Of a stretch of 64,000 nucleotides of DNA, positions 1 through 64,000 are shown one piece after another. The stretch lies in assembly GCA_963770895.1 (NCBI GenBank), contig CAVYRF010000001.1:1120001-1184000 (forward strand), in the 5' to 3' direction. A program made the position numbers and the translations under genes. How positions within the stretch are numbered: the first letter of the stretch is position 1; each line of letters opens with the position of its first letter. This DNA comes from an uncultured Acidobacteriota bacterium. Its GTDB lineage: Bacteria > Acidobacteriota > Thermoanaerobaculia > Multivoradales > UBA5704. Under the pieces are notes generated by a model. It saw only the letters and a list, made by a program, of their open reading frames with translations. It did not search any database and had not been told where the DNA came from.

Positions 1-1
1 G

Positions 2-799
2 CGCACCGTCGTCTTCGCCCGCAACAATACGATCCTGGTGTCGCAGCGCACCGGCGACGGTTGGTCGAAGCCCGAGATCGCGCCGTTTTCGGGCCAGTGG
101 CCCGACCAGCAGCCGGCCATCGCTCCCGACGGCTCGTTCCTGGTGTTCGTGTCGGGGCGCCCGATCTCCGCCACCGAGACGGCGCGCCCGGCGGGCAACC
201 TGTGGCGGGTGGACCGCCACGGCGCCGCCTGGGGAGAACCGGTGCACCTGCCGGCGACCGTCAACCGCGACAGCAGCACCTGGGCGCCCAGCGTCGCCGG
301 CGACGGCAGCGTCTACTTCATCGAGCGTCAAGATCCCAAGGCGCCGTTCCGGCTGTGGCGGGCGCAGGCGCGCAACGGCTCGTATGAGCCGGCGGTGGCG
401 GTGTCGTTCGGCGACCCGGCTACCCAGGACGTCGATCCCGCCGTGGCGCCCGACGAATCGTTCATCGTCTTCGGCTCGATGCGGCCCGGCGTCGACCCGC
501 ACGAGCGGCTGTTCATCGCCTTTCGCGAGTCCGCCGGGTGGGGCAAGCCCATCGACCTGGGCGACGCGGTCAACGGCCCCGACGACACCAACGAGGCGCG
601 CCTGGGACCCGACGGCAGGACCCTCTATTTCAGCTCGGATCGCACGCTGCCCCTGCACTTCCCGCGCAGCCGCGCCCAGGCGCTGGCCGACGAGGAGCGC
701 ATCGCCGGCTGGGACAACAGCAACCTCAACATCTGGAGCGTGTCGCTGGCCTCCTGGCTGGACGCTCACGCGCACGCCGCCCCTCACCCGCCCGCTTGA
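2..799 (+). CDS. TolB/PD40 (WD40-like) beta-propeller protein, 5' truncated by window edge
   Basis: Frame is open from base 2. Repeated PD40-like motifs: DQQPAIAPDGSFLVFVS, WAPSVAGDGSVYF, DVDPAVAPDESFIVFGS, EARLGPDGRTLYFSSDR. Confidence 0.8.
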   Translation, partial: RTVVFARNNTILVSQRTGDGWSKPEIAPFSGQWPDQQPAIAPDGSFLVFVSGRPISATETARPAGNLWRVDRHGAAWGEPVHLPATVNRDSSTWAPSVAGDGSVYFIERQDPKAPFRLWRAQARNGSYEPAVAVSFGDPATQDVDPAVAPDESFIVFGSMRPGVDPHERLFIAFRESAGWGKPIDLGDAVNGPDDTNEARLGPDGRTLYFSSDRTLPLHFPRSRAQALADEERIAGWDNSNLNIWSVSLASWLDAHAHAAPHPPA

Positions 800-1593
800 C
801 CGCGCCCGCTCTGACCGGTGACCCCGACCCGCCGGCGGCACCGGCCCTGGTCGTCAGCCACGAGCGCTCGGGGACGCATTTCCTGATGAACACCCTGGCG
901 CTCAACTTCGGCTATCAGCCGTACGTCGACCTCGACGAGCGCCCGGGTTTCGATCCGCACTCGACGCCGCAGCTGCTGAACTTCCTGCTGGGGACGGCGT
1001 GGCCGCCGCGGACGGTGCTCAAGTCGCACCACCAGGCGGAAGTCTTGCTGCCCGTGCTGCCCTGGCTGGCCGACCTCTACCGGGTGTTCTACGTGGTGCG
1101 CGATCCGCGCGACGCGCTGCTCAGCCTGTGGCGCTTCGTCGCCAGCTCGCCCGCCGGCGAAGGGCCGTGCACCGCCACGGTCGGTGACTTCCTGCGCGCC
1201 GCCCCCGCCGGGCGCCTGCTGCGCTACCAGCGGCGGGCCGCGGCGACGATGGTCGAGCGCTGGCGGCTGCACGTCGAAGGGTGGAGCGACGCCGCCGACC
1301 GCCTGGGCGGCCGGCTGCACGTGGTGCGCTACGACGACCTGGACCAGACCTTCGCGCCCACCGTGGCGCGCCTGGCGGCGGCCCTGCGGCCGGCGGCCGC
1401 GCCGTCCCTGGCGCCAACGCCGCCAGGACCGCCGGAGCCGCCGCTGCGCCCTTCGAAAGTGCTCGACGTGATCCATCCCGGCGCCGGCGGCAGCGGCGCG
1501 CACCGCGCGCTCTTCACCGCGGCCGACCAGGCGCTGGTCCGCGAGCAGGCCGGCCAGGCGATGCGGCGATGGGGGTGGGAACCCGATTCGTGA
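796..1593 (+). CDS. PAPS-dependent sulfotransferase domain protein
   Basis: 5'-PSB motif VSHERSGTHFL, KSH, 3'-PB motif YVVRDPRDALLS, and VRYDDL. Start placed at TTG 796, which overlaps the upstream TGA; the ORF-track start at 538 lies inside the previous gene. Confidence 0.8.
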   Translation: MTAPALTGDPDPPAAPALVVSHERSGTHFLMNTLALNFGYQPYVDLDERPGFDPHSTPQLLNFLLGTAWPPRTVLKSHHQAEVLLPVLPWLADLYRVFYVVRDPRDALLSLWRFVASSPAGEGPCTATVGDFLRAAPAGRLLRYQRRAAATMVERWRLHVEGWSDAADRLGGRLHVVRYDDLDQTFAPTVARLAAALRPAAAPSLAPTPPGPPEPPLRPSKVLDVIHPGAGGSGAHRALFTAADQALVREQAGQAMRRWGWEPDS

Positions 1594-1602
1594 GTTAGCC
1601 GC

Positions 1603-2379
1603 TTAGCCGCGGCGGTGGACGATTTCGAGGTGCGGCATGCCCCAGCACTGATGGCCCATGTCCCGCGCCATCAGGCCCAGGCCCTCGGTTTCCAGCTCGC
1701 CGCCGGCCTGGCCGGTGAAGGGGCTCGGCCAGCGGCCGAAGGGGTTGCGCCGCCCGTACGGAAAGGCGGGGAAGACCAGCCCGTCGCGGTGCAGATCGGC
1801 GCGCACCAGGAGCATCGTGCCGCCCACCGCGTCCAGCCGCACCAGCTCGCCCTCGGCGCGCAGGTCTTCCAGGTGGAGGCGGCCGGCGTCGCGCCAGGCG
1901 TTCAGATCGAACGTCGGCCCGCCCGCCCAGCGCACGCAGTGCGGCTGCACGATGTCGCGTTCGACGGCGAGCAGGCGTTGCAGTACGTCGGCAGGGAACT
2001 GCTCGACGTCCACGTCCAGCCACAGCACCCACTCTTCGTCGTCCAGGGCGCGCGACAGCAGGTGGTTGCGGCTTTTGGCGAGCACCGTCCGGCGGGGGAT
2101 CTGCAGGCCGTGCTCCCAGCGCGGGATGCCCGGCGGCAGGTGGAAGTGGAAGTCGCGCTTCCATGTCTGGGCGCGGCGCCGGCCGGCGCGCAGCCGCGGC
2201 AGGAGCGCCGCGAGCGCCTCCCAGGTGCCGTCCCTGCTGTCGCTTTCCAACAGGCCCACCGACAGCCGGTCGCGCGGATAGGTGAGGGCGTCGAGCAGCT
2301 CGCAGTAGCGCTCGAGCGAGCCGGCCGCGTCCTTGACCGGCGTCAGGATGAGAACGGCGGGGGCGGCGTCGGGCTGCAT
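1603..2379 (-). CDS. GT-A fold glycosyltransferase, Anp1/Mnn9-like
   Basis: VLILTPVKDA start, LAKSRNHLL, WVLWLDVDV (DxD), FDLNAW, LDAVGGTMLLVRAD and ETEGLG motifs. Confidence 0.75.
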   Translation of the reverse strand: MQPDAAPAVLILTPVKDAAGSLERYCELLDALTYPRDRLSVGLLESDSRDGTWEALAALLPRLRAGRRRAQTWKRDFHFHLPPGIPRWEHGLQIPRRTVLAKSRNHLLSRALDDEEWVLWLDVDVEQFPADVLQRLLAVERDIVQPHCVRWAGGPTFDLNAWRDAGRLHLEDLRAEGELVRLDAVGGTMLLVRADLHRDGLVFPAFPYGRRNPFGRWPSPFTGQAGGELETEGLGLMARDMGHQCWGMPHLEIVHRRG

Positions 2380-2475
2380 GCAGGGGCCTCGGCAGGTGGC
2401 AGGTTTGGCAGGCGACGCCGCGCCAGGGCGTCGGCGAGGCGGCTCCAGGGGGACTGCTCCGCGGCTGCCGGCGGA

Positions 2476-2504
2476 TTGACGGCATTCACCTGGCGCACGA
2501 TACT
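2476..2504 (+). promoter_or_regulatory. Putative sigma70 promoter for the PqqD gene
   Basis: TTGACG (2476-2481), 17-bp spacer, GATACT (2499-2504), ending 8 nt before ATG 2513. Confidence 0.35.
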
Positions 2505-2512
2505 ACGCGCCC

Positions 2513-2950
2513 ATGGAAGGCAAGGTGGAAGGCACCGGCACCGACCCAGACCCAGGCGCGGCGGCGGAAACGCCGGCAGCGGCGGCGATCGATTGGGAGA
2601 TGCGGCCCCGGCGTGCCGCGGGCATCGAGCTGAGCGAGGTGACCGACGGCTTCCTGGTCTACCAGCCGCAGCGCGACCGCGTGCACTACCTCAATCCGAC
2701 GGCGGCGCTGGTCCTCGAAGCGTGCGACGGCTCCATCCGGGCGGGCGATCTGCCGGTCTTCCTGGCCGGCGCCTTCCAACTGGCCGTGCCGCCGTACGAC
2801 GAGGTGGCGGGCTGCCTGGCGAAGCTCCTGGCGGAAGGGTTGCTGGTGGCGGCGGCGGACGGCGGCGATGGCGGCCTGGACGATCGGGAGGGTCGGGAGG
2901 GTCGGGACGGTCGGAGCGGTGGCGAGGGTGGCGGCGCGCCGCCGCTGTGA
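2513..2950 (+). CDS. PqqD-family peptide chaperone (RiPP recognition element)
   Basis: IELSEVTDGFLVY..RVHYLNPTAALVLEACDG..CLAKLLAEGLL matches the PqqD pattern. Low-complexity tail with 9-bp repeats (ggtcgggag) near 2882-2917. Confidence 0.8.
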   Translation: MEGKVEGTGTDPDPGAAAETPAAAAIDWEMRPRRAAGIELSEVTDGFLVYQPQRDRVHYLNPTAALVLEACDGSIRAGDLPVFLAGAFQLAVPPYDEVAGCLAKLLAEGLLVAAADGGDGGLDDREGREGRDGRSGGEGGGAPPL

Positions 2951-3054
2951 TAACCTAATGGTGACCGTAGTTTAGGTTGCGTAGCTGCTTCAGGGACACG
3001 TATACGGACTGATTCTCGATCGATTCTCGATCGACCTTCAACGGGGGTGAACGC

Positions 3055-3534
3055 GTGGCACCGGAAGAGTCACAGCGACTGTTGGATCGTCTGGGTTCCG
3101 ATCGTCGGCAGTTCCTGCAGAAAATCCTGCTGACCGCCTATGCCGCGCCGTTCGTGGCGTCCTTCGGCATGAAGGGCCTGGGGCTGGGCGAAGCGATGGC
3201 GCAGTCCAACCTCTGCTCCAACGTGACGGTGCCCAATACCTCGGCCGACCTGGTCATCACCAAGAGCGCCTCACCCAGTCCGGCGGTGCCGGGCGCCAAC
3301 CTTACCTACAGCATCTTCGTCGTCAATTGCGGGCCGGCCGTCGCCACCAACGTCAGCGTCTCCGACCCCATCCCGACCGGTACCACGTTCGTGTCGGCCA
3401 GCCAGACCAGCGGCCCGACCTTCACCCTGGGCACGCCGCCGGTGGGGGGCACCGGCACGTTCATGGCGACCATCCCCACCCTGAGCGCGAACGCCACGGC
3501 CAGCTTCCAGCTGGTCGTCTTCGTGACCCCCTGA
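3055..3534 (+). CDS. Tat/RiPP-like leader + short N/S/C-rich core + C-terminally incomplete DUF11 Ig-like domain
   Basis: RBS gggggtga before GTG. Twin-arginine motif SDRRQFLQK and AxA cleavage site AMA|Q. DUF11 motifs ADLVITKS, PGANLTYSIFVVNCGP, ATNVSVSDPIPTGTTFVSAS. The protein stops at FQLVVFVTP, before the usual ITNTATV strand. Confidence 0.85.
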   Translation: MAPEESQRLLDRLGSDRRQFLQKILLTAYAAPFVASFGMKGLGLGEAMAQSNLCSNVTVPNTSADLVITKSASPSPAVPGANLTYSIFVVNCGPAVATNVSVSDPIPTGTTFVSASQTSGPTFTLGTPPVGGTGTFMATIPTLSANATASFQLVVFVTP

Positions 3535-3550
3535 CGGAAAGAAGATCGCC

Positions 3551-3817
3551 ATGGGCCTGAAAATGCGCATGCTTGCCGCCCTGCTTCTCCTGCTGCCGGC
3601 GGCCGCCGTTGCCGCGGTGCCGCAGATCACCAACACCGTCACGGTCACCGCCACCAACGCCTTCACCGCCAACGGCGACGGCACCATGACCCTGGTGACG
3701 CCGGTGCTGATGGCGGCGCCGACGCTGTCGACGGCCGGCCTGGTGACCCTGGCCCTGGCGCTGGCGGTGTTCGCGGTCGCCCGCATGCGGCAGCGTCAGC
3801 TGCAGTCGCGCGCCTAG
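3551..3817 (+). CDS. Small secreted protein: signal peptide + DUF11-like terminal strands + IPTL-CTERM-like sorting signal
   Basis: Purine-rich RBS ggaaagaag. Sec signal MGLKMRMLAALLLLLPAAAVA, then QITNTVTVTAT, then APTLSTAG + hydrophobic helix + basic tail RMRQR. Confidence 0.8.
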   Translation: MGLKMRMLAALLLLLPAAAVAAVPQITNTVTVTATNAFTANGDGTMTLVTPVLMAAPTLSTAGLVTLALALAVFAVARMRQRQLQSRA

Positions 3818-3826
3818 CGCGGCACG

Positions 3827-4969
3827 GTGCCAAACCAGCAAGACGGAGGCGGCGTCCTGCTTTCGGCCGCCCTCATCGTCCGCAACGAAGAACGGTTTCT
3901 GGCCGGCTGCCTGCAATCCATCGCCGGGCTGGTCGACGAGGTCGTGGTGGTCGACACCGGCTCGACCGACCGCAGCCGCGAGATCGCCCGCGGCCATGGC
4001 GCCCGGCTGGCGGAGCTCCCCTGGCGCGGCGACTTTGCCGCCGCGCGCAACCACGCGCTCGACCTGGCGCGCGGCGCCTGGATCCTTTACATCGACGCCG
4101 ACGAACGGGTGAGCGCGGGCGGGCGGGCGGAGCTTGAACCGCTGCTGCGCGATCCGCACCTGGCCGCGTGCACCGTGCGCTTCCGGCCGGTCACCGGCTT
4201 CACCCGCTACCGCGAATATCGCCTGTTCCGCAACCGCCCCGACCTGCGCTTTGCCGGCGTCATTCACGAGACTCACGTCCCGGCGCTGATCGACGTGTGC
4301 GCCCGCGAAGGGCTGGCCATCGCCGACAGCGCGGTGGCGATCGATCACCTCGGCTACGACGGCGACCTGGCCCACAAGCATCGCCGCAACCTGCCGCTGC
4401 TGCGCGAGCGGCTGGCGAGCGACCCCAACCACGTCTACAGCTGGTGCCACCTGGGCGTCACCCTGCACGGCATGGGCGACCAGGAGGGGGCGGAGCAGGC
4501 GTGGCGCCAGGGAGTCCAGGTGGTGCGCCAAAAGCAGGCGCGAACGATCGCCGACAGCGGCCCCTACGTCGACCTGACCCACACCTTGATGCGCCGCGGC
4601 CAGCCGGTGACGGAACTGCTGGACGAAGCGCTCTTTTTCTTCCCCGACAACTTCACCTTGCAATGGCTGCGCGCCCGCGCCCTGATCGAGGAGGGGCAGT
4701 TTGCCGCGGCGCTGCCGATCGTGGAGCGGCTGGCGGCGACCGATCCCGAAGTGGAGCTGGGCGGCGTCCTGGCCCACGACGAGCGGATCTTCGGCCTGTT
4801 CGCCTACGAGGCCCTGGGTCTGTGCTGCTTCCGGCTCGGACGTTACGCGGAGAGCGCGCGCTGGTACGGCCGCGCCGCGGAGGTCGCGCCGGCGCCGCTC
4901 GAAAACCGCACCAAGATGCAGCTGGCCGCGACCCTTGCCAATGCCACCAGCGGCGCCGGCGCGCCGTGA
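3827..4969 (+). CDS. GT2 glycosyltransferase with TPR repeats (SunS-like architecture)
   Basis: LSAALIVRNEE, VVDTGSTD, DFAAARNHAL, WILYIDADE, FAGVIHE, IDHLGY, followed by TPR-like helices. Confidence 0.9.
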   Translation: MPNQQDGGGVLLSAALIVRNEERFLAGCLQSIAGLVDEVVVVDTGSTDRSREIARGHGARLAELPWRGDFAAARNHALDLARGAWILYIDADERVSAGGRAELEPLLRDPHLAACTVRFRPVTGFTRYREYRLFRNRPDLRFAGVIHETHVPALIDVCAREGLAIADSAVAIDHLGYDGDLAHKHRRNLPLLRERLASDPNHVYSWCHLGVTLHGMGDQEGAEQAWRQGVQVVRQKQARTIADSGPYVDLTHTLMRRGQPVTELLDEALFFFPDNFTLQWLRARALIEEGQFAAALPIVERLAATDPEVELGGVLAHDERIFGLFAYEALGLCCFRLGRYAESARWYGRAAEVAPAPLENRTKMQLAATLANATSGAGAP

Positions 4970-6354
4970 ACCGGCGCCCGACCGCGCTGCTGGTCGCGCC
5001 GCTCCTGCCGGCCACCGGCGGCAACGGCCTGGCGATGCGGGCCGGGGTGTTCCTGGACGCCCTGGCCCTTGACCACCAGGTGACGCTGCTGGTGGTGCCG
5101 GTTGCCGGCGCTGGCACCGAGCCGGGCCCGCTGGTGCGCCAGTGCGCCCGGCGGGTGGCGGTGCTCGACCTGGGCGGTGCGCTGGACCCGCTGTACGCGC
5201 TCAGTTCCGGCGTGCGCGATCCCGACCAGCGCCTGGCGGCGCTGTGCGCCTACCCGCGGCCGCAGATGTGCCGCTGGGCGACCAGCCCGGCAGTCGCGCG
5301 GGCGGTCGCGGCGGTGGGCGCCGGCGACGGCGCGGAAGGCGCGGGCGACGCGGACGGTGCGGGCGAGCCTTGCGGTGCTGGCGAGGCCGAAGAGGCGGGC
5401 GAGCCTGACGGCGTTGGCGGGGCCGGCGCGGGAGGCGAGGCTGGCGAGAGAGGCGCGGCAGGCGAGCCGAGCTTTGACGCGGTGGTGGTGCTGCGCAGCT
5501 ACCTGGCGCCGTATGCGGCGCCCCTGCTGGCAGGCGCCGGAGGGCGCCGCCCGCGCTGCGTCCTGGACCTGGACGACGACGAACGGCTGACCCAGCAGCG
5601 GCTCGGCCAGCTCTACGCGCAGCGCGGCGAGGCCGGCCTGGCGCGGCTCGCCGCCGCCGAAGCCGCCAAGTACGTCACCCACGAGGCCGCGTGGCTGCCG
5701 CGCTTCGACCTGGTGCTGACCGCTGCCGATCCGCATGCGGCGGCGGTGCGGGCGCGCCATCCGGGCGTCGCGGTCGCCGTCGTTCCCAACGTCGTCACCG
5801 TGCCGGACGGCGTGGCGCGGCCGGAAGCGGCGCATGCTCCGCTGCGGCTGCTGTTGGTCGGCAATCTCGCCTACGAGCCGAACGTGGACGCCGCGCAGTG
5901 GCTTGCCGGGCAGATCGTGCCGCGGCTGGCGCAGGAGCTGCCGGTCGCGCTGCGGCTCGCCGGCGCGCGGCCGAGCGCCGGCGTGGCAGCCCTGGCCGGC
6001 GGCGGCATCCAGGTGGTGGCCGATCCGCCGGACATGGCGCCGCACTACGATTGGGCCGACGTCGCCGTGGTGCCCATTCGCGCCGGCGGCGGCACCCGCA
6101 TCAAGATCCTGGAAGCCTTCGCCGCGCGCGTGCCGGTGGTGGCCACGCGCCTGGGCGCCGAAGGCCTGGCGGTGCGCGACGGCGAGCACCTGCTGCTGGC
6201 CGACGACACCGCGGGCATCGCCGACGCCTGCCGCCGGCTGGCGGAGGACGCGGCGCTGGCGCGGCGGCTTGCCGCCAACGCCCTGCGCCTGGTGCGGGAG
6301 CGCTACTCGCGGCCGGCGGGGCAGGCGCTGATCCGCGCGCTGCTCGCGAGTTGA
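4966..6354 (+). CDS. GT4 (GT-B) glycosyltransferase
   Basis: GTG 4966 overlaps the upstream TGA. Motifs VVPNVV, VGNLAYEPNVDA, ADVAVVPIRAGGGTRIKILEAFAARVPVVAT, GAEGL. G/A/E-rich insertion at about 5320-5470. Confidence 0.9.
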   Translation: MNRRPTALLVAPLLPATGGNGLAMRAGVFLDALALDHQVTLLVVPVAGAGTEPGPLVRQCARRVAVLDLGGALDPLYALSSGVRDPDQRLAALCAYPRPQMCRWATSPAVARAVAAVGAGDGAEGAGDADGAGEPCGAGEAEEAGEPDGVGGAGAGGEAGERGAAGEPSFDAVVVLRSYLAPYAAPLLAGAGGRRPRCVLDLDDDERLTQQRLGQLYAQRGEAGLARLAAAEAAKYVTHEAAWLPRFDLVLTAADPHAAAVRARHPGVAVAVVPNVVTVPDGVARPEAAHAPLRLLLVGNLAYEPNVDAAQWLAGQIVPRLAQELPVALRLAGARPSAGVAALAGGGIQVVADPPDMAPHYDWADVAVVPIRAGGGTRIKILEAFAARVPVVATRLGAEGLAVRDGEHLLLADDTAGIADACRRLAEDAALARRLAANALRLVRERYSRPAGQALIRALLAS

Positions 6355-6401
6355 GCTCGGGGGGGCGGGCGGTCTAAGCTGTGCGTCGTCGAGGCGAGCG
6401 C

Positions 6402-7277
6402 ATGGATCTGTCGATTCTCTATTTTGGCCACATCGGGTTCGCGGTCGACTTCATGGGCGAAGCCGACAGGCTGGGCTTTGGGCGGTTCTGGCTGGGCGAG
6501 CACCACAGCCAGTGGCAGTGCGCCAATCCGTTGCTGCTCGGCGCGTTGATGGCGGCGACCAGCAGCGGCATCCGGCTCGGCAGCGGCGGCGTCTGTATCA
6601 ACTACCACAGTCCGCTGCGCGTCGCCGAAGACGCGCGCCTCATCGAATACATGGTGCCGGGGCGTTTCGACCTCGGCGTGACGCGCGGCCTCAAGCTGGA
6701 TCCCGAGCTGCGGGACGCCCTGTTCGACGGCCGCCAGCCCGAGACGCTGCGGCCCTACGACGAGAAGCTGGCGGACCTGCACGGCTATGTCACCGGGCGG
6801 CTGGCGCCGGCGGACCCGCTGGCCGGCCAGATGTACCTGGAGGGCGGGCCGCCGATGTGGCTGCTGGGCACCAGCACCGCCAGCGCGGAGTGGGCGGCCA
6901 GCCATGGCACGGGCTTCTGCTTTTCGCTGCATCACGGCAGGGACAAGGACGGCGTCGCCGCCCTGCGCGAATACCGCCGGCAGTTCGTCCCCAGCGCCGA
7001 GTTTGCGGAGCCGCGGGCGATGGTCGTGGCGAGCATGCTGTCCGCGCCCACACGCGACGCGGCGCTCGCGGATCAAAAGGAAAAGGGGTTTGACCACGTG
7101 TCGCTGGTGGGTCCGCCGGCGGACTGCGTCGCGGGCCTGGAGGAGATCGCCGCCAGCTACGGCGTCGACGAAGTGATGATCCTCGATCTCCAGGCCGGGC
7201 ACATCGACGAGGTGAGTGAAAAGTACGGCGCGATCGCCGATCTGGCGGGGCTTGCGCCGCGCGGCGAAAAGGACTGA
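6402..7277 (+). CDS. LLM-class (luciferase-like) flavin-dependent monooxygenase
   Basis: RFWLGEHHS, IRLGSGGV, SPLRVAEDAR, PGRFDLGVTRG, WLLGTS. Start placed at ATG 6402 after gagg. Confidence 0.85.
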   Translation: MDLSILYFGHIGFAVDFMGEADRLGFGRFWLGEHHSQWQCANPLLLGALMAATSSGIRLGSGGVCINYHSPLRVAEDARLIEYMVPGRFDLGVTRGLKLDPELRDALFDGRQPETLRPYDEKLADLHGYVTGRLAPADPLAGQMYLEGGPPMWLLGTSTASAEWAASHGTGFCFSLHHGRDKDGVAALREYRRQFVPSAEFAEPRAMVVASMLSAPTRDAALADQKEKGFDHVSLVGPPADCVAGLEEIAASYGVDEVMILDLQAGHIDEVSEKYGAIADLAGLAPRGEKD

Positions 7278-7348
7278 TGACCTCCCGCCGCATCGATAAA
7301 GTGATCGATTGCGGCGGAGCGCGGGCCGCGGGACCCAAGGAACCCAAC

Positions 7349-8128
7349 ATGCCAGCCACGATAGGGCGAAGGATCGGCCGGCTGCTGGCCGCCGGGGTGC
7401 TCCTGCCGCTGCTGCTGCTCGGCGGGCGGGGTGGGTGGGCCGGCCGCACCGCCGCCCCTGCCGCAGACGCCGCCGGCGCATCGCGCGAAGAGACCCGCAG
7501 CTACCGCATCCTCTTTCAGGAGGAGATCTATTCGTACCAGGTCTTCGCGCCGCGCGGCTACCGCTCGCGGCCGCCGGGGCCGGCGATCGTGTTGTTGCAT
7601 GGCGCGGGCGGCAACGGCCAGGCGTCGATCGCGGAGTGGCAGGATCTCGCCAACGAACAGGGAGTGCTGCTGGTGGCGCCCACCCTGCTGTACGGGCCGA
7701 AGTTCGAACCGGTGATCCCGACGCTGTTGCGCGCCATCCTGGCGGAGGTCAGGTCGGCCTGGAAGCCCGACCCCCGCCGGATCTACATCTTCGGTCATTC
7801 GGCGGGAGGCGTGCTGACGTTCGATACCGCGATGTTGGACGGCGACTGTTTCGCCGCCGCCGCGGTGCACGCGGCGGTGATCTATCCCAACTACGACTGG
7901 ATCCTGGGCCGCGCCAAGCGCAGGATCCCGATCGCCTACTACATCGGCGACCGCGACCAGTTCTTCCCCCTGGCGGCGGCCCGCCGCACGCGGGACCTGC
8001 TGACGGCAGCGGGTTTCCCGCTGCACTATCTCGAAATGCCCGGCCACGACCACGACTATCGTGCGGTTGCGCCGCAGGTCAATCGCGACGCCTGGGCCTA
8101 TCTCAGCCAGCAGATCCTTCCTGATTAA
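7349..8128 (+). CDS. Secreted alpha/beta hydrolase (esterase / PHB-depolymerase-like)
   Basis: RBS aagga before ATG 7349, hydrophobic N-terminus, LLHGAGG, nucleophile GHSAGG, GDRDQFF, and MPGHDH. Confidence 0.8.
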   Translation: MPATIGRRIGRLLAAGVLLPLLLLGGRGGWAGRTAAPAADAAGASREETRSYRILFQEEIYSYQVFAPRGYRSRPPGPAIVLLHGAGGNGQASIAEWQDLANEQGVLLVAPTLLYGPKFEPVIPTLLRAILAEVRSAWKPDPRRIYIFGHSAGGVLTFDTAMLDGDCFAAAAVHAAVIYPNYDWILGRAKRRIPIAYYIGDRDQFFPLAAARRTRDLLTAAGFPLHYLEMPGHDHDYRAVAPQVNRDAWAYLSQQILPD

Positions 8129-8130
8129 CG

Positions 8131-8155
8131 AGTGGCCTGGCCAGGACAGGCCACT
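8131..8155. terminator. Hairpin between convergent genes
   Basis: Perfect 9-bp stem AGTGGCCTG / CAGGCCACT with a 7-nt loop; no clear U-tract. Confidence 0.4.
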
Positions 8156-9128
8156 ACTCGACCATTTCGAGCAGGACGCCGTGGGTTGCCGACGCGGGAA
8201 TCAAAAAGCGATCGTGGCCGCGGTAGTTGAAGATCGGCAGCGTCAAGCCGGTGCCGCGCTGCACCAGGCGGTGGGCGGTTTCCAGGTCGCCGACCTGCAC
8301 GCTGAGCCCCAGGATGCCCTCGCCGCGGTCGGCGGCGAAATCGGCGGCGAGTCCGGGACCGTCGGGTTGCAGCAGGACCAGGTTGGCGTTGTGGTAGTTG
8401 ACTGCGAGGCTCCAGGCGCCCAGGTAGCCGATGCGCACGGGCCTGGTGCCCACGCTGAGGCCGAGGCCGGTGAAGTAGGGCCTGGCGGCGTCCAGATCGG
8501 AGACCACCAGCCAGACCGTTTGGATGTGCCGCGCGGTGTTGGGATGCGGCCGGGGCGCGAGCGCCGGGGCGGCGACAAACACGTCGTGCACCTGCGCTTG
8601 GTCGTAAGCGAGGAAGAAGTTGGAATTGTCGGGGGCGATGTTCTCGGTGAGGATGATGGTGTCCCACAGGGGAACCTGGCCCACGACCTGGCCCGATGAT
8701 TGAATGGTAAGAGGCCCGGCAGGGATCGGGCCGACGTTCGGATAGCCGGCGCCGTCCAGGAACCCGATCGCCTGCGCGGCGTTGAGCACCTGGGTGCCGT
8801 AGTACTTGGCGCCCTCATGCTGGGCCAGGAACGCCAGGAACGGCGCGGTGCCGGCGTTGTCCGCGGTGATCGCGTCCAGCTCCAGGTACGACAGGTCGTC
8901 GAACCACACCAGGCGGTTTTCGACGCCCTCGGGCGATTGCAGCACCGGCGTGGCCGCGAAGCCGAGCTGCTGGGTGAGGACGTCCGCCTCGGCGGCGAAG
9001 TCGTCCAACCGCACCAGCACGCCGACGTGATCGATTCCGCGCCCGATGCCCAGTCCGGCGGCGACTGCCTGGCCAGCGAGCGCCGCCATGCCACACAGTA
9101 CAATTGTTACTATTCGTGTCGCGTTCAT
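8154..9128 (-). CDS. Secreted VOC (glyoxalase-like) family protein
   Basis: RBS aggag, signal peptide ending AVA, GIDHVGVLV, NRLVWFDDLSYLELD, HPNTA, C-terminal GVLLEMVE. Confidence 0.8.
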   Translation of the reverse strand: MNATRIVTIVLCGMAALAGQAVAAGLGIGRGIDHVGVLVRLDDFAAEADVLTQQLGFAATPVLQSPEGVENRLVWFDDLSYLELDAITADNAGTAPFLAFLAQHEGAKYYGTQVLNAAQAIGFLDGAGYPNVGPIPAGPLTIQSSGQVVGQVPLWDTIILTENIAPDNSNFFLAYDQAQVHDVFVAAPALAPRPHPNTARHIQTVWLVVSDLDAARPYFTGLGLSVGTRPVRIGYLGAWSLAVNYHNANLVLLQPDGPGLAADFAADRGEGILGLSVQVGDLETAHRLVQRGTGLTLPIFNYRGHDRFLIPASATHGVLLEMVE

Positions 9129-9270
9129 CGCACTTCTCCTCTCACAGTTCTAATGCAATCAGTTGGGAACGCCGCGGTGCCGCGCAATTGAGCGCATGAC
9201 GCGGCGCTGCAAGAATGAGCCTGCCCGGGTTGACGCCCGGCCAGCGTGACATTTCGATGGCGCGGACGAT

Positions 9271-9315
9271 CATCCAATAAATTGATCGCTGCGCGCGGCC
9301 ATCCAATAGATTGAT
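9271..9315. promoter_or_regulatory. Pair of ATC-N9-GAT boxes (LysR-type operator)
   Basis: CATCCAATAAATTGAT (9271-9286) and CATCCAATAGATTGAT (9300-9315), 15/16 identical, AT-rich in a GC-rich context. Confidence 0.55.
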
Positions 9316-9380
9316 TCGTGGGGGGCTCCGGGAAGAGGATTTATGCTTGACTTGTCGCGTGTTTTTTCGGATTCCCGCTG

Positions 9381-9419
9381 CTTCAAGAAGTTGTTCCTCC
9401 TACTTCAAGTAGTTGTTCC
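9381..9419 (+). repeat. 17-bp direct repeat with 22-bp period upstream of the NRPS operon
   Basis: CTTCAAGAAGTTGTTCC (9381-9397) and CTTCAAGTAGTTGTTCC (9403-9419). Confidence 0.6.
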
Positions 9420-9623
9420 ACAGGTGGTGGTGCGCTGAAATCTTTCTTTCGTGACAGAGGTTGTCCCGACTGAGGGGGCGGCAGGCATAAAGTGTGTTGA
9501 GGCGTGGGATGCTCCCACCCCCGCTTGACGGTTGACAGGTGGTGCAGTTCGTCCAGTCCACGCGATGTGCAAGTCCCGCCGCGACCATCCACGCCAGTGC
9601 CAGGTGCAGTGCCAGGTGAGGAG

Positions 9624-12600
9624 ATGAAAGGCTCAGCGATCCAACCTGCGGTCGGCATCCCCGCGACCCAACCGGACAGCCGCTCGGCAAGCCTCCAGCA
9701 GCTCGCGACCCGCGTCGCCGCCATCGCCTCGGCCGCGCTGGGGCTCGGCGCCGCAGCGCTCGACGCGGAGCGGCCGCTGACCGCGCTCGGGCTCGACTCG
9801 CTGGCCGCGGTCGAGATCGCCGCCGCCCTGGAAGCCGACTGGGGCACCGCGCCGCCGCTGTCGCTGCTGCTCGCCGGTGCCAGCTGCCACGAGCTGGCCC
9901 GATGGCTGCAAGCATCGCTCCGCGAGCGCGCCGCCGGCGCGCCTGCCGCGCCCGCGGTGGGCGCCGCGGGCGATAGTCGGGAGCCGATCCCGCCGGCGAA
10001 GGATTTCCCGCTGTCGCCGGGCCAGCAGGCGCTGTGGTTCCTGGAGCGGCTGGCGCCCACCGCCGGCGCCTACAACGTGGTGGTCGCGGCGGAGGCTCGC
10101 GGTCTGGACGCGGAGCTGCTGGTGCGTCTGCTGGCCATCCTGGCATCGCGCCACGCCGCGCTGCGCACGATCTTCCCGGTCCACGGCGAGCAGGCGGTGC
10201 AGCGCGTGCTGGCGGCGCCGGCGATCGATTTCGCCAGCCAGGATGCCGCACAGTGGAGCCCGGAGCAGCTGTTGCAGCGCATGGCGGAAGAGGCATGGCG
10301 GCCGTTCGACCTGGAGCGCGGGCCGCTGTTGCGGGTGCGCCTGTTCGAGCCCGCGCCGGTCGCGGGACCCTGGCGCGGGCCGCTGCTGATGGTCGCGATC
10401 CACCACCTGGTGGCGGACTTCTGGTCGCTGCGCATCCTGGCCCAGCAGCTGCGCGAGCTGCTGGAGGCCGCATCTCCGCTGGAGGCCGGATCTCCGTCCC
10501 CATGGGCCGCCGCCACGCCGGCGCCGGTTGCGGGGGTGACCGCCGCCGCGCCGGCGGCGACCTTCGCGGAGTGCGCCCGCCGGCAGGCGGAGCAGCTGGC
10601 GGGGCAACAGGGCCAGCTGGACTGGGCCTTCTGGCGCCAGACGCTGGCCGGCGAGCGCGGCGCCGTGCCCGACCTCGACCTGCCCACCGATCGCCCGCGG
10701 CCCGCCGTGCAGACCTGGCGCGCGCTGGCGCGCTCGACGGCGCTGGCGGCGCCGCGCGCTGCCGCACTGCGCCGGTTGGCGGCGGCCGAAGGCGCCACCC
10801 TGTTTGGCGCCCTGGCCGCGATCTGGCAGCTGCAGCTGGGCCGCGCCGCCGGGCAGGACGATTTCGCCGTGGGGACTCCGACGTCGGGACGGCGGGCGGC
10901 CGGCAGCGCCGGAGTGGTCGGGTACTTCGTCAATTCGGTGGCGCTGCGCGCCGACCTGCGCGGCGCACCGCCGGTGGGCCATCTGCTGGGGCGGGTGCGG
11001 CGATCGCTGGTGGTGGCTCTGGAGCACGCCGACTTCCCCTTTGCCTGGCTGGCCGCACGGCTGCGGCCGGCGCGCGATCCGGCGCGCCCGCCGCTCTATC
11101 AGACCGTGCTGGCGCTCGAGCCCCACCGGCCGGGCGATCCTCCGGGCCTGGCCGCGTTCGCCCAGGGCGAGCAGGGCGCCTGCCTGGACCTGGGCGGCGG
11201 CGTTGCGCTGACCGCGGTTGCCCTGCCCGAGCGGCGCGCCCAGGTCGAGCTGACCCTGAGCGTGGCCGAGCTTGCCGATGGCGGCCTGGCGCTGGCGCTC
11301 GAAGCCAACGCCGATCTCTTCGATGCGGCGACGGTCGACAGGATGCTGGGGCATTTCGTCACCCTGGCCGCCGCCGCCGCCGCAGAGCCCGAGCGCGCGG
11401 TGTGGGATCTGCCGCTGCTGACCGCGGCGGAGCAGGAGCAGCTGCAGCAGGAGTGGGGAGCGTCGCTGCAAACGCCCGCCGCCGCCGACGCTCGCTGCCG
11501 GCCGCTCCACGAGCTGGTGGCGGAGCGGGCGCGCCGTGCTCCCGCGGCCACGGCGCTGGTGATTGGAGATGCAGCCTGGACCTACGGCTGCCTGGTGGCC
11601 CGCGCCCACCATCTTGCCGCCCGGCTGCGCGGCCTGCTGGGAGCGCCGGGCACGCCGCCGGCCGCCGAACGGACGGTGGCCTTGCTGGTCGAGCGGTCGG
11701 CGGACCTGGTGGCGGGGGCGCTGGGCATCCTGGAAGCGGGCGGCACGCTGCTCGCGCTCGATCCCGAGTACGCCATGCCGCGCCTCGCCTGGACCCTGGC
11801 CGACGCCGGCGCGGCGGCGGTCATCACCCAGCGGCGGTTTGCCGCGCGGCTGCCGGATACGGCCCTGCCGCAGGTCCTGGTGGACCAGGTTGGCGCGGTG
11901 CTGGAACGCGGACCCGGCCGGGTGGCCGCCGCGTCCGTTGCCCCCACGGTCCGCGCAGGCACGGCGGCGATGGACGGCGGCGACGCCGGGGACCGCGGGA
12001 ACGGCGGGGACGGCGGGGACGGGGCAGATCCTGGAGTGCCGGGCGGGCCGGCGGCGACGGGCTGGGAGCCGTGGGAGGGTGCCAGGGCCGCCTACCTGGT
12101 GTACACCTCCGGCTCGACCGGCGTTCCCAAAGGCGTCGCGGTCAGCCACGCCGCGGCGGCCCATCAGTTCCTCAGCGCCGCGCGGACGCTGGCGCTGGCC
12201 GCCGGCGATCGCGTGCTGCAGCTGCCCTCGACCGGTTTCGACGCCGCGCTCGAACAGATCTTTGCCACCCTGCTGGCGGGAAGCACGCTGGTCATGCGCG
12301 GCCCCGAACCCTGGGGACCGCGCGAGCTGGCCGACCGCCTGGCGACGCGAGAGCTGACGGTCGTGGACGTGCCGGTTGCCTTCCTCACGCACTGGATCGC
12401 CGAAGCCGGCCAGCTGCCCGCGCCCGCGCCGTCGCTGCGCCTGGTCATGGTGTCGGGCGAAGAGCTGCGCGCCCAGACCGTCCGCCGCCATGGCGCCTCG
12501 CCGCTGGCCGCGGTGCCGCTGTGGAACTGCTACGGGCCGACCGAAGCCGTGGTCTCGGCAACCCTCTACGCGGTGCGACGCCAGGACGGCGACGGAGGCC

Positions 12601-15600
12601 CGGTGCCGATCGGCCGGGCGCTGCCGGGCCGGGTGGCGCGAGTGCTCGACCGCCACGGCCAGCCGCAGCCGCTGGGGGCCCCCGGCGAGCTCTGCCTGGG
12701 CGGCCTGCTCGCCCGCGGCTACCACGCCAGGCCGGACCTCACCGCCGCCAGCTTCGTCCCCGACCCCTGGGGCCCACCGGGCACACGCCTCTACCGCACC
12801 GGCGACCTGGTGCGGCGCCGCGCGCCGGACGGCCTGCTGCAGTTCCTCGGCCGTCTGGACCAGCAGGTCAAAGTCCGCGGCTTCCGCGTCGAACCGGGAG
12901 AGATCGCGGCAGTCCTGGCCGAGCATCCCGCCGTGGCCGCCGCCGCCGTCCTGGCGCTGCGGGCCGTCCCGGCGGTCGTTCCAGCCGTGCCGCCGGCGCC
13001 GGCCGTCCCCGCCCCTCTGACCGCGCCCGCGGCGCCCACGGAGCCAACTGCCTCAGCCATGGCGGTCGTGCCGGCCGCGCCGGTGGTCGAGCTTGAACAG
13101 GAGCAGGAGCTGCGGCTGGTCGCGTTCGTGGCGCCGGAGCTGCCGCCGGATCTGGCCGGGTTTGTGGCGCAGCGGCTGCCGGGCTACATGGTGCCGGCGG
13201 TGTGGCTGGCGCTGTCGCGGCTGCCCGCCAATGCCGCGGGCAAGATCGATCAGGCCGCGCTGGCCGCCCTTGCGCCAGATGCCCGCCCGCTGGCGGCGGC
13301 CCAGGACGGGGATGCGTCGGCGCCGCCGGACGCGTCGCGCGCCGCGATCGAGGAGCTGCTGGCCGGCGCCTGGGCGGCCCTGCTGGGCCGTGAGACGGTA
13401 GGCCGGCACCAGGACTTTTTCGCCCTGGGCGGCCACTCGCTGCTGGCGACGCGGGTGGTGGCGCAGGTGTCGCGATGGTTCGGCGTCGACCTGCCGCTGT
13501 CCGAAGTGTTCGCGGCGCCGACGGTGGCGGCGCTGGCGGAGCGGATCGCGGCTGCTGTCGCCCGCGGTTCCGCCGGCGGCCCAGAAGCGGCCGGCGATCC
13601 CTTAGCCGGCTCTCGTCCCAGCGCGGCGCCGCCGCTGACCGCCGGCCATCACGATGCGGCGCATTTGCCGCTGTCGTCTGCCCAGCGCCGCCTCTGGTTC
13701 CTGGAGCAGCTTGCCCCCGGCACCGCGCTGTACAACATTCCCGGCGCCTTGCAGCTGAGCGGCCCGCTGGCCGTCCCGGCCTTGGCGGCGGCAATGGCGG
13801 CCGTGGTGCGCCGCCATCAGGTGCTGCGGACGGCGATCACGGCCATGGCCGGGCAGCCGGTGCAGCGCCTGGTTGAGTGGCCGGCAACCATCCTGCCGCA
13901 GATCGACCTGGCAGCGCTCGCGCCGGCGGCGCGCCAGCATGAAACGGAGCGGCTGAGCGGCGCCGAGGCGCGGCAACCGTTCGACCTGGCGCAAGGGCCG
14001 CTGGTGCGCGCCCTGCTGCTGCGGCAGGGGCCGGCCGAGCACCGCCTGCTGGTGACGTTCCATCACCTGGTTGCGGACGGCTGGTCGCTCGGCGTGTTCC
14101 TCGACCAGCTGGCAGAGCTCTATCCGTTGTGGGTGGCGCGCGGCGCACAGGCCCCGCTCCAAGCGTCCCAGCTGCCACAGGCGTCCCTGCCGCACCAGGA
14201 ATCCCAGCCGCCTCAAGCATCTCAGCTGCCACAGCCGCCCCTGGCGCTCCCAGCGTCCCAGCAACCGCTACAGGCCCAGCTGCCACAGCCGCCCTTGCCG
14301 TCCCTGCCGGCATTGCCGCCGCTGCCGGTGCAGTATGCCGATTTCGCGGTGTGGCAGGCCGCCTGGCTTGCCGGCGGCGAGGAGCAGCGGCAGCTGGTGT
14401 ACTGGCGGTCGCGCCTGGCCGGGGTGCCGGCGACCGAGCTGCCAATGGATCGCCGGCGCCCACCGGTGCGCAGCTCGCGCGGTGCGACGCGCGCGGCAGC
14501 GCTGCCGGCGGCAGCGCCCGCGGCGATTGCGGCGCTGGCCCGCCGCGAGGGCGTGACGGTCTTCATGGCGCTGGCGGGACTGTTCCAGGCGCTGGCCGGA
14601 CGGTTGAGCGGCGACGACCGGGTGGCGGTCGGCACGCCGGTCGCCAACCGCCGCCGCGCCGAAGTCGAGCCTCTGATCGGCCTGTTCGTCAATACGCTGG
14701 TGCTCGACGTCGAGCTGGGCGACGACCCGTCGCTGGGCGACCTGTTGGCGCGGGTGCGGCAGGCCTGCCTGGGAGCGTACGCCCACCAGGATCTGCCGTT
14801 CGAACGCCTGGTCGAAGAGCTGCAACCGGGCCGCGATCTGGCTCGCCATCCGCTGTTCCAGCTGATGTTCGTCCTTGCCGATCCGCTGCCGGCGCGCACG
14901 CTCGACCTGCCGCCGGCCGTGGCCGCGGGCGCGCCCGGCGGTGCCGGCGGCGCCCTGCGCCTGGCGCCGCTGACCAGGACCACCGGGACCGCCAAGTTCG
15001 ACCTTCTGATGTCCATGATGACGGACGACCAGGGCGGCTGGCAGGCGCATGCCGAATACGCCACCGACCTCTGGGACCCGGCCAGCATCGACCGCCTGCT
15101 GGGCCAGTTCGCCACCCTGCTTGCCGCAGCCGCGGCGGCGCCGCGCGATGCCCGCCTTGCCACCCTGACCCTGCTATCCGCCGCGGAGCGTCAGCAGCTG
15201 CTGGCCGAGTGGAACGACACCGCGTCGCCGTCGCGCCGCCAGGACACGGAAGCCCCCGGCGCGTCCGCAGCGATCGGCGCGCCCGCTAACGCTGGCTTGA
15301 TCGGCGAGGTTGTGCCAGCGGACCTTTTCCGCCAGCCGACGGTGGCGGCGCTGGCGCCAGCGTCTGCCGCAACGGGTGCCGAGCGCTTGCACGAGCTGGT
15401 GGCGGCGCAGGTGGCGCGGATGCCGGACGCGGTGGCGGTGGTGGGTGGCGACGAGCGGCTCAGCTATGGCGCGCTGTGGGCGAGCGCGCGGCGGCTCGCC
15501 GCGCGTCTGCGCGGGCTGGGCGCTGGGCCGGACGTTCGCGCCGGCGTCTGCCTGGGCCGCACCCCCGACCTGATCACCGCGTTTCTCGGGGTGCTGGAAT

Positions 15601-18600
15601 CGGGCGCGGCCTACGTGCCGCTCGACCCGGCCTTGCCGCCGCACCGCCTGCAAACCATGCTGGAACGCGCCGGCGCGACGCTGCTGGTCGCCGACCGGGA
15701 GCACGCGGCGCAGCTCGATGCCGAACGCAGCTTCGCCGGCACGCTGGTGCTCTTCGGCGGCGATCGCCGCGACGCTGGCGACGACCGTGACGATTCCGAG
15801 CGCGACGTGCTCCACGTCGCACAGGGCAGTCTTCACGCCGGGACGCACGATGCCGCCGCGGTTCGCCGGGCAGTTGTTGCATCCGCCGGGCCGGTGGCGG
15901 GAAACAGCGGCGGCGACCGGCGGCCGGACGCTGCCGACACGCCGTTGCCCGGCGGCGGCCAGGCCAGCAGCGAGCTGGCGTACGTGATTTTCACCTCCGG
16001 TTCGACGGGCGAGCCCAAGGCGGTGGGCATCGAGCACCGCGGCGCGGTGGCGCTGGTGCGGTGGGCGCTGGGCGCGTTCACGCGCGACGAGCTGGCGGGG
16101 GTGCTGGCGGCGACGTCGGTCGGCTTCGATCTTTCGATCTTCGAGATCTTCGTGCCGCTCAGCTGCGGCGGCCAGGTGATCCTGGCGCCCTCGATCGCCG
16201 AGCTGCGCCAGGTGCGGGCGATCGGCGGCGTGACGCTGGTCAACACCGTGCCTTCGCCGATGGCCGAGCTGGTGGCGGCGCCGCTGCCGCCGGCGGTCCG
16301 CACCGTCAACCTGGCCGGCGAGGCGCTGGACGCGGAGCTGGTGGCGCGGCTGGCCGCCCACGCGCAGGTGCAGCGGGTGGTCAACCTGTACGGTCCCAGC
16401 GAATCCACCACCTATGCGACCTGGGACCAGGTGTGGTCGCGCCGCGCCAAGACGGCGGCAGCTCCCGGCGTCATCCGCGTCACCATCGGCCGGCCGGTCG
16501 CCGGGACAACCTTCCGCGTCTTCGGCCGCCACGGCGACCTGCTGCCGATCGGCGTGCCGGGCGAGCTCGCGCTGGGCGGCCAGGGCCTGGCGCGCGGCTA
16601 CCTGGGGCGCCCGGATCTGACCGCCGAGCGCTTTGTCCCCGACCCCTGCGCCGACCTGCCGGGCGCCCGCCTGTACCGCACCGGCGACCGCGCCCGCCTG
16701 CTGCCCGACGGGCGCCTCGACTTCCTCGGCCGCCTCGACCAGCAGGTGAAGGTGCGCGGCGTCCGCATCGAGCCCGGCGAGATCGAAGCCGTGCTCGCCC
16801 GCCATCCCCAGGTGGCACAGGCCGCCGTCGTGGCACGCGCCGCCGGTGGCGTCGCTGACGGGCCGCAGTTGGTGGCCTATGTCGTGGCCGCCGCAACGGC
16901 GGACAGCTCCGGCGGACCTGGAAGTGCCGGCGACGTTGAGGTCATGCCCGCTGGAGTGGCTATTGCCGCAGACGGCACCGGTGCGGCTGGCCGCGACGGC
17001 GAGCTGATGGCCGTTCTGGCCGCCTGGCTGCGGGAGCGCCTGCCGGCGGCGATGGTGCCCGCCGCCTGGGTGGTATTGCCAGCGCTGCCGCTATCGAGCA
17101 ACGGCAAGGTGGACCGGCGCGCGCTGCCTGCCCCGGCCGCGGCGGTGGCCGGGGAGGCGGTGGCCGCAGGCGAGGCGCCGCGCGCGGGCGCCGAGCAGGC
17201 GCTGGCAGCGATCTGGCGCCAGGTGCTGGGGCGCGACCGCATCGGCAGGCACGAAGATTTCTTCGCTGCCGGCGGCCATTCGCTGCTGGCGCTGCGGGCG
17301 GTCTTCCGCATCGGCGAGGCGTTTGGCGTCGAGGTGCCCGTCACGGCTCTCTTCCAGGCGCCGACCGTGGCGGCTCTCGCCGCCTGGCTTGCGGCTGGCG
17401 CGGCCGGCACTGCCGTTGGCCTTTCAGATATGCCCGGCGGGGCTCCGCCGGGCACCACGGGCGCCGTCTCTGCTCTGGCTTCGGTCGGTACGGCCGCAGC
17501 TCTCGCAGGCGCCCGCGGCGAGGCTCCTGCCAGTGGCGGAAGCAGCGCCGCCGCGTTGGCGCGCCTTCGCCTGGGTGGCGCGACGCTGGAGGAGCCTGCC
17601 GCCGCCGTGGCGCCCGATCTGGCCGCGAGCAGCCAGGCCCCGGAGGCTCCCGGTGCCGCAGCCTCGCGCGGGCTGCCGCTGTCGGCGGCGCAGCGGCGGC
17701 TGTGGTTCCTGGAGCGGCTGCACCCCGGCCAGGCGGGCTACGAGCTGTCGGTGGCGGTGCGGCTGGATGGCGCGCTGTCGCTGCCGGCGCTGGCGGGCAG
17801 CGTCGCGGCGGTGGTCGAGCGCCACGAGCCGCTGCGCACGGTGTATTCGGAGAGCGACGGGCAGCCGCGCCAGTCGGTCCTGGCGCCGCCGCGCCGGCCG
17901 CTGGCGATGGCCGACCTGCGGGGCCTCGCCGCGGGGCGGCGCCAGGCGTCGTTGCGCGCTGCGCAAGGCGCGGTGGCGGCGCGGTCGTTCGACCTGGAGC
18001 GCGGGCCGGTCGCGCGGTTCCTGCTGGTGGCGCTGGACGAAGGTGCGCACGTGCTCTGTGTGGCGTGCCATCACATCGCCGCCGATGGGTGGTCGCTGGA
18101 GGTGCTGTTCCGCGACCTGGCGGCGCTGTACGGCGCGGCGCTCGCCGGGCTCCCGTCGCCGCTGCCGCAGCCGGCGCCGCGCTACGCCGACCACGTGCTG
18201 GCACAGGGCCGGCGGGTGCAGCATGGCGACCAGCTGGCGCGGCAGCTCGCCTGGTGGCGCGGGCAGCTGGCGGGGCTGCCGACGCTCGATCTGCCGCTCG
18301 ACCGGCCGCGCCCGGCGCGGTGGAGCTCGCGCGGCGTGGCGCGGCGGTTCGAGCTGGACGAGCGGACGGCGAGCGCCCTGGGCGCCGTCGCCAGGTCGCA
18401 GGGCGCGACGCCGTTCATGGCGCTGCTGGCCGGGTTCTTCACCTTCCTGGCGCGGCACAGCGGCCAGGACGACGTGGCGGTGGGAGTGCCGGTTGCCGGC
18501 CGCTCGCACGCCGATGCCGAAGGGATGGTCGGCCTGTTCGTGAACACGCTGGTGACGCGGGTCAGCCTGGCGGACGGCCCCAGCTTCGCCGACCTGGTGC

Positions 18601-21600
18601 GGCGCGTGCGCCACGCCACTCTGGAGGCGCAGCAACACCAGGATCTGCCGTTCGAAACCCTGGTCGAGGACCTGCGCCCGGAGCGCGCCAGCGGCGCTTC
18701 GCCGCTGTTTCAGGCGCTGTTTTCGCACCTGGCCGCCGCCTTCGGCGCCGTCCAGATGGCGGGCCTGGAGCTGCGCCTGGTGCCGGAGGAAAGCCCGACG
18801 GCGCGCTTCGACCTGTCGTGCGACGTGCACCAGCGCGACGGGCGCCTGGGCGGCAACCTGGACTTCGCCGCGGCACTGTTCGAGCCGGCCACCGCCAGCC
18901 GCATGCGCGACCACCTGCTGGCGCTGCTCGCCGCCGCGGCGGCGGCGCCGCAGCGGCCCGCCCTGGAGCTGCCGATGCTCAGCGCCGCCGAGCGCCACCA
19001 GGTGGAGGTGGAATGGAACCATCGCGCCGGCGACGGCATCACCGACGCGACGCCGCTGGACCACATCGTGCGCCAGGCGGCTGCGGCTCCCGGCCGGCGC
19101 GCGGTGGTGTGCGGCGGGCGCGAGCTGACCTATGGCGAGCTGGTGCAGCGGTCGCGGCGGCTGGCGGATCGCCTGGCGGCGCTGGGCGTCGGCGGCGAGG
19201 ACCGCGTAGGGTTGCTGCTCGACCGCAGCGCCGGGGTGGTGGTCGCCATGCTCGCCACCTGGCAGGCGGGGGCGGCGTGGGTGCCGTTCGATCCGGCGGC
19301 GCCCGCGGCACGCCTGGCGGCGCTCGCCGCCGACGCCGGCCTGGCGGCGCTGATCGCCGATCCGGGAAGCCGGCCCGCGCCCGACCTGGGGGTCCCCTGC
19401 CTGGAGCTGGCGCCAGACGACCTGGGCCGGCCGGCCGGCCGCGGCCGCGGCCAGGTCGCGGCGCCGCCGGCGGAACCATCCATCCCAGCGTCCGCATCCG
19501 GATCGGGAGCCACGCCTGGAAGCGGACCGGCAGCCGGAGCCGGTGCGCTTTCCGCGTCACCCCCGACCGCCCGAACCGCGGCGAGATCGCCGCTGCCTGC
19601 ACGCCCGGCTCCGGCGCCGGCGCCGGGCGACCTCGCCTATCTGATCTACACCTCGGGGACGACCGGGGTGCCCAAGGCGGTGGCGGTGGCGCACGGCAGC
19701 CTGTTGCAGACGCTGCTGGCCTGGCAGGCCGACTACCCGCTGCGCCCCGGCGACCGCGTGCCGGTGCTGGCGCCGCTGTGGTTCGACACCTCGGTGATCG
19801 AGCTGTTCGCGCCGCTCACCGCCGGCGGCGAAATGGAGATGGTGCCGTCGCTCGACATCCTGGACCTGCCGCGCCTGGTCGAGGTGCTGTCGCGGGCGAC
19901 CCTGGCGTTCCAGGTGCCGAGCCTGCTGCGCCGGGTCGCGGCGTTCCTGGCCGATCCGGACGGCGGCCGGCCGGCGCTGCCGCCGGCCGGTCCGCGCTGG
20001 CTGTTCCCGGCGGGGGAGCGGGTGTCCGGCGACCTGGTGCGCGAGCTGCAGCAGACCTTCCCCGCGACCCAGGTGATGGCCAGCTACGGCCCCACCGAGA
20101 CGGCGGTGACCTGCGCCACCTGGAGCCCGCCGCGGCCGCTGGTCGAGGGCGACGAGGGCGGCGTGCTGGGACGGCCGCTCACGGGGGTGACCCTCCTGGT
20201 GCGCGACTGCTGGGGCAACCCGGCGCCGATCGGCGTCGCCGGCGAGCTGCACATCGGCGGCGGCGGCGTGGCGCGCGGCTACCTGGGCCGTCCGCGGCTG
20301 ACCGCCGATCGCTTCCGGCCTGCTCCCGGCGGCGGCAGGTCCTACCGCAGCGGCGACCTGACCCGCCTGCTGGGGGACGGGCGCATCCAGTTCCTGGGCC
20401 GCATCGATCACCAGATCAAGCTGCGCGGCTTCCGCATCGAGCCCGGCGAGATCGAGGTGGCGCTGCGCGCCCAGGAAGGCGTGCTGGACGCCCTGGTGAC
20501 CGTCGTCGCCGCCGCGCCGGCCGCCGGCCGCGGCCTGGGCGAAGCACCGGGCGGCGATCTCCGCCTGACCGCCTACGTGGTGCCGGACGCGCCCGCGGCG
20601 CTCGCCGACGGCGCCCGCCAGCAGCTGCTCGACCGCCTGCGGCGGCGCCTGGCCGAGCGGCTGCCCGACTACATGGTGCCCGCCGCCTGGGTGCTGCTGG
20701 CCGCCTTCCCGCTGTCGGCGACCGGCAAGGTGGACCGCCGCGCCCTGCCGGCTCCCGCGCCGGACGCCGCGGCGCTCGACGGCCTGGACGCGGCGGCGGC
20801 GGCGGCCCGCACGCCGGAGGAGGAGCTGCTGGCGGCGCTGTGGGCTGAGGTGCTGGGCCTGGAAAGGGTGGGGCCGGCGAGCGACTTCTTCGCCCTGGGC
20901 GGCCACTCGCTGCTGCTGACCCAGCTGGCGTCGCGGGTGCGGCGCGCCTTCGGCGTCGAAGTGCCGCTGGCCGACCTGTTCGCGGCGCGGACGCTGGCGG
21001 AGCAGGCGCTGCGCCTGGGCGAGCTGCTGCGCCAGCAGGCGGCGCCGGCCGCCGGCCCGCCGGCCGCCCAACCGGTCGAGCTGCCGCCGATCCCACCGCT
21101 GCGGCCGCTGCCGCCGGCGGCGCGCCGCCAGCCGCTGCCGCTCTCCTTCGCGCAGGAGCGCCTGTGGCTGCTGGCGACGCTGGAACCGGGGCCGCTCTAC
21201 AACATGCCGGTCGCGGCGCGGCTGCGCGGCGACCTGCTCCTGCCGGCGCTGGCGGCGGCGCTCGGCGGCATCGTGCGCCGTCACGAGGTGCTGCGCACCC
21301 GCCTGGTGGCCGAGCGCGGCCGGCCGGCGCAGATCGTCGTCCCCCACCAGCCGCGGCAGGCTGCCCGCCTGCCGCTGGTGGACCTGTCGGCGCTGCCCGC
21401 CGCGCTGGGGGCGCCGGTGGCGCGCGCCCTGCTGGACGCGGAGGCCCGCCGCCCCTTCGACCTGGAGAGCGGCCGCCTGGTGCGCTCGCTGGTGCTGCGC
21501 CTGGGCCCGGCGGATCACCAGCTGGTGGTGGTGTTGCACCACATCGCCGCCGACGGCTGGTCGATGGGGGTGCTGCTCGACGAGCTGGCGGTGCTGTACA

Positions 21601-24600
21601 CCGCGGCCGCCGGCGCCGGTCCGGGCCTGCCGGAGCTGCCGGTGCAGTACGCCGACTTCGCCGTCTGGCAGCGGCAGTGGCTGGCCGGCGACCGCCTGGC
21701 GCGCGAGCTGGCGCACTGGCGCCAGCGGCTGGCCGGCGCTCCCGAAACGCTGGAGCTGCCGGCGGACCGGCCGCGCCGGCCGGACGGCGCGGCGCACGGC
21801 GGCCAGCGCTCGTTCGCCATGCCGGCCGGCACGCGCGGCCATCTGGCGCTGCTGGCGCGGCGGCGCGGCTGGACGCCCTTCATGCCGCTGCTGGCGGCAT
21901 TCGCCGCCCTGCTGGCGCGCTGGGGCGGCCGCCGCGACGCCGGCGAGGTGGTGATCGGCTCGCCGATCGCCAACCGCAACGTGCTCGAAACCGAGCGCCT
22001 GATCGGTTTCTTCGCCAACACCTTGGCGCTGCGCCTGGACCTGGAGGGCGATCCGGCCTTCGCCCTGCTGGCCGACCGGGCGCGATCGGTCTGCCTGGAC
22101 GCCTACGCCCACCAGGACCTGCCGTTCGAGAAGCTGGTCGAGGAGCTGGCGCCGGTGCGCCAGGCCGGCACCACGCCTCTGTTCAACGTCATGCTGGTGT
22201 TGCAGAACGTGCCGCTGCGCCTGGCGGTGCCCGGCTTGGCCGTCGAGCTGCTGGACGCCGGCAGCGGCACGGCCAAGTTCGACCTGGCGGTGTTCCTGAT
22301 GGAGTCGGGCGGCGAGCTCCTGGGCAGCATCGAGTTCCGCCGCGACCTGTTCGACGACGCGACGATCGAGCGGCTGACCGGCCACCTGCGCACCCTGCTC
22401 GCGGGAGCGATCGCGGCGCCTGCGGCGCGCCTTTCCGAGCTGCCGCTGCTGTCGCCGGCCGAACGCTCCCACCTGGCGCTCCAGGCCGCGGCGCCGCCGG
22501 CCGCGATCGCCGCCAGCCTGGCCGCCGGCCGCCGGCTGGCGCACCTGCGCGTCGCCGACCAGGCGGCGCGGACGCCGGACGCCGTGGCCGCGGTCTTTGC
22601 GGACAGCCACCTGTCCTACGGCGAGCTGGCCGCCCGCAGCCGCCGCCTGGCGGGCCAGCTGCGGCGCCTGGGCGTGGGGCCGGACGTGGTGGTCGGCTTG
22701 TACGTCGAGCGCTCGCTCGAGGCGATGACGGCGCTGCTCGGCATCATGGCGGCGGGCGGCGCCTTCCTGGCGCTCGATCCCGATTCCCCCGTCGAGCGCC
22801 TGCGCCTGATGCTCGACGACGCCCGCGCGCCGGTGATCGTCACCCAGGCGCTCCTCGCGGACCAGCTCCCCGCCGGCGGCACCGGCGCCGCGCGCCTGGT
22901 GGTGGTGGATCGCCCGGCGCACGACCCGCGGGACGCCGCGGACCGGGACGCCGCGGCCGCAACGCCACTGCCGGCGCCACCTCGCGGCGACCGCCTGCTG
23001 GCGGACCACCTGATCTACGTCTGCTACACCTCGGGCTCGACCGGCCGGCCGAAGGGGGTGGCGATGCCCCACGGCGCGCTGGCGGCGATGCTCGACTGGC
23101 AGCTGCGCACGTCCCACGCCGCGGACCGCACGCTCAACTTCACTTCGCTGTCGTTCGACGTCTCGTTCCAGGAGCTGTTTGCCACCTGGAGCGCCGGCGG
23201 CACCCTGGTGCTGATCGGCGAAGAGGTGCGCCGCGACCCGGCGGCGCTGGCCAGCCTGCTGGCGCGGCAACAGGTGACGCGCCTGTTCCTGCCGTTCGTC
23301 GCCCTGCAGCAGCTGGCGGTGGCGGCGCTGGCGGCGCCGCCCCAGGGGTTCCCTGGGGCGCTGCGCGAGGTGCTGAGCGCCGGCGAGCAGCTCTACGTGA
23401 CGCCGCAGGTGGCGGCGCTCGCGGCGCGCCTGCCGGGGGCGGCGCTTTACAACCACTACGGACCGACCGAAGCGCACGCCGTCACCTGGCTGCCGCTGAC
23501 CGGCGATCCGGCCGCCTGGCCGGAGCGGCCGTCGATCGGCGGACCGCTCGACCACGCGCGCATCCTGCTGCTCGACCGCAACCTGCGGCGGGTGCCGCAG
23601 GGCGTCCCCGGCGAAGTGTGGGCGGCGGGTCCCGGCCTGGCCCGCGGCTACCTGGGGCGCCGGCGGCTGACGGCGGAGCGCTTCATGCCCGACCCCTTCG
23701 CCGACGTTCCCGGCTGGCGGCCCGGCGCGCGCATGTACCGCGTGGGCGACGTGGCGCGCCAGCTGGCGGACGGGACGCTCGAGTTTCTCGGCAGGACCGA
23801 TTTCCAGGTCAAGGTGCGCGGCCATCGCATCGAGGTGGCGGAGATCGAAACCGCCCTGGCGCGCCACCCGGCGGTGTCGCAGGCGGCGGTCGTGGCGCAC
23901 GGCGAGGACGCGGCGTCCCGCCGGCTGGTGGCCTGCGTGGTCTGCGCGCCGCAGGTGACCGCGCCCACCGCCGCCGATCTGCGCGCCTGGCTGGGGCGCA
24001 CGCTGCCGGCGGCGATGGTGCCGTCCGGCTGGCTGCGCGCCGCGCGCCTGCCGCTCACCGCCACCGGCAAGCTCGACCGCCGCGCGCTCGAACGCTGGGC
24101 GGGCGGGGCCTTTGCCGCGCCCGACCCGGCCGCGGCCGCCGCCGCCGGCTACGACGTGGCGCCGCTCGATGCGACGGCCGGCGGTGCCGCCGCCGATGCG
24201 GCCGGCGCCGCGGACCAGGGCCCGGCGGCGTCGTTGCGCCACCCGGCCGAGGAGCTGATGGCCGGCATCTGGCGCGAGGTGCTGGGCGCGGTCGAGGTGG
24301 CGGCCGCCGACGACTTTTTCGCCCTGGGGGGGCACTCGCTGCTGGCGACGCAGGTGGTGTCGCGCATCCGCGAGGTGTTCGGCGTCGAGCTGCCGCTGCG
24401 CCGCCTGTTCGAGGAGCCGACGGTGGCCGCCATGACCGGTGCCGTGCTCGCCCTGCGCGCCGTTGGAGCCAACGGCGCCAACGGCGCCGGTGACGGCGGC
24501 GACGATCCGGCCGTCGCGGCGCCGCCCATCGTGCGCGCGGCGCGCGACCGGCCGCTGCCCCTGTCGTTTGCCCAGGAGCGTCTGTGGTTCCTGGATCGCC

Positions 24601-27600
24601 TGCAACCCGGCGGCTCGGCTTACAACCTGCCGCTGCTGCTGCGCGCCAGCGGCCCGCTCGCGCCGGCGCGCCTGGCGGCGGCGCTGTCGCGCGTGGTGCG
24701 GCGCCACGAGGTCCTGCGCACGCGCTACGCCGAGCAGGGCGGCCGGCCGGTGCAGATCGTCGACGACGCGGCGCCGGTGGCGGTGCCGGTCGCCGACCTG
24801 GCGGCCCTGCCCGCCGATCGGCGCCAGGAGGAGGCGCGGCGGCTGGTGGCGGCGGCGGCCGGCCAGCCGTTCGACCTGGCGCGCGGACCGGTGCTACGGG
24901 TGCTGATGGTGGCGTCGGGGCAGGACGGGCCGCTGCTGCTCGCGACGCTCCATCACATCGCCGCCGACGGCTGGTCGATGGGCGTGCTGGTGCGCGAGAT
25001 GCAGGCCGCCTGGGCGGCTCGCCCTGCCACGCCGCCGCCGCCGCTGGCGGTGCAATACGCCGACTTCGCGGTGTGGCAGCGCCAGTGGCTGGCCGGCGCC
25101 CCGCTCGCGCGGCAGCTCGGCTGGTGGCGGAAGCAGCTGCACGGCGCGCGCGCGGTGCTGGAGGTGCCGGCCGATCGGCCGCGGCCGCCGGTCGCCACGC
25201 AGCGCGGCGCCGAGCACGTCTTTGCGTTGGACGCCGGCCTGGCGGCGCGGCTGGCGGCGGCCGCCAGCCGCCACGGTGCGACCCTGTTCATGGCGCTGGC
25301 GGGCGGCCTCTATGCGCTGCTGGCGCGGCTGTCGGGCGAGCGCGACCTGATCCTGGGGACGCCGATCGCCAACCGCAACCGCATCCAGATCGAGCCGCTC
25401 ATCGGCTGCTTCGTAAACATGCTGGCGCTGCGCGTCCAGGTGGACGGCGAGGCGGCGTGGGGCGACCTGCTGGCGGCGGTGCGCGAGACCAGCCTGGGCG
25501 CCTACGCCCACCAGGACCTGCCGTTCGAGATGCTGGTCGACCAGGTGGCGCCGCAGCGCGACCTGTCGCGGCCGCCGCTGGTGCAGGTGGCGATGGCGCT
25601 GCAGAACGCGCCGCTGCCGGTGGCCGACCTGGACGGCGTGCGCCTGACGTCGCACGAGCCCGGCAGCGGCACCGCCAAGCTCGACCTCACCTGGAGCTTC
25701 GCCGCCGGTGCGGAAGGCCGCCTGGACGCGACGCTGCAGTACGCCGCCGACCTGTTCGACGCGGCCACCGCGGCGCGCCTGGCGCACCGCTTCGGTGTCC
25801 TGCTCGACGAGCTGCTGAGCCGGCCGCTGGCGCGGGTCGCGGCCGCGGCGCTGCTGGCGCCGGCGGAGCGCCACCAGCTGCTGCACGAATGGAACGACAC
25901 GGCGGCGCCGCCGCTGCCCGCCTGGGACGATCGGGCGGTGGCGCCGGCGGTGCACCACCAGGTCGAGCGCCACGCGGCGCTGCGTCCGCAGGCGCTGGCC
26001 GTCTGCCGCGGCGCGCAGCGGCTCACCTACGGCGAGCTGAACGCGCAGGCCGACCACCTGGCCTGGCAGCTGCGCCGGGCGGGCGCCGGCCAGGACGCGC
26101 CGGTGGCGCTGTGGCTGGAACGCTCTCCCGAGCTGGTCGTCGCGGCGCTGGCGGCGCTCAAGGCCGGCGCCGCCTACCTGCCGCTCGATCCGGCCTGGCC
26201 GGCGGCCCGCGTGCAGGCGATCCTGGACCAGGCGCGGGTGCGCGTGCTGGTCGCCGGCGCCGAGCAGCCGGCGCTCGCCGGCGCGGCGCGCGCCGATGCC
26301 GCCGACGCCGATGCCGCCGACGCCGCTGGCGATGGCGGCAGCAGCAGGCGGGGAGTGCGGCGACTGGACGTGCGAGAGGCGCTGACCCCGCCCGCGGCGG
26401 GCGAGCCGGCCCGGCGCGTCGCGGGTCCGCCGCCGGCGGTAGTGCTGCCGGGGACGCTGGCCTACGTCATCTACACCTCGGGGTCGACCGGCGAGCCCAA
26501 GGGGGTGGAGGTGTCGCACGGCGCGCTGGCCGGCATGGTGCGGTGGAACGCCACCACCTACGGCTGGGGCGCCGGCGAGCGCGGCACGATGCTGGCCACG
26601 CCGTCGTTCGACGCCTCGGTGTTCGAGATCTGGCCGGTGCTGGCGTCGGGCGCCAGCCTGCACGTCCCCGAAGCGGAAGTGCGCCTGGTGCCCGAGCGCC
26701 TGCTGGCCTGGCTGGCCAGCGAGGGGATCACCGTGTCGTTCCTGCCCACGGCGCTGGCCGAGCAGGTGGTGGAAGCCGCCGAGCGCGCGCTTCCCGCGGG
26801 CGACATGCGCCTGCGCACCCTGCTTTCCGGCGGCGACCGCCTGCGGCGGCCGCCGGTGCGCCCGCTCCCTTTCGCGATGGTCAACCTGTACGGGCCGGCG
26901 GAATCGACCGTCGTCTCGACCGTCGGCGCCTGTTCCGTCGTGCCCTCGGGCGGCGGCGAGCCGTCCATCGGCCGCCCGGTCGACGACACCCGGATCTACC
27001 TGGCCGATGCGGCGGGGGAGCTGGTGGCGCCCGGCGTGCCGGGAGAGATGTACCTGGCCGGCCGCGGTCTGGCGCGCGGCTACCTGGGGCGGCCCGACCT
27101 GACCGCCGAGCGTTTCCTGCCCGACCCGTGGAGCGGCCACGCCGGCGGCCGCCTCTACCGCACCGGCGACGTCGCGCGCCACGCACCGATCGGCGACCTG
27201 CACTTCCTGGGGCGCGTCGACGCCCAGGTCAAGGTGCGCGGCTGCCGCATCGAGCCGGCCGAGATCGAGGCGGCGCTGCGCCGCCACCCCGGTGTGCGGC
27301 AGGCGGCGGTGGTGCCGCGCCGCCAGCCTTCCGGAGAGATGCAGCTGGTCGGCTACGTCGTCTTTGCGCCGCCGATGGACCTGGCAGCGCCGGTTGTGGA
27401 CGGCGTGCCGCCGGCCGACCCGGCGGCGGGGGAGCCCGCCGCGGCCACGGCGCCGGCCCAGCTGCGGGCGCTGCTGGCCGCGGAGCTGCCCGAATACATG
27501 GTGCCCGCCGTCCTGGTGGAGCTGCCGGAGCTGCCCGTCACCCCCAACGGCAAGCTCGACCGCGCGGCGCTGCCGGCGCCGCCCGACCGGCAGGAAGCGA

Positions 27601-28001
27601 CGGCCAGCTTTACCGCGCCGCGCAACGACCGCGAGCGCATCGTCGCCGACGCCTGGCGCGAAGTGCTGGGGCGCGAGCGCATCGGCGTCGACGAAAGCTT
27701 CTTCGCCGTGGGTGGCAGCTCGCTGGCGATGGTGCAGCTGCAGAGCCGCCTGCGCTCGGCCCTGGGGCGCGAGGTGCCGCTGCTCGAGCTGTTCCGCCAC
27801 CCGACGATCGAAGGCCTGGCGGCAAGCCTGGGCCAGGACGCCGCCGCGACGGCGGATGCCGCCGCCGGAGCCGCCGAGCAGGCGCGCGCGCGCGTCGCCA
27901 CGCGCCGCGAGTCGCTGCGCCGCCAGCAGGTGCGGCGGCGCGCGCCAGGGGCGGCGGCCGCACCCGGAGATCGAGCCAAAGCAGGAGACAACCATGATTG
28001 A
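9624..28001 (+). CDS. NRPS, ACP-(C-A-PCP)x5
   Basis: ATG 9624 after aggtgaggag. N-terminal LGLDSL carrier, C1 HHLVADFWS, four HHxxADGWS C domains, five YTSG(S/T)TG-type A domains, PCPs with GGHSL x4 and GGSSL. Codes read by eye: A1 DAEDMSCVSK (basic residue?), A2 DLFNNALTYK (Ala), A3 DTIFFASVTK (unknown), A4 DVQFLAHAVK (Pro-like), A5 DAFFLGLVVK (Leu-like). Confidence 0.95.
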   Translation: MKGSAIQPAVGIPATQPDSRSASLQQLATRVAAIASAALGLGAAALDAERPLTALGLDSLAAVEIAAALEADWGTAPPLSLLLAGASCHELARWLQASLRERAAGAPAAPAVGAAGDSREPIPPAKDFPLSPGQQALWFLERLAPTAGAYNVVVAAEARGLDAELLVRLLAILASRHAALRTIFPVHGEQAVQRVLAAPAIDFASQDAAQWSPEQLLQRMAEEAWRPFDLERGPLLRVRLFEPAPVAGPWRGPLLMVAIHHLVADFWSLRILAQQLRELLEAASPLEAGSPSPWAAATPAPVAGVTAAAPAATFAECARRQAEQLAGQQGQLDWAFWRQTLAGERGAVPDLDLPTDRPRPAVQTWRALARSTALAAPRAAALRRLAAAEGATLFGALAAIWQLQLGRAAGQDDFAVGTPTSGRRAAGSAGVVGYFVNSVALRADLRGAPPVGHLLGRVRRSLVVALEHADFPFAWLAARLRPARDPARPPLYQTVLALEPHRPGDPPGLAAFAQGEQGACLDLGGGVALTAVALPERRAQVELTLSVAELADGGLALALEANADLFDAATVDRMLGHFVTLAAAAAAEPERAVWDLPLLTAAEQEQLQQEWGASLQTPAAADARCRPLHELVAERARRAPAATALVIGDAAWTYGCLVARAHHLAARLRGLLGAPGTPPAAERTVALLVERSADLVAGALGILEAGGTLLALDPEYAMPRLAWTLADAGAAAVITQRRFAARLPDTALPQVLVDQVGAVLERGPGRVAAASVAPTVRAGTAAMDGGDAGDRGNGGDGGDGADPGVPGGPAATGWEPWEGARAAYLVYTSGSTGVPKGVAVSHAAAAHQFLSAARTLALAAGDRVLQLPSTGFDAALEQIFATLLAGSTLVMRGPEPWGPRELADRLATRELTVVDVPVAFLTHWIAEAGQLPAPAPSLRLVMVSGEELRAQTVRRHGASPLAAVPLWNCYGPTEAVVSATLYAVRRQDGDGGPVPIGRALPGRVARVLDRHGQPQPLGAPGELCLGGLLARGYHARPDLTAASFVPDPWGPPGTRLYRTGDLVRRRAPDGLLQFLGRLDQQVKVRGFRVEPGEIAAVLAEHPAVAAAAVLALRAVPAVVPAVPPAPAVPAPLTAPAAPTEPTASAMAVVPAAPVVELEQEQELRLVAFVAPELPPDLAGFVAQRLPGYMVPAVWLALSRLPANAAGKIDQAALAALAPDARPLAAAQDGDASAPPDASRAAIEELLAGAWAALLGRETVGRHQDFFALGGHSLLATRVVAQVSRWFGVDLPLSEVFAAPTVAALAERIAAAVARGSAGGPEAAGDPLAGSRPSAAPPLTAGHHDAAHLPLSSAQRRLWFLEQLAPGTALYNIPGALQLSGPLAVPALAAAMAAVVRRHQVLRTAITAMAGQPVQRLVEWPATILPQIDLAALAPAARQHETERLSGAEARQPFDLAQGPLVRALLLRQGPAEHRLLVTFHHLVADGWSLGVFLDQLAELYPLWVARGAQAPLQASQLPQASLPHQESQPPQASQLPQPPLALPASQQPLQAQLPQPPLPSLPALPPLPVQYADFAVWQAAWLAGGEEQRQLVYWRSRLAGVPATELPMDRRRPPVRSSRGATRAAALPAAAPAAIAALARREGVTVFMALAGLFQALAGRLSGDDRVAVGTPVANRRRAEVEPLIGLFVNTLVLDVELGDDPSLGDLLARVRQACLGAYAHQDLPFERLVEELQPGRDLARHPLFQLMFVLADPLPARTLDLPPAVAAGAPGGAGGALRLAPLTRTTGTAKFDLLMSMMTDDQGGWQAHAEYATDLWDPASIDRLLGQFATLLAAAAAAPRDARLATLTLLSAAERQQLLAEWNDTASPSRRQDTEAPGASAAIGAPANAGLIGEVVPADLFRQPTVAALAPASAATGAERLHELVAAQVARMPDAVAVVGGDERLSYGALWASARRLAARLRGLGAGPDVRAGVCLGRTPDLITAFLGVLESGAAYVPLDPALPPHRLQTMLERAGATLLVADREHAAQLDAERSFAGTLVLFGGDRRDAGDDRDDSERDVLHVAQGSLHAGTHDAAAVRRAVVASAGPVAGNSGGDRRPDAADTPLPGGGQASSELAYVIFTSGSTGEPKAVGIEHRGAVALVRWALGAFTRDELAGVLAATSVGFDLSIFEIFVPLSCGGQVILAPSIAELRQVRAIGGVTLVNTVPSPMAELVAAPLPPAVRTVNLAGEALDAELVARLAAHAQVQRVVNLYGPSESTTYATWDQVWSRRAKTAAAPGVIRVTIGRPVAGTTFRVFGRHGDLLPIGVPGELALGGQGLARGYLGRPDLTAERFVPDPCADLPGARLYRTGDRARLLPDGRLDFLGRLDQQVKVRGVRIEPGEIEAVLARHPQVAQAAVVARAAGGVADGPQLVAYVVAAATADSSGGPGSAGDVEVMPAGVAIAADGTGAAGRDGELMAVLAAWLRERLPAAMVPAAWVVLPALPLSSNGKVDRRALPAPAAAVAGEAVAAGEAPRAGAEQALAAIWRQVLGRDRIGRHEDFFAAGGHSLLALRAVFRIGEAFGVEVPVTALFQAPTVAALAAWLAAGAAGTAVGLSDMPGGAPPGTTGAVSALASVGTAAALAGARGEAPASGGSSAAALARLRLGGATLEEPAAAVAPDLAASSQAPEAPGAAASRGLPLSAAQRRLWFLERLHPGQAGYELSVAVRLDGALSLPALAGSVAAVVERHEPLRTVYSESDGQPRQSVLAPPRRPLAMADLRGLAAGRRQASLRAAQGAVAARSFDLERGPVARFLLVALDEGAHVLCVACHHIAADGWSLEVLFRDLAALYGAALAGLPSPLPQPAPRYADHVLAQGRRVQHGDQLARQLAWWRGQLAGLPTLDLPLDRPRPARWSSRGVARRFELDERTASALGAVARSQGATPFMALLAGFFTFLARHSGQDDVAVGVPVAGRSHADAEGMVGLFVNTLVTRVSLADGPSFADLVRRVRHATLEAQQHQDLPFETLVEDLRPERASGASPLFQALFSHLAAAFGAVQMAGLELRLVPEESPTARFDLSCDVHQRDGRLGGNLDFAAALFEPATASRMRDHLLALLAAAAAAPQRPALELPMLSAAERHQVEVEWNHRAGDGITDATPLDHIVRQAAAAPGRRAVVCGGRELTYGELVQRSRRLADRLAALGVGGEDRVGLLLDRSAGVVVAMLATWQAGAAWVPFDPAAPAARLAALAADAGLAALIADPGSRPAPDLGVPCLELAPDDLGRPAGRGRGQVAAPPAEPSIPASASGSGATPGSGPAAGAGALSASPPTARTAARSPLPARPAPAPAPGDLAYLIYTSGTTGVPKAVAVAHGSLLQTLLAWQADYPLRPGDRVPVLAPLWFDTSVIELFAPLTAGGEMEMVPSLDILDLPRLVEVLSRATLAFQVPSLLRRVAAFLADPDGGRPALPPAGPRWLFPAGERVSGDLVRELQQTFPATQVMASYGPTETAVTCATWSPPRPLVEGDEGGVLGRPLTGVTLLVRDCWGNPAPIGVAGELHIGGGGVARGYLGRPRLTADRFRPAPGGGRSYRSGDLTRLLGDGRIQFLGRIDHQIKLRGFRIEPGEIEVALRAQEGVLDALVTVVAAAPAAGRGLGEAPGGDLRLTAYVVPDAPAALADGARQQLLDRLRRRLAERLPDYMVPAAWVLLAAFPLSATGKVDRRALPAPAPDAAALDGLDAAAAAARTPEEELLAALWAEVLGLERVGPASDFFALGGHSLLLTQLASRVRRAFGVEVPLADLFAARTLAEQALRLGELLRQQAAPAAGPPAAQPVELPPIPPLRPLPPAARRQPLPLSFAQERLWLLATLEPGPLYNMPVAARLRGDLLLPALAAALGGIVRRHEVLRTRLVAERGRPAQIVVPHQPRQAARLPLVDLSALPAALGAPVARALLDAEARRPFDLESGRLVRSLVLRLGPADHQLVVVLHHIAADGWSMGVLLDELAVLYTAAAGAGPGLPELPVQYADFAVWQRQWLAGDRLARELAHWRQRLAGAPETLELPADRPRRPDGAAHGGQRSFAMPAGTRGHLALLARRRGWTPFMPLLAAFAALLARWGGRRDAGEVVIGSPIANRNVLETERLIGFFANTLALRLDLEGDPAFALLADRARSVCLDAYAHQDLPFEKLVEELAPVRQAGTTPLFNVMLVLQNVPLRLAVPGLAVELLDAGSGTAKFDLAVFLMESGGELLGSIEFRRDLFDDATIERLTGHLRTLLAGAIAAPAARLSELPLLSPAERSHLALQAAAPPAAIAASLAAGRRLAHLRVADQAARTPDAVAAVFADSHLSYGELAARSRRLAGQLRRLGVGPDVVVGLYVERSLEAMTALLGIMAAGGAFLALDPDSPVERLRLMLDDARAPVIVTQALLADQLPAGGTGAARLVVVDRPAHDPRDAADRDAAAATPLPAPPRGDRLLADHLIYVCYTSGSTGRPKGVAMPHGALAAMLDWQLRTSHAADRTLNFTSLSFDVSFQELFATWSAGGTLVLIGEEVRRDPAALASLLARQQVTRLFLPFVALQQLAVAALAAPPQGFPGALREVLSAGEQLYVTPQVAALAARLPGAALYNHYGPTEAHAVTWLPLTGDPAAWPERPSIGGPLDHARILLLDRNLRRVPQGVPGEVWAAGPGLARGYLGRRRLTAERFMPDPFADVPGWRPGARMYRVGDVARQLADGTLEFLGRTDFQVKVRGHRIEVAEIETALARHPAVSQAAVVAHGEDAASRRLVACVVCAPQVTAPTAADLRAWLGRTLPAAMVPSGWLRAARLPLTATGKLDRRALERWAGGAFAAPDPAAAAAAGYDVAPLDATAGGAAADAAGAADQGPAASLRHPAEELMAGIWREVLGAVEVAAADDFFALGGHSLLATQVVSRIREVFGVELPLRRLFEEPTVAAMTGAVLALRAVGANGANGAGDGGDDPAVAAPPIVRAARDRPLPLSFAQERLWFLDRLQPGGSAYNLPLLLRASGPLAPARLAAALSRVVRRHEVLRTRYAEQGGRPVQIVDDAAPVAVPVADLAALPADRRQEEARRLVAAAAGQPFDLARGPVLRVLMVASGQDGPLLLATLHHIAADGWSMGVLVREMQAAWAARPATPPPPLAVQYADFAVWQRQWLAGAPLARQLGWWRKQLHGARAVLEVPADRPRPPVATQRGAEHVFALDAGLAARLAAAASRHGATLFMALAGGLYALLARLSGERDLILGTPIANRNRIQIEPLIGCFVNMLALRVQVDGEAAWGDLLAAVRETSLGAYAHQDLPFEMLVDQVAPQRDLSRPPLVQVAMALQNAPLPVADLDGVRLTSHEPGSGTAKLDLTWSFAAGAEGRLDATLQYAADLFDAATAARLAHRFGVLLDELLSRPLARVAAAALLAPAERHQLLHEWNDTAAPPLPAWDDRAVAPAVHHQVERHAALRPQALAVCRGAQRLTYGELNAQADHLAWQLRRAGAGQDAPVALWLERSPELVVAALAALKAGAAYLPLDPAWPAARVQAILDQARVRVLVAGAEQPALAGAARADAADADAADAAGDGGSSRRGVRRLDVREALTPPAAGEPARRVAGPPPAVVLPGTLAYVIYTSGSTGEPKGVEVSHGALAGMVRWNATTYGWGAGERGTMLATPSFDASVFEIWPVLASGASLHVPEAEVRLVPERLLAWLASEGITVSFLPTALAEQVVEAAERALPAGDMRLRTLLSGGDRLRRPPVRPLPFAMVNLYGPAESTVVSTVGACSVVPSGGGEPSIGRPVDDTRIYLADAAGELVAPGVPGEMYLAGRGLARGYLGRPDLTAERFLPDPWSGHAGGRLYRTGDVARHAPIGDLHFLGRVDAQVKVRGCRIEPAEIEAALRRHPGVRQAAVVPRRQPSGEMQLVGYVVFAPPMDLAAPVVDGVPPADPAAGEPAAATAPAQLRALLAAELPEYMVPAVLVELPELPVTPNGKLDRAALPAPPDRQEATASFTAPRNDRERIVADAWREVLGRERIGVDESFFAVGGSSLAMVQLQSRLRSALGREVPLLELFRHPTIEGLAASLGQDAAATADAAAGAAEQARARVATRRESLRRQQVRRRAPGAAAAPGDRAKAGDNHD

Positions 28002-31000
28002 CGACATCGACCACCAGGAGCCGGAGCCCGAGCCCGAAACCGCGGCGGCCATCGCCATCGTCGGGCTCGCGGCGCGTTTTCCCGGCGCCGCCGACGCCGC
28101 CACCTACTGGCGCAACCTGAGCCAGGGCATCGAGTCCATCGCCCGGATGAGCGACGGCGAGCTGGCCGCCGCCGGCGTCGCCGCGAGCGACCTGGCCGAC
28201 CCGCGCTACGTCCGCGCCAAGGGCGCCCTGGCGGACGCCGACCTGTTCGACGCCGCTTTCTTCGGCATCACGCCGCGCGAAGCGGAGGTGCTCGACCCGC
28301 AGCACCGGGTCTTCCTGGAAACCGCCTGGGAGGCGCTCGAAGACGCCGGTTGCGACCCGCGGCGCGGCGGCGAGCGGGTCGGCCTGTGGGCCGGCGCCGG
28401 CGCCGCCACCTACCTGGCGGCCAACCTGTTCGCCGAGCGCCGGCGCCTCGAAGCGATCGGCAGCTTTCAGACCCTGCTGCTCAACGACCGCGACTTCCTG
28501 GCGACGCGCGCCGCCCACGCGCTCGATCTGCGGGGGCCCAGCGTCACCGTGCAGACCGCCTGCTCCACCTCGCTGGTCGCCGTGCACCTGGCCTGCCAGA
28601 GCCTGCTCGCCGGCGAGTGCGACGTCGCCCTGGCCGGCGGCGTCTCGATCAGCTCGCCGCTGCGCATCGGCTACTTCTACGAAGAGGGCGGCGTGATGTC
28701 TCCCGACGGCCGCTGCCGCGCCTTCGACGCCGCCGCGGCGGGCGCCGTGGAAGGCAACGGCTGCGGCGTCGTGGCGCTGATGCGCCTGGCCGACGCCACC
28801 GCCGCCGGGGCCCGCATCCTGGCCGTGCTGTGCGGTTCGGCGGTCAACAACGACGGCGCCTCCCGCCCCGGCTTCACCGCGCCCAGCGTCGAAGGCCAGG
28901 CCCAGGTCATCACCGAAAGCCTGCTGATGGCGGGCGTCGATCCGCGCACGATCCGCTACGTCGAGGCGCACGGCAGCGGCACGCCGCTCGGCGACCCGAT
29001 CGAGGTCGCCGCCCTGACCCAGGCCTTCCGCACCGCGGCGGGCGTTGGGGTGGAGCTGCCGCCGGCGTCCTGCGCCCTGGGGTCGGTGAAGACCGCCATC
29101 GGCCACTGCAACACCGCCGCCGGCATCGCCGGCCTGATCAAGACGGTTTTGGCGCTCACCCATCGCACTCTGCCCCCCAGCCTCCACTTTCAGACCCCCA
29201 ATCCGCGCCTGGAGCTGGCGGCCGGCCCCTTCTACGTGCCGGTCGCGGCGGCGCCCTGGCCCGCCGGAGACCAGCCGCGCCGCGCCGGCGTCAGCTCCTT
29301 CGGCCTGGGCGGCACCAACGCCCACGTCATCCTGGAAGAGGCGCCGCCGCCGCCGCCGGCCGACCCGCCGGCGCGCCAGCCGCAGCTGCTGGTGCTCTCC
29401 GCCCGCACCCCTGCCGCCCTGAGCGCCGCCGCGGCGCGCCTGGCCGAGCGCCTGGGCACGGACGGCGAGGAGGTAGTGGGCACCGCTGGCGCCGGGAAGG
29501 CGGCCGGCACCGTCACCGGCGAAGAGGACGATGCCGGTGCGCGCCTGGACCGGGGCGGCGACCAGGAAATCGGCGCCGCCGGCGGAGGAAGCGAGGCGCG
29601 CGCTGTCACTGGCGGGGAGCGCCAGGCGGCGGCGCATCTGGCGGACGTAGCCTGGACCTTGCAGACCGGCCGCCGGCTGTTCGAGCACCGCCGCTTCGTC
29701 GTGGTGCGCGACCGCGAGCAGGCGCGCGCCGCGCTGGCCGCGGCGCCGGCGCCCGGTTCGACCGGCCGCCGCGAAGGCGGGCGCCGCCGCCAGGTGGTGT
29801 TCCTGTTCCCCGGCCTGGGCGACCAGTATCCGGGCATGGCACGCGGCCTGTACGACGCCGAGCCGGTCTTCCGCCAGGAGCTGGACCGCTGCGCGCGGCT
29901 GCTGGCGCCGGCCCTGGCCGCCGCCGGTGCCGCCGAGGATCAGGCGGCAGACCTGCTGGAGGTGCTGTTCGCCGCGGCGGCGCCGCCCTCAGCCGGCGGC
30001 GGGAACGGCGCGGCGCCGGCGCCCCGGCCAGCCGGAGGAGATGCCGGCGCGATGGCGGCGGACCCGCCCGTCGCCGCGGCAAGCCGTACAGGCGGAGCGC
30101 TGCTGCGGCCGCGCCGCGGCGCCGCCGCTGCCGGCGCCGGCAGCGCGGCGGACGACCCGGCGGCGGCGCGGCTGGCGCGCACGCGCTTTGCGCAGCCGGC
30201 GTGCTTCGCCGTCGAATACGCGCTGGCCAAGCTTTTGATGTCCTGGGGCATCGAGCCGCAGGCGCTGATCGGCTACAGCGTCGGCGAGCTGGTCGCGGCC
30301 TGCATCGGCGGTTCGCTGACGCTCGAAGAGGCGCTGGACCTGGTGGCGGAGCGGGCGCTGCGCATCGACGAGCTGCCGGGCGGCGCGATGCTGGCGGTGC
30401 CGCTGCCGGAGCACCAGGTGCTGCCGCTGCTGGCGCCGCCGGACGGGGCAGCGCCCGGCGCCGGCGGCAGCCTGGCGCTGGCGGCGACCAACGGCCAGCA
30501 CTTCTCGGTGGTGGCGGGCGACGAAACGGCGGTGGCGGATCTGGAGCGCCGCCTGGCCGCCGCCGGCACCACCTGCCTGCGGCTGCGCACGACGCACGCT
30601 TTTCATTCGCCCGCCATGGCGCCCGCGGCCGCCCGCCTGCGGGCGCCGCATCGCTGGCCGATGCGGCCGCCGCGCATCCCCTGGATCTCCAACGTCACCG
30701 GCGGCTGGGTCGGCGCCGCCGATCTGGACGATCCCGGCTATTGGGCGCGCCACGTCACCGGCACCGTGCGCTTTGCGGAAGGGTTGAGCGAGCTGCTGGC
30801 CGAGCCCGACCGCCTGTTCGTCGAGGTGGGGCCGGGGTCCACGCTCTCCACCCTGGTGGCGCAGCATCCCGCTGCGACGGCGGCCACCGTGGCGGTCCCC
30901 ACCCTGCGGCGCGCCGACGAGACCGGCGACGACCTGGAGCGGCTGCTGGCCGCCGCCGGCCGTCTCTGGATCGAAGGGGTGCCGATCGACTGGCAGCGTT

Positions 31001-33435
31001 TCCACGCCGCCGCCGGCCGCCCCGCCAGGCGGCGTCGCGTCGCGCTGCCGACCTACCCGTTCGAGCGCCAGCGCTATTGGGTGGACCCGCCGCGGCCGGG
31101 GCAGGCCGCAGCGCTCGGCGAGCCCGGCGGGGGTCTGACCGCGGCATCGCCGGGCGGCGCGACAGGCTCCGCCAGCGGCCTGGCGGCGACGCGCGCCGCG
31201 GATCTCGCCGATTGGATCTGGGTGACCACCTGGAAGCGGCTGCCGCTGCCGCCCGCCGACCAGCGGGCTTCGACGGATGGGGTGCCGGCGGTCGCCAGTG
31301 GAATGCCTGCACCGCCTGGTCTGACCGGTGCTTTCCTGGCCGCGGCTGAGGGGAGGCTGGCTGCCTCACCCTCGACCGCTGCCAGTCCCGCGGCTGCCGT
31401 TGAGATGGCCGCCGGGCCTGGCTCGACCCAGGGGATGGCGACGGAGCCTCCGGCGGTTGGGGCGACGGCCGCGGCGGAGCGCTGGCTGATCTTTGCCGAC
31501 GCCGGCGGGCTGGGCGAGCGCGTCGCGTCGCGGCTGCGCGCCACCGGCCGCCAGGTGGCGACGGCCGTCGCCGGCGCCGGGTTTGCGGCGCTGGGGGAGG
31601 AGGCGTTTCGCCTCGATCCCGGCAGCCTCGCGGACTACGAAGCGCTGCTGCGCGAGCTGGGCGCGCCGCCGTCGCGCGTGCTCCACCTGTGGAGCTGCAC
31701 CGACGCGGAGCCGGACTTTGCCGCGGCGCAAGCCGGTGGGCTGGTGAGCGTGACGCTGCTGGCGCAGGCGCTGGCCGCGGTGCACGGCGGCGCCGCCGTG
31801 CACCTGGTGGTGGCGGGCAACGGCCTGTGCCAGGTGCTGGACGGCGACGCCGTGCACCCCGGCAAGGCGACGCTGCTGGGCGGCTTGAAAGTCATCCGGC
31901 AGGAGGTCCCGCGGCTGGACGTGGCGATCGTGGACGTGGCGCCGCCGCCCGCTGGGCAGGCCGGTTCGGCGGCGGCGGCGCGCCTGGTCGAGCAGCTGCT
32001 TGCCGAAGCCGCGGCGCTGGCGTCCCGCGCACCGTCCAACCTGCCGGCAGACGGGGCGTCGCCAGAGCAGCCGGCAGCGCCGCCGCCGCACCTGCCGCCG
32101 CTGCCCATTGTGGCGCTGCGCGGTCGCCAGCGTTTCGTGCGCGGCAGCGAACGGCTGCACCTGCCCGATGCCGGGCCGAGGCCGGACCAGGCCGGCAGCG
32201 GCGCCGGCTTGCTGCGAGGCGGTGCCTACCTGATCGCCGGCGCCGACCGCGGCGCGGGCGAGCCGTTGGCGCAGCACCTGGTGCGCCAGCTGGATGCGCG
32301 GGTGGCGCTGGTGATCGCACCCGCCGCCGCCGCCGCGGCGCCGGCGGAGTCCCCAGCCGCCGGGCGCCTGCTGACGCTGGCCGGCGAGGTGGGCGACACC
32401 CGCGTGCTGATCGTGCGCGGCGACCCCGCCGACCCGGCAGTGATGGCTGCGGCGGCAGCGCAGGCGGGCGCCCGGTTCGGTGCGCTGCACGGCGCCTTGT
32501 GGAGCGGCGGCGTCGCCACCGGCCTGCTGCCCTGGAAGACGGCGGCAGGCCTGCACGCGGCGCTCGACCAGGTGGCGCGCGAGGCCGCGGCGCTGTGCGA
32601 CGCCGCCGCGCCCGCGGCGCCGCGGTTCGTGGCATTGCTGGCCACGACCGCGGCGGTCACCGGTGGTGTCGGACTGCTGGAAGAGGCCGCCGCGGGTTCC
32701 TACCTGGAAGCCTTCGCCAATCAGCGCGCCAGCGGCGACGGTGTCGCGGAAGCGGTGCCGCCTTGTCCGGTCGTCGCGGTGCATTGGGACCCCTACCAGT
32801 GGGGCGGCTGGCTGGTGGCGGAGCTGGGCGCCGGCACCGCGGGGCTGTCGCCGCTGGAGATGGCGGCGATGGTGGCGGAGCAGGGCATCGCGCCCGAGCG
32901 CAGCGCCGGCGCCCTGGGCCTGCTGCTGGCCGCGGCGCTGCCGGCGGCGGCGATCTCGGCGGGCGACCTGGCGCTGCTCGCCAGCGAAGCGGACAGCGTG
33001 ACCGCGGACGCCCTGCTCGCCGGCATGGCGGCGCCGGGGGTGCGCTCGCCGCGGCCCGACCTGGCGACGCCGTACGAGGCGCCGCGCGACGAGTTGGAGG
33101 AGAGCCTGGCGGCGCTGTGGCAGGAGCTCTTCGGCATCGAGCCGATCGGCCGCGACGACGTGTTCCTGGACCTGGGCGGCCATTCGCTGCTGGCGATCCA
33201 GATCGTCACCCAGGTGCGCCACCGGCTGCACGTCGACCTGCCGCTGACGGTGCTGTTCGAGGCGCCCACCGTGGCGCAGCTGGCGGCGGCGGTGCGGCGG
33301 GCGCGCGGCGAGGACGACCCGGCCGAGCTCGAGGCGCTGCTGGCGCAGGTCGAGGCGCTGTCGGCGGCGGAGGCCGCCGACAAGCTGGCGCAGCTGGACG
33401 TGCCGGCCGAGGTGCCGGCGGGGGTGGAAGCATGA
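27994..33435 (+). CDS. Type I PKS module KS-AT-KR(degenerate)-ACP
   Basis: RBS aggag, and ATG overlaps the NRPS stop. KS QTACSTS / EAHGSGT / IGH. AT GYSVG with HAFH (malonyl-type). KR lacks GxGxxG and the catalytic Tyr. ACP GGHSL. Confidence 0.92.
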   Translation: MIDDIDHQEPEPEPETAAAIAIVGLAARFPGAADAATYWRNLSQGIESIARMSDGELAAAGVAASDLADPRYVRAKGALADADLFDAAFFGITPREAEVLDPQHRVFLETAWEALEDAGCDPRRGGERVGLWAGAGAATYLAANLFAERRRLEAIGSFQTLLLNDRDFLATRAAHALDLRGPSVTVQTACSTSLVAVHLACQSLLAGECDVALAGGVSISSPLRIGYFYEEGGVMSPDGRCRAFDAAAAGAVEGNGCGVVALMRLADATAAGARILAVLCGSAVNNDGASRPGFTAPSVEGQAQVITESLLMAGVDPRTIRYVEAHGSGTPLGDPIEVAALTQAFRTAAGVGVELPPASCALGSVKTAIGHCNTAAGIAGLIKTVLALTHRTLPPSLHFQTPNPRLELAAGPFYVPVAAAPWPAGDQPRRAGVSSFGLGGTNAHVILEEAPPPPPADPPARQPQLLVLSARTPAALSAAAARLAERLGTDGEEVVGTAGAGKAAGTVTGEEDDAGARLDRGGDQEIGAAGGGSEARAVTGGERQAAAHLADVAWTLQTGRRLFEHRRFVVVRDREQARAALAAAPAPGSTGRREGGRRRQVVFLFPGLGDQYPGMARGLYDAEPVFRQELDRCARLLAPALAAAGAAEDQAADLLEVLFAAAAPPSAGGGNGAAPAPRPAGGDAGAMAADPPVAAASRTGGALLRPRRGAAAAGAGSAADDPAAARLARTRFAQPACFAVEYALAKLLMSWGIEPQALIGYSVGELVAACIGGSLTLEEALDLVAERALRIDELPGGAMLAVPLPEHQVLPLLAPPDGAAPGAGGSLALAATNGQHFSVVAGDETAVADLERRLAAAGTTCLRLRTTHAFHSPAMAPAAARLRAPHRWPMRPPRIPWISNVTGGWVGAADLDDPGYWARHVTGTVRFAEGLSELLAEPDRLFVEVGPGSTLSTLVAQHPAATAATVAVPTLRRADETGDDLERLLAAAGRLWIEGVPIDWQRFHAAAGRPARRRRVALPTYPFERQRYWVDPPRPGQAAALGEPGGGLTAASPGGATGSASGLAATRAADLADWIWVTTWKRLPLPPADQRASTDGVPAVASGMPAPPGLTGAFLAAAEGRLAASPSTAASPAAAVEMAAGPGSTQGMATEPPAVGATAAAERWLIFADAGGLGERVASRLRATGRQVATAVAGAGFAALGEEAFRLDPGSLADYEALLRELGAPPSRVLHLWSCTDAEPDFAAAQAGGLVSVTLLAQALAAVHGGAAVHLVVAGNGLCQVLDGDAVHPGKATLLGGLKVIRQEVPRLDVAIVDVAPPPAGQAGSAAAARLVEQLLAEAAALASRAPSNLPADGASPEQPAAPPPHLPPLPIVALRGRQRFVRGSERLHLPDAGPRPDQAGSGAGLLRGGAYLIAGADRGAGEPLAQHLVRQLDARVALVIAPAAAAAAPAESPAAGRLLTLAGEVGDTRVLIVRGDPADPAVMAAAAAQAGARFGALHGALWSGGVATGLLPWKTAAGLHAALDQVAREAAALCDAAAPAAPRFVALLATTAAVTGGVGLLEEAAAGSYLEAFANQRASGDGVAEAVPPCPVVAVHWDPYQWGGWLVAELGAGTAGLSPLEMAAMVAEQGIAPERSAGALGLLLAAALPAAAISAGDLALLASEADSVTADALLAGMAAPGVRSPRPDLATPYEAPRDELEESLAALWQELFGIEPIGRDDVFLDLGGHSLLAIQIVTQVRHRLHVDLPLTVLFEAPTVAQLAAAVRRARGEDDPAELEALLAQVEALSAAEAADKLAQLDVPAEVPAGVEA

Positions 33436-33472
33436 GCGGGCCTGGCGCCAGCCGGACCGCACGAGGTGGGCG

Positions 33473-35011
33473 ATGAGCGTCGCCGAACGCCTGGCGGCGC
33501 TGTCGCCCGAGCAGCGCGCGCTGCTCGACAAGCTGCGCGCCGCCTCCCCGGCGGCAACCGCGTCGCCCGCCTCGCAAGCGTCCCCGACGACCCCGCCAAC
33601 CGGCGCCGGCCAGCAGCAACCGCCGCCGGTGCGGCCGGTGTCGGGGCCGAGCGGGGTCGGCGACTGGCCGCTCAGCTTCGACCAGGAGCGGCTGTGGGGG
33701 CTGCACCAGCAGGTCGACCAGCTGGTGTCGTGGAACGTCGACGCCGGCAGCCGCTTCCGCGGCGGCGCGGTCGACCTGCGGGCGCTGCTGGGCGCGGTGC
33801 ACGCGCTGGTGCGGCGGCACGCGGCGTGGCGCACCACGTTCCCGCTGGTGGACGGCCGGCCGGTGCAGCGGGTGGCGGCGTTCATCCGACCGGCGGCGGC
33901 GGTGATCGACCTGGCGGCGCTGCCCGCCGCCCGCCGCGAGCAGGAGGCGCACACGGCGATCTGGCACCACACGCGCCAGCCGTTCGACCTGGCGCGCGGG
34001 CCGCTGCTGCGCCTGGCCCTGGTGCGGCTGGCGGCCGACGATCATCTCTGCCTGGTGACCCTGCACCACCTGGTGACCGACTGGATCAGCTTCCAGATCT
34101 TCTTCGGCGAGCTGCTGGCGCTCTACCGGCTGCAGCTTGCCGGCCGCGCCGTGCCGCTGCCGCCGCCGGAGGTGCAGTTTCCCGACTATGCGCTGTGGGA
34201 GCGCGACTGGCTGCGCGGCGACGTGCTGGCCGCCGAGCAGGACTTCTGGCGGCGCGAGCTGGCGGGGTTTCCGCTCGCCCTGGACCTGCCGGCGGCGCGG
34301 CCGCGGCCGGCGGTGCAGAGCCAGCGCGGCGGCATGGCGCGGATGGACGCCGGCGCCTCGCGCAGCGCCCGCCTGCGCGCCCTGGCTCGCGCCCAGGGGG
34401 CGACGCCGTTCATGGCGATGCTGGCGCTGCTCTACGCGCTGCTGTGGCGGCTGACCGGCCGCGAACGGCTGGTCGTCGGCTCCAACGGCGCCAACCGCCC
34501 GCGGCCCGAGCTGCAGGGCGTGGCCGGGTTCTTCCTCACCCAGATGCCGTTCGCCGCCGACGTCGGCGGCGATCCCACCTTCCGCGAGCTGCTGGCGCGC
34601 AGCCGGCGGGCGGCGCTGGCCGCCTACGCCCACCAGAACCTGCCGTTCAGCCTCCTGGTGGAGGCGCTGCCGGGCGCCCTCGCTGCCGCCGGCAACGGCC
34701 TGGAGCGCAATCCGGTGGTGCAGGTGATGCTGCTGGTGCTGACGTCGCCGCCGGCGGCGACGGTGCCCGGCGGGCCGACGTTCGAGCCGGTGCCGCTGTA
34801 CGACGGCAACTCGCGCTGGGACCTGATGTTCGGCATCTACGACGACGCCGACCGCGGCCTGGCCGGGGTGGTGGAGTTCAACGCCGACATCCTGGACGCG
34901 CCCCAGGTCGAAGGCTGGGTGGCGCTGCTGGTGCGCTTCATGGACGCGGTGACCGCCGACCCGGGACTGCGGCTGTCGCAGCTGCCGGCGGCTGGTGAGG
35001 TGGCGCGATGA
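33473..35011 (+). CDS. Stand-alone condensation-domain protein
   Basis: N-terminal docking helix LAALSPEQRALL, LSFDQERLW, RHAAWRTTF, variant active site HHLVTDWIS, AHQNLPF; no A or PCP. Confidence 0.9.
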   Translation: MSVAERLAALSPEQRALLDKLRAASPAATASPASQASPTTPPTGAGQQQPPPVRPVSGPSGVGDWPLSFDQERLWGLHQQVDQLVSWNVDAGSRFRGGAVDLRALLGAVHALVRRHAAWRTTFPLVDGRPVQRVAAFIRPAAAVIDLAALPAARREQEAHTAIWHHTRQPFDLARGPLLRLALVRLAADDHLCLVTLHHLVTDWISFQIFFGELLALYRLQLAGRAVPLPPPEVQFPDYALWERDWLRGDVLAAEQDFWRRELAGFPLALDLPAARPRPAVQSQRGGMARMDAGASRSARLRALARAQGATPFMAMLALLYALLWRLTGRERLVVGSNGANRPRPELQGVAGFFLTQMPFAADVGGDPTFRELLARSRRAALAAYAHQNLPFSLLVEALPGALAAAGNGLERNPVVQVMLLVLTSPPAATVPGGPTFEPVPLYDGNSRWDLMFGIYDDADRGLAGVVEFNADILDAPQVEGWVALLVRFMDAVTADPGLRLSQLPAAGEVAR

Positions 35012-38000
35012 GCGGCGTCGCCGGCCGCATCGCGGCGCTGTCGCCCGAGCAGCGCGCCCTGTTCGAAAAGCTCCGCCAGCAGCAGCAGCGCGCCGCGCGC
35101 CGCCTCGATCCGCCGCCCATCGCGCGGGTGAGCGGCGCGACGGGGCAGGGCGACTGGCCGCTGTCGCTCGACCAGGAACGCTTCTGGTTCATGGAGCAGC
35201 TGTACTCCAACCATGCCGGCCTCAACATCACCGCCGCCACGCGCCTGCGCGGGCGCCTCGCGGTGCCGCTGCTGGGCAAGGCGCTGGCCGCCGTGGTGCG
35301 CCGCCACGCGGCGTGGCGCACCACCTTCCCGGCGACGGCTGCGGGCGCGCCTTTGCAGCGCGTCGCGCCGCCCGCGGGCAGGGGTGCCGCCGGCGCCGGC
35401 GGTGGCGAGGTGCGGCTGGCGATGATCGACCTGTCGGCGCTGCCGGCGGCGGTGCACGCCGCGCAGGTGTCGCGCCTGGTGGACCAGGACACGGCGGCGC
35501 CGTTCGACCTGGCGCGCGGGCCGCTGGTGCGCGCCCACCTGCTGCGCCTGAGCGCGGTGGATCACGTGTGCGTGCTGACCGTCCACCACCTGGTGACCGA
35601 CTGGATCTCGTTCCAGATCGCCTGGAGCGAGCTGGCGGCGGCCTACCAGGCGCTGGCCGCCGGCCGGCCGGCGGCGCTGCCGGAGCCGCCGGTGCACTAT
35701 CCCGACTTCGCGGTGTGGCAGCGCGCCTGGCTGTCGGGGGAGGTGCTGGCCGAGCTGGAATCCTGGTGGCGCCAGACGCTTGCCGGCGTGCCGCTGGTGC
35801 TCGACCTGCCGCTGGACCGGCCGCGTCCGGCGGTGGCGCGCATGCGCGGCGGCCGGCGGCCGGTGGCGGCGTCGCCCGAGCTTTCCGAGGCGCTGCGGGC
35901 GCTGGGGCGGCGCCACGGCGCCACCCTGTTCATGACCGTGCTGGCGGCGACCGGCGTGCTGATCCATCGCGATTCCGGCCAGGAGCGGCTGGTCCTGGGC
36001 GCCAACAACGCCAACCGCAACCGCCCCGAGATCGAGCCGGTGCTGGGGTGCTTCCTCACCCAGGTGCCCTTCGTGATCGACCTCACCGGCGATCCGGCGT
36101 GGAGCGAGCTGCTGACCCGGGTGCGGCAGTCGGCCCTGGGCTCGTTCGGCCACCAGGACCTGCCGTTCGGCAAGCTGGTGGAGGCGGTGCGGCCGGAGCG
36201 CGACGCCAGCCGCCAGCCGGTGATCCAGACGCTGGTGCAGGTGCTCGACGCCCAGTATTCCAAGGTGGAGATGGCCGGCGTCAGCTTCGAGGCGGTGGAC
36301 TCCTACGACGGCAGGGCGCGCTACGACCTGATGTTGAGCCTGTACGACGCGCCGGGCGGCATCGCCGGGTCGCTGGAGTACGACGCCGACCTGTTCGACG
36401 CGGCGACCGTCGAAAGGATGGTGGAGCGCTTCCTGCTGCAAGCGGCGGCGGCCGCCGCCGATCCCGGCCTGCGCCTGTCGCAGCTGCCGGTGCTGTCGGC
36501 CGCGGCGCGCCATCAGGCTCTCCACGAATGGAACGACACGGAGTGGCCGGCGCCGCCCTGGACGGTGCCGGGACGCATCGCCGCGCAGGCGCTGGCGACG
36601 CCGGACGCCGCGGCGGTGGTCGCCCAGGAAGGCGGCCTGGTGCTCAGCTACGGCGAGTTGGCGCGGCGTGCCGGCGGCCTGGCCGGCGGGCTGCGCGCCG
36701 CGGGAGTCGGCACCGAATCCCGCGTCGCGCTGGCGCTCCAGCGCGGCGCCGACATCCCGCTGGCCATCCTGGCGGTGTGGCTGGCGGGGGGCGCCTACGT
36801 GCCGCTCGACCCTGACTCGCCGCGGGAGCGGCTGGCGCGGTTGCTGGCCGACGCAGCGCCGCGCCTGGTGGTGCATCGCGGACCGCTGCCGGTCGAGCTG
36901 CCGGCGGGGCTGGCCGGCTTCGATCTCGCCGGGTGGGAGCCAGGGGCGGCGGCACCGGGGGAGGCGCCGCCTGCCGCGATGACTCTTCTTGCCGCGGCGT
37001 CCCCCGCCGCCGGTGTGGCGAGCGCCGTGGGCGAGGCGGGCGAGGCGGGCGGCCCGCGCGCCGACCAGCTGGCCTACCTGCTCTACACCTCGGGCACCAC
37101 CGGCCTGCCCAAGGCCGCCATGATCGAGCACGGCGGGCTGGCGGCGATGCTGGCGGCGCTCGGAGAGCGGCTCGACCTGCGTGCCGGCGACCGGGTGCCG
37201 GCGATGGCGCCGTACGTCTTCGACGCGTCGCTGCTGGAGATGTTCCTGCCGCTGCTCGTCGGCGGCGTGGTCGAGGTGCTGAGCGCCGACCAGGTGCTGG
37301 ACCTGGATCGCTTGCTGGCGGCCATGGCGCGCGCCACCCAGGTGCTCACCGTGCCGGCGCAGATGCGCCGCCTGCCGCCCGACCTGGCGGAGCGCCAGCC
37401 GGGGCGCTTCGCCGGCCTGCGCGCGCTGTCGGTGGGCGGCGACGTGGTGACGCCGGATCTGCAAGCCCGGCTGCTGGCGACCTTCCCGGCGGCCGCGCTG
37501 CACGTGATGTACGGCCCGACCGAGATCTCGATCCTCTGCACCGGCTTCCACGTGCCGCGCTGGCGGCCGGCCGAGCGGTCGTTGATCGGCTGGCCGCTGC
37601 CGGGGGTCGAGGCGCTGGTGGTGGACCGCCGGCTGGCTGGAGGCCCCGATGCGCCGGTGGAGCAGGAGGCGGCAGCCGTGTCCGGCCCGCCGGCGGCGAA
37701 CCCCGCGCCGGCCGCACCACCAGCGCCGTTTGCGTTGGTGGCGCCAGGCGTGCCGGGCGAGCTGTGGATCGGCGGCCGCGGCGTGGGGCGCGGCTACTTC
37801 GGCCGCGACCAGCTGACCGCCCAGAAGTTCGTCGTCGCCGGCGGCCGGCGTTTCTACCGCACCGGCGACCTGGTGCGGCAGGTGCACGCCTGGGGCGGCG
37901 CCCTGGAGTTCCTGGCCCGCACCGACCAGCAGGTCAAGGTGCGCGGCGTGCGCGTCGAGCCCGGCGAGGTCGAGGCCGCGCTGCGCGCCCATCCGTCAGT

Positions 38001-41000
38001 GGCCGACGCGGTGGTGGCGGCGCGCCCGGCCGCCGACGGCGAAAACCTGCTGGTCGCCTATTGGGTGGCAGCCGCTCCGGTGGCGCCCGGCGCGGCGAGT
38101 GCGCCCGACCTGCTCACCCACCTGCGCCAGACGCTGCCGGCCGCCCTGGTGCCGGCGGTGCTGGTGCCGCTCGCCGAGCTGCCGCGCAACGCCGCGGGCA
38201 AGGTGGATCGCCAGCGGCTGCCCGTGCCGCCGTCGTTCGCGGCGGGCGGCGCAGCCGGCGCGGCTGGTGGCGATGGCGCCGTCGCGCGCGGCGCCGTCGA
38301 GGAGCTGGTGGCGGGCATCTGGTGCCAGGTGCTGGGGGTGGCGAGCGTGCCGGCGGCGGCGGACTTCTTCGCCCTGGGCGGCCATTCGCTGCTCGCCACC
38401 CAGGTGATCAGCCGCCTGCGCGCGGCCACCGGCGTCGAGCTGCCGGTGCGGGAAATGTTCCAGTCGCCGACCGTCGAAGCGCTGGCGCGGGCGGTCACCG
38501 CCGCCCTGGCCGCGGGCGGCGCCGGCAATGCCGGGGCGATGCCGCCGGCGATCGGCCGCGCCGCCCGCGACGGCGAGCTGCCGCTGTCGTTCGCCCAGGA
38601 ACGGCTCTGGTTCCTGGACCGCCTGGCGCCGGGCAGCGCCGCGTACCACATCCCGGTGGCGCTGCGCGCGCAGGGCGCCCTGTCGCTGCCGGCGATGGCG
38701 GCGGCTCTCGACGCGATGACGCAGCGCCACGAGGCCCTGCGCACGACCTTCGGTGCCAGCCGTGGCGCCGGCGGCGGCGCCGTCGCGGCCGGAGGCGCCG
38801 CGGCGCTGCGCGGCGGCCCGCGCCCGGTCCAGGTGGTGAACGCTCCTGTCGCCGCCGCCCCCCTGCCGGTGATCGACCTGGCAGCCCTGCCGCCGGCCGA
38901 GCGCGAAGCCGAAGCGCGGCGCCTGGTCGACGCCGAGGTGGCGCGCCCGTTCGACCTGGAGCGCGACGCGGTGCTGCGCCAGAGCGCCCTGCGGCTGGGC
39001 GCCGCCGACCACGTGCTGCTGCTGGTGGTCCACCACATCGCCGCCGACGGCTGGTCGATCGGCGTCATGGTGCGCGAGATCACCGCGCTCTACGCCGCCG
39101 CCGTCGCGGCACGGCCGGCGGCGCTGCCACCGCTGCCGGTGCAGTACGCGGACTTCGCGGTGTGGCAGCGGCAATGGCTGCGCGGCGAAGCGCTCGAACG
39201 GCAGCTCGCCTACTGGCGCCGCCGCCTTGCCGCCGCCCCCGCGCTCGACCTGCCGACCGACCGGCCGCGGCCGGCGGCGCAGAGCTTCCGCGGCGCCACC
39301 CGGATGCACGCGGTGCCCGCCGCCACCGCCGCCGCCCTGCGCGAAACGGCGCGGCGCGGCGATGCGACGCTCTTCATGCTGCTGCTGGCCGCCTTCCAGA
39401 CGCTGCTCGGCCGCTACGCCGGCCGCGACGACGTGGTGGTCGGCACGCCGATCGCCAACCGCACGCGCGCCGAGATCGAGCCGCTCATCGGCTTCTTCGT
39501 CAACACCCTGGTGCTGCGCGGCGATCTGGCCGGCGATCCGCCGTTCGGCGAGCTGCTGGCGCGCACCCGGCGCGCCGCGCTGGAAGCCTATTCGCACCAG
39601 GACCTGCCGTTCGAGCGCCTGGTCGAGGAGCTGCGGCCGGAGCGCCGCCTGGCGCACAACCCGCTGTTCCAGGTGATGTTCGCGGTGCAGAACACGCCGC
39701 TCGGCGCGGTCGAGCTGCCGGGCGTCGCCTTCGCCCCGGTCGAGCTGACGTTCCCCGCCACGCGCTTCGACCTGGAGCTGTTCTTCACCGAGGTGGACGG
39801 CGCCCTGGCGGTGCAGCTCACCTACAGCACCGACCTCTTCGATCGCGCCACCATGCTGCGCCTGCTGGGCCACCTCGACCGCCTGCTCGCGGCGCTGCCG
39901 GCCGCCGCGCCCCAGCGGCTGTCGCAGCTCGCCCTGCTGGCGCCCGAGGAGCGCCAGCAGCTGGCCCGCGAGTGGAACGACACCGCGGCTCAGCTGCCCG
40001 CCGCGGGCGTCGCGGCGCGCTTCGCCCACCAGGCCCGCCGCCGCCCCGACGCCGTGGCGCTGTCGTGGGAGGACGGCGAGATCACCTACGCCGAGCTGGC
40101 GCGGCGCGCCGCCGCGGTGGCGGCCGCGCTGCGCAACGCCGGGATCGGCGCCGAAGCCAGGGTGGCGCTCGCGGCGCAGCGTGGGCCGGCCCTGGTGGCC
40201 GGCATCCTCGGCATCCTGGCGGTGGGCGGCGCCTACGTGCCGCTCGATCCGTCGTATCCAACCGAGCGGCTGGCGTTCATGCTCGACGACTCGCAGGCGC
40301 AGGCCGTGCTGGGCGACCCGGAGCTGACCGAAGGCCTGCCCGCCGGCCTGCCGCGGCTGGATCTGACGGCGGCCTTCGCTGGCGGCGGGCAGCCGCAAGC
40401 GGCGTTCGCGCCGCGCGGCGTCGACCTGGACGGGCTCGCCTACGTGATGTACACGTCGGGTTCGACCGGCCGCCCCAAGGGAGTCGGTGTCACCCATCGC
40501 GGCATTCTGCGCCTGGTCGCGGGCGGCGGGTGGCGGGAGCCGCATCCTGGCTCCGACGGCGCCGTCGATGTCGCAAATGGCGCCCATGCCGCCGACGCCG
40601 CCGATTTCGCCAACGCCGCCGGCCGTGCGGAGTGCGCCGACGACCGCATGCCGGGCGCTTTTGTGGAGCTCGGCCCCGGCCAGGTGTTTCTGCAACTGGC
40701 GCCGGTTTCCTTTGACGCATCGACGCTGGAACTGTGGGCGCCGTTGCTGCACGGCGGGCGGCTGGCGATCTTCCCGCCGCGGCGCCCGGCGCTGGCCGAC
40801 CTGGCGCAGGCGGTGGCGCGCTGGGGCGTCAGCTCGCTGTGGCTGACCGCCGGGCTGTTCCACCAAATGGTGGACCACGAGCTGGCATCGCTTGCCGGCT
40901 TGACCCAGCTGCTGGCGGGCGGCGACGTGCTGTCGCCGGCGCACGTGCGGCGGGCGCTCGCCGCGCTGCCTGCGATCACCCTGGTCAACGGCTACGGCCC

Positions 41001-43536
41001 CACCGAGAGCACCACCTTTGCCTGCTGCCACCGCATGCCCGGCGGCAGCCAGGTCGCCGCCGGCAGCGTGCCGCTGGGCAGGCCGATCGGCAACACCCGT
41101 CTCCTGCTGCTCGGCCGCTACGGCGAAGAGCTGCCGGCCGGTGCCTGGGGTGAGCTGTGGATCGGCGGCGACGGCCTGGCCCGCGGTTACGTTGGTCGGC
41201 CCGACCTGACCGCCGCCAGCTTCGCCCCCGACCCCGTGGGCGGTGTGCCAGGGGCGCGCCTCTATCGCACCGGCGACGTGGCACGCTGGCGGGCGGACGG
41301 CACGATCGAGTTCCGCGGCCGGCGTGACGGCCAGGTCAAGGTGCGCGGCTACCGCGTCGAGCTGGGCGAGATCGAAAGCGCCCTGCGCCGCCACCCGCGC
41401 GTCGAGCAGGCGGCGGTCGTGGCCCTGCGCCACCAGGCGCCGGCCGCCGCCGCGGCGGCAGCGGCGGTGCCCCAGCCGCCCGACGGCCAGCCCGCGGTCG
41501 ATGGGGGAGAGCTGCGGCTGGTGGCCTACGTCGTGCCGGCGCCGGTTGCGCCCGCCGCCGTCGGCGCGCCGGACCCGGCGACAGCAGGAGCGGCGGGCGG
41601 CGTTGGCGCGGCAGCGGCAGCGAGTGCAGGAGCGGCCGGCAGCGTAGCCGCCAGTGCGGTAGCGGGAGTGGGAGCAGAAGGCGCCGGCGACTCAGGCGCC
41701 GACGCGGCATCAGGAGCAGGCGCGGGGATCGTCGAGCAGTGGCGCGAGCTGTACGAGCAGACCTATGCGCGCGGCCTGCCGGCCGAGGCGGGCGGCGACG
41801 CCGCGTTCAACGTCCAGGGATGGAACAGCAGCTATACCGGCGAGCCGATCCCGGCCGCCGAGATGCGCGAGTGGCTGGACGGGATCAGCGGCCGGCTGCT
41901 GGCCCTGCCGCACCGGCGGGTCCTGGAGGTGGGCTGCGGCACCGGCCTGCTGCTCTTCCGCGTCGCGCCGCGGGCGGAAAGCTACCGCGGCACCGACTTT
42001 TCGGCGGTGGCGCTGGCGCAGGTGGCGGCCGAAGTGCAGCGGCGCGGCATCGCCGGCGTCCAGCTGGAGCAGCGGCAGGCCAGCGACTGGAGCGGCGTCG
42101 CCCCCGGCAGCGTCGACCTGGTGGTGCTCAACTCCGTGGTGCAGTACTTCCCCAGCGCCGACTACCTGGTGGCAGCGCTCGCCGGCGCCGCGGCGGCGGT
42201 GGCGCCGGGCGGTGCGATCTTCGTCGGCGACGTGCGCAGCCTGCCGCTGTTGCAGGCCTTCCACACGTCGGTCGAGCTGCACGCCGCAGCGGGCACGGTG
42301 TCCGCCGCGGAGCTGGCGCGCCGCGTGCGCCGCGGCATCGCCGGCGAACAGGAGCTGTGCGTCGATCCCGACCTGTTCCGCCAGCTGGCCGCCAGGCTGC
42401 CGGCGGCCACTGCCGTTCAGGTCCAGCTGCATCGCGGCCGCCACGCCAACGAGCTGACGCGGTTCCGCTACGACGTGATCCTGCGGGTCGGCGCCGCGGT
42501 GCCGCCGGCACCGCCGCCAGCACTGCCGCGGCTCGATTGGCGCGCCGAAAAGTTGACGCTGGGCGAGCTGGAGCGGCGCCTGCGCCTGCGGCTCGCCCCA
42601 GGCGAGAGCGCGCGCGACGGCGCGCCGGTGCTCACCGTCTGTGGAGTCCCCAACGCCCGGCTCGCCGCCGAGGCGGTGGCGCTCGAACTGATGGCAGACC
42701 CGGGCACGGTGGCGACGGCGAGCGCGGCCGATCTGCGCGCCGAAGTCGCGCGCCGTCTGGCGGTGCTTGCGGCGGACCCGGCGACGGCGCCGGTCGACCC
42801 GGAAGACCTGTGGGCGTTGGGCGACCGGCTGGGCTGCCAGGCCGAGGTCGGCTGGCCGGCGGACGGCGGCGCCGGGGGCACCCTGGAGGTGCGCTTCCGG
42901 TCCACCGCGCCGGCCGCGGCCCACGCGGCCCCCATGGCCGATACGCCCGCCGCCGCCGCGGCACCCGCCGAGCCTTTACGCTGGGGTGCGTTCACCAACG
43001 ATCCGCTGGCGATCGTCGAACAGCGGCGGCTGGCCGGCGAGCTGCGGCGCCACCTGGACGCGACGCTGCCCGAATACATGGTGCCCGCCGCGTTCGTCGT
43101 GCTGGACGCGCTGCCGCTCACCGCCAACGGCAAGGTCGACCAGGCGGCGCTGCCGCCGCCGGACGCGCCCGGCCAGCAGGCGGAGCGCTGGGTGGCGCCG
43201 GCGACGCCGCTCGAGCGGCTGCTGGCCGAGGTGACCGTCGAGCTGCTGGGGATCGAGCGCGCCGGGCTGCGCGACAACTTCTTCGCCTTGGGTGGCCACT
43301 CGCTGCTGGCCACCCAGCTGGTGTCCCGCCTCACCCAGGAGCACGGCCTGGCGGTGACCTTGCGCATGGTGTTCGACGCCGCCGACCTGGGCGACCTGGC
43401 CGACCGCATCGTCGAGCAGGAGCTGGCGGGCGCCGACGACGAGCTGCTGCAAGCTGCCCTGGGCGAGCTCGACGGCCTGGGCGCGGACGACCTGGAGCTG
43501 GCCGCGCTGGGCGACGCCGCGGAGGCCGAACGATGA
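35008..43536 (+). CDS. NRPS, C*-A-PCP-C-A-nMT-PCP
   Basis: ATGA overlap with the upstream gene. First C has HHLVTDWIS. A6 code DALLSGMILK (unknown), A7 DALWLGGTFK (Val). N-methyltransferase motifs GWNSSYTG, VLEVGCGTG, LNSVVQYFPS. Acidic C-terminal docking helix. Confidence 0.95.
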   Translation: MSGVAGRIAALSPEQRALFEKLRQQQQRAARRLDPPPIARVSGATGQGDWPLSLDQERFWFMEQLYSNHAGLNITAATRLRGRLAVPLLGKALAAVVRRHAAWRTTFPATAAGAPLQRVAPPAGRGAAGAGGGEVRLAMIDLSALPAAVHAAQVSRLVDQDTAAPFDLARGPLVRAHLLRLSAVDHVCVLTVHHLVTDWISFQIAWSELAAAYQALAAGRPAALPEPPVHYPDFAVWQRAWLSGEVLAELESWWRQTLAGVPLVLDLPLDRPRPAVARMRGGRRPVAASPELSEALRALGRRHGATLFMTVLAATGVLIHRDSGQERLVLGANNANRNRPEIEPVLGCFLTQVPFVIDLTGDPAWSELLTRVRQSALGSFGHQDLPFGKLVEAVRPERDASRQPVIQTLVQVLDAQYSKVEMAGVSFEAVDSYDGRARYDLMLSLYDAPGGIAGSLEYDADLFDAATVERMVERFLLQAAAAAADPGLRLSQLPVLSAAARHQALHEWNDTEWPAPPWTVPGRIAAQALATPDAAAVVAQEGGLVLSYGELARRAGGLAGGLRAAGVGTESRVALALQRGADIPLAILAVWLAGGAYVPLDPDSPRERLARLLADAAPRLVVHRGPLPVELPAGLAGFDLAGWEPGAAAPGEAPPAAMTLLAAASPAAGVASAVGEAGEAGGPRADQLAYLLYTSGTTGLPKAAMIEHGGLAAMLAALGERLDLRAGDRVPAMAPYVFDASLLEMFLPLLVGGVVEVLSADQVLDLDRLLAAMARATQVLTVPAQMRRLPPDLAERQPGRFAGLRALSVGGDVVTPDLQARLLATFPAAALHVMYGPTEISILCTGFHVPRWRPAERSLIGWPLPGVEALVVDRRLAGGPDAPVEQEAAAVSGPPAANPAPAAPPAPFALVAPGVPGELWIGGRGVGRGYFGRDQLTAQKFVVAGGRRFYRTGDLVRQVHAWGGALEFLARTDQQVKVRGVRVEPGEVEAALRAHPSVADAVVAARPAADGENLLVAYWVAAAPVAPGAASAPDLLTHLRQTLPAALVPAVLVPLAELPRNAAGKVDRQRLPVPPSFAAGGAAGAAGGDGAVARGAVEELVAGIWCQVLGVASVPAAADFFALGGHSLLATQVISRLRAATGVELPVREMFQSPTVEALARAVTAALAAGGAGNAGAMPPAIGRAARDGELPLSFAQERLWFLDRLAPGSAAYHIPVALRAQGALSLPAMAAALDAMTQRHEALRTTFGASRGAGGGAVAAGGAAALRGGPRPVQVVNAPVAAAPLPVIDLAALPPAEREAEARRLVDAEVARPFDLERDAVLRQSALRLGAADHVLLLVVHHIAADGWSIGVMVREITALYAAAVAARPAALPPLPVQYADFAVWQRQWLRGEALERQLAYWRRRLAAAPALDLPTDRPRPAAQSFRGATRMHAVPAATAAALRETARRGDATLFMLLLAAFQTLLGRYAGRDDVVVGTPIANRTRAEIEPLIGFFVNTLVLRGDLAGDPPFGELLARTRRAALEAYSHQDLPFERLVEELRPERRLAHNPLFQVMFAVQNTPLGAVELPGVAFAPVELTFPATRFDLELFFTEVDGALAVQLTYSTDLFDRATMLRLLGHLDRLLAALPAAAPQRLSQLALLAPEERQQLAREWNDTAAQLPAAGVAARFAHQARRRPDAVALSWEDGEITYAELARRAAAVAAALRNAGIGAEARVALAAQRGPALVAGILGILAVGGAYVPLDPSYPTERLAFMLDDSQAQAVLGDPELTEGLPAGLPRLDLTAAFAGGGQPQAAFAPRGVDLDGLAYVMYTSGSTGRPKGVGVTHRGILRLVAGGGWREPHPGSDGAVDVANGAHAADAADFANAAGRAECADDRMPGAFVELGPGQVFLQLAPVSFDASTLELWAPLLHGGRLAIFPPRRPALADLAQAVARWGVSSLWLTAGLFHQMVDHELASLAGLTQLLAGGDVLSPAHVRRALAALPAITLVNGYGPTESTTFACCHRMPGGSQVAAGSVPLGRPIGNTRLLLLGRYGEELPAGAWGELWIGGDGLARGYVGRPDLTAASFAPDPVGGVPGARLYRTGDVARWRADGTIEFRGRRDGQVKVRGYRVELGEIESALRRHPRVEQAAVVALRHQAPAAAAAAAAVPQPPDGQPAVDGGELRLVAYVVPAPVAPAAVGAPDPATAGAAGGVGAAAAASAGAAGSVAASAVAGVGAEGAGDSGADAASGAGAGIVEQWRELYEQTYARGLPAEAGGDAAFNVQGWNSSYTGEPIPAAEMREWLDGISGRLLALPHRRVLEVGCGTGLLLFRVAPRAESYRGTDFSAVALAQVAAEVQRRGIAGVQLEQRQASDWSGVAPGSVDLVVLNSVVQYFPSADYLVAALAGAAAAVAPGGAIFVGDVRSLPLLQAFHTSVELHAAAGTVSAAELARRVRRGIAGEQELCVDPDLFRQLAARLPAATAVQVQLHRGRHANELTRFRYDVILRVGAAVPPAPPPALPRLDWRAEKLTLGELERRLRLRLAPGESARDGAPVLTVCGVPNARLAAEAVALELMADPGTVATASAADLRAEVARRLAVLAADPATAPVDPEDLWALGDRLGCQAEVGWPADGGAGGTLEVRFRSTAPAAAHAAPMADTPAAAAAPAEPLRWGAFTNDPLAIVEQRRLAGELRRHLDATLPEYMVPAAFVVLDALPLTANGKVDQAALPPPDAPGQQAERWVAPATPLERLLAEVTVELLGIERAGLRDNFFALGGHSLLATQLVSRLTQEHGLAVTLRMVFDAADLGDLADRIVEQELAGADDELLQAALGELDGLGADDLELAALGDAAEAER

Positions 43537-46500
43537 GTCCCGGAGCGCCGGCGGCGGACCGCCTGGCAGGGCTCTCACGCGAGCAGCGGGCGCTGCTGTT
43601 CGAACAGGTGCGCAAGCGCAAGGAGGCCGCCGCGGCGCCGTCCGGGCGCATCCCGCGCCGTCCGGCGAGCATGGCCGCGGTGCCCGCCTCGTTCGCCCAG
43701 GAGCGGCTCTGGTTCATGGACCGCCTGGCGCCCGGCAACCCCGCCTTCAATATCTCCTATGCCCTGCGCCTGCGAGGCCGCTCGTCGCCGGCGGTGGTGA
43801 CGGCGGTGCTCAACGAGGTGGTGCGCCGCCACGAGGCGCTGCGCACCACCTTTGCCGAGCGCGGCGGCCAGCCGCTGCAGGTGATCGCGCCGCCCGCGGC
43901 CGCCGGCCTGCGGCTGCCGGTGATCGACCTGGCGGCGCTGCCCGCCGGCAGGCGCGCCGCCGCCGTGCGCGGCCTGGCCGAGCGCGAGTCGCAATGGCGC
44001 TTCCGCCTGGAGAGCGGGCCGCTGTTGCGCACCCTGCTGCTGCGCCTGGCCCCCGACGAGCACGTGCTGATGCTCGTCATGCATCACATCATCTCCGACG
44101 GCTGGTCGATGGGAGTGCTGGCGCGCGAGATCACCGCGGTCTGGCGCGTGATCGCCGCCGCCGGCGCCGCGCCGCTGCCGCCGCTGCCCATCCAGTACGC
44201 CGACTTCGCGCTCTGGCAGCGCTCCTGGCTGAGCGGCGCCGAGCTGGAACGGCAGGTGGACTACTGGCGCCAGCGCCTGGCCGGCGCCGCCGACTCGCTC
44301 GACCTGCCGGCGGACCGGCCGCGGCCGGCGGCGCAGACCTACCGCGGGGCGCAGCTGCGCGGCGTGCTGGCGGCGGGCCTGATGGCGCGGCTGCGGCAGC
44401 TCGCGCGGCAGCACGAAGCCAGCCCCTACATGGCGCTGCTGGCGGGGTTCCAGGCGCTGCTGGGCCGGTTGAGCGGCCAGGGCGACCTGAGCGTCGGCTC
44501 GCCGATCGCCAATCGCAACCGCGCCGAGCTCGAGCCGCTCATCGGCTTCTTCGTCAACACCCTGGTGATGCGCGGCGACCTGGCGGGCGACCCGCCGTTC
44601 GACGACCTCCTGGCGCGCACCCGCAAGTCGGCGCTGGAGGCGTTCGCCCACCAGGACCTGCCGTTCGAGCGCCTGGTCGTCGAGCTACGGCCGGAGCGCC
44701 GGCTGTCGGTGACGCCGCTCTTTCAGGTCGTCTGCGCCCTGCAGAACGCGCCTTTGGGCGGCATGGACCTGCCCGGCCTGACGGTGGCCCCGGTCCCGCT
44801 CGAGGTGACGACCGCGCAGTTCGACCTGGAGCTGCACGGCTGGGAGCAGGACGACGGGTCGCTCCTGGCGATGGTCTACTACAGCACCGAGCTGTTCGAC
44901 GCCGCCACCGCGCGCCGCTTCGTGGGCCAGCTGGACACCCTGCTCGATGCGGCCACGGACGATCCCGGCCTGCGGCTGACCGCGCTGCCGCTGCTCACCG
45001 CCGCCGAGCGCCACCAGCTGCTGCGCGAATGGAGCCAGGGCGGCCCGTCGCCGGCGCTGGGTGCGCCGGACCTGGACATCGCCACGCGGGTTTTGGCGCG
45101 CGCCGCGCAGACCCCCGATGCCGTGGCCGTTGCCTGGAGCGGCGGCGAGCTGCGCTACGGCGAGCTGGCCGCCCGCGCCACGCAGCTTGCCGGCGACCTC
45201 GCTTCGCTTGGCGTCGCGGCGGACACGCTGGTCGGCGTCTGCGCCGGCCGCTCGCCCGAGCTGGTCATCGGCGCGCTGACGGTGCTGCTGGCGGGCGGCG
45301 CCTACCTGCCGCTCGATCCGTCCTATCCGCGCCAGCGCCTGGCCGCCATCGTCCGCCAGAGCGGCATCCGCATCCTGCTGGCGGCCGGCACGGCCGGTGT
45401 TGCGGGTGGGCCGGCCGATTGGGCGGCCCCCGAAGTACGCGTGCTGCCGATCGCGCGCCCGGCGCCCCCGGCCGCCGGCGACCCGGCAGCGCGCGCCGCC
45501 GACCCCCGCCAGCTCGCCTACGTGATCTACACGTCGGGTTCGACCGGGCAGCCCAAGGGGGTGGCGATCTCGCGGCACGGCCTGGCGGCGATGGTGGCCT
45601 GGCACCTGGACGCCTATGCGATCAGCGGGCAGGACCGCTCGGCGCTGCTTGCCTCGCCGGCCTTCGACGCCTCGGTCTGGGAGATGTGGCCCTACCTGGC
45701 GGCCGGCGCCAGCCTGCATATCCCCGACGACGAAGTGCGCCTGATGCCGGACCGCCTGCTCGCCTGGCTGGCGGCTCAGGCCATCACCCTGGCCCACCCC
45801 ACCACGCCGATGGCCGAGCCGCTGCTGGCGCAGCTGGACGCGACCGGCGCGCCGCCAGGTCTGCGGCTGCGGGCGATGCTCACCGGCGGCGACCGTCTGC
45901 AACGCCGGCCGCGCCAGGGGCTCGGCTTCGAGCTCTTCAATCACTACGGCCCCACCGAATCGAGCGTCGTCGCGACCGCGGCCCGCGTCGAGCCGCCGCC
46001 TGAGAGCAGCGGGGTTGGCGTGCGCCCGCCGTCGATCGGCCGCCCCATCGCCGGCAGCCGCGCCTACGTGGTCGACGCCCGCCTGGCGCCGGCGGCCGCC
46101 CTGGTGCCGGGCGAGCTGCTGCTGGGCGGCGAAGGCCTGGCGCGCGGTTACGCCGCGGCGCCCGACCAGACGGCACAGCGGTTCGTCCCCGACCCCTTCG
46201 CCGCGGCCCCCGGCGGCCAGCGCCTGTACCGCACCGGCGACTTGGTGCGCTGGCTGCCCGACGGCACCCTGGAGTTTCTCGGCCGCCTCGACAGCCAGGT
46301 CAAGCTCCGCGGCTTCCGCATCGAGCTGGGCGAGATCGGCAGCACCCTCCAGCGCCATCCAGCCGTCGCCGCCGCGGCCGTGGGCCTGGTGGATACCGGC
46401 GGCGGCCCGCGCCTCGCCGCCTGGGTCGTGCCGCGCACGCAAGCGGAGCTGGCCGCCGCCGGCTGGCAGCCGGCGGGTGACGACCACGTGGCCCAATGGC

Positions 46501-49500
46501 GGCGCCTCTACGACGAAACCTACCAAGCCGGCCAGCCCGCCGCGAACGGCGCAGAATCCGCCGGAACACCAGGCACAGCCGCCGGCGAAGCCGGCGAGAG
46601 CGACGCTCCGGCCGATTTCAACCTGCGCGGCTGGAACAGCAGCTACACCGGGCAGGCGATCCCGCCGGAGGAGATGCGCGAATGGGTTGACGGCACGGTC
46701 GAGCGGCTCCTTTCGCTCGCGCCCAGGCGCGTGCTGGAGATCGGCTGCGGCACCGGGCTGCTGCTGTTACGCGTCGCGCCGCATACCGAAAGCTACCTGG
46801 CGACCGACTTCTCGCGCGTCGCGCTCGCCGGCATCCGGCGCCGTCTGGACCAGCCCGGCCGCGACCTGCCCCAGGTGCGCCTGCTGGAGGCCGCCGCCGA
46901 CGACTGGAGCGGCATCCCCGCGGGCGCCTTCGACCTGGTGATCCTCAATTCGGTCGTGCAGTACTTTCCCGGCGTCGACTACCTGCTGCGTGTGCTCGCA
47001 GGCGCCGTGCACGCCCTGGCGCCGGGCGGCGCGATCTTCGTCGGCGACGTGCGCAGCCTGCCGCTGCTGCCGGCGCAGGCTCTTTCCGTCGAGCTGTTTC
47101 AGGCGCCGGACGCCTGCCGCACCGACGACCTGGCGCGGCGGGTGCGGCGGCGGGTGGTGGGCGAAGAGGAGCTTGCCCTCGATCCGCGCTTCTTCGGTGT
47201 GGCGGCGCGCCGCCTGGGCGCGACGCGCGACGCCGCGGTGTTGATCAAGCGAGGCCGCGCCCACAACGAGCTGACGCGCTTCCGCTACGACGCCTTGCTG
47301 CGCTTCGACACCGGCGCCGCGGGCCAGGCCGCGCCGGTCCGCGCGGCGGCATGGCACTCCGTATCCGGCCTGGAGGTGGACGCCGACGGGCTCGATCTGC
47401 CGGCCATCGAAAATCTCCTGCGCGACCTCGCCGCCGGCGGCACCGCTGCCGGCAGCGAGTCCCTGGTCCTGTCGCGCCTGCCCAACGCGCGGCTCGCCGC
47501 CGAGGCCGCGGCGCTCGCACTGCTCGAACGCCACGACCGCGCCGCCGCCACCGCCGGCGAGCTGCGCCAGGCGGCGCACCAGCGCGCGACCGCGGGGGTC
47601 GATCCCGAGGCGCTGTGGCAGCTGGCGCACGCCCACGGCTGGGACGCCGATCTGCTGGTCGAACCCACGGCGCCAGTCCACTTTGCCGCCGTCCTGCGCC
47701 GCCGCGCTCATCCCGCCGGAGCACAGGGCGCCGCGCCCGCATCCGTGCCCGCGTCCGCAGCGTCCGGCGCGCCAGAAGCGCCGCTCGCCGCCGCGGGCCT
47801 GGACACGCTGGCGCTGCAGTCGCTGGCCAACGATCCGCTGCGCGGCCCGCTGGAGCGCCGCCTGGTGCCGGAGCTGCGCCGCGACCTGGCGGCCAGGCTG
47901 CCGGACTACATGGTGCCGGCGGCGTTCGTGCTGCTCGATCGCCTGCCGCTCACCCACAACGGCAAGGTCGACCAGGCGGCCCTGCCAGCGCCGGACGCCC
48001 TGGGCGATGCCAAGCGGGAAGGCACTCCGCCGCACCCCGGCCTTGAGGCCCGCCTGGCCGCGGTATGGGGCGAGCTGCTCGGCATCGCCACCCCCGGCGG
48101 TCAAGCGGGGGAAGCGGGGGAGCCGGGGGCCGCGGCGGCATCGGCCGGCGTGGCCGGCGCGGGCGCCGCGGGCATCGCGCGCGAAGACAACTTCTTCGAG
48201 CTGGGCGGCCACTCGCTGCTGGCAACCCAGCTGGTCTCCCGCCTGCGCACCGTTTTCGGCGTCGACCTGCCGCTGCGGCGGGTGTTCGAAAAGCCGGTCC
48301 TGGCCGACCTGTGCGACGCCCTGGCGCAGGAGCTGGCGGCGCATCCCGAGGCAGCGGCCCTCGTCGCGCTCACCGCGCTGGCCGCGCCCCCGGTCGCCGG
48401 TAACGCCGCCGTCGCCGTCGCCGCCCTCGACCAGCCGGCGGGACCCGTCGAGGCGCCGCTATCGTTTGCCCAGGAGCGCTTCTGGGCCGCCACCCGCGAC
48501 GCGCCCACGGCCTACAACGTGCCGTCGCCGCTGCGCCTGGTCGGCGCCCTGCGCCACCAGGTCGTCGAGCGCTGCTTCGGCGAAGTGCTGCGGCGCCACG
48601 GCACGCTGCGCACCCGCTTCGTCGAGCGCGCGGATGGGGAGCTGCGCCAGGTCGTCGAGCCGCCGCGCCCCTGGCACCTGCCGCAGATCGACCTCAGCCG
48701 CCTGCCCGCCGCCGCCCGCCAGAGCGAAGCGCGGCGGCTGGTCGACGAAGACACCTGCCGGCCCTTCGATCTCGCCGCCGGCAAGGTCTTTCGCGCCGCC
48801 CTGGCCCGGCTCACGCCGGGCGAGCACGTGCTGCTGATCAACGCCCACCACATCGTCGTCGACGGCTGGTCGATGGGCCTGATGGTGGGCGAGCTGACCG
48901 CGCTCTACCACGCCTTTGCCAACGGCCAGGCCTCGCCGCTGCCCGAGCTGACGGCGCGCTACGTCGACCTGGCGCTCGAACAGCGCCAGCGGCTGTCGGG
49001 CGCCGTCCTCGCAGAGCGCCTCGACCTGTGGCAGCGCCGCCTGGCCGGCGCCCCGCCGATGCTCGCCCTGCCCACCGACCGGCCGCGCCCGCTCCATCCC
49101 ACCCATCGCGGCGATCGCATCCGGCGCCTGCTCCCCACCGTCCAGCTGGAGCGCCTGAAGGCGATCAGCAACCGCGCCCGCGCCTCCCTCTACATGACCC
49201 TGCTCGCCGCCCTGGCGCTGGTCCTGGAGCGCGTCACCGGCCAGCACGACATGGTGGTCGGCACACCGCTCGCCGGGCGCCTGCGCGCCGAATCCGAGCC
49301 GCTCATCGGCGTCTTTCTGAACATGCTGCCGTTGCGCGTCGACCTGACCGGCAGCCACAGCTTCGCGGAGCTCCTGCCGCGCGTCCGCAAGACCGTCCTG
49401 GAAGGCTTCGAAAACCAGGAGGTCCCCTTCGAGCCCCTGCTGCGGCGCCTGGGCCTGCGCCGCCAGGCCTCGCACTACCCGCTGTTCCAGATCACCCTCA

Positions 49501-49742
49501 ACATGCTCAACCTCCCCGAGACCGGCGGCCGCCTCCCCGGCCTCGCCGTCGAGCCGCTGCCCCTCCACCAATTCGAATCGAAATACGACTTCACCCTCTA
49601 CGCCATCGAAGTCCCCGACGGCCTCATCCTGGACCTGCTCTACAGCCGCGAGCTCTTCGACCGCCCACGCATGGATGCCCTCCTGGACGACCTGATGGTC
49701 ACCCTGGACCACGCCGTCGCGACGGACCCCGTTCACGCCTGA
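43533..49742 (+). CDS. NRPS, C-A-nMT-PCP-C
   Basis: ATG 43533 overlaps the upstream TGA; the ORF-track start at 41739 lies inside the previous gene. C HHIISDGWS, A8 code DAWHLGHVVK (Leu-like), nMT VLEIGCGTG, PCP GGHSL, terminal C HHIVVDGWS. Confidence 0.93.
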   Translation: MSPGAPAADRLAGLSREQRALLFEQVRKRKEAAAAPSGRIPRRPASMAAVPASFAQERLWFMDRLAPGNPAFNISYALRLRGRSSPAVVTAVLNEVVRRHEALRTTFAERGGQPLQVIAPPAAAGLRLPVIDLAALPAGRRAAAVRGLAERESQWRFRLESGPLLRTLLLRLAPDEHVLMLVMHHIISDGWSMGVLAREITAVWRVIAAAGAAPLPPLPIQYADFALWQRSWLSGAELERQVDYWRQRLAGAADSLDLPADRPRPAAQTYRGAQLRGVLAAGLMARLRQLARQHEASPYMALLAGFQALLGRLSGQGDLSVGSPIANRNRAELEPLIGFFVNTLVMRGDLAGDPPFDDLLARTRKSALEAFAHQDLPFERLVVELRPERRLSVTPLFQVVCALQNAPLGGMDLPGLTVAPVPLEVTTAQFDLELHGWEQDDGSLLAMVYYSTELFDAATARRFVGQLDTLLDAATDDPGLRLTALPLLTAAERHQLLREWSQGGPSPALGAPDLDIATRVLARAAQTPDAVAVAWSGGELRYGELAARATQLAGDLASLGVAADTLVGVCAGRSPELVIGALTVLLAGGAYLPLDPSYPRQRLAAIVRQSGIRILLAAGTAGVAGGPADWAAPEVRVLPIARPAPPAAGDPAARAADPRQLAYVIYTSGSTGQPKGVAISRHGLAAMVAWHLDAYAISGQDRSALLASPAFDASVWEMWPYLAAGASLHIPDDEVRLMPDRLLAWLAAQAITLAHPTTPMAEPLLAQLDATGAPPGLRLRAMLTGGDRLQRRPRQGLGFELFNHYGPTESSVVATAARVEPPPESSGVGVRPPSIGRPIAGSRAYVVDARLAPAAALVPGELLLGGEGLARGYAAAPDQTAQRFVPDPFAAAPGGQRLYRTGDLVRWLPDGTLEFLGRLDSQVKLRGFRIELGEIGSTLQRHPAVAAAAVGLVDTGGGPRLAAWVVPRTQAELAAAGWQPAGDDHVAQWRRLYDETYQAGQPAANGAESAGTPGTAAGEAGESDAPADFNLRGWNSSYTGQAIPPEEMREWVDGTVERLLSLAPRRVLEIGCGTGLLLLRVAPHTESYLATDFSRVALAGIRRRLDQPGRDLPQVRLLEAAADDWSGIPAGAFDLVILNSVVQYFPGVDYLLRVLAGAVHALAPGGAIFVGDVRSLPLLPAQALSVELFQAPDACRTDDLARRVRRRVVGEEELALDPRFFGVAARRLGATRDAAVLIKRGRAHNELTRFRYDALLRFDTGAAGQAAPVRAAAWHSVSGLEVDADGLDLPAIENLLRDLAAGGTAAGSESLVLSRLPNARLAAEAAALALLERHDRAAATAGELRQAAHQRATAGVDPEALWQLAHAHGWDADLLVEPTAPVHFAAVLRRRAHPAGAQGAAPASVPASAASGAPEAPLAAAGLDTLALQSLANDPLRGPLERRLVPELRRDLAARLPDYMVPAAFVLLDRLPLTHNGKVDQAALPAPDALGDAKREGTPPHPGLEARLAAVWGELLGIATPGGQAGEAGEPGAAAASAGVAGAGAAGIAREDNFFELGGHSLLATQLVSRLRTVFGVDLPLRRVFEKPVLADLCDALAQELAAHPEAAALVALTALAAPPVAGNAAVAVAALDQPAGPVEAPLSFAQERFWAATRDAPTAYNVPSPLRLVGALRHQVVERCFGEVLRRHGTLRTRFVERADGELRQVVEPPRPWHLPQIDLSRLPAAARQSEARRLVDEDTCRPFDLAAGKVFRAALARLTPGEHVLLINAHHIVVDGWSMGLMVGELTALYHAFANGQASPLPELTARYVDLALEQRQRLSGAVLAERLDLWQRRLAGAPPMLALPTDRPRPLHPTHRGDRIRRLLPTVQLERLKAISNRARASLYMTLLAALALVLERVTGQHDMVVGTPLAGRLRAESEPLIGVFLNMLPLRVDLTGSHSFAELLPRVRKTVLEGFENQEVPFEPLLRRLGLRRQASHYPLFQITLNMLNLPETGGRLPGLAVEPLPLHQFESKYDFTLYAIEVPDGLILDLLYSRELFDRPRMDALLDDLMVTLDHAVATDPVHA

Positions 49743-49871
49743 ATCGCTGCGCGGTTCGGCAAGTCCCGCCTGCCGCCCCTTCCGGCACTTCCATAGTGCC
49801 GCCCCCACAGCCGCAGAATTCAACCTTCCTTCGTGGGCGGAGGCCGGGAGCCGAATGCAAGGACCGGGAGG

Positions 49872-52800
49872 ATGACGCCGGAGAACCTGGAATCCATCTA
49901 CCGGTTGTCGCCGGTCAACGAGGGCATGCTCTCCTTCGCGCAGGAGCGGCTGTGGTCCCTCGACCAGCTGCAGGGCGGCGCGCTCAACAACGTGCCGCTC
50001 GCGCTGCGGATGAGCGGCGAGCTGCGGGTGGCGCTGCTGGCGCGGGCGCTCGCGGAGGTGCGGCGGCGTCACCAGGTGCTGCGGGCGGTGTTTCGCGGCG
50101 ACGGTGGCGACGGCGGTGGCGGCCAGGTGCGGCAGATGGTGCTGCCGCCGGCCGGCGCGGACCTCGGACTGGTGGACCTTACGGCGCTGCCCATCGCGCG
50201 GCGGCAGCCGGCGGCGGCGGAGGGGATCGCGGCGGAAGCGCGGCGCCCCTTCGACCTGGCGCGAGGGCCGCTGCTGCGGACGCGGCTCTTCCAGCTGGGC
50301 GAGACCGAGCACCTGCTGCTGGTCGAGCTGCATCCCATCGTCGGCGACGGCTGGTCGACGGGGGTGCTGGTACGGGAGGTGGCGGCGCTCTACCGGGCCT
50401 TTTTCCTGGGGGAGGCGTCGCCGCTCGGCGAGCTGCCGGTGCAGTATGCGGACTTCGCGGCCTGGCAGCGGAGCTGGCTCTCCGGCGAGGTCCTGGCGCG
50501 GCAGCTGGCGTTCTGGCGCGAGCACCTGGCCGGGGCCCCGCCGGTGCTCGAGCTGCCGACCGACCGGCCGCGTCCCCAGCTGCAGAACCTGCGCGGCCGG
50601 CGGCTGGCGGTCGATCTCGATCGGTCGCTCGCCGACGCACTGGTCGCGCTCGGGCAGCGGCACCGCGCGACGCTCTTCATGGTGCTCGCCGCGGCGTTCC
50701 AGGCCCTGCTGGCGCGGACCAGCGGCGCGCCCGAGATCTGCCTGGGCACGCCGGTCGCAGGCCGCACGCGGCCTGAGACCGAAGGGCTGATCGGCCCGTT
50801 CGCCAACACCCTGGTGCTGCGCGGCGACCTGTCTCGCGATCCAACGTTTGCCGACCACCTGGCGGCGGTGCGGCGGGACGTGGTGGCGGCCTCCGAGCAC
50901 CAGGAGCTGCCGTTCGCAAAGCTCCTTGCCGCGCTGGTGCCGGAGCACCAGCGCAGCCTGGCGCACACGCCGCTGTTCCAGGTGATGCTGGCGCTGCAGA
51001 ACGCGCCGGTGGGACCGCTGGACCTGCCGGGCGTCCGGCTCGAGCCGCTCGCCTTGGAGAACCCCTGCGCACGCTTCGACCTGACGCTGACGCTGGCCGA
51101 GGCCGCCCGCGGCCTCGCGGGATCCATGGAGTACGGCGTGGCGCTCTTCGACCGCGCGACGATCGCGCGGCTGGCGGCACAGCTCGAGACCTTGCTGCGC
51201 AGCGTCACCTCGACCGTGACGGGCGCGGCGGGCGCGGAGCAACGGATCTCGGCGCTCGCGCTGCTCGGCGCCGCGGAGCGCCAGCAGCTGCTCGTCGAGT
51301 GGCGGGGGCAGGCGGGCCAGGCCCCCGCGGTGACCGTGCCGGAACGGCTGGCGCTCCAGGCGTCGCGGACGCCGACGGCCGTGGCGCTCGAGTGGCGGGA
51401 CCAGCGGTTGACCTATGGTGAGCTGGCGCGGCGCGCCGGCCTGGTGGCACGCCGCCTGCGCGCCGCCGGCGTCGGCGCGGAGACGCGGGTGGGGCTGCTG
51501 GTCGAGCGGTCGCTCGACCTGGTGACAGGCCTCCTGGGGATCTGGCTGGCGGGAGGGGCGGCGGTGCCGCTCGATCCCGGACAGCCGGCTTCGCGCCTGC
51601 AGCAGCTGCTCGACGACGCCCTGCCGGCCGGCGCCGCTGCCCTGGTGTCGCAGCGCAGCCTGGCGGAGCTCCATGCGTCGCTGCGCCTGGGATCGCTGCC
51701 CGTCGTCTGGATGGAAGACGCGGCACAGGCCGCTGCGGAGGCCGGGCCGGCGCTCTCGCCGCCCGCGCCGGGGGACTTGGCCTACCTGGTCTACACCTCG
51801 GGCAGCACCGGCCGGCCGAAAGCGGTCATGGTGGAGCACGGCAGCCTGGCCCACACCATGGCGGCGTACGAGGCGTGCGGCCTGGCGGTCGCCGAGCGCG
51901 TCCCGATCCTGGCGCCGGCGACGTTCGACGCCTTCTTCTGTGAGCTGCTGCCGCTTTTGACCGGCGGCACGGCGGTGCTCTTCGACATCCGGCCGGTCCT
52001 CGACCAGCAGCTCCTGCTCGCCGAGCTGGAGCGGGCGACGGTGCTGTTCGCGACGCCGGCGCTGATGCGGCAGCTGACGGCGGCGCTCCTCGAGCGGGCG
52101 GCGCGGGGCTCCCGCCCGCCGCGGCTGCGCTGGGTGTGGAGCGGCGGCGAAGCGGTGGGGCGCGACCTCGTGGCGGCGATGCGGCGGGCGTTTCCGGGCT
52201 CGCGCATCGGGGTGCTCTACGGCCCCACCGAAACCACTGTCGACGCGCTGTGGGACGAGCCGGACGCGGAGACCCACAACGGGCTCGGCTGGCCGTTGCC
52301 GGGCGTGACGGTGGAGGTGCGGGACGCCGCGTGGTCGCTCGCGCCGGCCGGCTCGCCGGGCGAGCTGTGGCTGGGCGGGCCGGGGCTGGCGCGCGGCTAC
52401 CTGGGCCGCCCGGACCTGACGGCCGAGCGCTTCGTGCCGTCGCCGTCGGGGCGGGGGGCGCGGCTCTACCGCTCGGGGGACCTGGTGCGGTTTCGTCCCA
52501 ACGGCCGCCTGGAGTTCCTGGGGCGGATGGATCAGCAGGTCAAGCTGCGCGGCATCCGCGTCGAGCCCGGCGAGGTGGAGGCGGTGTTGGCGGACTTCCC
52601 GGGGGTCGCCGCGGCGGCGGTGCTGGTGCGGCGGCACGCCGCGGGCGACGAGCGGCTGGTGGCCTGCGTGGCGGCGGCGGCCGGCCTGCAGATCGGCGAG
52701 CTGCGCCGGTTCGCCGAGTCGCGGCTGCCTTCCTACATGGTGCCGAACCAGTTTGTCCTGCTGGAGGGGCTGCCGCTGACGCGGCACGGCAAGGTGGACC

Positions 52801-55800
52801 GGCGCGCCCTGTCCGAGCTGGCGATGGCGGAGGCGCCCGCGGCAGCGGCCGCGCGCGAGCCGCAGGCGGCAGCCCGGGCGGTCGCGATCGTCGGCATGGC
52901 CGGGCGCTTTCCCGGCGCGCCCGATCTCGCGGCCTTCTGGCGCAACCTGCGCGACGGCATCGAGTCGATCTCGTTCTTCACCGACGCCGAGCTCGACCGC
53001 GCCGGGGTCCGCCGCGAGCTGCGCCAGACCCCCGGTTACGTCGCCGCCGCGGGAGTGCTGCCGGAGGCCGACCTGTTCGACGCCGGCTTCTTTGACGTCG
53101 GACCGCGCGAGGCGCAGATCATGGACCCGCAGCAGCGGGTGCTCCTGGAGGTCGCGGCCGAGGCGCTGGAGCGCGCCGGCTACGGCGCCGGCAGCCTGGC
53201 GGCCGGGGCGGCGCGCATCGGCGTCTTCGCCGGCGGCGGCACCAGCACCTACGCCCTCAATCATCTGATCGGCCGCGCCGAGTTCGACGGGCTGGAGCTG
53301 GCGCTCGGCAACGACAGCGACTTCCTGGCCACCCGCCTCTCCTACAAGCTCGACCTCAAAGGTCCGGCGGTGACCGTGCAGACCGCCTGCTCCACGTCGC
53401 TCGTGGCGGTGCACCAGGCGGTGCGCAGCCTGCTCGACGGCGAGTGCGACCTGGCGTTGGCGGGCGGGGTGAACGTCACCTCGACGCAGTTCGACGGGCA
53501 TGTCTACCAGGAGGGAGGCATCGTCTCGCCGGACGGTCACAACCGGGCGTTCGACGCCCGCGCCAAAGGGTCGGTCAGCGGCAACGGCGCCGGCGTGGTG
53601 GTGCTCAAGCCGCTGGCGCGGGCGCTGGCCGACGGCGACCCGATCCACGCCGTGGTCCTGGGCTCGGCGCTCAACAACGACGGCGCCGGCAAGGTCGGCT
53701 TCACGGCGCCTGCGGAGCTGGGGCAGGCGCAGGTCATCGCCGCCGCGCAGGCGGCGGCCGGGGTGTCGCCGGAAAGCATCGGCTACGTCGAGGCGCACGG
53801 CAGCGCGACGCCGGTCGGCGATCCGATCGAGATCGCGGCGTTGACCCGCGCCTTCCGGGCCGGCACCGCGCGGCAGGGGTTCTGCGCCGTCGGCTCGGTC
53901 AAGACCAACATCGGCCACAACGGCTCCGCCGCCGGGATCGCCGGCCTGCTCAAGACCGTGCTCGCCCTGGCGCATGGGCAGATCCCGGCGAGCCTGCACT
54001 ACGAGCGGCCCAACCCGCAGATCGATTTCGCCTCGAGCCCGTTCTACGTGCCACGCGAGCTGGCCGGATGGCCGGCGGGCGGGGCGCCGCGGCGGGCGGG
54101 GGTGAGCTCTTTCGGCCTCGGCGGCACCAACGTCCACGTCGTCCTCGAGGAGGCGCCGGCGCCGCCGCCGGCAGCCGCACCGTCGCGCCCCTGGCAGCCG
54201 CTGGTGCTGTCGGCGCGCACCGCGGCCGCCCTGGAGGCGGCGACCGATCGCCTGGTGGCGCACCTCGAAGCCCATCCGGACGCGGACCTGGCGGACGTGG
54301 CGGCGACCCTGGCGACCGGCCGCAAGGGGCACTCGTGGCGGCGGGCAGTGGTCTGCCGCGACACCCGCGAGGCGCGCCAGCTGCTCGCGGCGCGCGATCC
54401 GCGGCGGCTGCTCTCGGCGACGGTGGACGGCGCCAGCCGGCCGGTGGCGTTCCTCTTCTCGGGGCCGGATGAGCAGTACCCGGCGATGGCGGCCGGGCTC
54501 TATCGCGACGAGCCGGCCTTCCGCGAGCGCCTGGACCGCCATGCCGCAGTGCTCGCGCCGCTGCTCGGCGTCGATCCGCTGGCGGTGCTCTTCGCCCCGG
54601 CGGCGCCCCTCGCGCCCACCGCGGTGTCGCAGCCGCTGCTCTTCGCCGTCGAGCTGGCGCTCGCCGAGCTCTGGCGGCAGTGGGGCGTCGAGCCGCAGGC
54701 GATGCTCGGCCACGGCCTGGGCGAGTACGTGGCCGCCTGCGTCGCCGGCGTGTTCTCCGCCGAGGCGGCGCTGCGGCTGGTGGTGGAGCGGGCGCGGCGG
54801 ATCGACGCCCTTTCGCCGGGGGCGATGCTCGCCGTGCCGCTGGGCCGCGAGGAGCTGCAACCGCTGCTGCCGGACCAGGCGTGGATGGCGGCGGTCGACG
54901 GACCGCGTACGTCCGTCGTCTCGGGCACGCCGGCGGCGATCGCGCAGCTGGCGCGGCGGCTCGACGAGCAGGGGATCGCCAGCCGGCTGCTCGCCACGAC
55001 GCACGCCTTGCACTGCCCGCTGCTCGCGCCGGCGGCCGCGGCGCTCGCGGAGCTGCTGCGCCAGGTGCCGCTGGCGGCGCCTCGCATCCCCTGCCTGTCG
55101 AGCCTCACCGGGACCTGGATCACCGCGTCGCAGGCCACCGATCCGGGCTACTGGGCCGAGCAGCTGTGCCGGCCGGTGCAGTTCGCGGCCGGGGTCGCCG
55201 AGCTGTGGCGGGAGCCCGGGCGGGTGTTGGTCGAGATCGGGCCGGGGGCCAACCTGGCGTCGCTCGCCCTGCAGCAGCCGGCCGGCGGCGCGGCCGACCC
55301 GGTGGCGGTTTCGTCGCTGCCGGAGGCGTACGAACGGCAGCCGGACCGCGCCCACCTGCTGGGCGCCGCGGCCAGGCTCTGGCTCTCCGGGGTGCGGCTC
55401 GACTGGCGGGCGGTCTGGGGCGGGGAGCGGCGGCGCCGTCTGGCCCTGCCCACCTACCCCTTCGAGCGGCAGCGCTACTGGATCGAGCGCCTCGGGCCGG
55501 CGGCCCGGACGCGGCTGGACGCGCTCCCCGAGACAGCGCCGGAGAGCGGCCCGCGGCTCTACCTGCCGGCGTGGCGGCTGACGCCGTCTCTGCCGGCGCC
55601 GGACGCCGCCCGGCTGCGGGGGCAGGGGGCGCCCTGGCTGGTGCTCTCCGACGACGCCGGCCTCGGCCGCTGCATCACGGCGCGGCTGCGGCAGGCCGGG
55701 GCGCGGGTGGTGGAGGTGGCGGCCGGCGACGGCTTCGCCGCCCTCGGTGCGGATGCCTTCCGCGTCGACCCGCGGGAGCCGGGCGATTACGGCCTGCTGG

Positions 55801-58800
55801 TCGCGGCTCTCGCCCGCGAGGGGGAGGAGCGGCCGCTGCCGCGGCGGATCGTCCACCTGTGGGGCGTGCAGAAAAAAGGCCCGTGGCAACGCCGGTGCGC
55901 GAGCTGTCTGCTGGGGCTGGTGCAGGCGCTCGACCGCGCTGCCCGGACGCCCGGCACGGCAGCCGCCCTGCCGGCCCTCAGGGTGCTGGTGGCCGCCGAT
56001 GGCCTCCACCCGTTCGCGGCTGCCGGCCGGCGCCGTGCCGAGCTGGCGCCGCTCGCCGCGCTCTGCCGGGCGCTGCCGCGCGAGCTGCCGGGGATCGCCT
56101 GCCGCGCGGTGGACGTCGAGCTGCCGCGAGGGGCGGTGCGGCGAGAGCGGCTGGCCGCGGCCCTGCTGGCGGAGATCGCCGCGATTCCCGACACCACCGA
56201 AACCGCCGGGATCGGCGACGTCGGCGATATCGGCGGCAGCGGCGAGCACCGCCAGGGTCGCGGGACGCCCTGGCCGGGCGGCATCGCGCTGCGCGCCGGC
56301 GAGCGCTGGGCCGAGGCGTTCGAGCTGGTGCCGGCCGACCCGGCGGCGCCGTCGCGGCCGTTGGCGGAAGATGCGACGGTGCTCCTCCTGGGTCGGCGCG
56401 CCGGCTTGCTCGCGGCGGCGGCCGTGGCGCTCGGCCGGATGGGCGTGCGCACGGTCTGGGACCAGGGGGAATCCGGGCCGACGGCAGCTGGCGCTGCCGG
56501 TGCCACCGGTGCAGCGGGTGAGGCGCCGGCGCCGCTGGCCGGGGTGATCGTGGGCGAGGAGGCGCTCCTGGGAGAGCTGCCGGAGCTCCCCCTGGCGCAG
56601 GGGATGTCGGCCGACCTGGGCGCCTGGGACGCGGCGCTGGCGGGCGTGGCGGATCGCTTCGCGGCGCTGGTGCGGCGTCTCACCGTGCAGGAGGCGGGGT
56701 TCTGCCTCGTCGCCTCGTCCTTCGCGCCGCTCGCTCCGCGGCCGGGGGAGGCGCTGCGCGCCGCGGCAGGCAGCCTGGCCGATGCCCTGGCCGAGGAGGC
56801 CGGCTGGTCGGCGCCGGCTGTCGCATGGGGCCGGGTGGTCTGGGACGCGCGGCTGGAGGAGCCGAACGGAGCGGCGCCGCCCGCGGTCGGCGAGGCCGTG
56901 CCGGCCCAGATCCTGGCGAGCGTGCTCGCCCAGCTGGCGGCGGGGGAGGGCACCGAGCAGCTGGTGGTGTCGCGGGGCGAGCCGTCGCCGCCGCGGGCCA
57001 CGGCCTTCCCCGGCACGCTCCACGGCCGGCCCAACCTCAAGAACCCCTACGTCGCGCCGCGGAGCGAGAGCGAACGGCGGCTGGCCGCGATCTGGCAGGA
57101 CCTCCTGGGCATCGATCCGATCGGCATCCACGACAGCTTCTTCGAGCTGGGCGGCGACTCGCTCCTGGCCGTGCAGGTGATCGCCCGCGTGCGCGACGCC
57201 TGGGGCGTGGAGATCGCCCCGCGCGAGCTCTTCGAGGCGCGGACGCCCGCGGCGCTCGCCGCCGCGATCGCCGCCTTGCGCGCGGCCGATGGGATCCCGG
57301 CCGCAACGCCGGCGATCGTGCCGGCGGCGCGGCCGCAGGGACGCGAAAGCCGCGGCCCGCTGTCGTTCGCGCAGCAGCGGCTGTGGTTCATCGACCAGCT
57401 GGAAGGCGGCGCTCTCTACAACGTGCCGATGGCGCTGCGGGTGGACGGCGCGCTGTCGGTCGCCGTGCTGTCGCGGACGCTGCAGGAGGTGGTGCGCCGC
57501 CACGAGGTGCTGCGGACGGTGTTTCCCGCCGTGGACGGCCGGTCACAGCAGGTGATCCTGCCACCGGCCGGGCTGGCGCTGCCCCTGGTGGAGCTGACCG
57601 GCCTGCCCGCGGCGCTGCGCCAGCCGGTGGCGGCGCGCCTGGTGGCGGCGGAGGCGCGCCGGCCGTTCGACCTGGCGCGCGGGACGCGAGCTGCGGCGAG
57701 TGCCGGCCGGCCAACGCGGTCGGCCGGCCTCTTCCGCGCCGGACTCTGGCGGCTGGGCCAGACGGAGCACCTGCTTCTCCTCAACCTCCATCACATCGTG
57801 AGCGACGGCTGGTCGCTCGGCGTCCTGCTGCGGGAGATCGCGACGCTCTATGGGGCGTTTGCCGCAGGCGGTCCCTCGCCGCTGCCCGAGCTGCCGGTGC
57901 AGTACGCGGATTTCGCGATCTGGCAGCGCTCCTGGCTGCAGGGCGAGGTGCTGGACGAGCATCTCGACTACTGGCGGCGGCAGCTGGCCGGGGTGCCGCC
58001 CGTGCTGGCGCTGCCGCTCGACCGGCCGCGCCCGCCGGTGCAGACGTTCCCCGGCGCGACCCGGCCGCTGCAGCTCGAGCGCGGGCTGTCGGACGCGGTG
58101 GGCGAGCTGTGCCGCAGCCGCGGGGTGACGCCGTTCATGGTCCTGCTGGCCGCCTGGACGGCGCTCCTGGGACGCCATGCGGGACAGGACGACGTGCCGG
58201 TCGGCACGCCGGTCGCCGGCCGCGGCCGCCGCGAGACCGAAGGACTGATCGGCTTCTTCGTCAACACCCTGGTGCTGCGCGGGGACCTTGCGGGCAACCC
58301 GAGCTTCGCCGAGCTGCTCGACCGGGTGCGCCGCACGTCGCTCGACGCCTTCGCCCACCAGGACCTGCCGTTCGAGCGCATCGTCGAGGCGATCGCGGTC
58401 GAGCGCAACCGCGCGGTCTCGCCGCTCTTCCAGGTCTTCTTCGCGTTCCAGAACATCCGGCTGGGGACCCTCGACCTGTCCGGGCTGCGCCTGGCCCCGC
58501 TCGACGTCCATACCGGCCTGGCGAACTTCGATCTCACCCTGACGCTGCAGCAGGGTCCGGCCGGCTTCGCCGGGACGCTCGAGCACAATACCGACCTGTT
58601 CGACGGCAGCACGGCGGAGCGGCTGGCGGCCCACTTCGCCACCCTGCTGCGCGCCGCGATGGACGATCCCGGATTGCCGGTCCAGGACCTGCCGCTGCTG
58701 CCTGCCTGGGAACGGCAGCAGTCGCTCGTCGAATGGTGCGACACCGACCGCGCCTTGGCCCCGGTGTGCCTGCACCAGCTGGTCGAGGCGCAGCTCGACC

Positions 58801-61800
58801 GCGCTCCGGACGCCGTCGCCCTGATCGCCGGCGACCGCCACCTGAGCTGCGCCGAGCTCGAGGCGCGGGCCAACCGGGTGGCCCGCCACCTGCGATCGCT
58901 CGCGGTCGGTCCGGACCAGCTGGTCGGCCTGTGCACCGACCGCTCGCCGGAGATGGTGATCGGCATGCTGGGCATCCTCAAGGCCGGCGGCGCCTATCTG
59001 CCGCTCGATCCGGCCTATCCCCGCGAGCGTCTGGCGTTCCTGATGGAGGACTCGGGGGTGCGGGTGCTGCTGACCGAAGGCGACCTTGCCGAGCGTGTTC
59101 CGGCAGGCGCCGCGCGCGTCGTGCGGCTCGACGGCCCAGCGTTCCTCGGCGCGGCGAGCGGCGAGCGGCGCCGCGAGGGCGGCGCGACGCCGGCGAGCCT
59201 GGCGTACGTCATCTACACCTCCGGTTCGACCGGCAAGCCGAAGGGCGCGGGGATCTCCCACGCCGCGGTGGTCAACCTGCTTGCCTCGATGCAGGCGCGG
59301 CCGGGCATGGGGACCGCGGACGCGCTGCTGGCGGTCACCACGCTGAGCTTCGACATCGCGGCGCTGGAGATCTACCTGCCGCTGGTGTGCGGGGCGCGGC
59401 TGCTGCTCGCGTCGCGCCAGATGGCGCAGGACGGCGAGCTGCTGCGGCAGGCGCTCGCGGCCGGCGAGGTGACGGTGATGCAGGCCACCCCCGCCACCTG
59501 GCGGCTGCTGCTCGCGGCCGGCTGGACGGGGGCGCGCGGGCTGACGGTGCTCTGCGGCGGGGAGGCGCTGGCGCGCGACCTCGCCGACCAGCTGCTCGGC
59601 GCGTGCGACAGCTTGTGGAACGTCTACGGGCCGACCGAGACGACGATCTGGTCCAGCCTGGACGAGGTGGCGCCGGGCGGCGAGGGCGGCGACCGTGTCG
59701 TGGGCGGCGGGGGTGTCCCGAGCGTCGGCGGCGGCGCGGTGGCGATCGGCCGGCCGCTGGACAACACCGGGATCTACCTGGTTTCGCCGCGGCTCGAGGC
59801 GGTGCCGGCCGGGGTGGCGGGCGAGCTGCTGATCGGCGGCGCGGGCCTGGCACGCGGCTACCACGGCCGCCCCGATCTCACCGCCGAGAAGTTCGTCCCG
59901 CACCCTTTGGCGGCGGCGCGGCCGGCGGCGGGCGCGCGCCTCTACCGCACCGGCGACCTGGCCCGCCACCTGGCCGGCGGCCGCATCGAGTACCTGGGCC
60001 GCATCGACCACCAGGTGAAGGTGCGCGGTTTCCGCATCGAGCCGGGCGAGATCGAGGCCGCGCTGGGCCGCCACCCGGAGCTGCGGCAGGCGGTGGTGGC
60101 GGTGCGCGAGGACCGCCCCGGAGACCAGCGGCTGGTGGCCTGGGTGGTGCCGTCGGGGGAGCGGGCGCCGGCAGCCGCCGAGCTGCGCTCGTACCTGGCC
60201 GAGCGCCTGCCGGAGCCGCTGGTGCCGGCGGCCTTCGTGGCGCTCGCCAGCCTGCCGTTGCTGCCCAACGGCAAGGTGGACCGGCGTGCGCTGCCGGCGC
60301 CGGAGTGGACGCCGGCCGCCGCCGCCGCGTCGCTGCCGCGCACTCCCGCCGAAGAGCTTCTGGCGGGGATCTTCGCCGAGGTGCTGGGGCTGCCGGGCGT
60401 GGGGGCGGAGGACGACTTCTTCACCCTCGGCGGCCACTCGCTGCTCGCCACCCAGCTGGTGGCGCGCATCTTCCAGGTCTTCGGCGTCGAGCTGCCGCTG
60501 CGGGCGGTGTTCGAAAGCCGCACCCTGGCGCAGATGGCGGCGCGGATCGCGGCGTTGCGCGGCGCCGCCGCCGCCGGCGCCGGCATGGCGCCGCCGCTCG
60601 TGCCGCGCGCCGCCGGGGCCGATGCGCGCGGCCTGCCGCTGTCGTTTGCCCAGGAGCGGCTGTGGTTCCTCGACCAGCTGGTGCCCGACAATCCGTTCTA
60701 CAACATCTACAACGCCCTGCGCATCGAGGGACCGCTCGACGAGGCGACCCTGGAGCGCGCGGTGCGCGAGGTGATGCACCGCCACGAGGGGCTGCGCACC
60801 GTCTTCGCGGAGCGCGACGGGATCCCGGTCCAGGTGGTGCAGAGCGCGCCGGCGCGCGGCCTGGCGACGATCGACCTCACCGCCCTGGGCGCCGCGCCGC
60901 GCCGCGCCGAAGCGGACCGGCTGGCGGGCGCCGAGGGGCGGCGGCCGCACAATCTGACCCGCGGGCCGCTGCTGCGCGCCCACCTGGTGCGCTTGAGCGC
61001 CGGCGACCGGCTGTTGATGCTCAACGTCCACCACATTGCCGCCGACGGCTGGTCCATGGATCTGCTCAGCCGCGAGCTCGCCGCCCTCTACGGCGCCTTC
61101 GCGCGCGGCGAGCCGTCGCCGCTGCCGCCGCTGGCGGTGCAGTACCCCGACTTCGCGCTCTGGCAGCGCGAGTGGCTGGCCGCGGGACCGCTCGCGGCGC
61201 AGCTCGACTACTGGCGCCGGCAGCTCGCCGGCCTCGACGAGGCGCTCGACCTGCCTGCCGACCGGCCGCGGTCGGCCGTCGAGTCGTTCCGCGGCGGGCA
61301 TCTCGACTTCGCCCTGGCGCCGCGGCTGGCCGCCGACCTCACCGCGCTCGCCCGCCGCCACGGCGCGACCCCGGCCATGGCTCTGCTCGCCGCCTTCCAG
61401 GCGCTGCTGGGGCGCGACACCGGCCGCCGCGACGTGCCGGTCGGCGTCGCCATCGCCAACCGCACCCGCCGCGAGGTCGAAGACCTGATCGGCTTCTTCG
61501 TCAACACCCTGGTGCTGCGCCTCGACCTCGGTGGGCGCCCTGGTCTGGGCGCCCTGCTGGGCCGCGTCCGCGACGTGGCGCTGGCCGCCTACGACCACCA
61601 GGACCTGCCTTTCGAGCGCCTGGTCGAGGACCTCAACCCGGGCCGCAGCCTGGCGCGCAATCCGCTGGTGCAGGTGCTGTTCGGCTTCCAGAACTTCCCG
61701 CGCACCGCGGTCGCAGTCGGCGGGTTGACCTTTGCCCCGCTCGCCGAAAACGCCGCCGATCCGGGCACCTCCAAGTTCGACCTCACGCTCTTCGTCTTCG

Positions 61801-64000
61801 AGCACGGCGCGTCGCTCAGCGCCAACCTCGAGTACAACAGCGACCTCTTCGACGCCGCCACCGTCCGGCGCCTGACGGAGCGCTTCCAGGCACTCCTCAC
61901 GGCCGCGGTGGGCGATCCGCAAGCGCCGGTCGCCGCGCTGCCGCTGCTCGGCGCCGCCGAGCGGCACCAGCTGCTCCACGAATGGAATCCCGGCGCCACC
62001 AGCTACCCGGCCGAGCCCGGCCTGGCGGCCCTCTTCGCGCGCCAGGCGGCGCGCCGGCCGGCGGCCCCGGCCGTGCGTTACGGCGACACGCTGCTGACCT
62101 ACGGCGAGCTGCGGCGCCGCGCCGGCCGCCTGGCCCGCCGCCTGCGCGCGCAGGGCGTCGGCGTGGACACCCGAGTCGGATTGGCCGTCGAGCGCTCGCC
62201 GCATCTGGTGGCGGCAATGCTCGGCATCGTCGAGGCGGGCGGCGCCTACGTGCCGCTCGATCCCGACTATCCGCGGGCGCGGCTCGACTACATCCTGCGC
62301 GACTGCGGCCTGCAGGTGCTGGTGGCGACGCGGACGGCGCTCGCGGCGCTGCCGGCGCCGCCGGCAGACATGGGAGTCGCGCACGTCGTCCTGGTCGGGG
62401 AGCCGGGCGACGACGCCGCGGAGGGCGGGTCGCCGGTCGCGCCGAGCGCCCTCGCCTCGCCGGGCGCCGGCGCGGCCAGCCTGGCCTACGTGATCTACAC
62501 CTCGGGCTCCACCGGCGAGCCCAAGGGGGTGGAGGTGCCGCAGGGCGCGGTGGCGCGGCTGGTGCTCGCGACCGACTACCTGCAGCTCGGGCCGGACGAC
62601 CGGGTCGGCCAGGCCGCCAACGCCAACTTCGACGCCATCACCTTCGAGGTCTGGGGTCCGCTGCTCAACGGCGGCTGCATCGTCGGCATCGACAAGGACG
62701 TGGCGCTGGCGCCGGCGGCCCTGGCGCGCCTGCTGCGCGACCAGCAGGTGACGGCGATGTTCCTGACCTCCTCGCTGTTCAACCAGGTGGTGCGCGAGGA
62801 GCCGGGCGCCTTCGCCGGCCTCGACACGCTGCTGGTCGGCGGCGAGGCGGTCGATCCGGGCTGGGTCCGCAAGCTGCTCGCCGGGGCGCCGCCGCGCCGG
62901 CTGCTCAACGGTTACGGGCCGACCGAGAGCACCACGTTCGCCTCGTGGCACCGCGTCGCCGCGCCGCCCGCCGACGGCGCCACGGTGCCGATCGGGCTGC
63001 CGCTCGCCAACACCAGCCTGCACGTGCTCGACGGCGAGCTGCAGCCGGTGCCGATCGGCGTCGCGGGGCAGCTGGCCATCGGCGGCGACGGCCTGGCCCG
63101 CGGCTACTGCCGCCGGCCGGCCGCCACGGCGGAGCGCTTCGTGCCCGATCCCTTCGCCGGGCCGGCCGGCGCCCGCCTCTACCTCACCGGCGATCGCGTG
63201 CGCCGGCGCGCCGACGGCGCCATCGAGTTCCTCGGCCGCCTCGATCGCCAGGTCAAGATCCGCGGCTTCCGCATCGAGCCCGGCGAGATCGAGGCCCGCC
63301 TGCGCGAGCACCCGGCGGTCGGCGACTGCGTGGTCGCGGCGCTGCCGGCGGCCGGGGGCGACGGCAGCGGCAAGGCCGCCGCCGCCGCCCCCGCCGAACG
63401 CCGCCTGGTCGCCTACGTGGTGCAGGACCCCGACTGGCAAGGTGGCGAGGAAGCCGGCACCCAGCACGACCAGGTGACCCAGTGGGGCGTCGTCTTCGAC
63501 GACATCTACCACCGCGACGCCGCCGATCCCGACCCGACCTTCAACTTCGTCGGCTGGGACAGCACCTACACCGGCGAGCCGCTGCCGCGGGCGCAGATGG
63601 TGGAGTGGCTCGACGACACGCTGGCGCGGATCTCCGCCCTCGCGCCGCGACGGGTGCTCGAGATCGGCTGCGGCACCGGCATGCTGCTGTTCCGGCTGGC
63701 CCCGCGGTGCGAGCTGTATTGGGGGGCCGACGTTTCGGCCCGCGCCCTCGCCTATGTCCAAAGCCGGCTGGGCGACCTGGCCGGCGATCCCGGCCGGGTG
63801 CGCCTGCTGGCCCGCCCGGCCGACTGCTTCGACGGCATCGCCCCCGGCTCGTTCGACACCGTCATTCTCAACTCGGTGGTCCAGTACTTCCCCAGCGCCG
63901 AGTACCTGGCCGGCGTGCTGGCGGCGGCCGCCGCGGCGGTGCGTCCGGGCGGCGCCATCTTCCTTGGCGACGTGCGCAGCCTGTCGCTGCTGCCGGCCTT
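49872..64000 (+). CDS. Hybrid NRPS-PKS, C(inactive)-A-KS-AT(inactive)-KR(degenerate)-ACP-C-A-PCP-C-A-nMT..., 3' truncated by window edge
   Basis: Absent from the ORF track because it has no stop in the window. ATG 49872 after gggagg; motifs checked at 50331, 51900, 54702 and 63960 share one frame. C HPIVGDG, KS QTACSTS, AT GHGLG, ACP GGDSL. A10 code DILQLGVIWK (Gly), A11 DAFFLGGTFK (Val/Ile), nMT VLEIGCGTG. Confidence 0.9.
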   Translation, partial: MTPENLESIYRLSPVNEGMLSFAQERLWSLDQLQGGALNNVPLALRMSGELRVALLARALAEVRRRHQVLRAVFRGDGGDGGGGQVRQMVLPPAGADLGLVDLTALPIARRQPAAAEGIAAEARRPFDLARGPLLRTRLFQLGETEHLLLVELHPIVGDGWSTGVLVREVAALYRAFFLGEASPLGELPVQYADFAAWQRSWLSGEVLARQLAFWREHLAGAPPVLELPTDRPRPQLQNLRGRRLAVDLDRSLADALVALGQRHRATLFMVLAAAFQALLARTSGAPEICLGTPVAGRTRPETEGLIGPFANTLVLRGDLSRDPTFADHLAAVRRDVVAASEHQELPFAKLLAALVPEHQRSLAHTPLFQVMLALQNAPVGPLDLPGVRLEPLALENPCARFDLTLTLAEAARGLAGSMEYGVALFDRATIARLAAQLETLLRSVTSTVTGAAGAEQRISALALLGAAERQQLLVEWRGQAGQAPAVTVPERLALQASRTPTAVALEWRDQRLTYGELARRAGLVARRLRAAGVGAETRVGLLVERSLDLVTGLLGIWLAGGAAVPLDPGQPASRLQQLLDDALPAGAAALVSQRSLAELHASLRLGSLPVVWMEDAAQAAAEAGPALSPPAPGDLAYLVYTSGSTGRPKAVMVEHGSLAHTMAAYEACGLAVAERVPILAPATFDAFFCELLPLLTGGTAVLFDIRPVLDQQLLLAELERATVLFATPALMRQLTAALLERAARGSRPPRLRWVWSGGEAVGRDLVAAMRRAFPGSRIGVLYGPTETTVDALWDEPDAETHNGLGWPLPGVTVEVRDAAWSLAPAGSPGELWLGGPGLARGYLGRPDLTAERFVPSPSGRGARLYRSGDLVRFRPNGRLEFLGRMDQQVKLRGIRVEPGEVEAVLADFPGVAAAAVLVRRHAAGDERLVACVAAAAGLQIGELRRFAESRLPSYMVPNQFVLLEGLPLTRHGKVDRRALSELAMAEAPAAAAAREPQAAARAVAIVGMAGRFPGAPDLAAFWRNLRDGIESISFFTDAELDRAGVRRELRQTPGYVAAAGVLPEADLFDAGFFDVGPREAQIMDPQQRVLLEVAAEALERAGYGAGSLAAGAARIGVFAGGGTSTYALNHLIGRAEFDGLELALGNDSDFLATRLSYKLDLKGPAVTVQTACSTSLVAVHQAVRSLLDGECDLALAGGVNVTSTQFDGHVYQEGGIVSPDGHNRAFDARAKGSVSGNGAGVVVLKPLARALADGDPIHAVVLGSALNNDGAGKVGFTAPAELGQAQVIAAAQAAAGVSPESIGYVEAHGSATPVGDPIEIAALTRAFRAGTARQGFCAVGSVKTNIGHNGSAAGIAGLLKTVLALAHGQIPASLHYERPNPQIDFASSPFYVPRELAGWPAGGAPRRAGVSSFGLGGTNVHVVLEEAPAPPPAAAPSRPWQPLVLSARTAAALEAATDRLVAHLEAHPDADLADVAATLATGRKGHSWRRAVVCRDTREARQLLAARDPRRLLSATVDGASRPVAFLFSGPDEQYPAMAAGLYRDEPAFRERLDRHAAVLAPLLGVDPLAVLFAPAAPLAPTAVSQPLLFAVELALAELWRQWGVEPQAMLGHGLGEYVAACVAGVFSAEAALRLVVERARRIDALSPGAMLAVPLGREELQPLLPDQAWMAAVDGPRTSVVSGTPAAIAQLARRLDEQGIASRLLATTHALHCPLLAPAAAALAELLRQVPLAAPRIPCLSSLTGTWITASQATDPGYWAEQLCRPVQFAAGVAELWREPGRVLVEIGPGANLASLALQQPAGGAADPVAVSSLPEAYERQPDRAHLLGAAARLWLSGVRLDWRAVWGGERRRRLALPTYPFERQRYWIERLGPAARTRLDALPETAPESGPRLYLPAWRLTPSLPAPDAARLRGQGAPWLVLSDDAGLGRCITARLRQAGARVVEVAAGDGFAALGADAFRVDPREPGDYGLLVAALAREGEERPLPRRIVHLWGVQKKGPWQRRCASCLLGLVQALDRAARTPGTAAALPALRVLVAADGLHPFAAAGRRRAELAPLAALCRALPRELPGIACRAVDVELPRGAVRRERLAAALLAEIAAIPDTTETAGIGDVGDIGGSGEHRQGRGTPWPGGIALRAGERWAEAFELVPADPAAPSRPLAEDATVLLLGRRAGLLAAAAVALGRMGVRTVWDQGESGPTAAGAAGATGAAGEAPAPLAGVIVGEEALLGELPELPLAQGMSADLGAWDAALAGVADRFAALVRRLTVQEAGFCLVASSFAPLAPRPGEALRAAAGSLADALAEEAGWSAPAVAWGRVVWDARLEEPNGAAPPAVGEAVPAQILASVLAQLAAGEGTEQLVVSRGEPSPPRATAFPGTLHGRPNLKNPYVAPRSESERRLAAIWQDLLGIDPIGIHDSFFELGGDSLLAVQVIARVRDAWGVEIAPRELFEARTPAALAAAIAALRAADGIPAATPAIVPAARPQGRESRGPLSFAQQRLWFIDQLEGGALYNVPMALRVDGALSVAVLSRTLQEVVRRHEVLRTVFPAVDGRSQQVILPPAGLALPLVELTGLPAALRQPVAARLVAAEARRPFDLARGTRAAASAGRPTRSAGLFRAGLWRLGQTEHLLLLNLHHIVSDGWSLGVLLREIATLYGAFAAGGPSPLPELPVQYADFAIWQRSWLQGEVLDEHLDYWRRQLAGVPPVLALPLDRPRPPVQTFPGATRPLQLERGLSDAVGELCRSRGVTPFMVLLAAWTALLGRHAGQDDVPVGTPVAGRGRRETEGLIGFFVNTLVLRGDLAGNPSFAELLDRVRRTSLDAFAHQDLPFERIVEAIAVERNRAVSPLFQVFFAFQNIRLGTLDLSGLRLAPLDVHTGLANFDLTLTLQQGPAGFAGTLEHNTDLFDGSTAERLAAHFATLLRAAMDDPGLPVQDLPLLPAWERQQSLVEWCDTDRALAPVCLHQLVEAQLDRAPDAVALIAGDRHLSCAELEARANRVARHLRSLAVGPDQLVGLCTDRSPEMVIGMLGILKAGGAYLPLDPAYPRERLAFLMEDSGVRVLLTEGDLAERVPAGAARVVRLDGPAFLGAASGERRREGGATPASLAYVIYTSGSTGKPKGAGISHAAVVNLLASMQARPGMGTADALLAVTTLSFDIAALEIYLPLVCGARLLLASRQMAQDGELLRQALAAGEVTVMQATPATWRLLLAAGWTGARGLTVLCGGEALARDLADQLLGACDSLWNVYGPTETTIWSSLDEVAPGGEGGDRVVGGGGVPSVGGGAVAIGRPLDNTGIYLVSPRLEAVPAGVAGELLIGGAGLARGYHGRPDLTAEKFVPHPLAAARPAAGARLYRTGDLARHLAGGRIEYLGRIDHQVKVRGFRIEPGEIEAALGRHPELRQAVVAVREDRPGDQRLVAWVVPSGERAPAAAELRSYLAERLPEPLVPAAFVALASLPLLPNGKVDRRALPAPEWTPAAAAASLPRTPAEELLAGIFAEVLGLPGVGAEDDFFTLGGHSLLATQLVARIFQVFGVELPLRAVFESRTLAQMAARIAALRGAAAAGAGMAPPLVPRAAGADARGLPLSFAQERLWFLDQLVPDNPFYNIYNALRIEGPLDEATLERAVREVMHRHEGLRTVFAERDGIPVQVVQSAPARGLATIDLTALGAAPRRAEADRLAGAEGRRPHNLTRGPLLRAHLVRLSAGDRLLMLNVHHIAADGWSMDLLSRELAALYGAFARGEPSPLPPLAVQYPDFALWQREWLAAGPLAAQLDYWRRQLAGLDEALDLPADRPRSAVESFRGGHLDFALAPRLAADLTALARRHGATPAMALLAAFQALLGRDTGRRDVPVGVAIANRTRREVEDLIGFFVNTLVLRLDLGGRPGLGALLGRVRDVALAAYDHQDLPFERLVEDLNPGRSLARNPLVQVLFGFQNFPRTAVAVGGLTFAPLAENAADPGTSKFDLTLFVFEHGASLSANLEYNSDLFDAATVRRLTERFQALLTAAVGDPQAPVAALPLLGAAERHQLLHEWNPGATSYPAEPGLAALFARQAARRPAAPAVRYGDTLLTYGELRRRAGRLARRLRAQGVGVDTRVGLAVERSPHLVAAMLGIVEAGGAYVPLDPDYPRARLDYILRDCGLQVLVATRTALAALPAPPADMGVAHVVLVGEPGDDAAEGGSPVAPSALASPGAGAASLAYVIYTSGSTGEPKGVEVPQGAVARLVLATDYLQLGPDDRVGQAANANFDAITFEVWGPLLNGGCIVGIDKDVALAPAALARLLRDQQVTAMFLTSSLFNQVVREEPGAFAGLDTLLVGGEAVDPGWVRKLLAGAPPRRLLNGYGPTESTTFASWHRVAAPPADGATVPIGLPLANTSLHVLDGELQPVPIGVAGQLAIGGDGLARGYCRRPAATAERFVPDPFAGPAGARLYLTGDRVRRRADGAIEFLGRLDRQVKIRGFRIEPGEIEARLREHPAVGDCVVAALPAAGGDGSGKAAAAAPAERRLVAYVVQDPDWQGGEEAGTQHDQVTQWGVVFDDIYHRDAADPDPTFNFVGWDSTYTGEPLPRAQMVEWLDDTLARISALAPRRVLEIGCGTGMLLFRLAPRCELYWGADVSARALAYVQSRLGDLAGDPGRVRLLARPADCFDGIAPGSFDTVILNSVVQYFPSAEYLAGVLAAAAAAVRPGGAIFLGDVRSLSLLPA

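Follow-up and report, generated by a model that had tools for sequence, protein, structure and literature searches.

The window (i.e. the whole stretch of DNA analysed here, 64,000 nucleotides long) comes from a soil bacterium and contains two short, closely spaced genes, ORF1 and ORF2, together with the neighbouring genes and features collected in Table 1. ORF1 ends in FQLVVFVTP followed by a TGA stop codon, and ORF2 starts 16 nt past this stop in a different frame. The coordinates and lengths of both genes, the gap, the RBS-like stretch within it and the residues K70, D104 (both ORF1) and N28 (ORF2) all read as given in a preliminary description of this DNA. Two features were absent from that description, namely the Tat-type signal of ORF1 and a conserved neighbourhood consisting of a gene for a PqqD-like protein and a gene for a GT2 glycosyltransferase with TPR repeats (GT2+TPR).

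Table 1. Features of the ORF1-ORF2 locus, with positions in the window
Feature	Position	Strand	Description and basis
PqqD-like small protein, upstream of ORF1	2513..2950	+	PF05402, E 0.002, 18.8 bits, below the cut-off of 23.4
ORF1, 159 aa	3055..3534	+	Tat-type signal and CLIPPER/DUF11 domain without the last two strands (putative 'catcher' part)
Putative Tat-type signal, ORF1 residues 1-49	3055..3201	+	SDRRQFLQK, h-region ILLTAYAAPFVASF, Lys in c-region, predicted cleavage between AMA and Q
K70 codon of ORF1	3262-3264	+	Read from sequence
D104 codon of ORF1	3364-3366	+	Read from sequence
RBS-like GGAAAGAAG	3536..3544	+	Within the 16-nt ORF1-ORF2 spacer; read from sequence
ORF2, 88 aa	3551..3817	+	Signal peptide, two putative donor beta-strands and IPTL-CTERM tail ('tag plus anchor')
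Putative Sec-type signal, ORF2 residues 1-21	3551..3613	+	K/R n-region, Leu-rich h-region, cleavage between AVA and A; read by eye
Putative mature donor segment AVPQITNTVTVTATNAFTANGDGTMTLVTPVLMAA, ORF2 residues 22-56	3614..3718	+	Family profile alignment and complex model
N28 codon of ORF2	3632-3634	+	Read from sequence
IPTL-CTERM sorting domain	3719..3790	+	APTLS motif, TM helix, Arg cluster; PF18203, TIGR04174
GT2 glycosyltransferase with C-terminal TPR repeats	3827..4969	+	PF00535 73.7 bits, and TPR families

The GT2+TPR gene starts 9 nt after ORF2, and such a gene adjoins the pair in all six of the loci compared below (the window, L021, L042, L043, L044 and L045, the last being the same as L023), with paralogues or orthologues in L021, L023/L045 and L042-L044. 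The best NCBIfam match of its product is the SunS-family peptide S-glycosyltransferase (TIGR04195), at 60.5 bits against a cut-off of 350; this is not an equivalog assignment, and SunS is the best named relative and no more. Homologues of the PqqD-like ORF also lie upstream of the pair in L042-L044.

It had been proposed that ORF1 is the first part of a DUF11 domain, and profile searches bear this out. The Pfam model (PF01345) matches residues 65-157 at 63.3 bits (cut-off 24.6), so that ORF1 is a family member by gathering score, though it covers only profile positions 1-84 of 114 before the stop; TIGR01451 agrees (58.9 bits). On a local DUF11 profile of 121 or 122 positions, constructed from 14 intact domains found in this genome, ORF1 covers positions 2-87 or 2-89. 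Matches ending at profile position 84/85 make up 3 of the 41 DUF11 matches in the genome, and all three belong to the ORF1 family. ORF1 therefore falls short of a complete single-chain CLIPPER domain, in which one chain holds all seven to nine strands, the Asn strand and the last one among them.

The AF2 model of mature ORF1 has 7 strands (pLDDT 87.6), and its best small-domain structural match is 9IFR, with a Z of 9.9 and an rmsd of 1.9 Å over 92 of 123 residues (VIA-align), or a TMq of 0.70 and an rmsd of 2.5 Å (Foldseek). The alignment ends at the ORF1 C-terminus and leaves about 30 residues of 9IFR without a match. Unrelated Ig-like folds, such as mu-adaptin, reach a similar Z but at rmsd values of 3.5-3.9 Å, and the model thus assigns to ORF1 a predicted CnaA-like Ig beta-sandwich fold. 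A phmmer search of PDB sequences with the single ORF1 sequence misses 9IFR, which is recovered with the family profile. Since AF2 folds ORF1 alone confidently, the model is silent on whether this protein would need a partner.

For ORF2, the IPTL-CTERM-like anchor previously suggested is confirmed by two models, both above their cut-offs: PF18203 on residues 57-80 (24.3 bits vs 20.8) and TIGR04174 (24.2 bits vs 20.5). The tail is matched at E ≤ 10 in 5 of the 6 ORF2 homologues. Ahead of it lies the strand ITNTVTV, in which T27, N28, T29, T31 and V32 are invariant across the 6 homologues, and the mature N-terminus precedes TNT by 4-8 residues at all six loci. A protein search with ORF2 returned no match at E ≤ 0.01, its own sequence included. 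By exact look-up, 2 of the 6 homologues are present in the protein collection, either unnamed or as 'hypothetical', and the window ORF2, with the start chosen here, is absent from it.

The two proteins appear to be exported differently. The RR pair of the putative ORF1 signal is invariant in 29/29 aligned rows and in 53/53 members of the ORF1 family, and TatC is encoded in the same genome (202.8 bits). No TAT_signal HMM was among the matches listed for ORF1 at E ≤ 10 in Pfam and TIGR/NCBIfam model searches, and the Tat call is one made at motif level, by eye. The Sec-type layout of the ORF2 signal is common to all 6 homologues. Judging from these motifs, ORF1 would leave by the Tat route and ORF2 by the Sec route. 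Substrates of the Tat pathway are normally exported folded, and the passage via Tat of an ORF1 domain without its central strand is an unexplained point against the explanation favoured below.

The preliminary description had argued that the arrangement is not simply a broken gene, and had suggested a search for the same two-gene split in other genomes. An ORF2-type gene, with signal, xITNTxTV and IPTL-CTERM, follows the ORF1 homologue at all six loci with downstream DNA, which come from 5 genomes and have ORF1 identities of 45-70%. The spacers between the two genes measure 16, 14, 14, 9, 2 and -1 nt and mostly carry GGGAG or GGAAAG. The frame offset between ORF1 and ORF2 differs between loci, and the split is therefore not one inherited frameshift; moreover, one genome holds two paralogous split loci. 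The C-terminus is reached in 49 of the 53 RR-bearing relatives, and all 49 stop no more than 3 residues from ...VVxV(T/N)P, the remaining 4 being fragments of 120-154 aa. No fused form of the family was seen among matches of 87-279 aa or of 280-2000 aa. In a full-library phmmer search with ORF1 the best 150 matches were all giant multi-repeat DUF11 proteins, a result that is uninformative on fused single-domain forms.

Independent sequence data support the junction. A public contig across 2950-3562 has zero differences from the window, and a contig from a different study across 3426-3576 differs from it at a single base (3542 A>G), without indels; positions ~3590-3685, within ORF2, are without contig cover in the four runs compared. 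The ORF1-ORF2 junction is thus no assembly error, and the split is neither an artefact nor a one-off mutation. Elsewhere in the genome a fused layout occurs, in which DUF11 repeats are followed by IPTL-CTERM in one frame (e.g. proteins of 1555, 1556, 1992 and 1868 aa), and this is likely to be the ancestral form. A metagenome scan yielded one locus (L046), itself cut off without downstream DNA. Among the genomes searched, the ORF1 family is rare and patchy, though not necessarily absent: no member was found at E ≤ 1e-22 in a sample of 400 other genomes of the phylum and no full-length match in any of 9 same-genus genomes (84-94% complete).

Whether the two pieces tile one domain has to be answered separately for the family and for the window copy. 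The claim that ORF2 supplies the missing C-terminal strands holds at the family level: the profile of the 6 homologues aligns to positions 90-122 of the 122-position DUF11 profile with a score of 23.2, reached by none of 80 column shuffles (maximum 14.4). When the most DUF11-like row is removed the score is 19.0, matched by 0/60 shuffles; when the family is cut to its four closest rows, 1/60 shuffles reaches the observed score. Together, the ORF1 family (2-87) and the ORF2 family (90-122) span the profile end to end. The paralogous ORF2, which retains a DPxxxNN motif lost from the window ORF2, aligns with Pfam DUF11 at positions 65-114 of 114 (20.4 bits, E 7e-4, below the cut-off) and scores 20.6 bits with the local DUF11 HMM. 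The same claim does not stand for the window ORF2 alone: the Pfam model gives no match to it at E ≤ 10, hhalign places the single row at profile positions 17-39 and not at the C-terminus (score 13.8), and its T/V/N-rich strand is also similar to strand B. By itself, therefore, the window ORF2 cannot be equated with the missing strands, and it is the family-level assignment that holds. The reading of ORF1 and ORF2 as complementary pieces of one DUF11/CLIPPER domain, with separate genes and separate export signals, is supported.

The earlier suggestion that the fold is completed in trans by two chains gains further weight, beyond the tiling and the pairing at six of six loci, from a model of the complex. 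Its ipSAE is 0.70 (three runs: 0.65, 0.76 and 0.70) vs 0.02 for the best control; that mark is reached by 58/80 solved complexes and 2/110 mismatched pairs. The runs have at least 95% of contacts in common, the partner pLDDT is 71-80, and the input alignments contained few rows (29 and 6). In the model, the ORF2 strand sits between the K70-bearing and D104-bearing strands of ORF1; more specifically, ORF2 residues 26-38 contact ORF1 62-72 and 97-105, and residues 43-53 contact ORF1 75-89 and 157-159. The predicted contacts of ORF1 residue 66 with ORF2 residue 32, and of 68 with 30, would by extrapolation make K70 face N28, and D104 contacts residues 30-31 of the same ORF2 strand. Such a pass is of the type expected for halves of a known fold and may reflect resemblance to intact Ig-like domains, not affinity.

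The Lys-Asp-Asn isopeptide pattern that had been ascribed to DUF11 was established by crystallography in 2025 (PDB 9IFR; PMC12617251). A profile alignment matches K70 and D104 to the Lys and Asp of 9IFR, so that ORF1 has the Lys on the first strand and the Asp at the aligned positions. What ORF1 lacks is the penultimate strand with its Asn, for which N28 on ORF2, invariant in 6/6 homologues, is the candidate. Within the ORF1 family the Lys is present in 40/53 members and the Asp in 51/53; in the 13 members without Lys it is replaced by S (8), A (3), N (1) or V (1). In the MAG loci L042-L044, ORF1 lacks the Lys and ORF2 retains TNT, and in L021 the ORF1 copy directly upstream of ORF2 lacks both Lys and Asp. 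Because the Lys is absent in 13/53, a Lys-Asn bond cannot be what the split has been conserved for; and because the Asn is kept regardless of the Lys, its conservation is no evidence for a bond. A covalent Lys-Asn lock is nonetheless possible in the window copy, where all three residues are present, and is plausible for this pair.

The explanation that we favour, and hold to be rather probable, is that ORF1 and ORF2 are two chains of one CLIPPER (DUF11) Ig-like domain, split by evolution inside the fold and assembled by strand complementation, with an isopeptide lock as a plausible addition. ORF1, carrying strands A to F with K70 and the catalytic D104, would be exported via the Tat pathway, and ORF2 via Sec, with its IPTL-CTERM tail keeping it in the membrane. 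Signal cleavage would expose both missing strands (ITN28TVTV... and ...TMTLVTPV) at a new N-terminus of ORF2. Once outside the cytoplasm, the strands would insert into ORF1, the first of them between strands A and C in donor-strand style, thus completing the sandwich and giving the soluble ORF1 domain a link to a sorting signal that it does not itself carry, possibly for display at the surface. In copies with the Lys, the window pair included, a K70-N28 isopeptide would probably form spontaneously with D104 as catalyst, making the link covalent; where the Lys is missing, as in a quarter of the family, the two chains would be joined non-covalently.

Strand complementation might also be all there is, i.e. 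non-covalent in every member, the window pair included, with K/D/N as leftovers of an ancestral intramolecular bond. We regard this as unlikely, albeit the most serious of the three rival accounts. The Lys-less members whose ORF2 partners retain TNT, and the L021 copy without Lys and Asp, fit it well, and so does the report that bond residues are missing from some DUF11 domains (PMC12617251); retention of the Lys in 40/53 and of the Asp in 51/53 does not, nor does the register of the complex model, which sets K70 opposite N28 with D104 nearby, and split isopeptide domains are described as able to religate (PMC5487036).

A quite improbable account is that the genes are independent neighbours, ORF1 being a complete, compact, 7-stranded Tat-secreted Ig-like domain and ORF2 an unrelated small IPTL-CTERM-anchored peptide, both perhaps substrates of the adjacent glycosyltransferases, with a merely compositional likeness in ITNTVTV. 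The confident AF2 fold of ORF1 alone, the ambiguous alignment of the window ORF2 and its lack of a DUF11 match, and the constant adjacency of the GT2+TPR gene can all be read this way, as can the seven strands given for related compact CLIPPER_2 domains in PMC12617251. Against it stand the specificity of the ORF2 family profile for the last 33 profile positions, above 80/80 shuffles, and the paralogous ORF2, which keeps DPxxxNN and extends to the last Pfam position; the ORF1 match ends at 84/114, exactly where ORF2 begins, the distance from the mature ORF2 N-terminus to TNT is short at every locus, and the controls of the complex model fall far below the pair. Hardly credible, finally, is a DUF11-IPTL-CTERM gene broken by mutation and now decaying, with ORF2 yielding no functional product. 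The fused layout is common in the same genome and the window ORF2 is missing from the protein collection, but the split recurs at six of six loci with ORF1 identities of 45-70%, where the reading frames are intact, have separate signal peptides and are divided by RBS-like spacers; the frame offsets vary, two paralogous loci share one genome, public sets annotate 2/6 ORF2 sequences as genes and independent contigs confirm the junction. Given the conservation of the split, this reading is close to refuted.

A stronger form of the favoured explanation extends the Catcher/Tag idea of the preliminary description, and we would sooner doubt than accept it. In this form, a Tat-exported CLIPPER 'catcher' (K70, D104) would become linked autocatalytically, by a Lys-Asn isopeptide bond, to a 'tag' (N28) that is exported via Sec and whose sole other feature is the IPTL-CTERM, and the adjacent glycosyltransferases may decorate the product. 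Candidate sites for a glycan added by the GT2+TPR enzyme are the conserved Cys54 and Cys92, N-x-S/T sites and the Thr-rich ORF2. Splitting an isopeptide domain into Tag and Catcher is a widespread tool of protein engineering, and SpyTag/SpyCatcher and relatives are mostly derived from CnaB-type domains with a Glu catalyst. As in the engineered pairs, where a strand-deficient domain and a peptide with a reactive residue reconstitute and ligate spontaneously (PMC5487036), the present pair combines such a domain with such a peptide, ligation being here a candidate only; the engineered pairs are man-made, whereas this one is natural, CnaA-like with an Asp, and has two strands donated.

Other known systems share some of these features. 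ORF1 resembles the CLIPPER domain 9IFR in its above-cut-off family match, its predicted CnaA-like Ig fold and its aligned Lys and Asp. Known CLIPPER domains, however, consist of one chain with an intramolecular bond and mostly occur in tandem within giant adhesins, whereas in the present pair a second protein, made with a separate signal peptide, would supply the Asn strand and the last strand, and a quarter of the family has no Lys. In the archaeal thread filament, signal-peptide cleavage frees an N-terminal strand that fills the gap in an incomplete Ig-like fold, and the threads are reinforced by glycans and by an intermolecular isopeptide to Asn, whose partner is the alpha-amine of Asp24 (PMC9715654). 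The donor strand proposed here would likewise begin where the mature protein begins, and the pair has glycosyltransferase genes next to it; the expected bond partner is a Lys side chain and not an alpha-amine. Threads and chaperone-usher pili also differ in that identical subunits are polymerised head to tail, whereas a 1:1 heterodimer of domain and anchor peptide is expected here. No report of a natural two-gene split isopeptide domain was found in the literature on DUF11 isopeptides, naturally split isopeptide domains, strand complementation and intermolecular or autocatalytic isopeptides, and the word 'split' is absent from the CLIPPER survey.

If the pair assembles, it would (i) show that a passenger can be coupled to a C-terminal sorting signal in a new manner, via a separate anchor peptide, (ii) open an approach to the IPTL-CTERM system, which is poorly understood, and (iii) raise the question of Tat export of an incompletely folded substrate. 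If it also ligates, it would be a natural CnaA-type, Asp-catalysed Tag/Catcher pair, with cargo from one export route welded after export to an anchor from another, and the relatives without Lys would provide natural controls for the ligation.

ORF2 passes both IPTL-CTERM models, as do established proteins of this type, and differs from them in that the tail usually ends a large passenger, whereas here about 35 residues precede it on the same chain and the real passenger would be encoded separately. Two other small IPTL-CTERM matches in the genome were set aside, one as a Cys-rich protein (C2:2159399-2159938) and one as noise (C2:2104281-2104346), neither being a split pair. At least 12 IPTL-CTERM tails in the same genome score above the cut-off, and several of them are found on DUF11 repeat proteins.

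The observation of a split DUF11 gene pair is confirmed. In profile searches ORF1 matches the Pfam DUF11/CLIPPER model (PF01345) with 63.3 bits (cut-off 24.6), at profile positions 1-84 of 114 only, and also matches TIGR01451, while the IPTL-CTERM tail of ORF2, the small gene that follows, passes in both libraries (24.3 vs 20.8 and 24.2 vs 20.5). The preliminary description had placed the first part of the domain in ORF1 and its last strands in ORF2; the former is borne out by the profile, whereas ORF2 of the window on its own has no DUF11 match in either library. The frame differs between the two genes, whose spacer contains the stretch GGAAAGAAG. The residues named for a Lys-Asn isopeptide with an Asp catalyst (K70 and D104 in ORF1, N28 in ORF2) read as claimed and are all present, distributed over the chains as proposed.

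Features of the split pair and its surroundings (window coordinates)
Feature	Position	Strand	Remarks
Anp1-matching ORF	1603-2379	-	258 aa; PF03452, E 5e-42
PqqD-like small protein	2513-2950	+	PF05402 E 0.002, below cut-off; Gly/Arg/Glu/Asp-rich tail
ORF1	3055-3534	+	159 aa, GTG start
ORF2	3551-3817	+	88 aa; 16 nt from ORF1
GT2 glycosyltransferase with TPR repeats	3827-4969	+	adjoins pair in all six loci

The split is genuine and old. A length-restricted protein search returned 54 clusters, and those with an N-terminal twin-arginine (RR) region, all of 120-177 aa, were aligned with six locus-derived copies; 53 members carry the RR region, 49 of which reach the C-terminus and end at most 3 residues from ...VVxV(T/N)P, the remaining four being fragments. 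In the window's genome only 3 of 41 DUF11 matches stop at profile position 84/85; besides the window copy these are two paralogues located at C2:2.218 Mb. The paralogous locus (L021; G000:C2:2215000-2222000, minus strand 4411-3043) runs in the order truncated copy a, ORF2-type gene, truncated copy b and GT2+TPR paralogue, and its ORF2-type gene overlaps the stop of copy a by 1 nt. The same pair with a glycosyltransferase is found in a genome from another family of the same order (G029; locus L023, identical to L045) and in three Acidobacteriota/Thermoanaerobaculia MAG records (L042-L044). Thus, the two-gene split recurs elsewhere, as the preliminary description had suggested be checked, with an ORF2-type gene directly after the ORF1 homologue in all six loci that have downstream DNA; a seventh, metagenomic locus (L046) ends inside ORF1 and is outside this count. 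Translational coupling of the two genes is likely from their spacing.

Several simpler origins of the split can be weighed against these data. One inherited frameshift is ruled out by the spacers of the six loci (16, 14, 14, 9, 2 and -1 nt) and their varying frame offsets. An assembly artefact, or a one-off break in a family of otherwise fused genes, had been named as what would undo the proposal, and both are contradicted: one run's public contig spans 2950-3562 with 0 differences, a second study's contig spans 3426-3576 with one substitution and no indel, and no fused form (RR signal, full domain and IPTL tail) occurs among matches of 87-279 aa or 280-2000 aa. Matches of 204-237 aa do not have the RR region and are pieces of ordinary repeat proteins.

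Judging from its family profile, ORF2 is the missing piece of the ORF1 domain. Against a local DUF11 profile built from 14 intact domains of the window's genome, all ORF1 family members match from position 2 to at most position 89 of 121, and the paralogous ORF2, which keeps the DPxxxNN motif, scores 20.6 bits at the C-terminal end, through position 121; against Pfam DUF11 the latter covers positions 65-114 of 114 (20.4 bits, E 7e-4, below cut-off). In profile-profile comparison the ORF1 family covers positions 2-87 of 122 (E 8e-19), and the six ORF2 homologues, mature part only, occupy positions 90-122 (score 23.2, P 5.5e-4), a score reached by none of 80 composition-keeping column shuffles (mean 7.9, maximum 14.4). 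Leaving out the paralogous row lowers the score to 19.0, which 0 of 60 shuffles reach, and restriction to the four closest rows gives 16.9, which 1 of 60 reaches. Taken singly, the window's row scores 13.8 and falls at positions 17-39 instead of the C-terminus, so that the assignment rests on the family and not on the window's peptide alone. The six homologues share T27, N28, T29, T31 and V32 without exception, and in each of them signal cleavage is predicted 4-8 residues ahead of TNT.

Mature ORF1 modelled alone with AF2 forms a seven-strand sandwich (pLDDT 87.6, pTM 0.75), which is silent on stability without a partner. Its closest small-domain structural match is 9IFR, a solved CLIPPER domain (Foldseek TMq 0.70, rmsd 2.5 A; VIA-align Z 9.9, rmsd 1.9 A over 92 residues of the 123-residue chain, model residues 12-110). 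Mu-adaptin and integrin domains reach similar Z at rmsd 2.2-3.9 A, two of them outranking 9IFR at 3.5-3.9 A, so the fold class is common, and it is low rmsd and family match together that single out 9IFR. The structural alignment runs out where ORF1 ends, with about 30 residues of 9IFR left over; in the register of the profile alignment, which pairs K70 and D104 with the Lys and Asp of 9IFR (entry numbering offset), these would be the Asn strand and the last strand. A HMMER alignment of the last 20 ORF1 residues, which sets the final strand of ORF1 against the Asn strand of 9IFR, is unreliable and at odds with Pfam and hhalign coverage.

The two mature chains (ORF1 50-159, 29-row alignment; ORF2 22-56, 6-row alignment) were modelled together, as had been suggested, with ipSAE of 0.65, 0.76 and 0.70 (median 0.70) vs 0.02 for the best of three controls. 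The tool was calibrated on 80 solved complexes and 110 mismatched pairs, of which 58 and 2, respectively, reach that mark; these counts are only approximate here because the alignments were self-supplied. Contacts agree by at least 95% between runs, with partner pLDDT of 71-80. Modelled ORF2 26-38 pairs with both ORF1 97-105 (the D104 strand) and 62-72 (the K70 strand), which would make the first donor strand a central one between A and C; extrapolation of the pairs 66-32 and 68-30 would give 70-28, and D104 is in contact with ORF2 residues 30-31. Such a pass is what two halves of a known fold would be expected to give, and the model goes no further than compatibility of the chains with one CLIPPER-like domain. 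The reading of the pair as complementary halves of one DUF11 domain, already put forward in the preliminary description, is well supported by conservation, profile tiling and the complex model.

Whether the halves are also ligated is a separate matter. The premise of a Lys/Asp/Asn isopeptide in DUF11 was right: PMC12617251 reports in 2025 an autocatalytic Lys-Asp-Asn bond stabilising the domain. At the Lys position 40 of the 53 members have K, 8 have S, 3 have A, and N and V occur once each; at the Asp position 51 have D. The three MAG loci are without this Lys (the L043 mature domain has none anywhere, as read by eye), and their ORF2 partners retain (I/V)TNTATV. Since the Lys position varies and Lys-less loci keep TNT, the conserved feature is the split and the complementation; a covalent lock could be at most an option, usable by about three quarters of members. 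A natural, covalently linked Catcher/Tag pair is plausible for the window copy and, on these alignments, cannot hold for the family as a whole. Literature searches turned up no published example of a natural isopeptide domain split across two genes, and the CLIPPER survey's supplementary per-domain predictions might bear on this. At L021 two truncated DUF11 genes flank a single ORF2-type gene, so that one 'tag' would have two candidate 'catchers'; the copy immediately upstream of the ORF2-type gene lacks Lys and Asp (ADVAVGVAAS, FDQKVP), and both residues are present in the downstream one.

The family was found in five genomes, all of Acidobacteriota class Thermoanaerobaculia, and in about 50 metagenomic clusters, and was not found in 9 same-genus genomes or 400 sampled genomes of the phylum. 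The window's genome encodes several giant proteins in which DUF11 repeats run straight into IPTL-CTERM within one frame. The pair resembles a single-domain variant of this arrangement that has been interrupted within its last domain and whose distal part has gained a new signal peptide. A small Cys-rich secreted protein (G000:C2:2159399-2159938, minus strand) also ends in an IPTL-CTERM tail (VPTLSLWGL...) and is unrelated to the pair.

The ORF1 N-terminus, unremarked previously, reads SDRRQFLQK followed by a hydrophobic segment, a c-region that contains Lys, and AMA|Q, by motif a twin-arginine signal; TatC is encoded in the genome, and the call stays at motif level because profile searches listed no TAT_signal HMM match for ORF1. 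For a signal peptide, the first 49 residues of ORF1 show unusual conservation (AYAAPFVASF hardly varies), so that a role as a recognition element besides is conceivable. In mature ORF1, C54 is conserved in 48 of 53 members and C92 in all 53.

The GT2+TPR gene has its best named relative in the SunS peptide S-glycosyltransferase family, with 60.5 bits and thus far under the cut-off of 350, and its constant adjacency to the pair is a hint of glycosylation of one chain or the other. The archaeal thread filament is glycosylated, isopeptide-linked and donor-strand-complemented (PMC9715654), and the parallel to the pair is a resemblance only. The PqqD-like gene lies upstream of ORF1 in the window and L042-L044, and a divergent FkbM-like methyltransferase ORF was seen by eye upstream in L021 and L023. 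The Anp1 mannosyltransferase family is known mainly from fungi, and hence unusual in a bacterial genome. Long antisense ORFs at 3461-4777 (438 aa) and 3271-3786 (171 aa), both on the minus strand, overlap the pair and the glycosyltransferase gene. ORFs of this sort are a common feature of high-GC DNA, and they may explain the absence of the window's ORF2 from the protein collection. Finally, a short tandem direct repeat (gattctcgatc gattctcgatc; 3005-3035, plus strand) sits in the 105-nt gap between the PqqD-like gene and ORF1, about 20-50 nt upstream of the ORF1 start.
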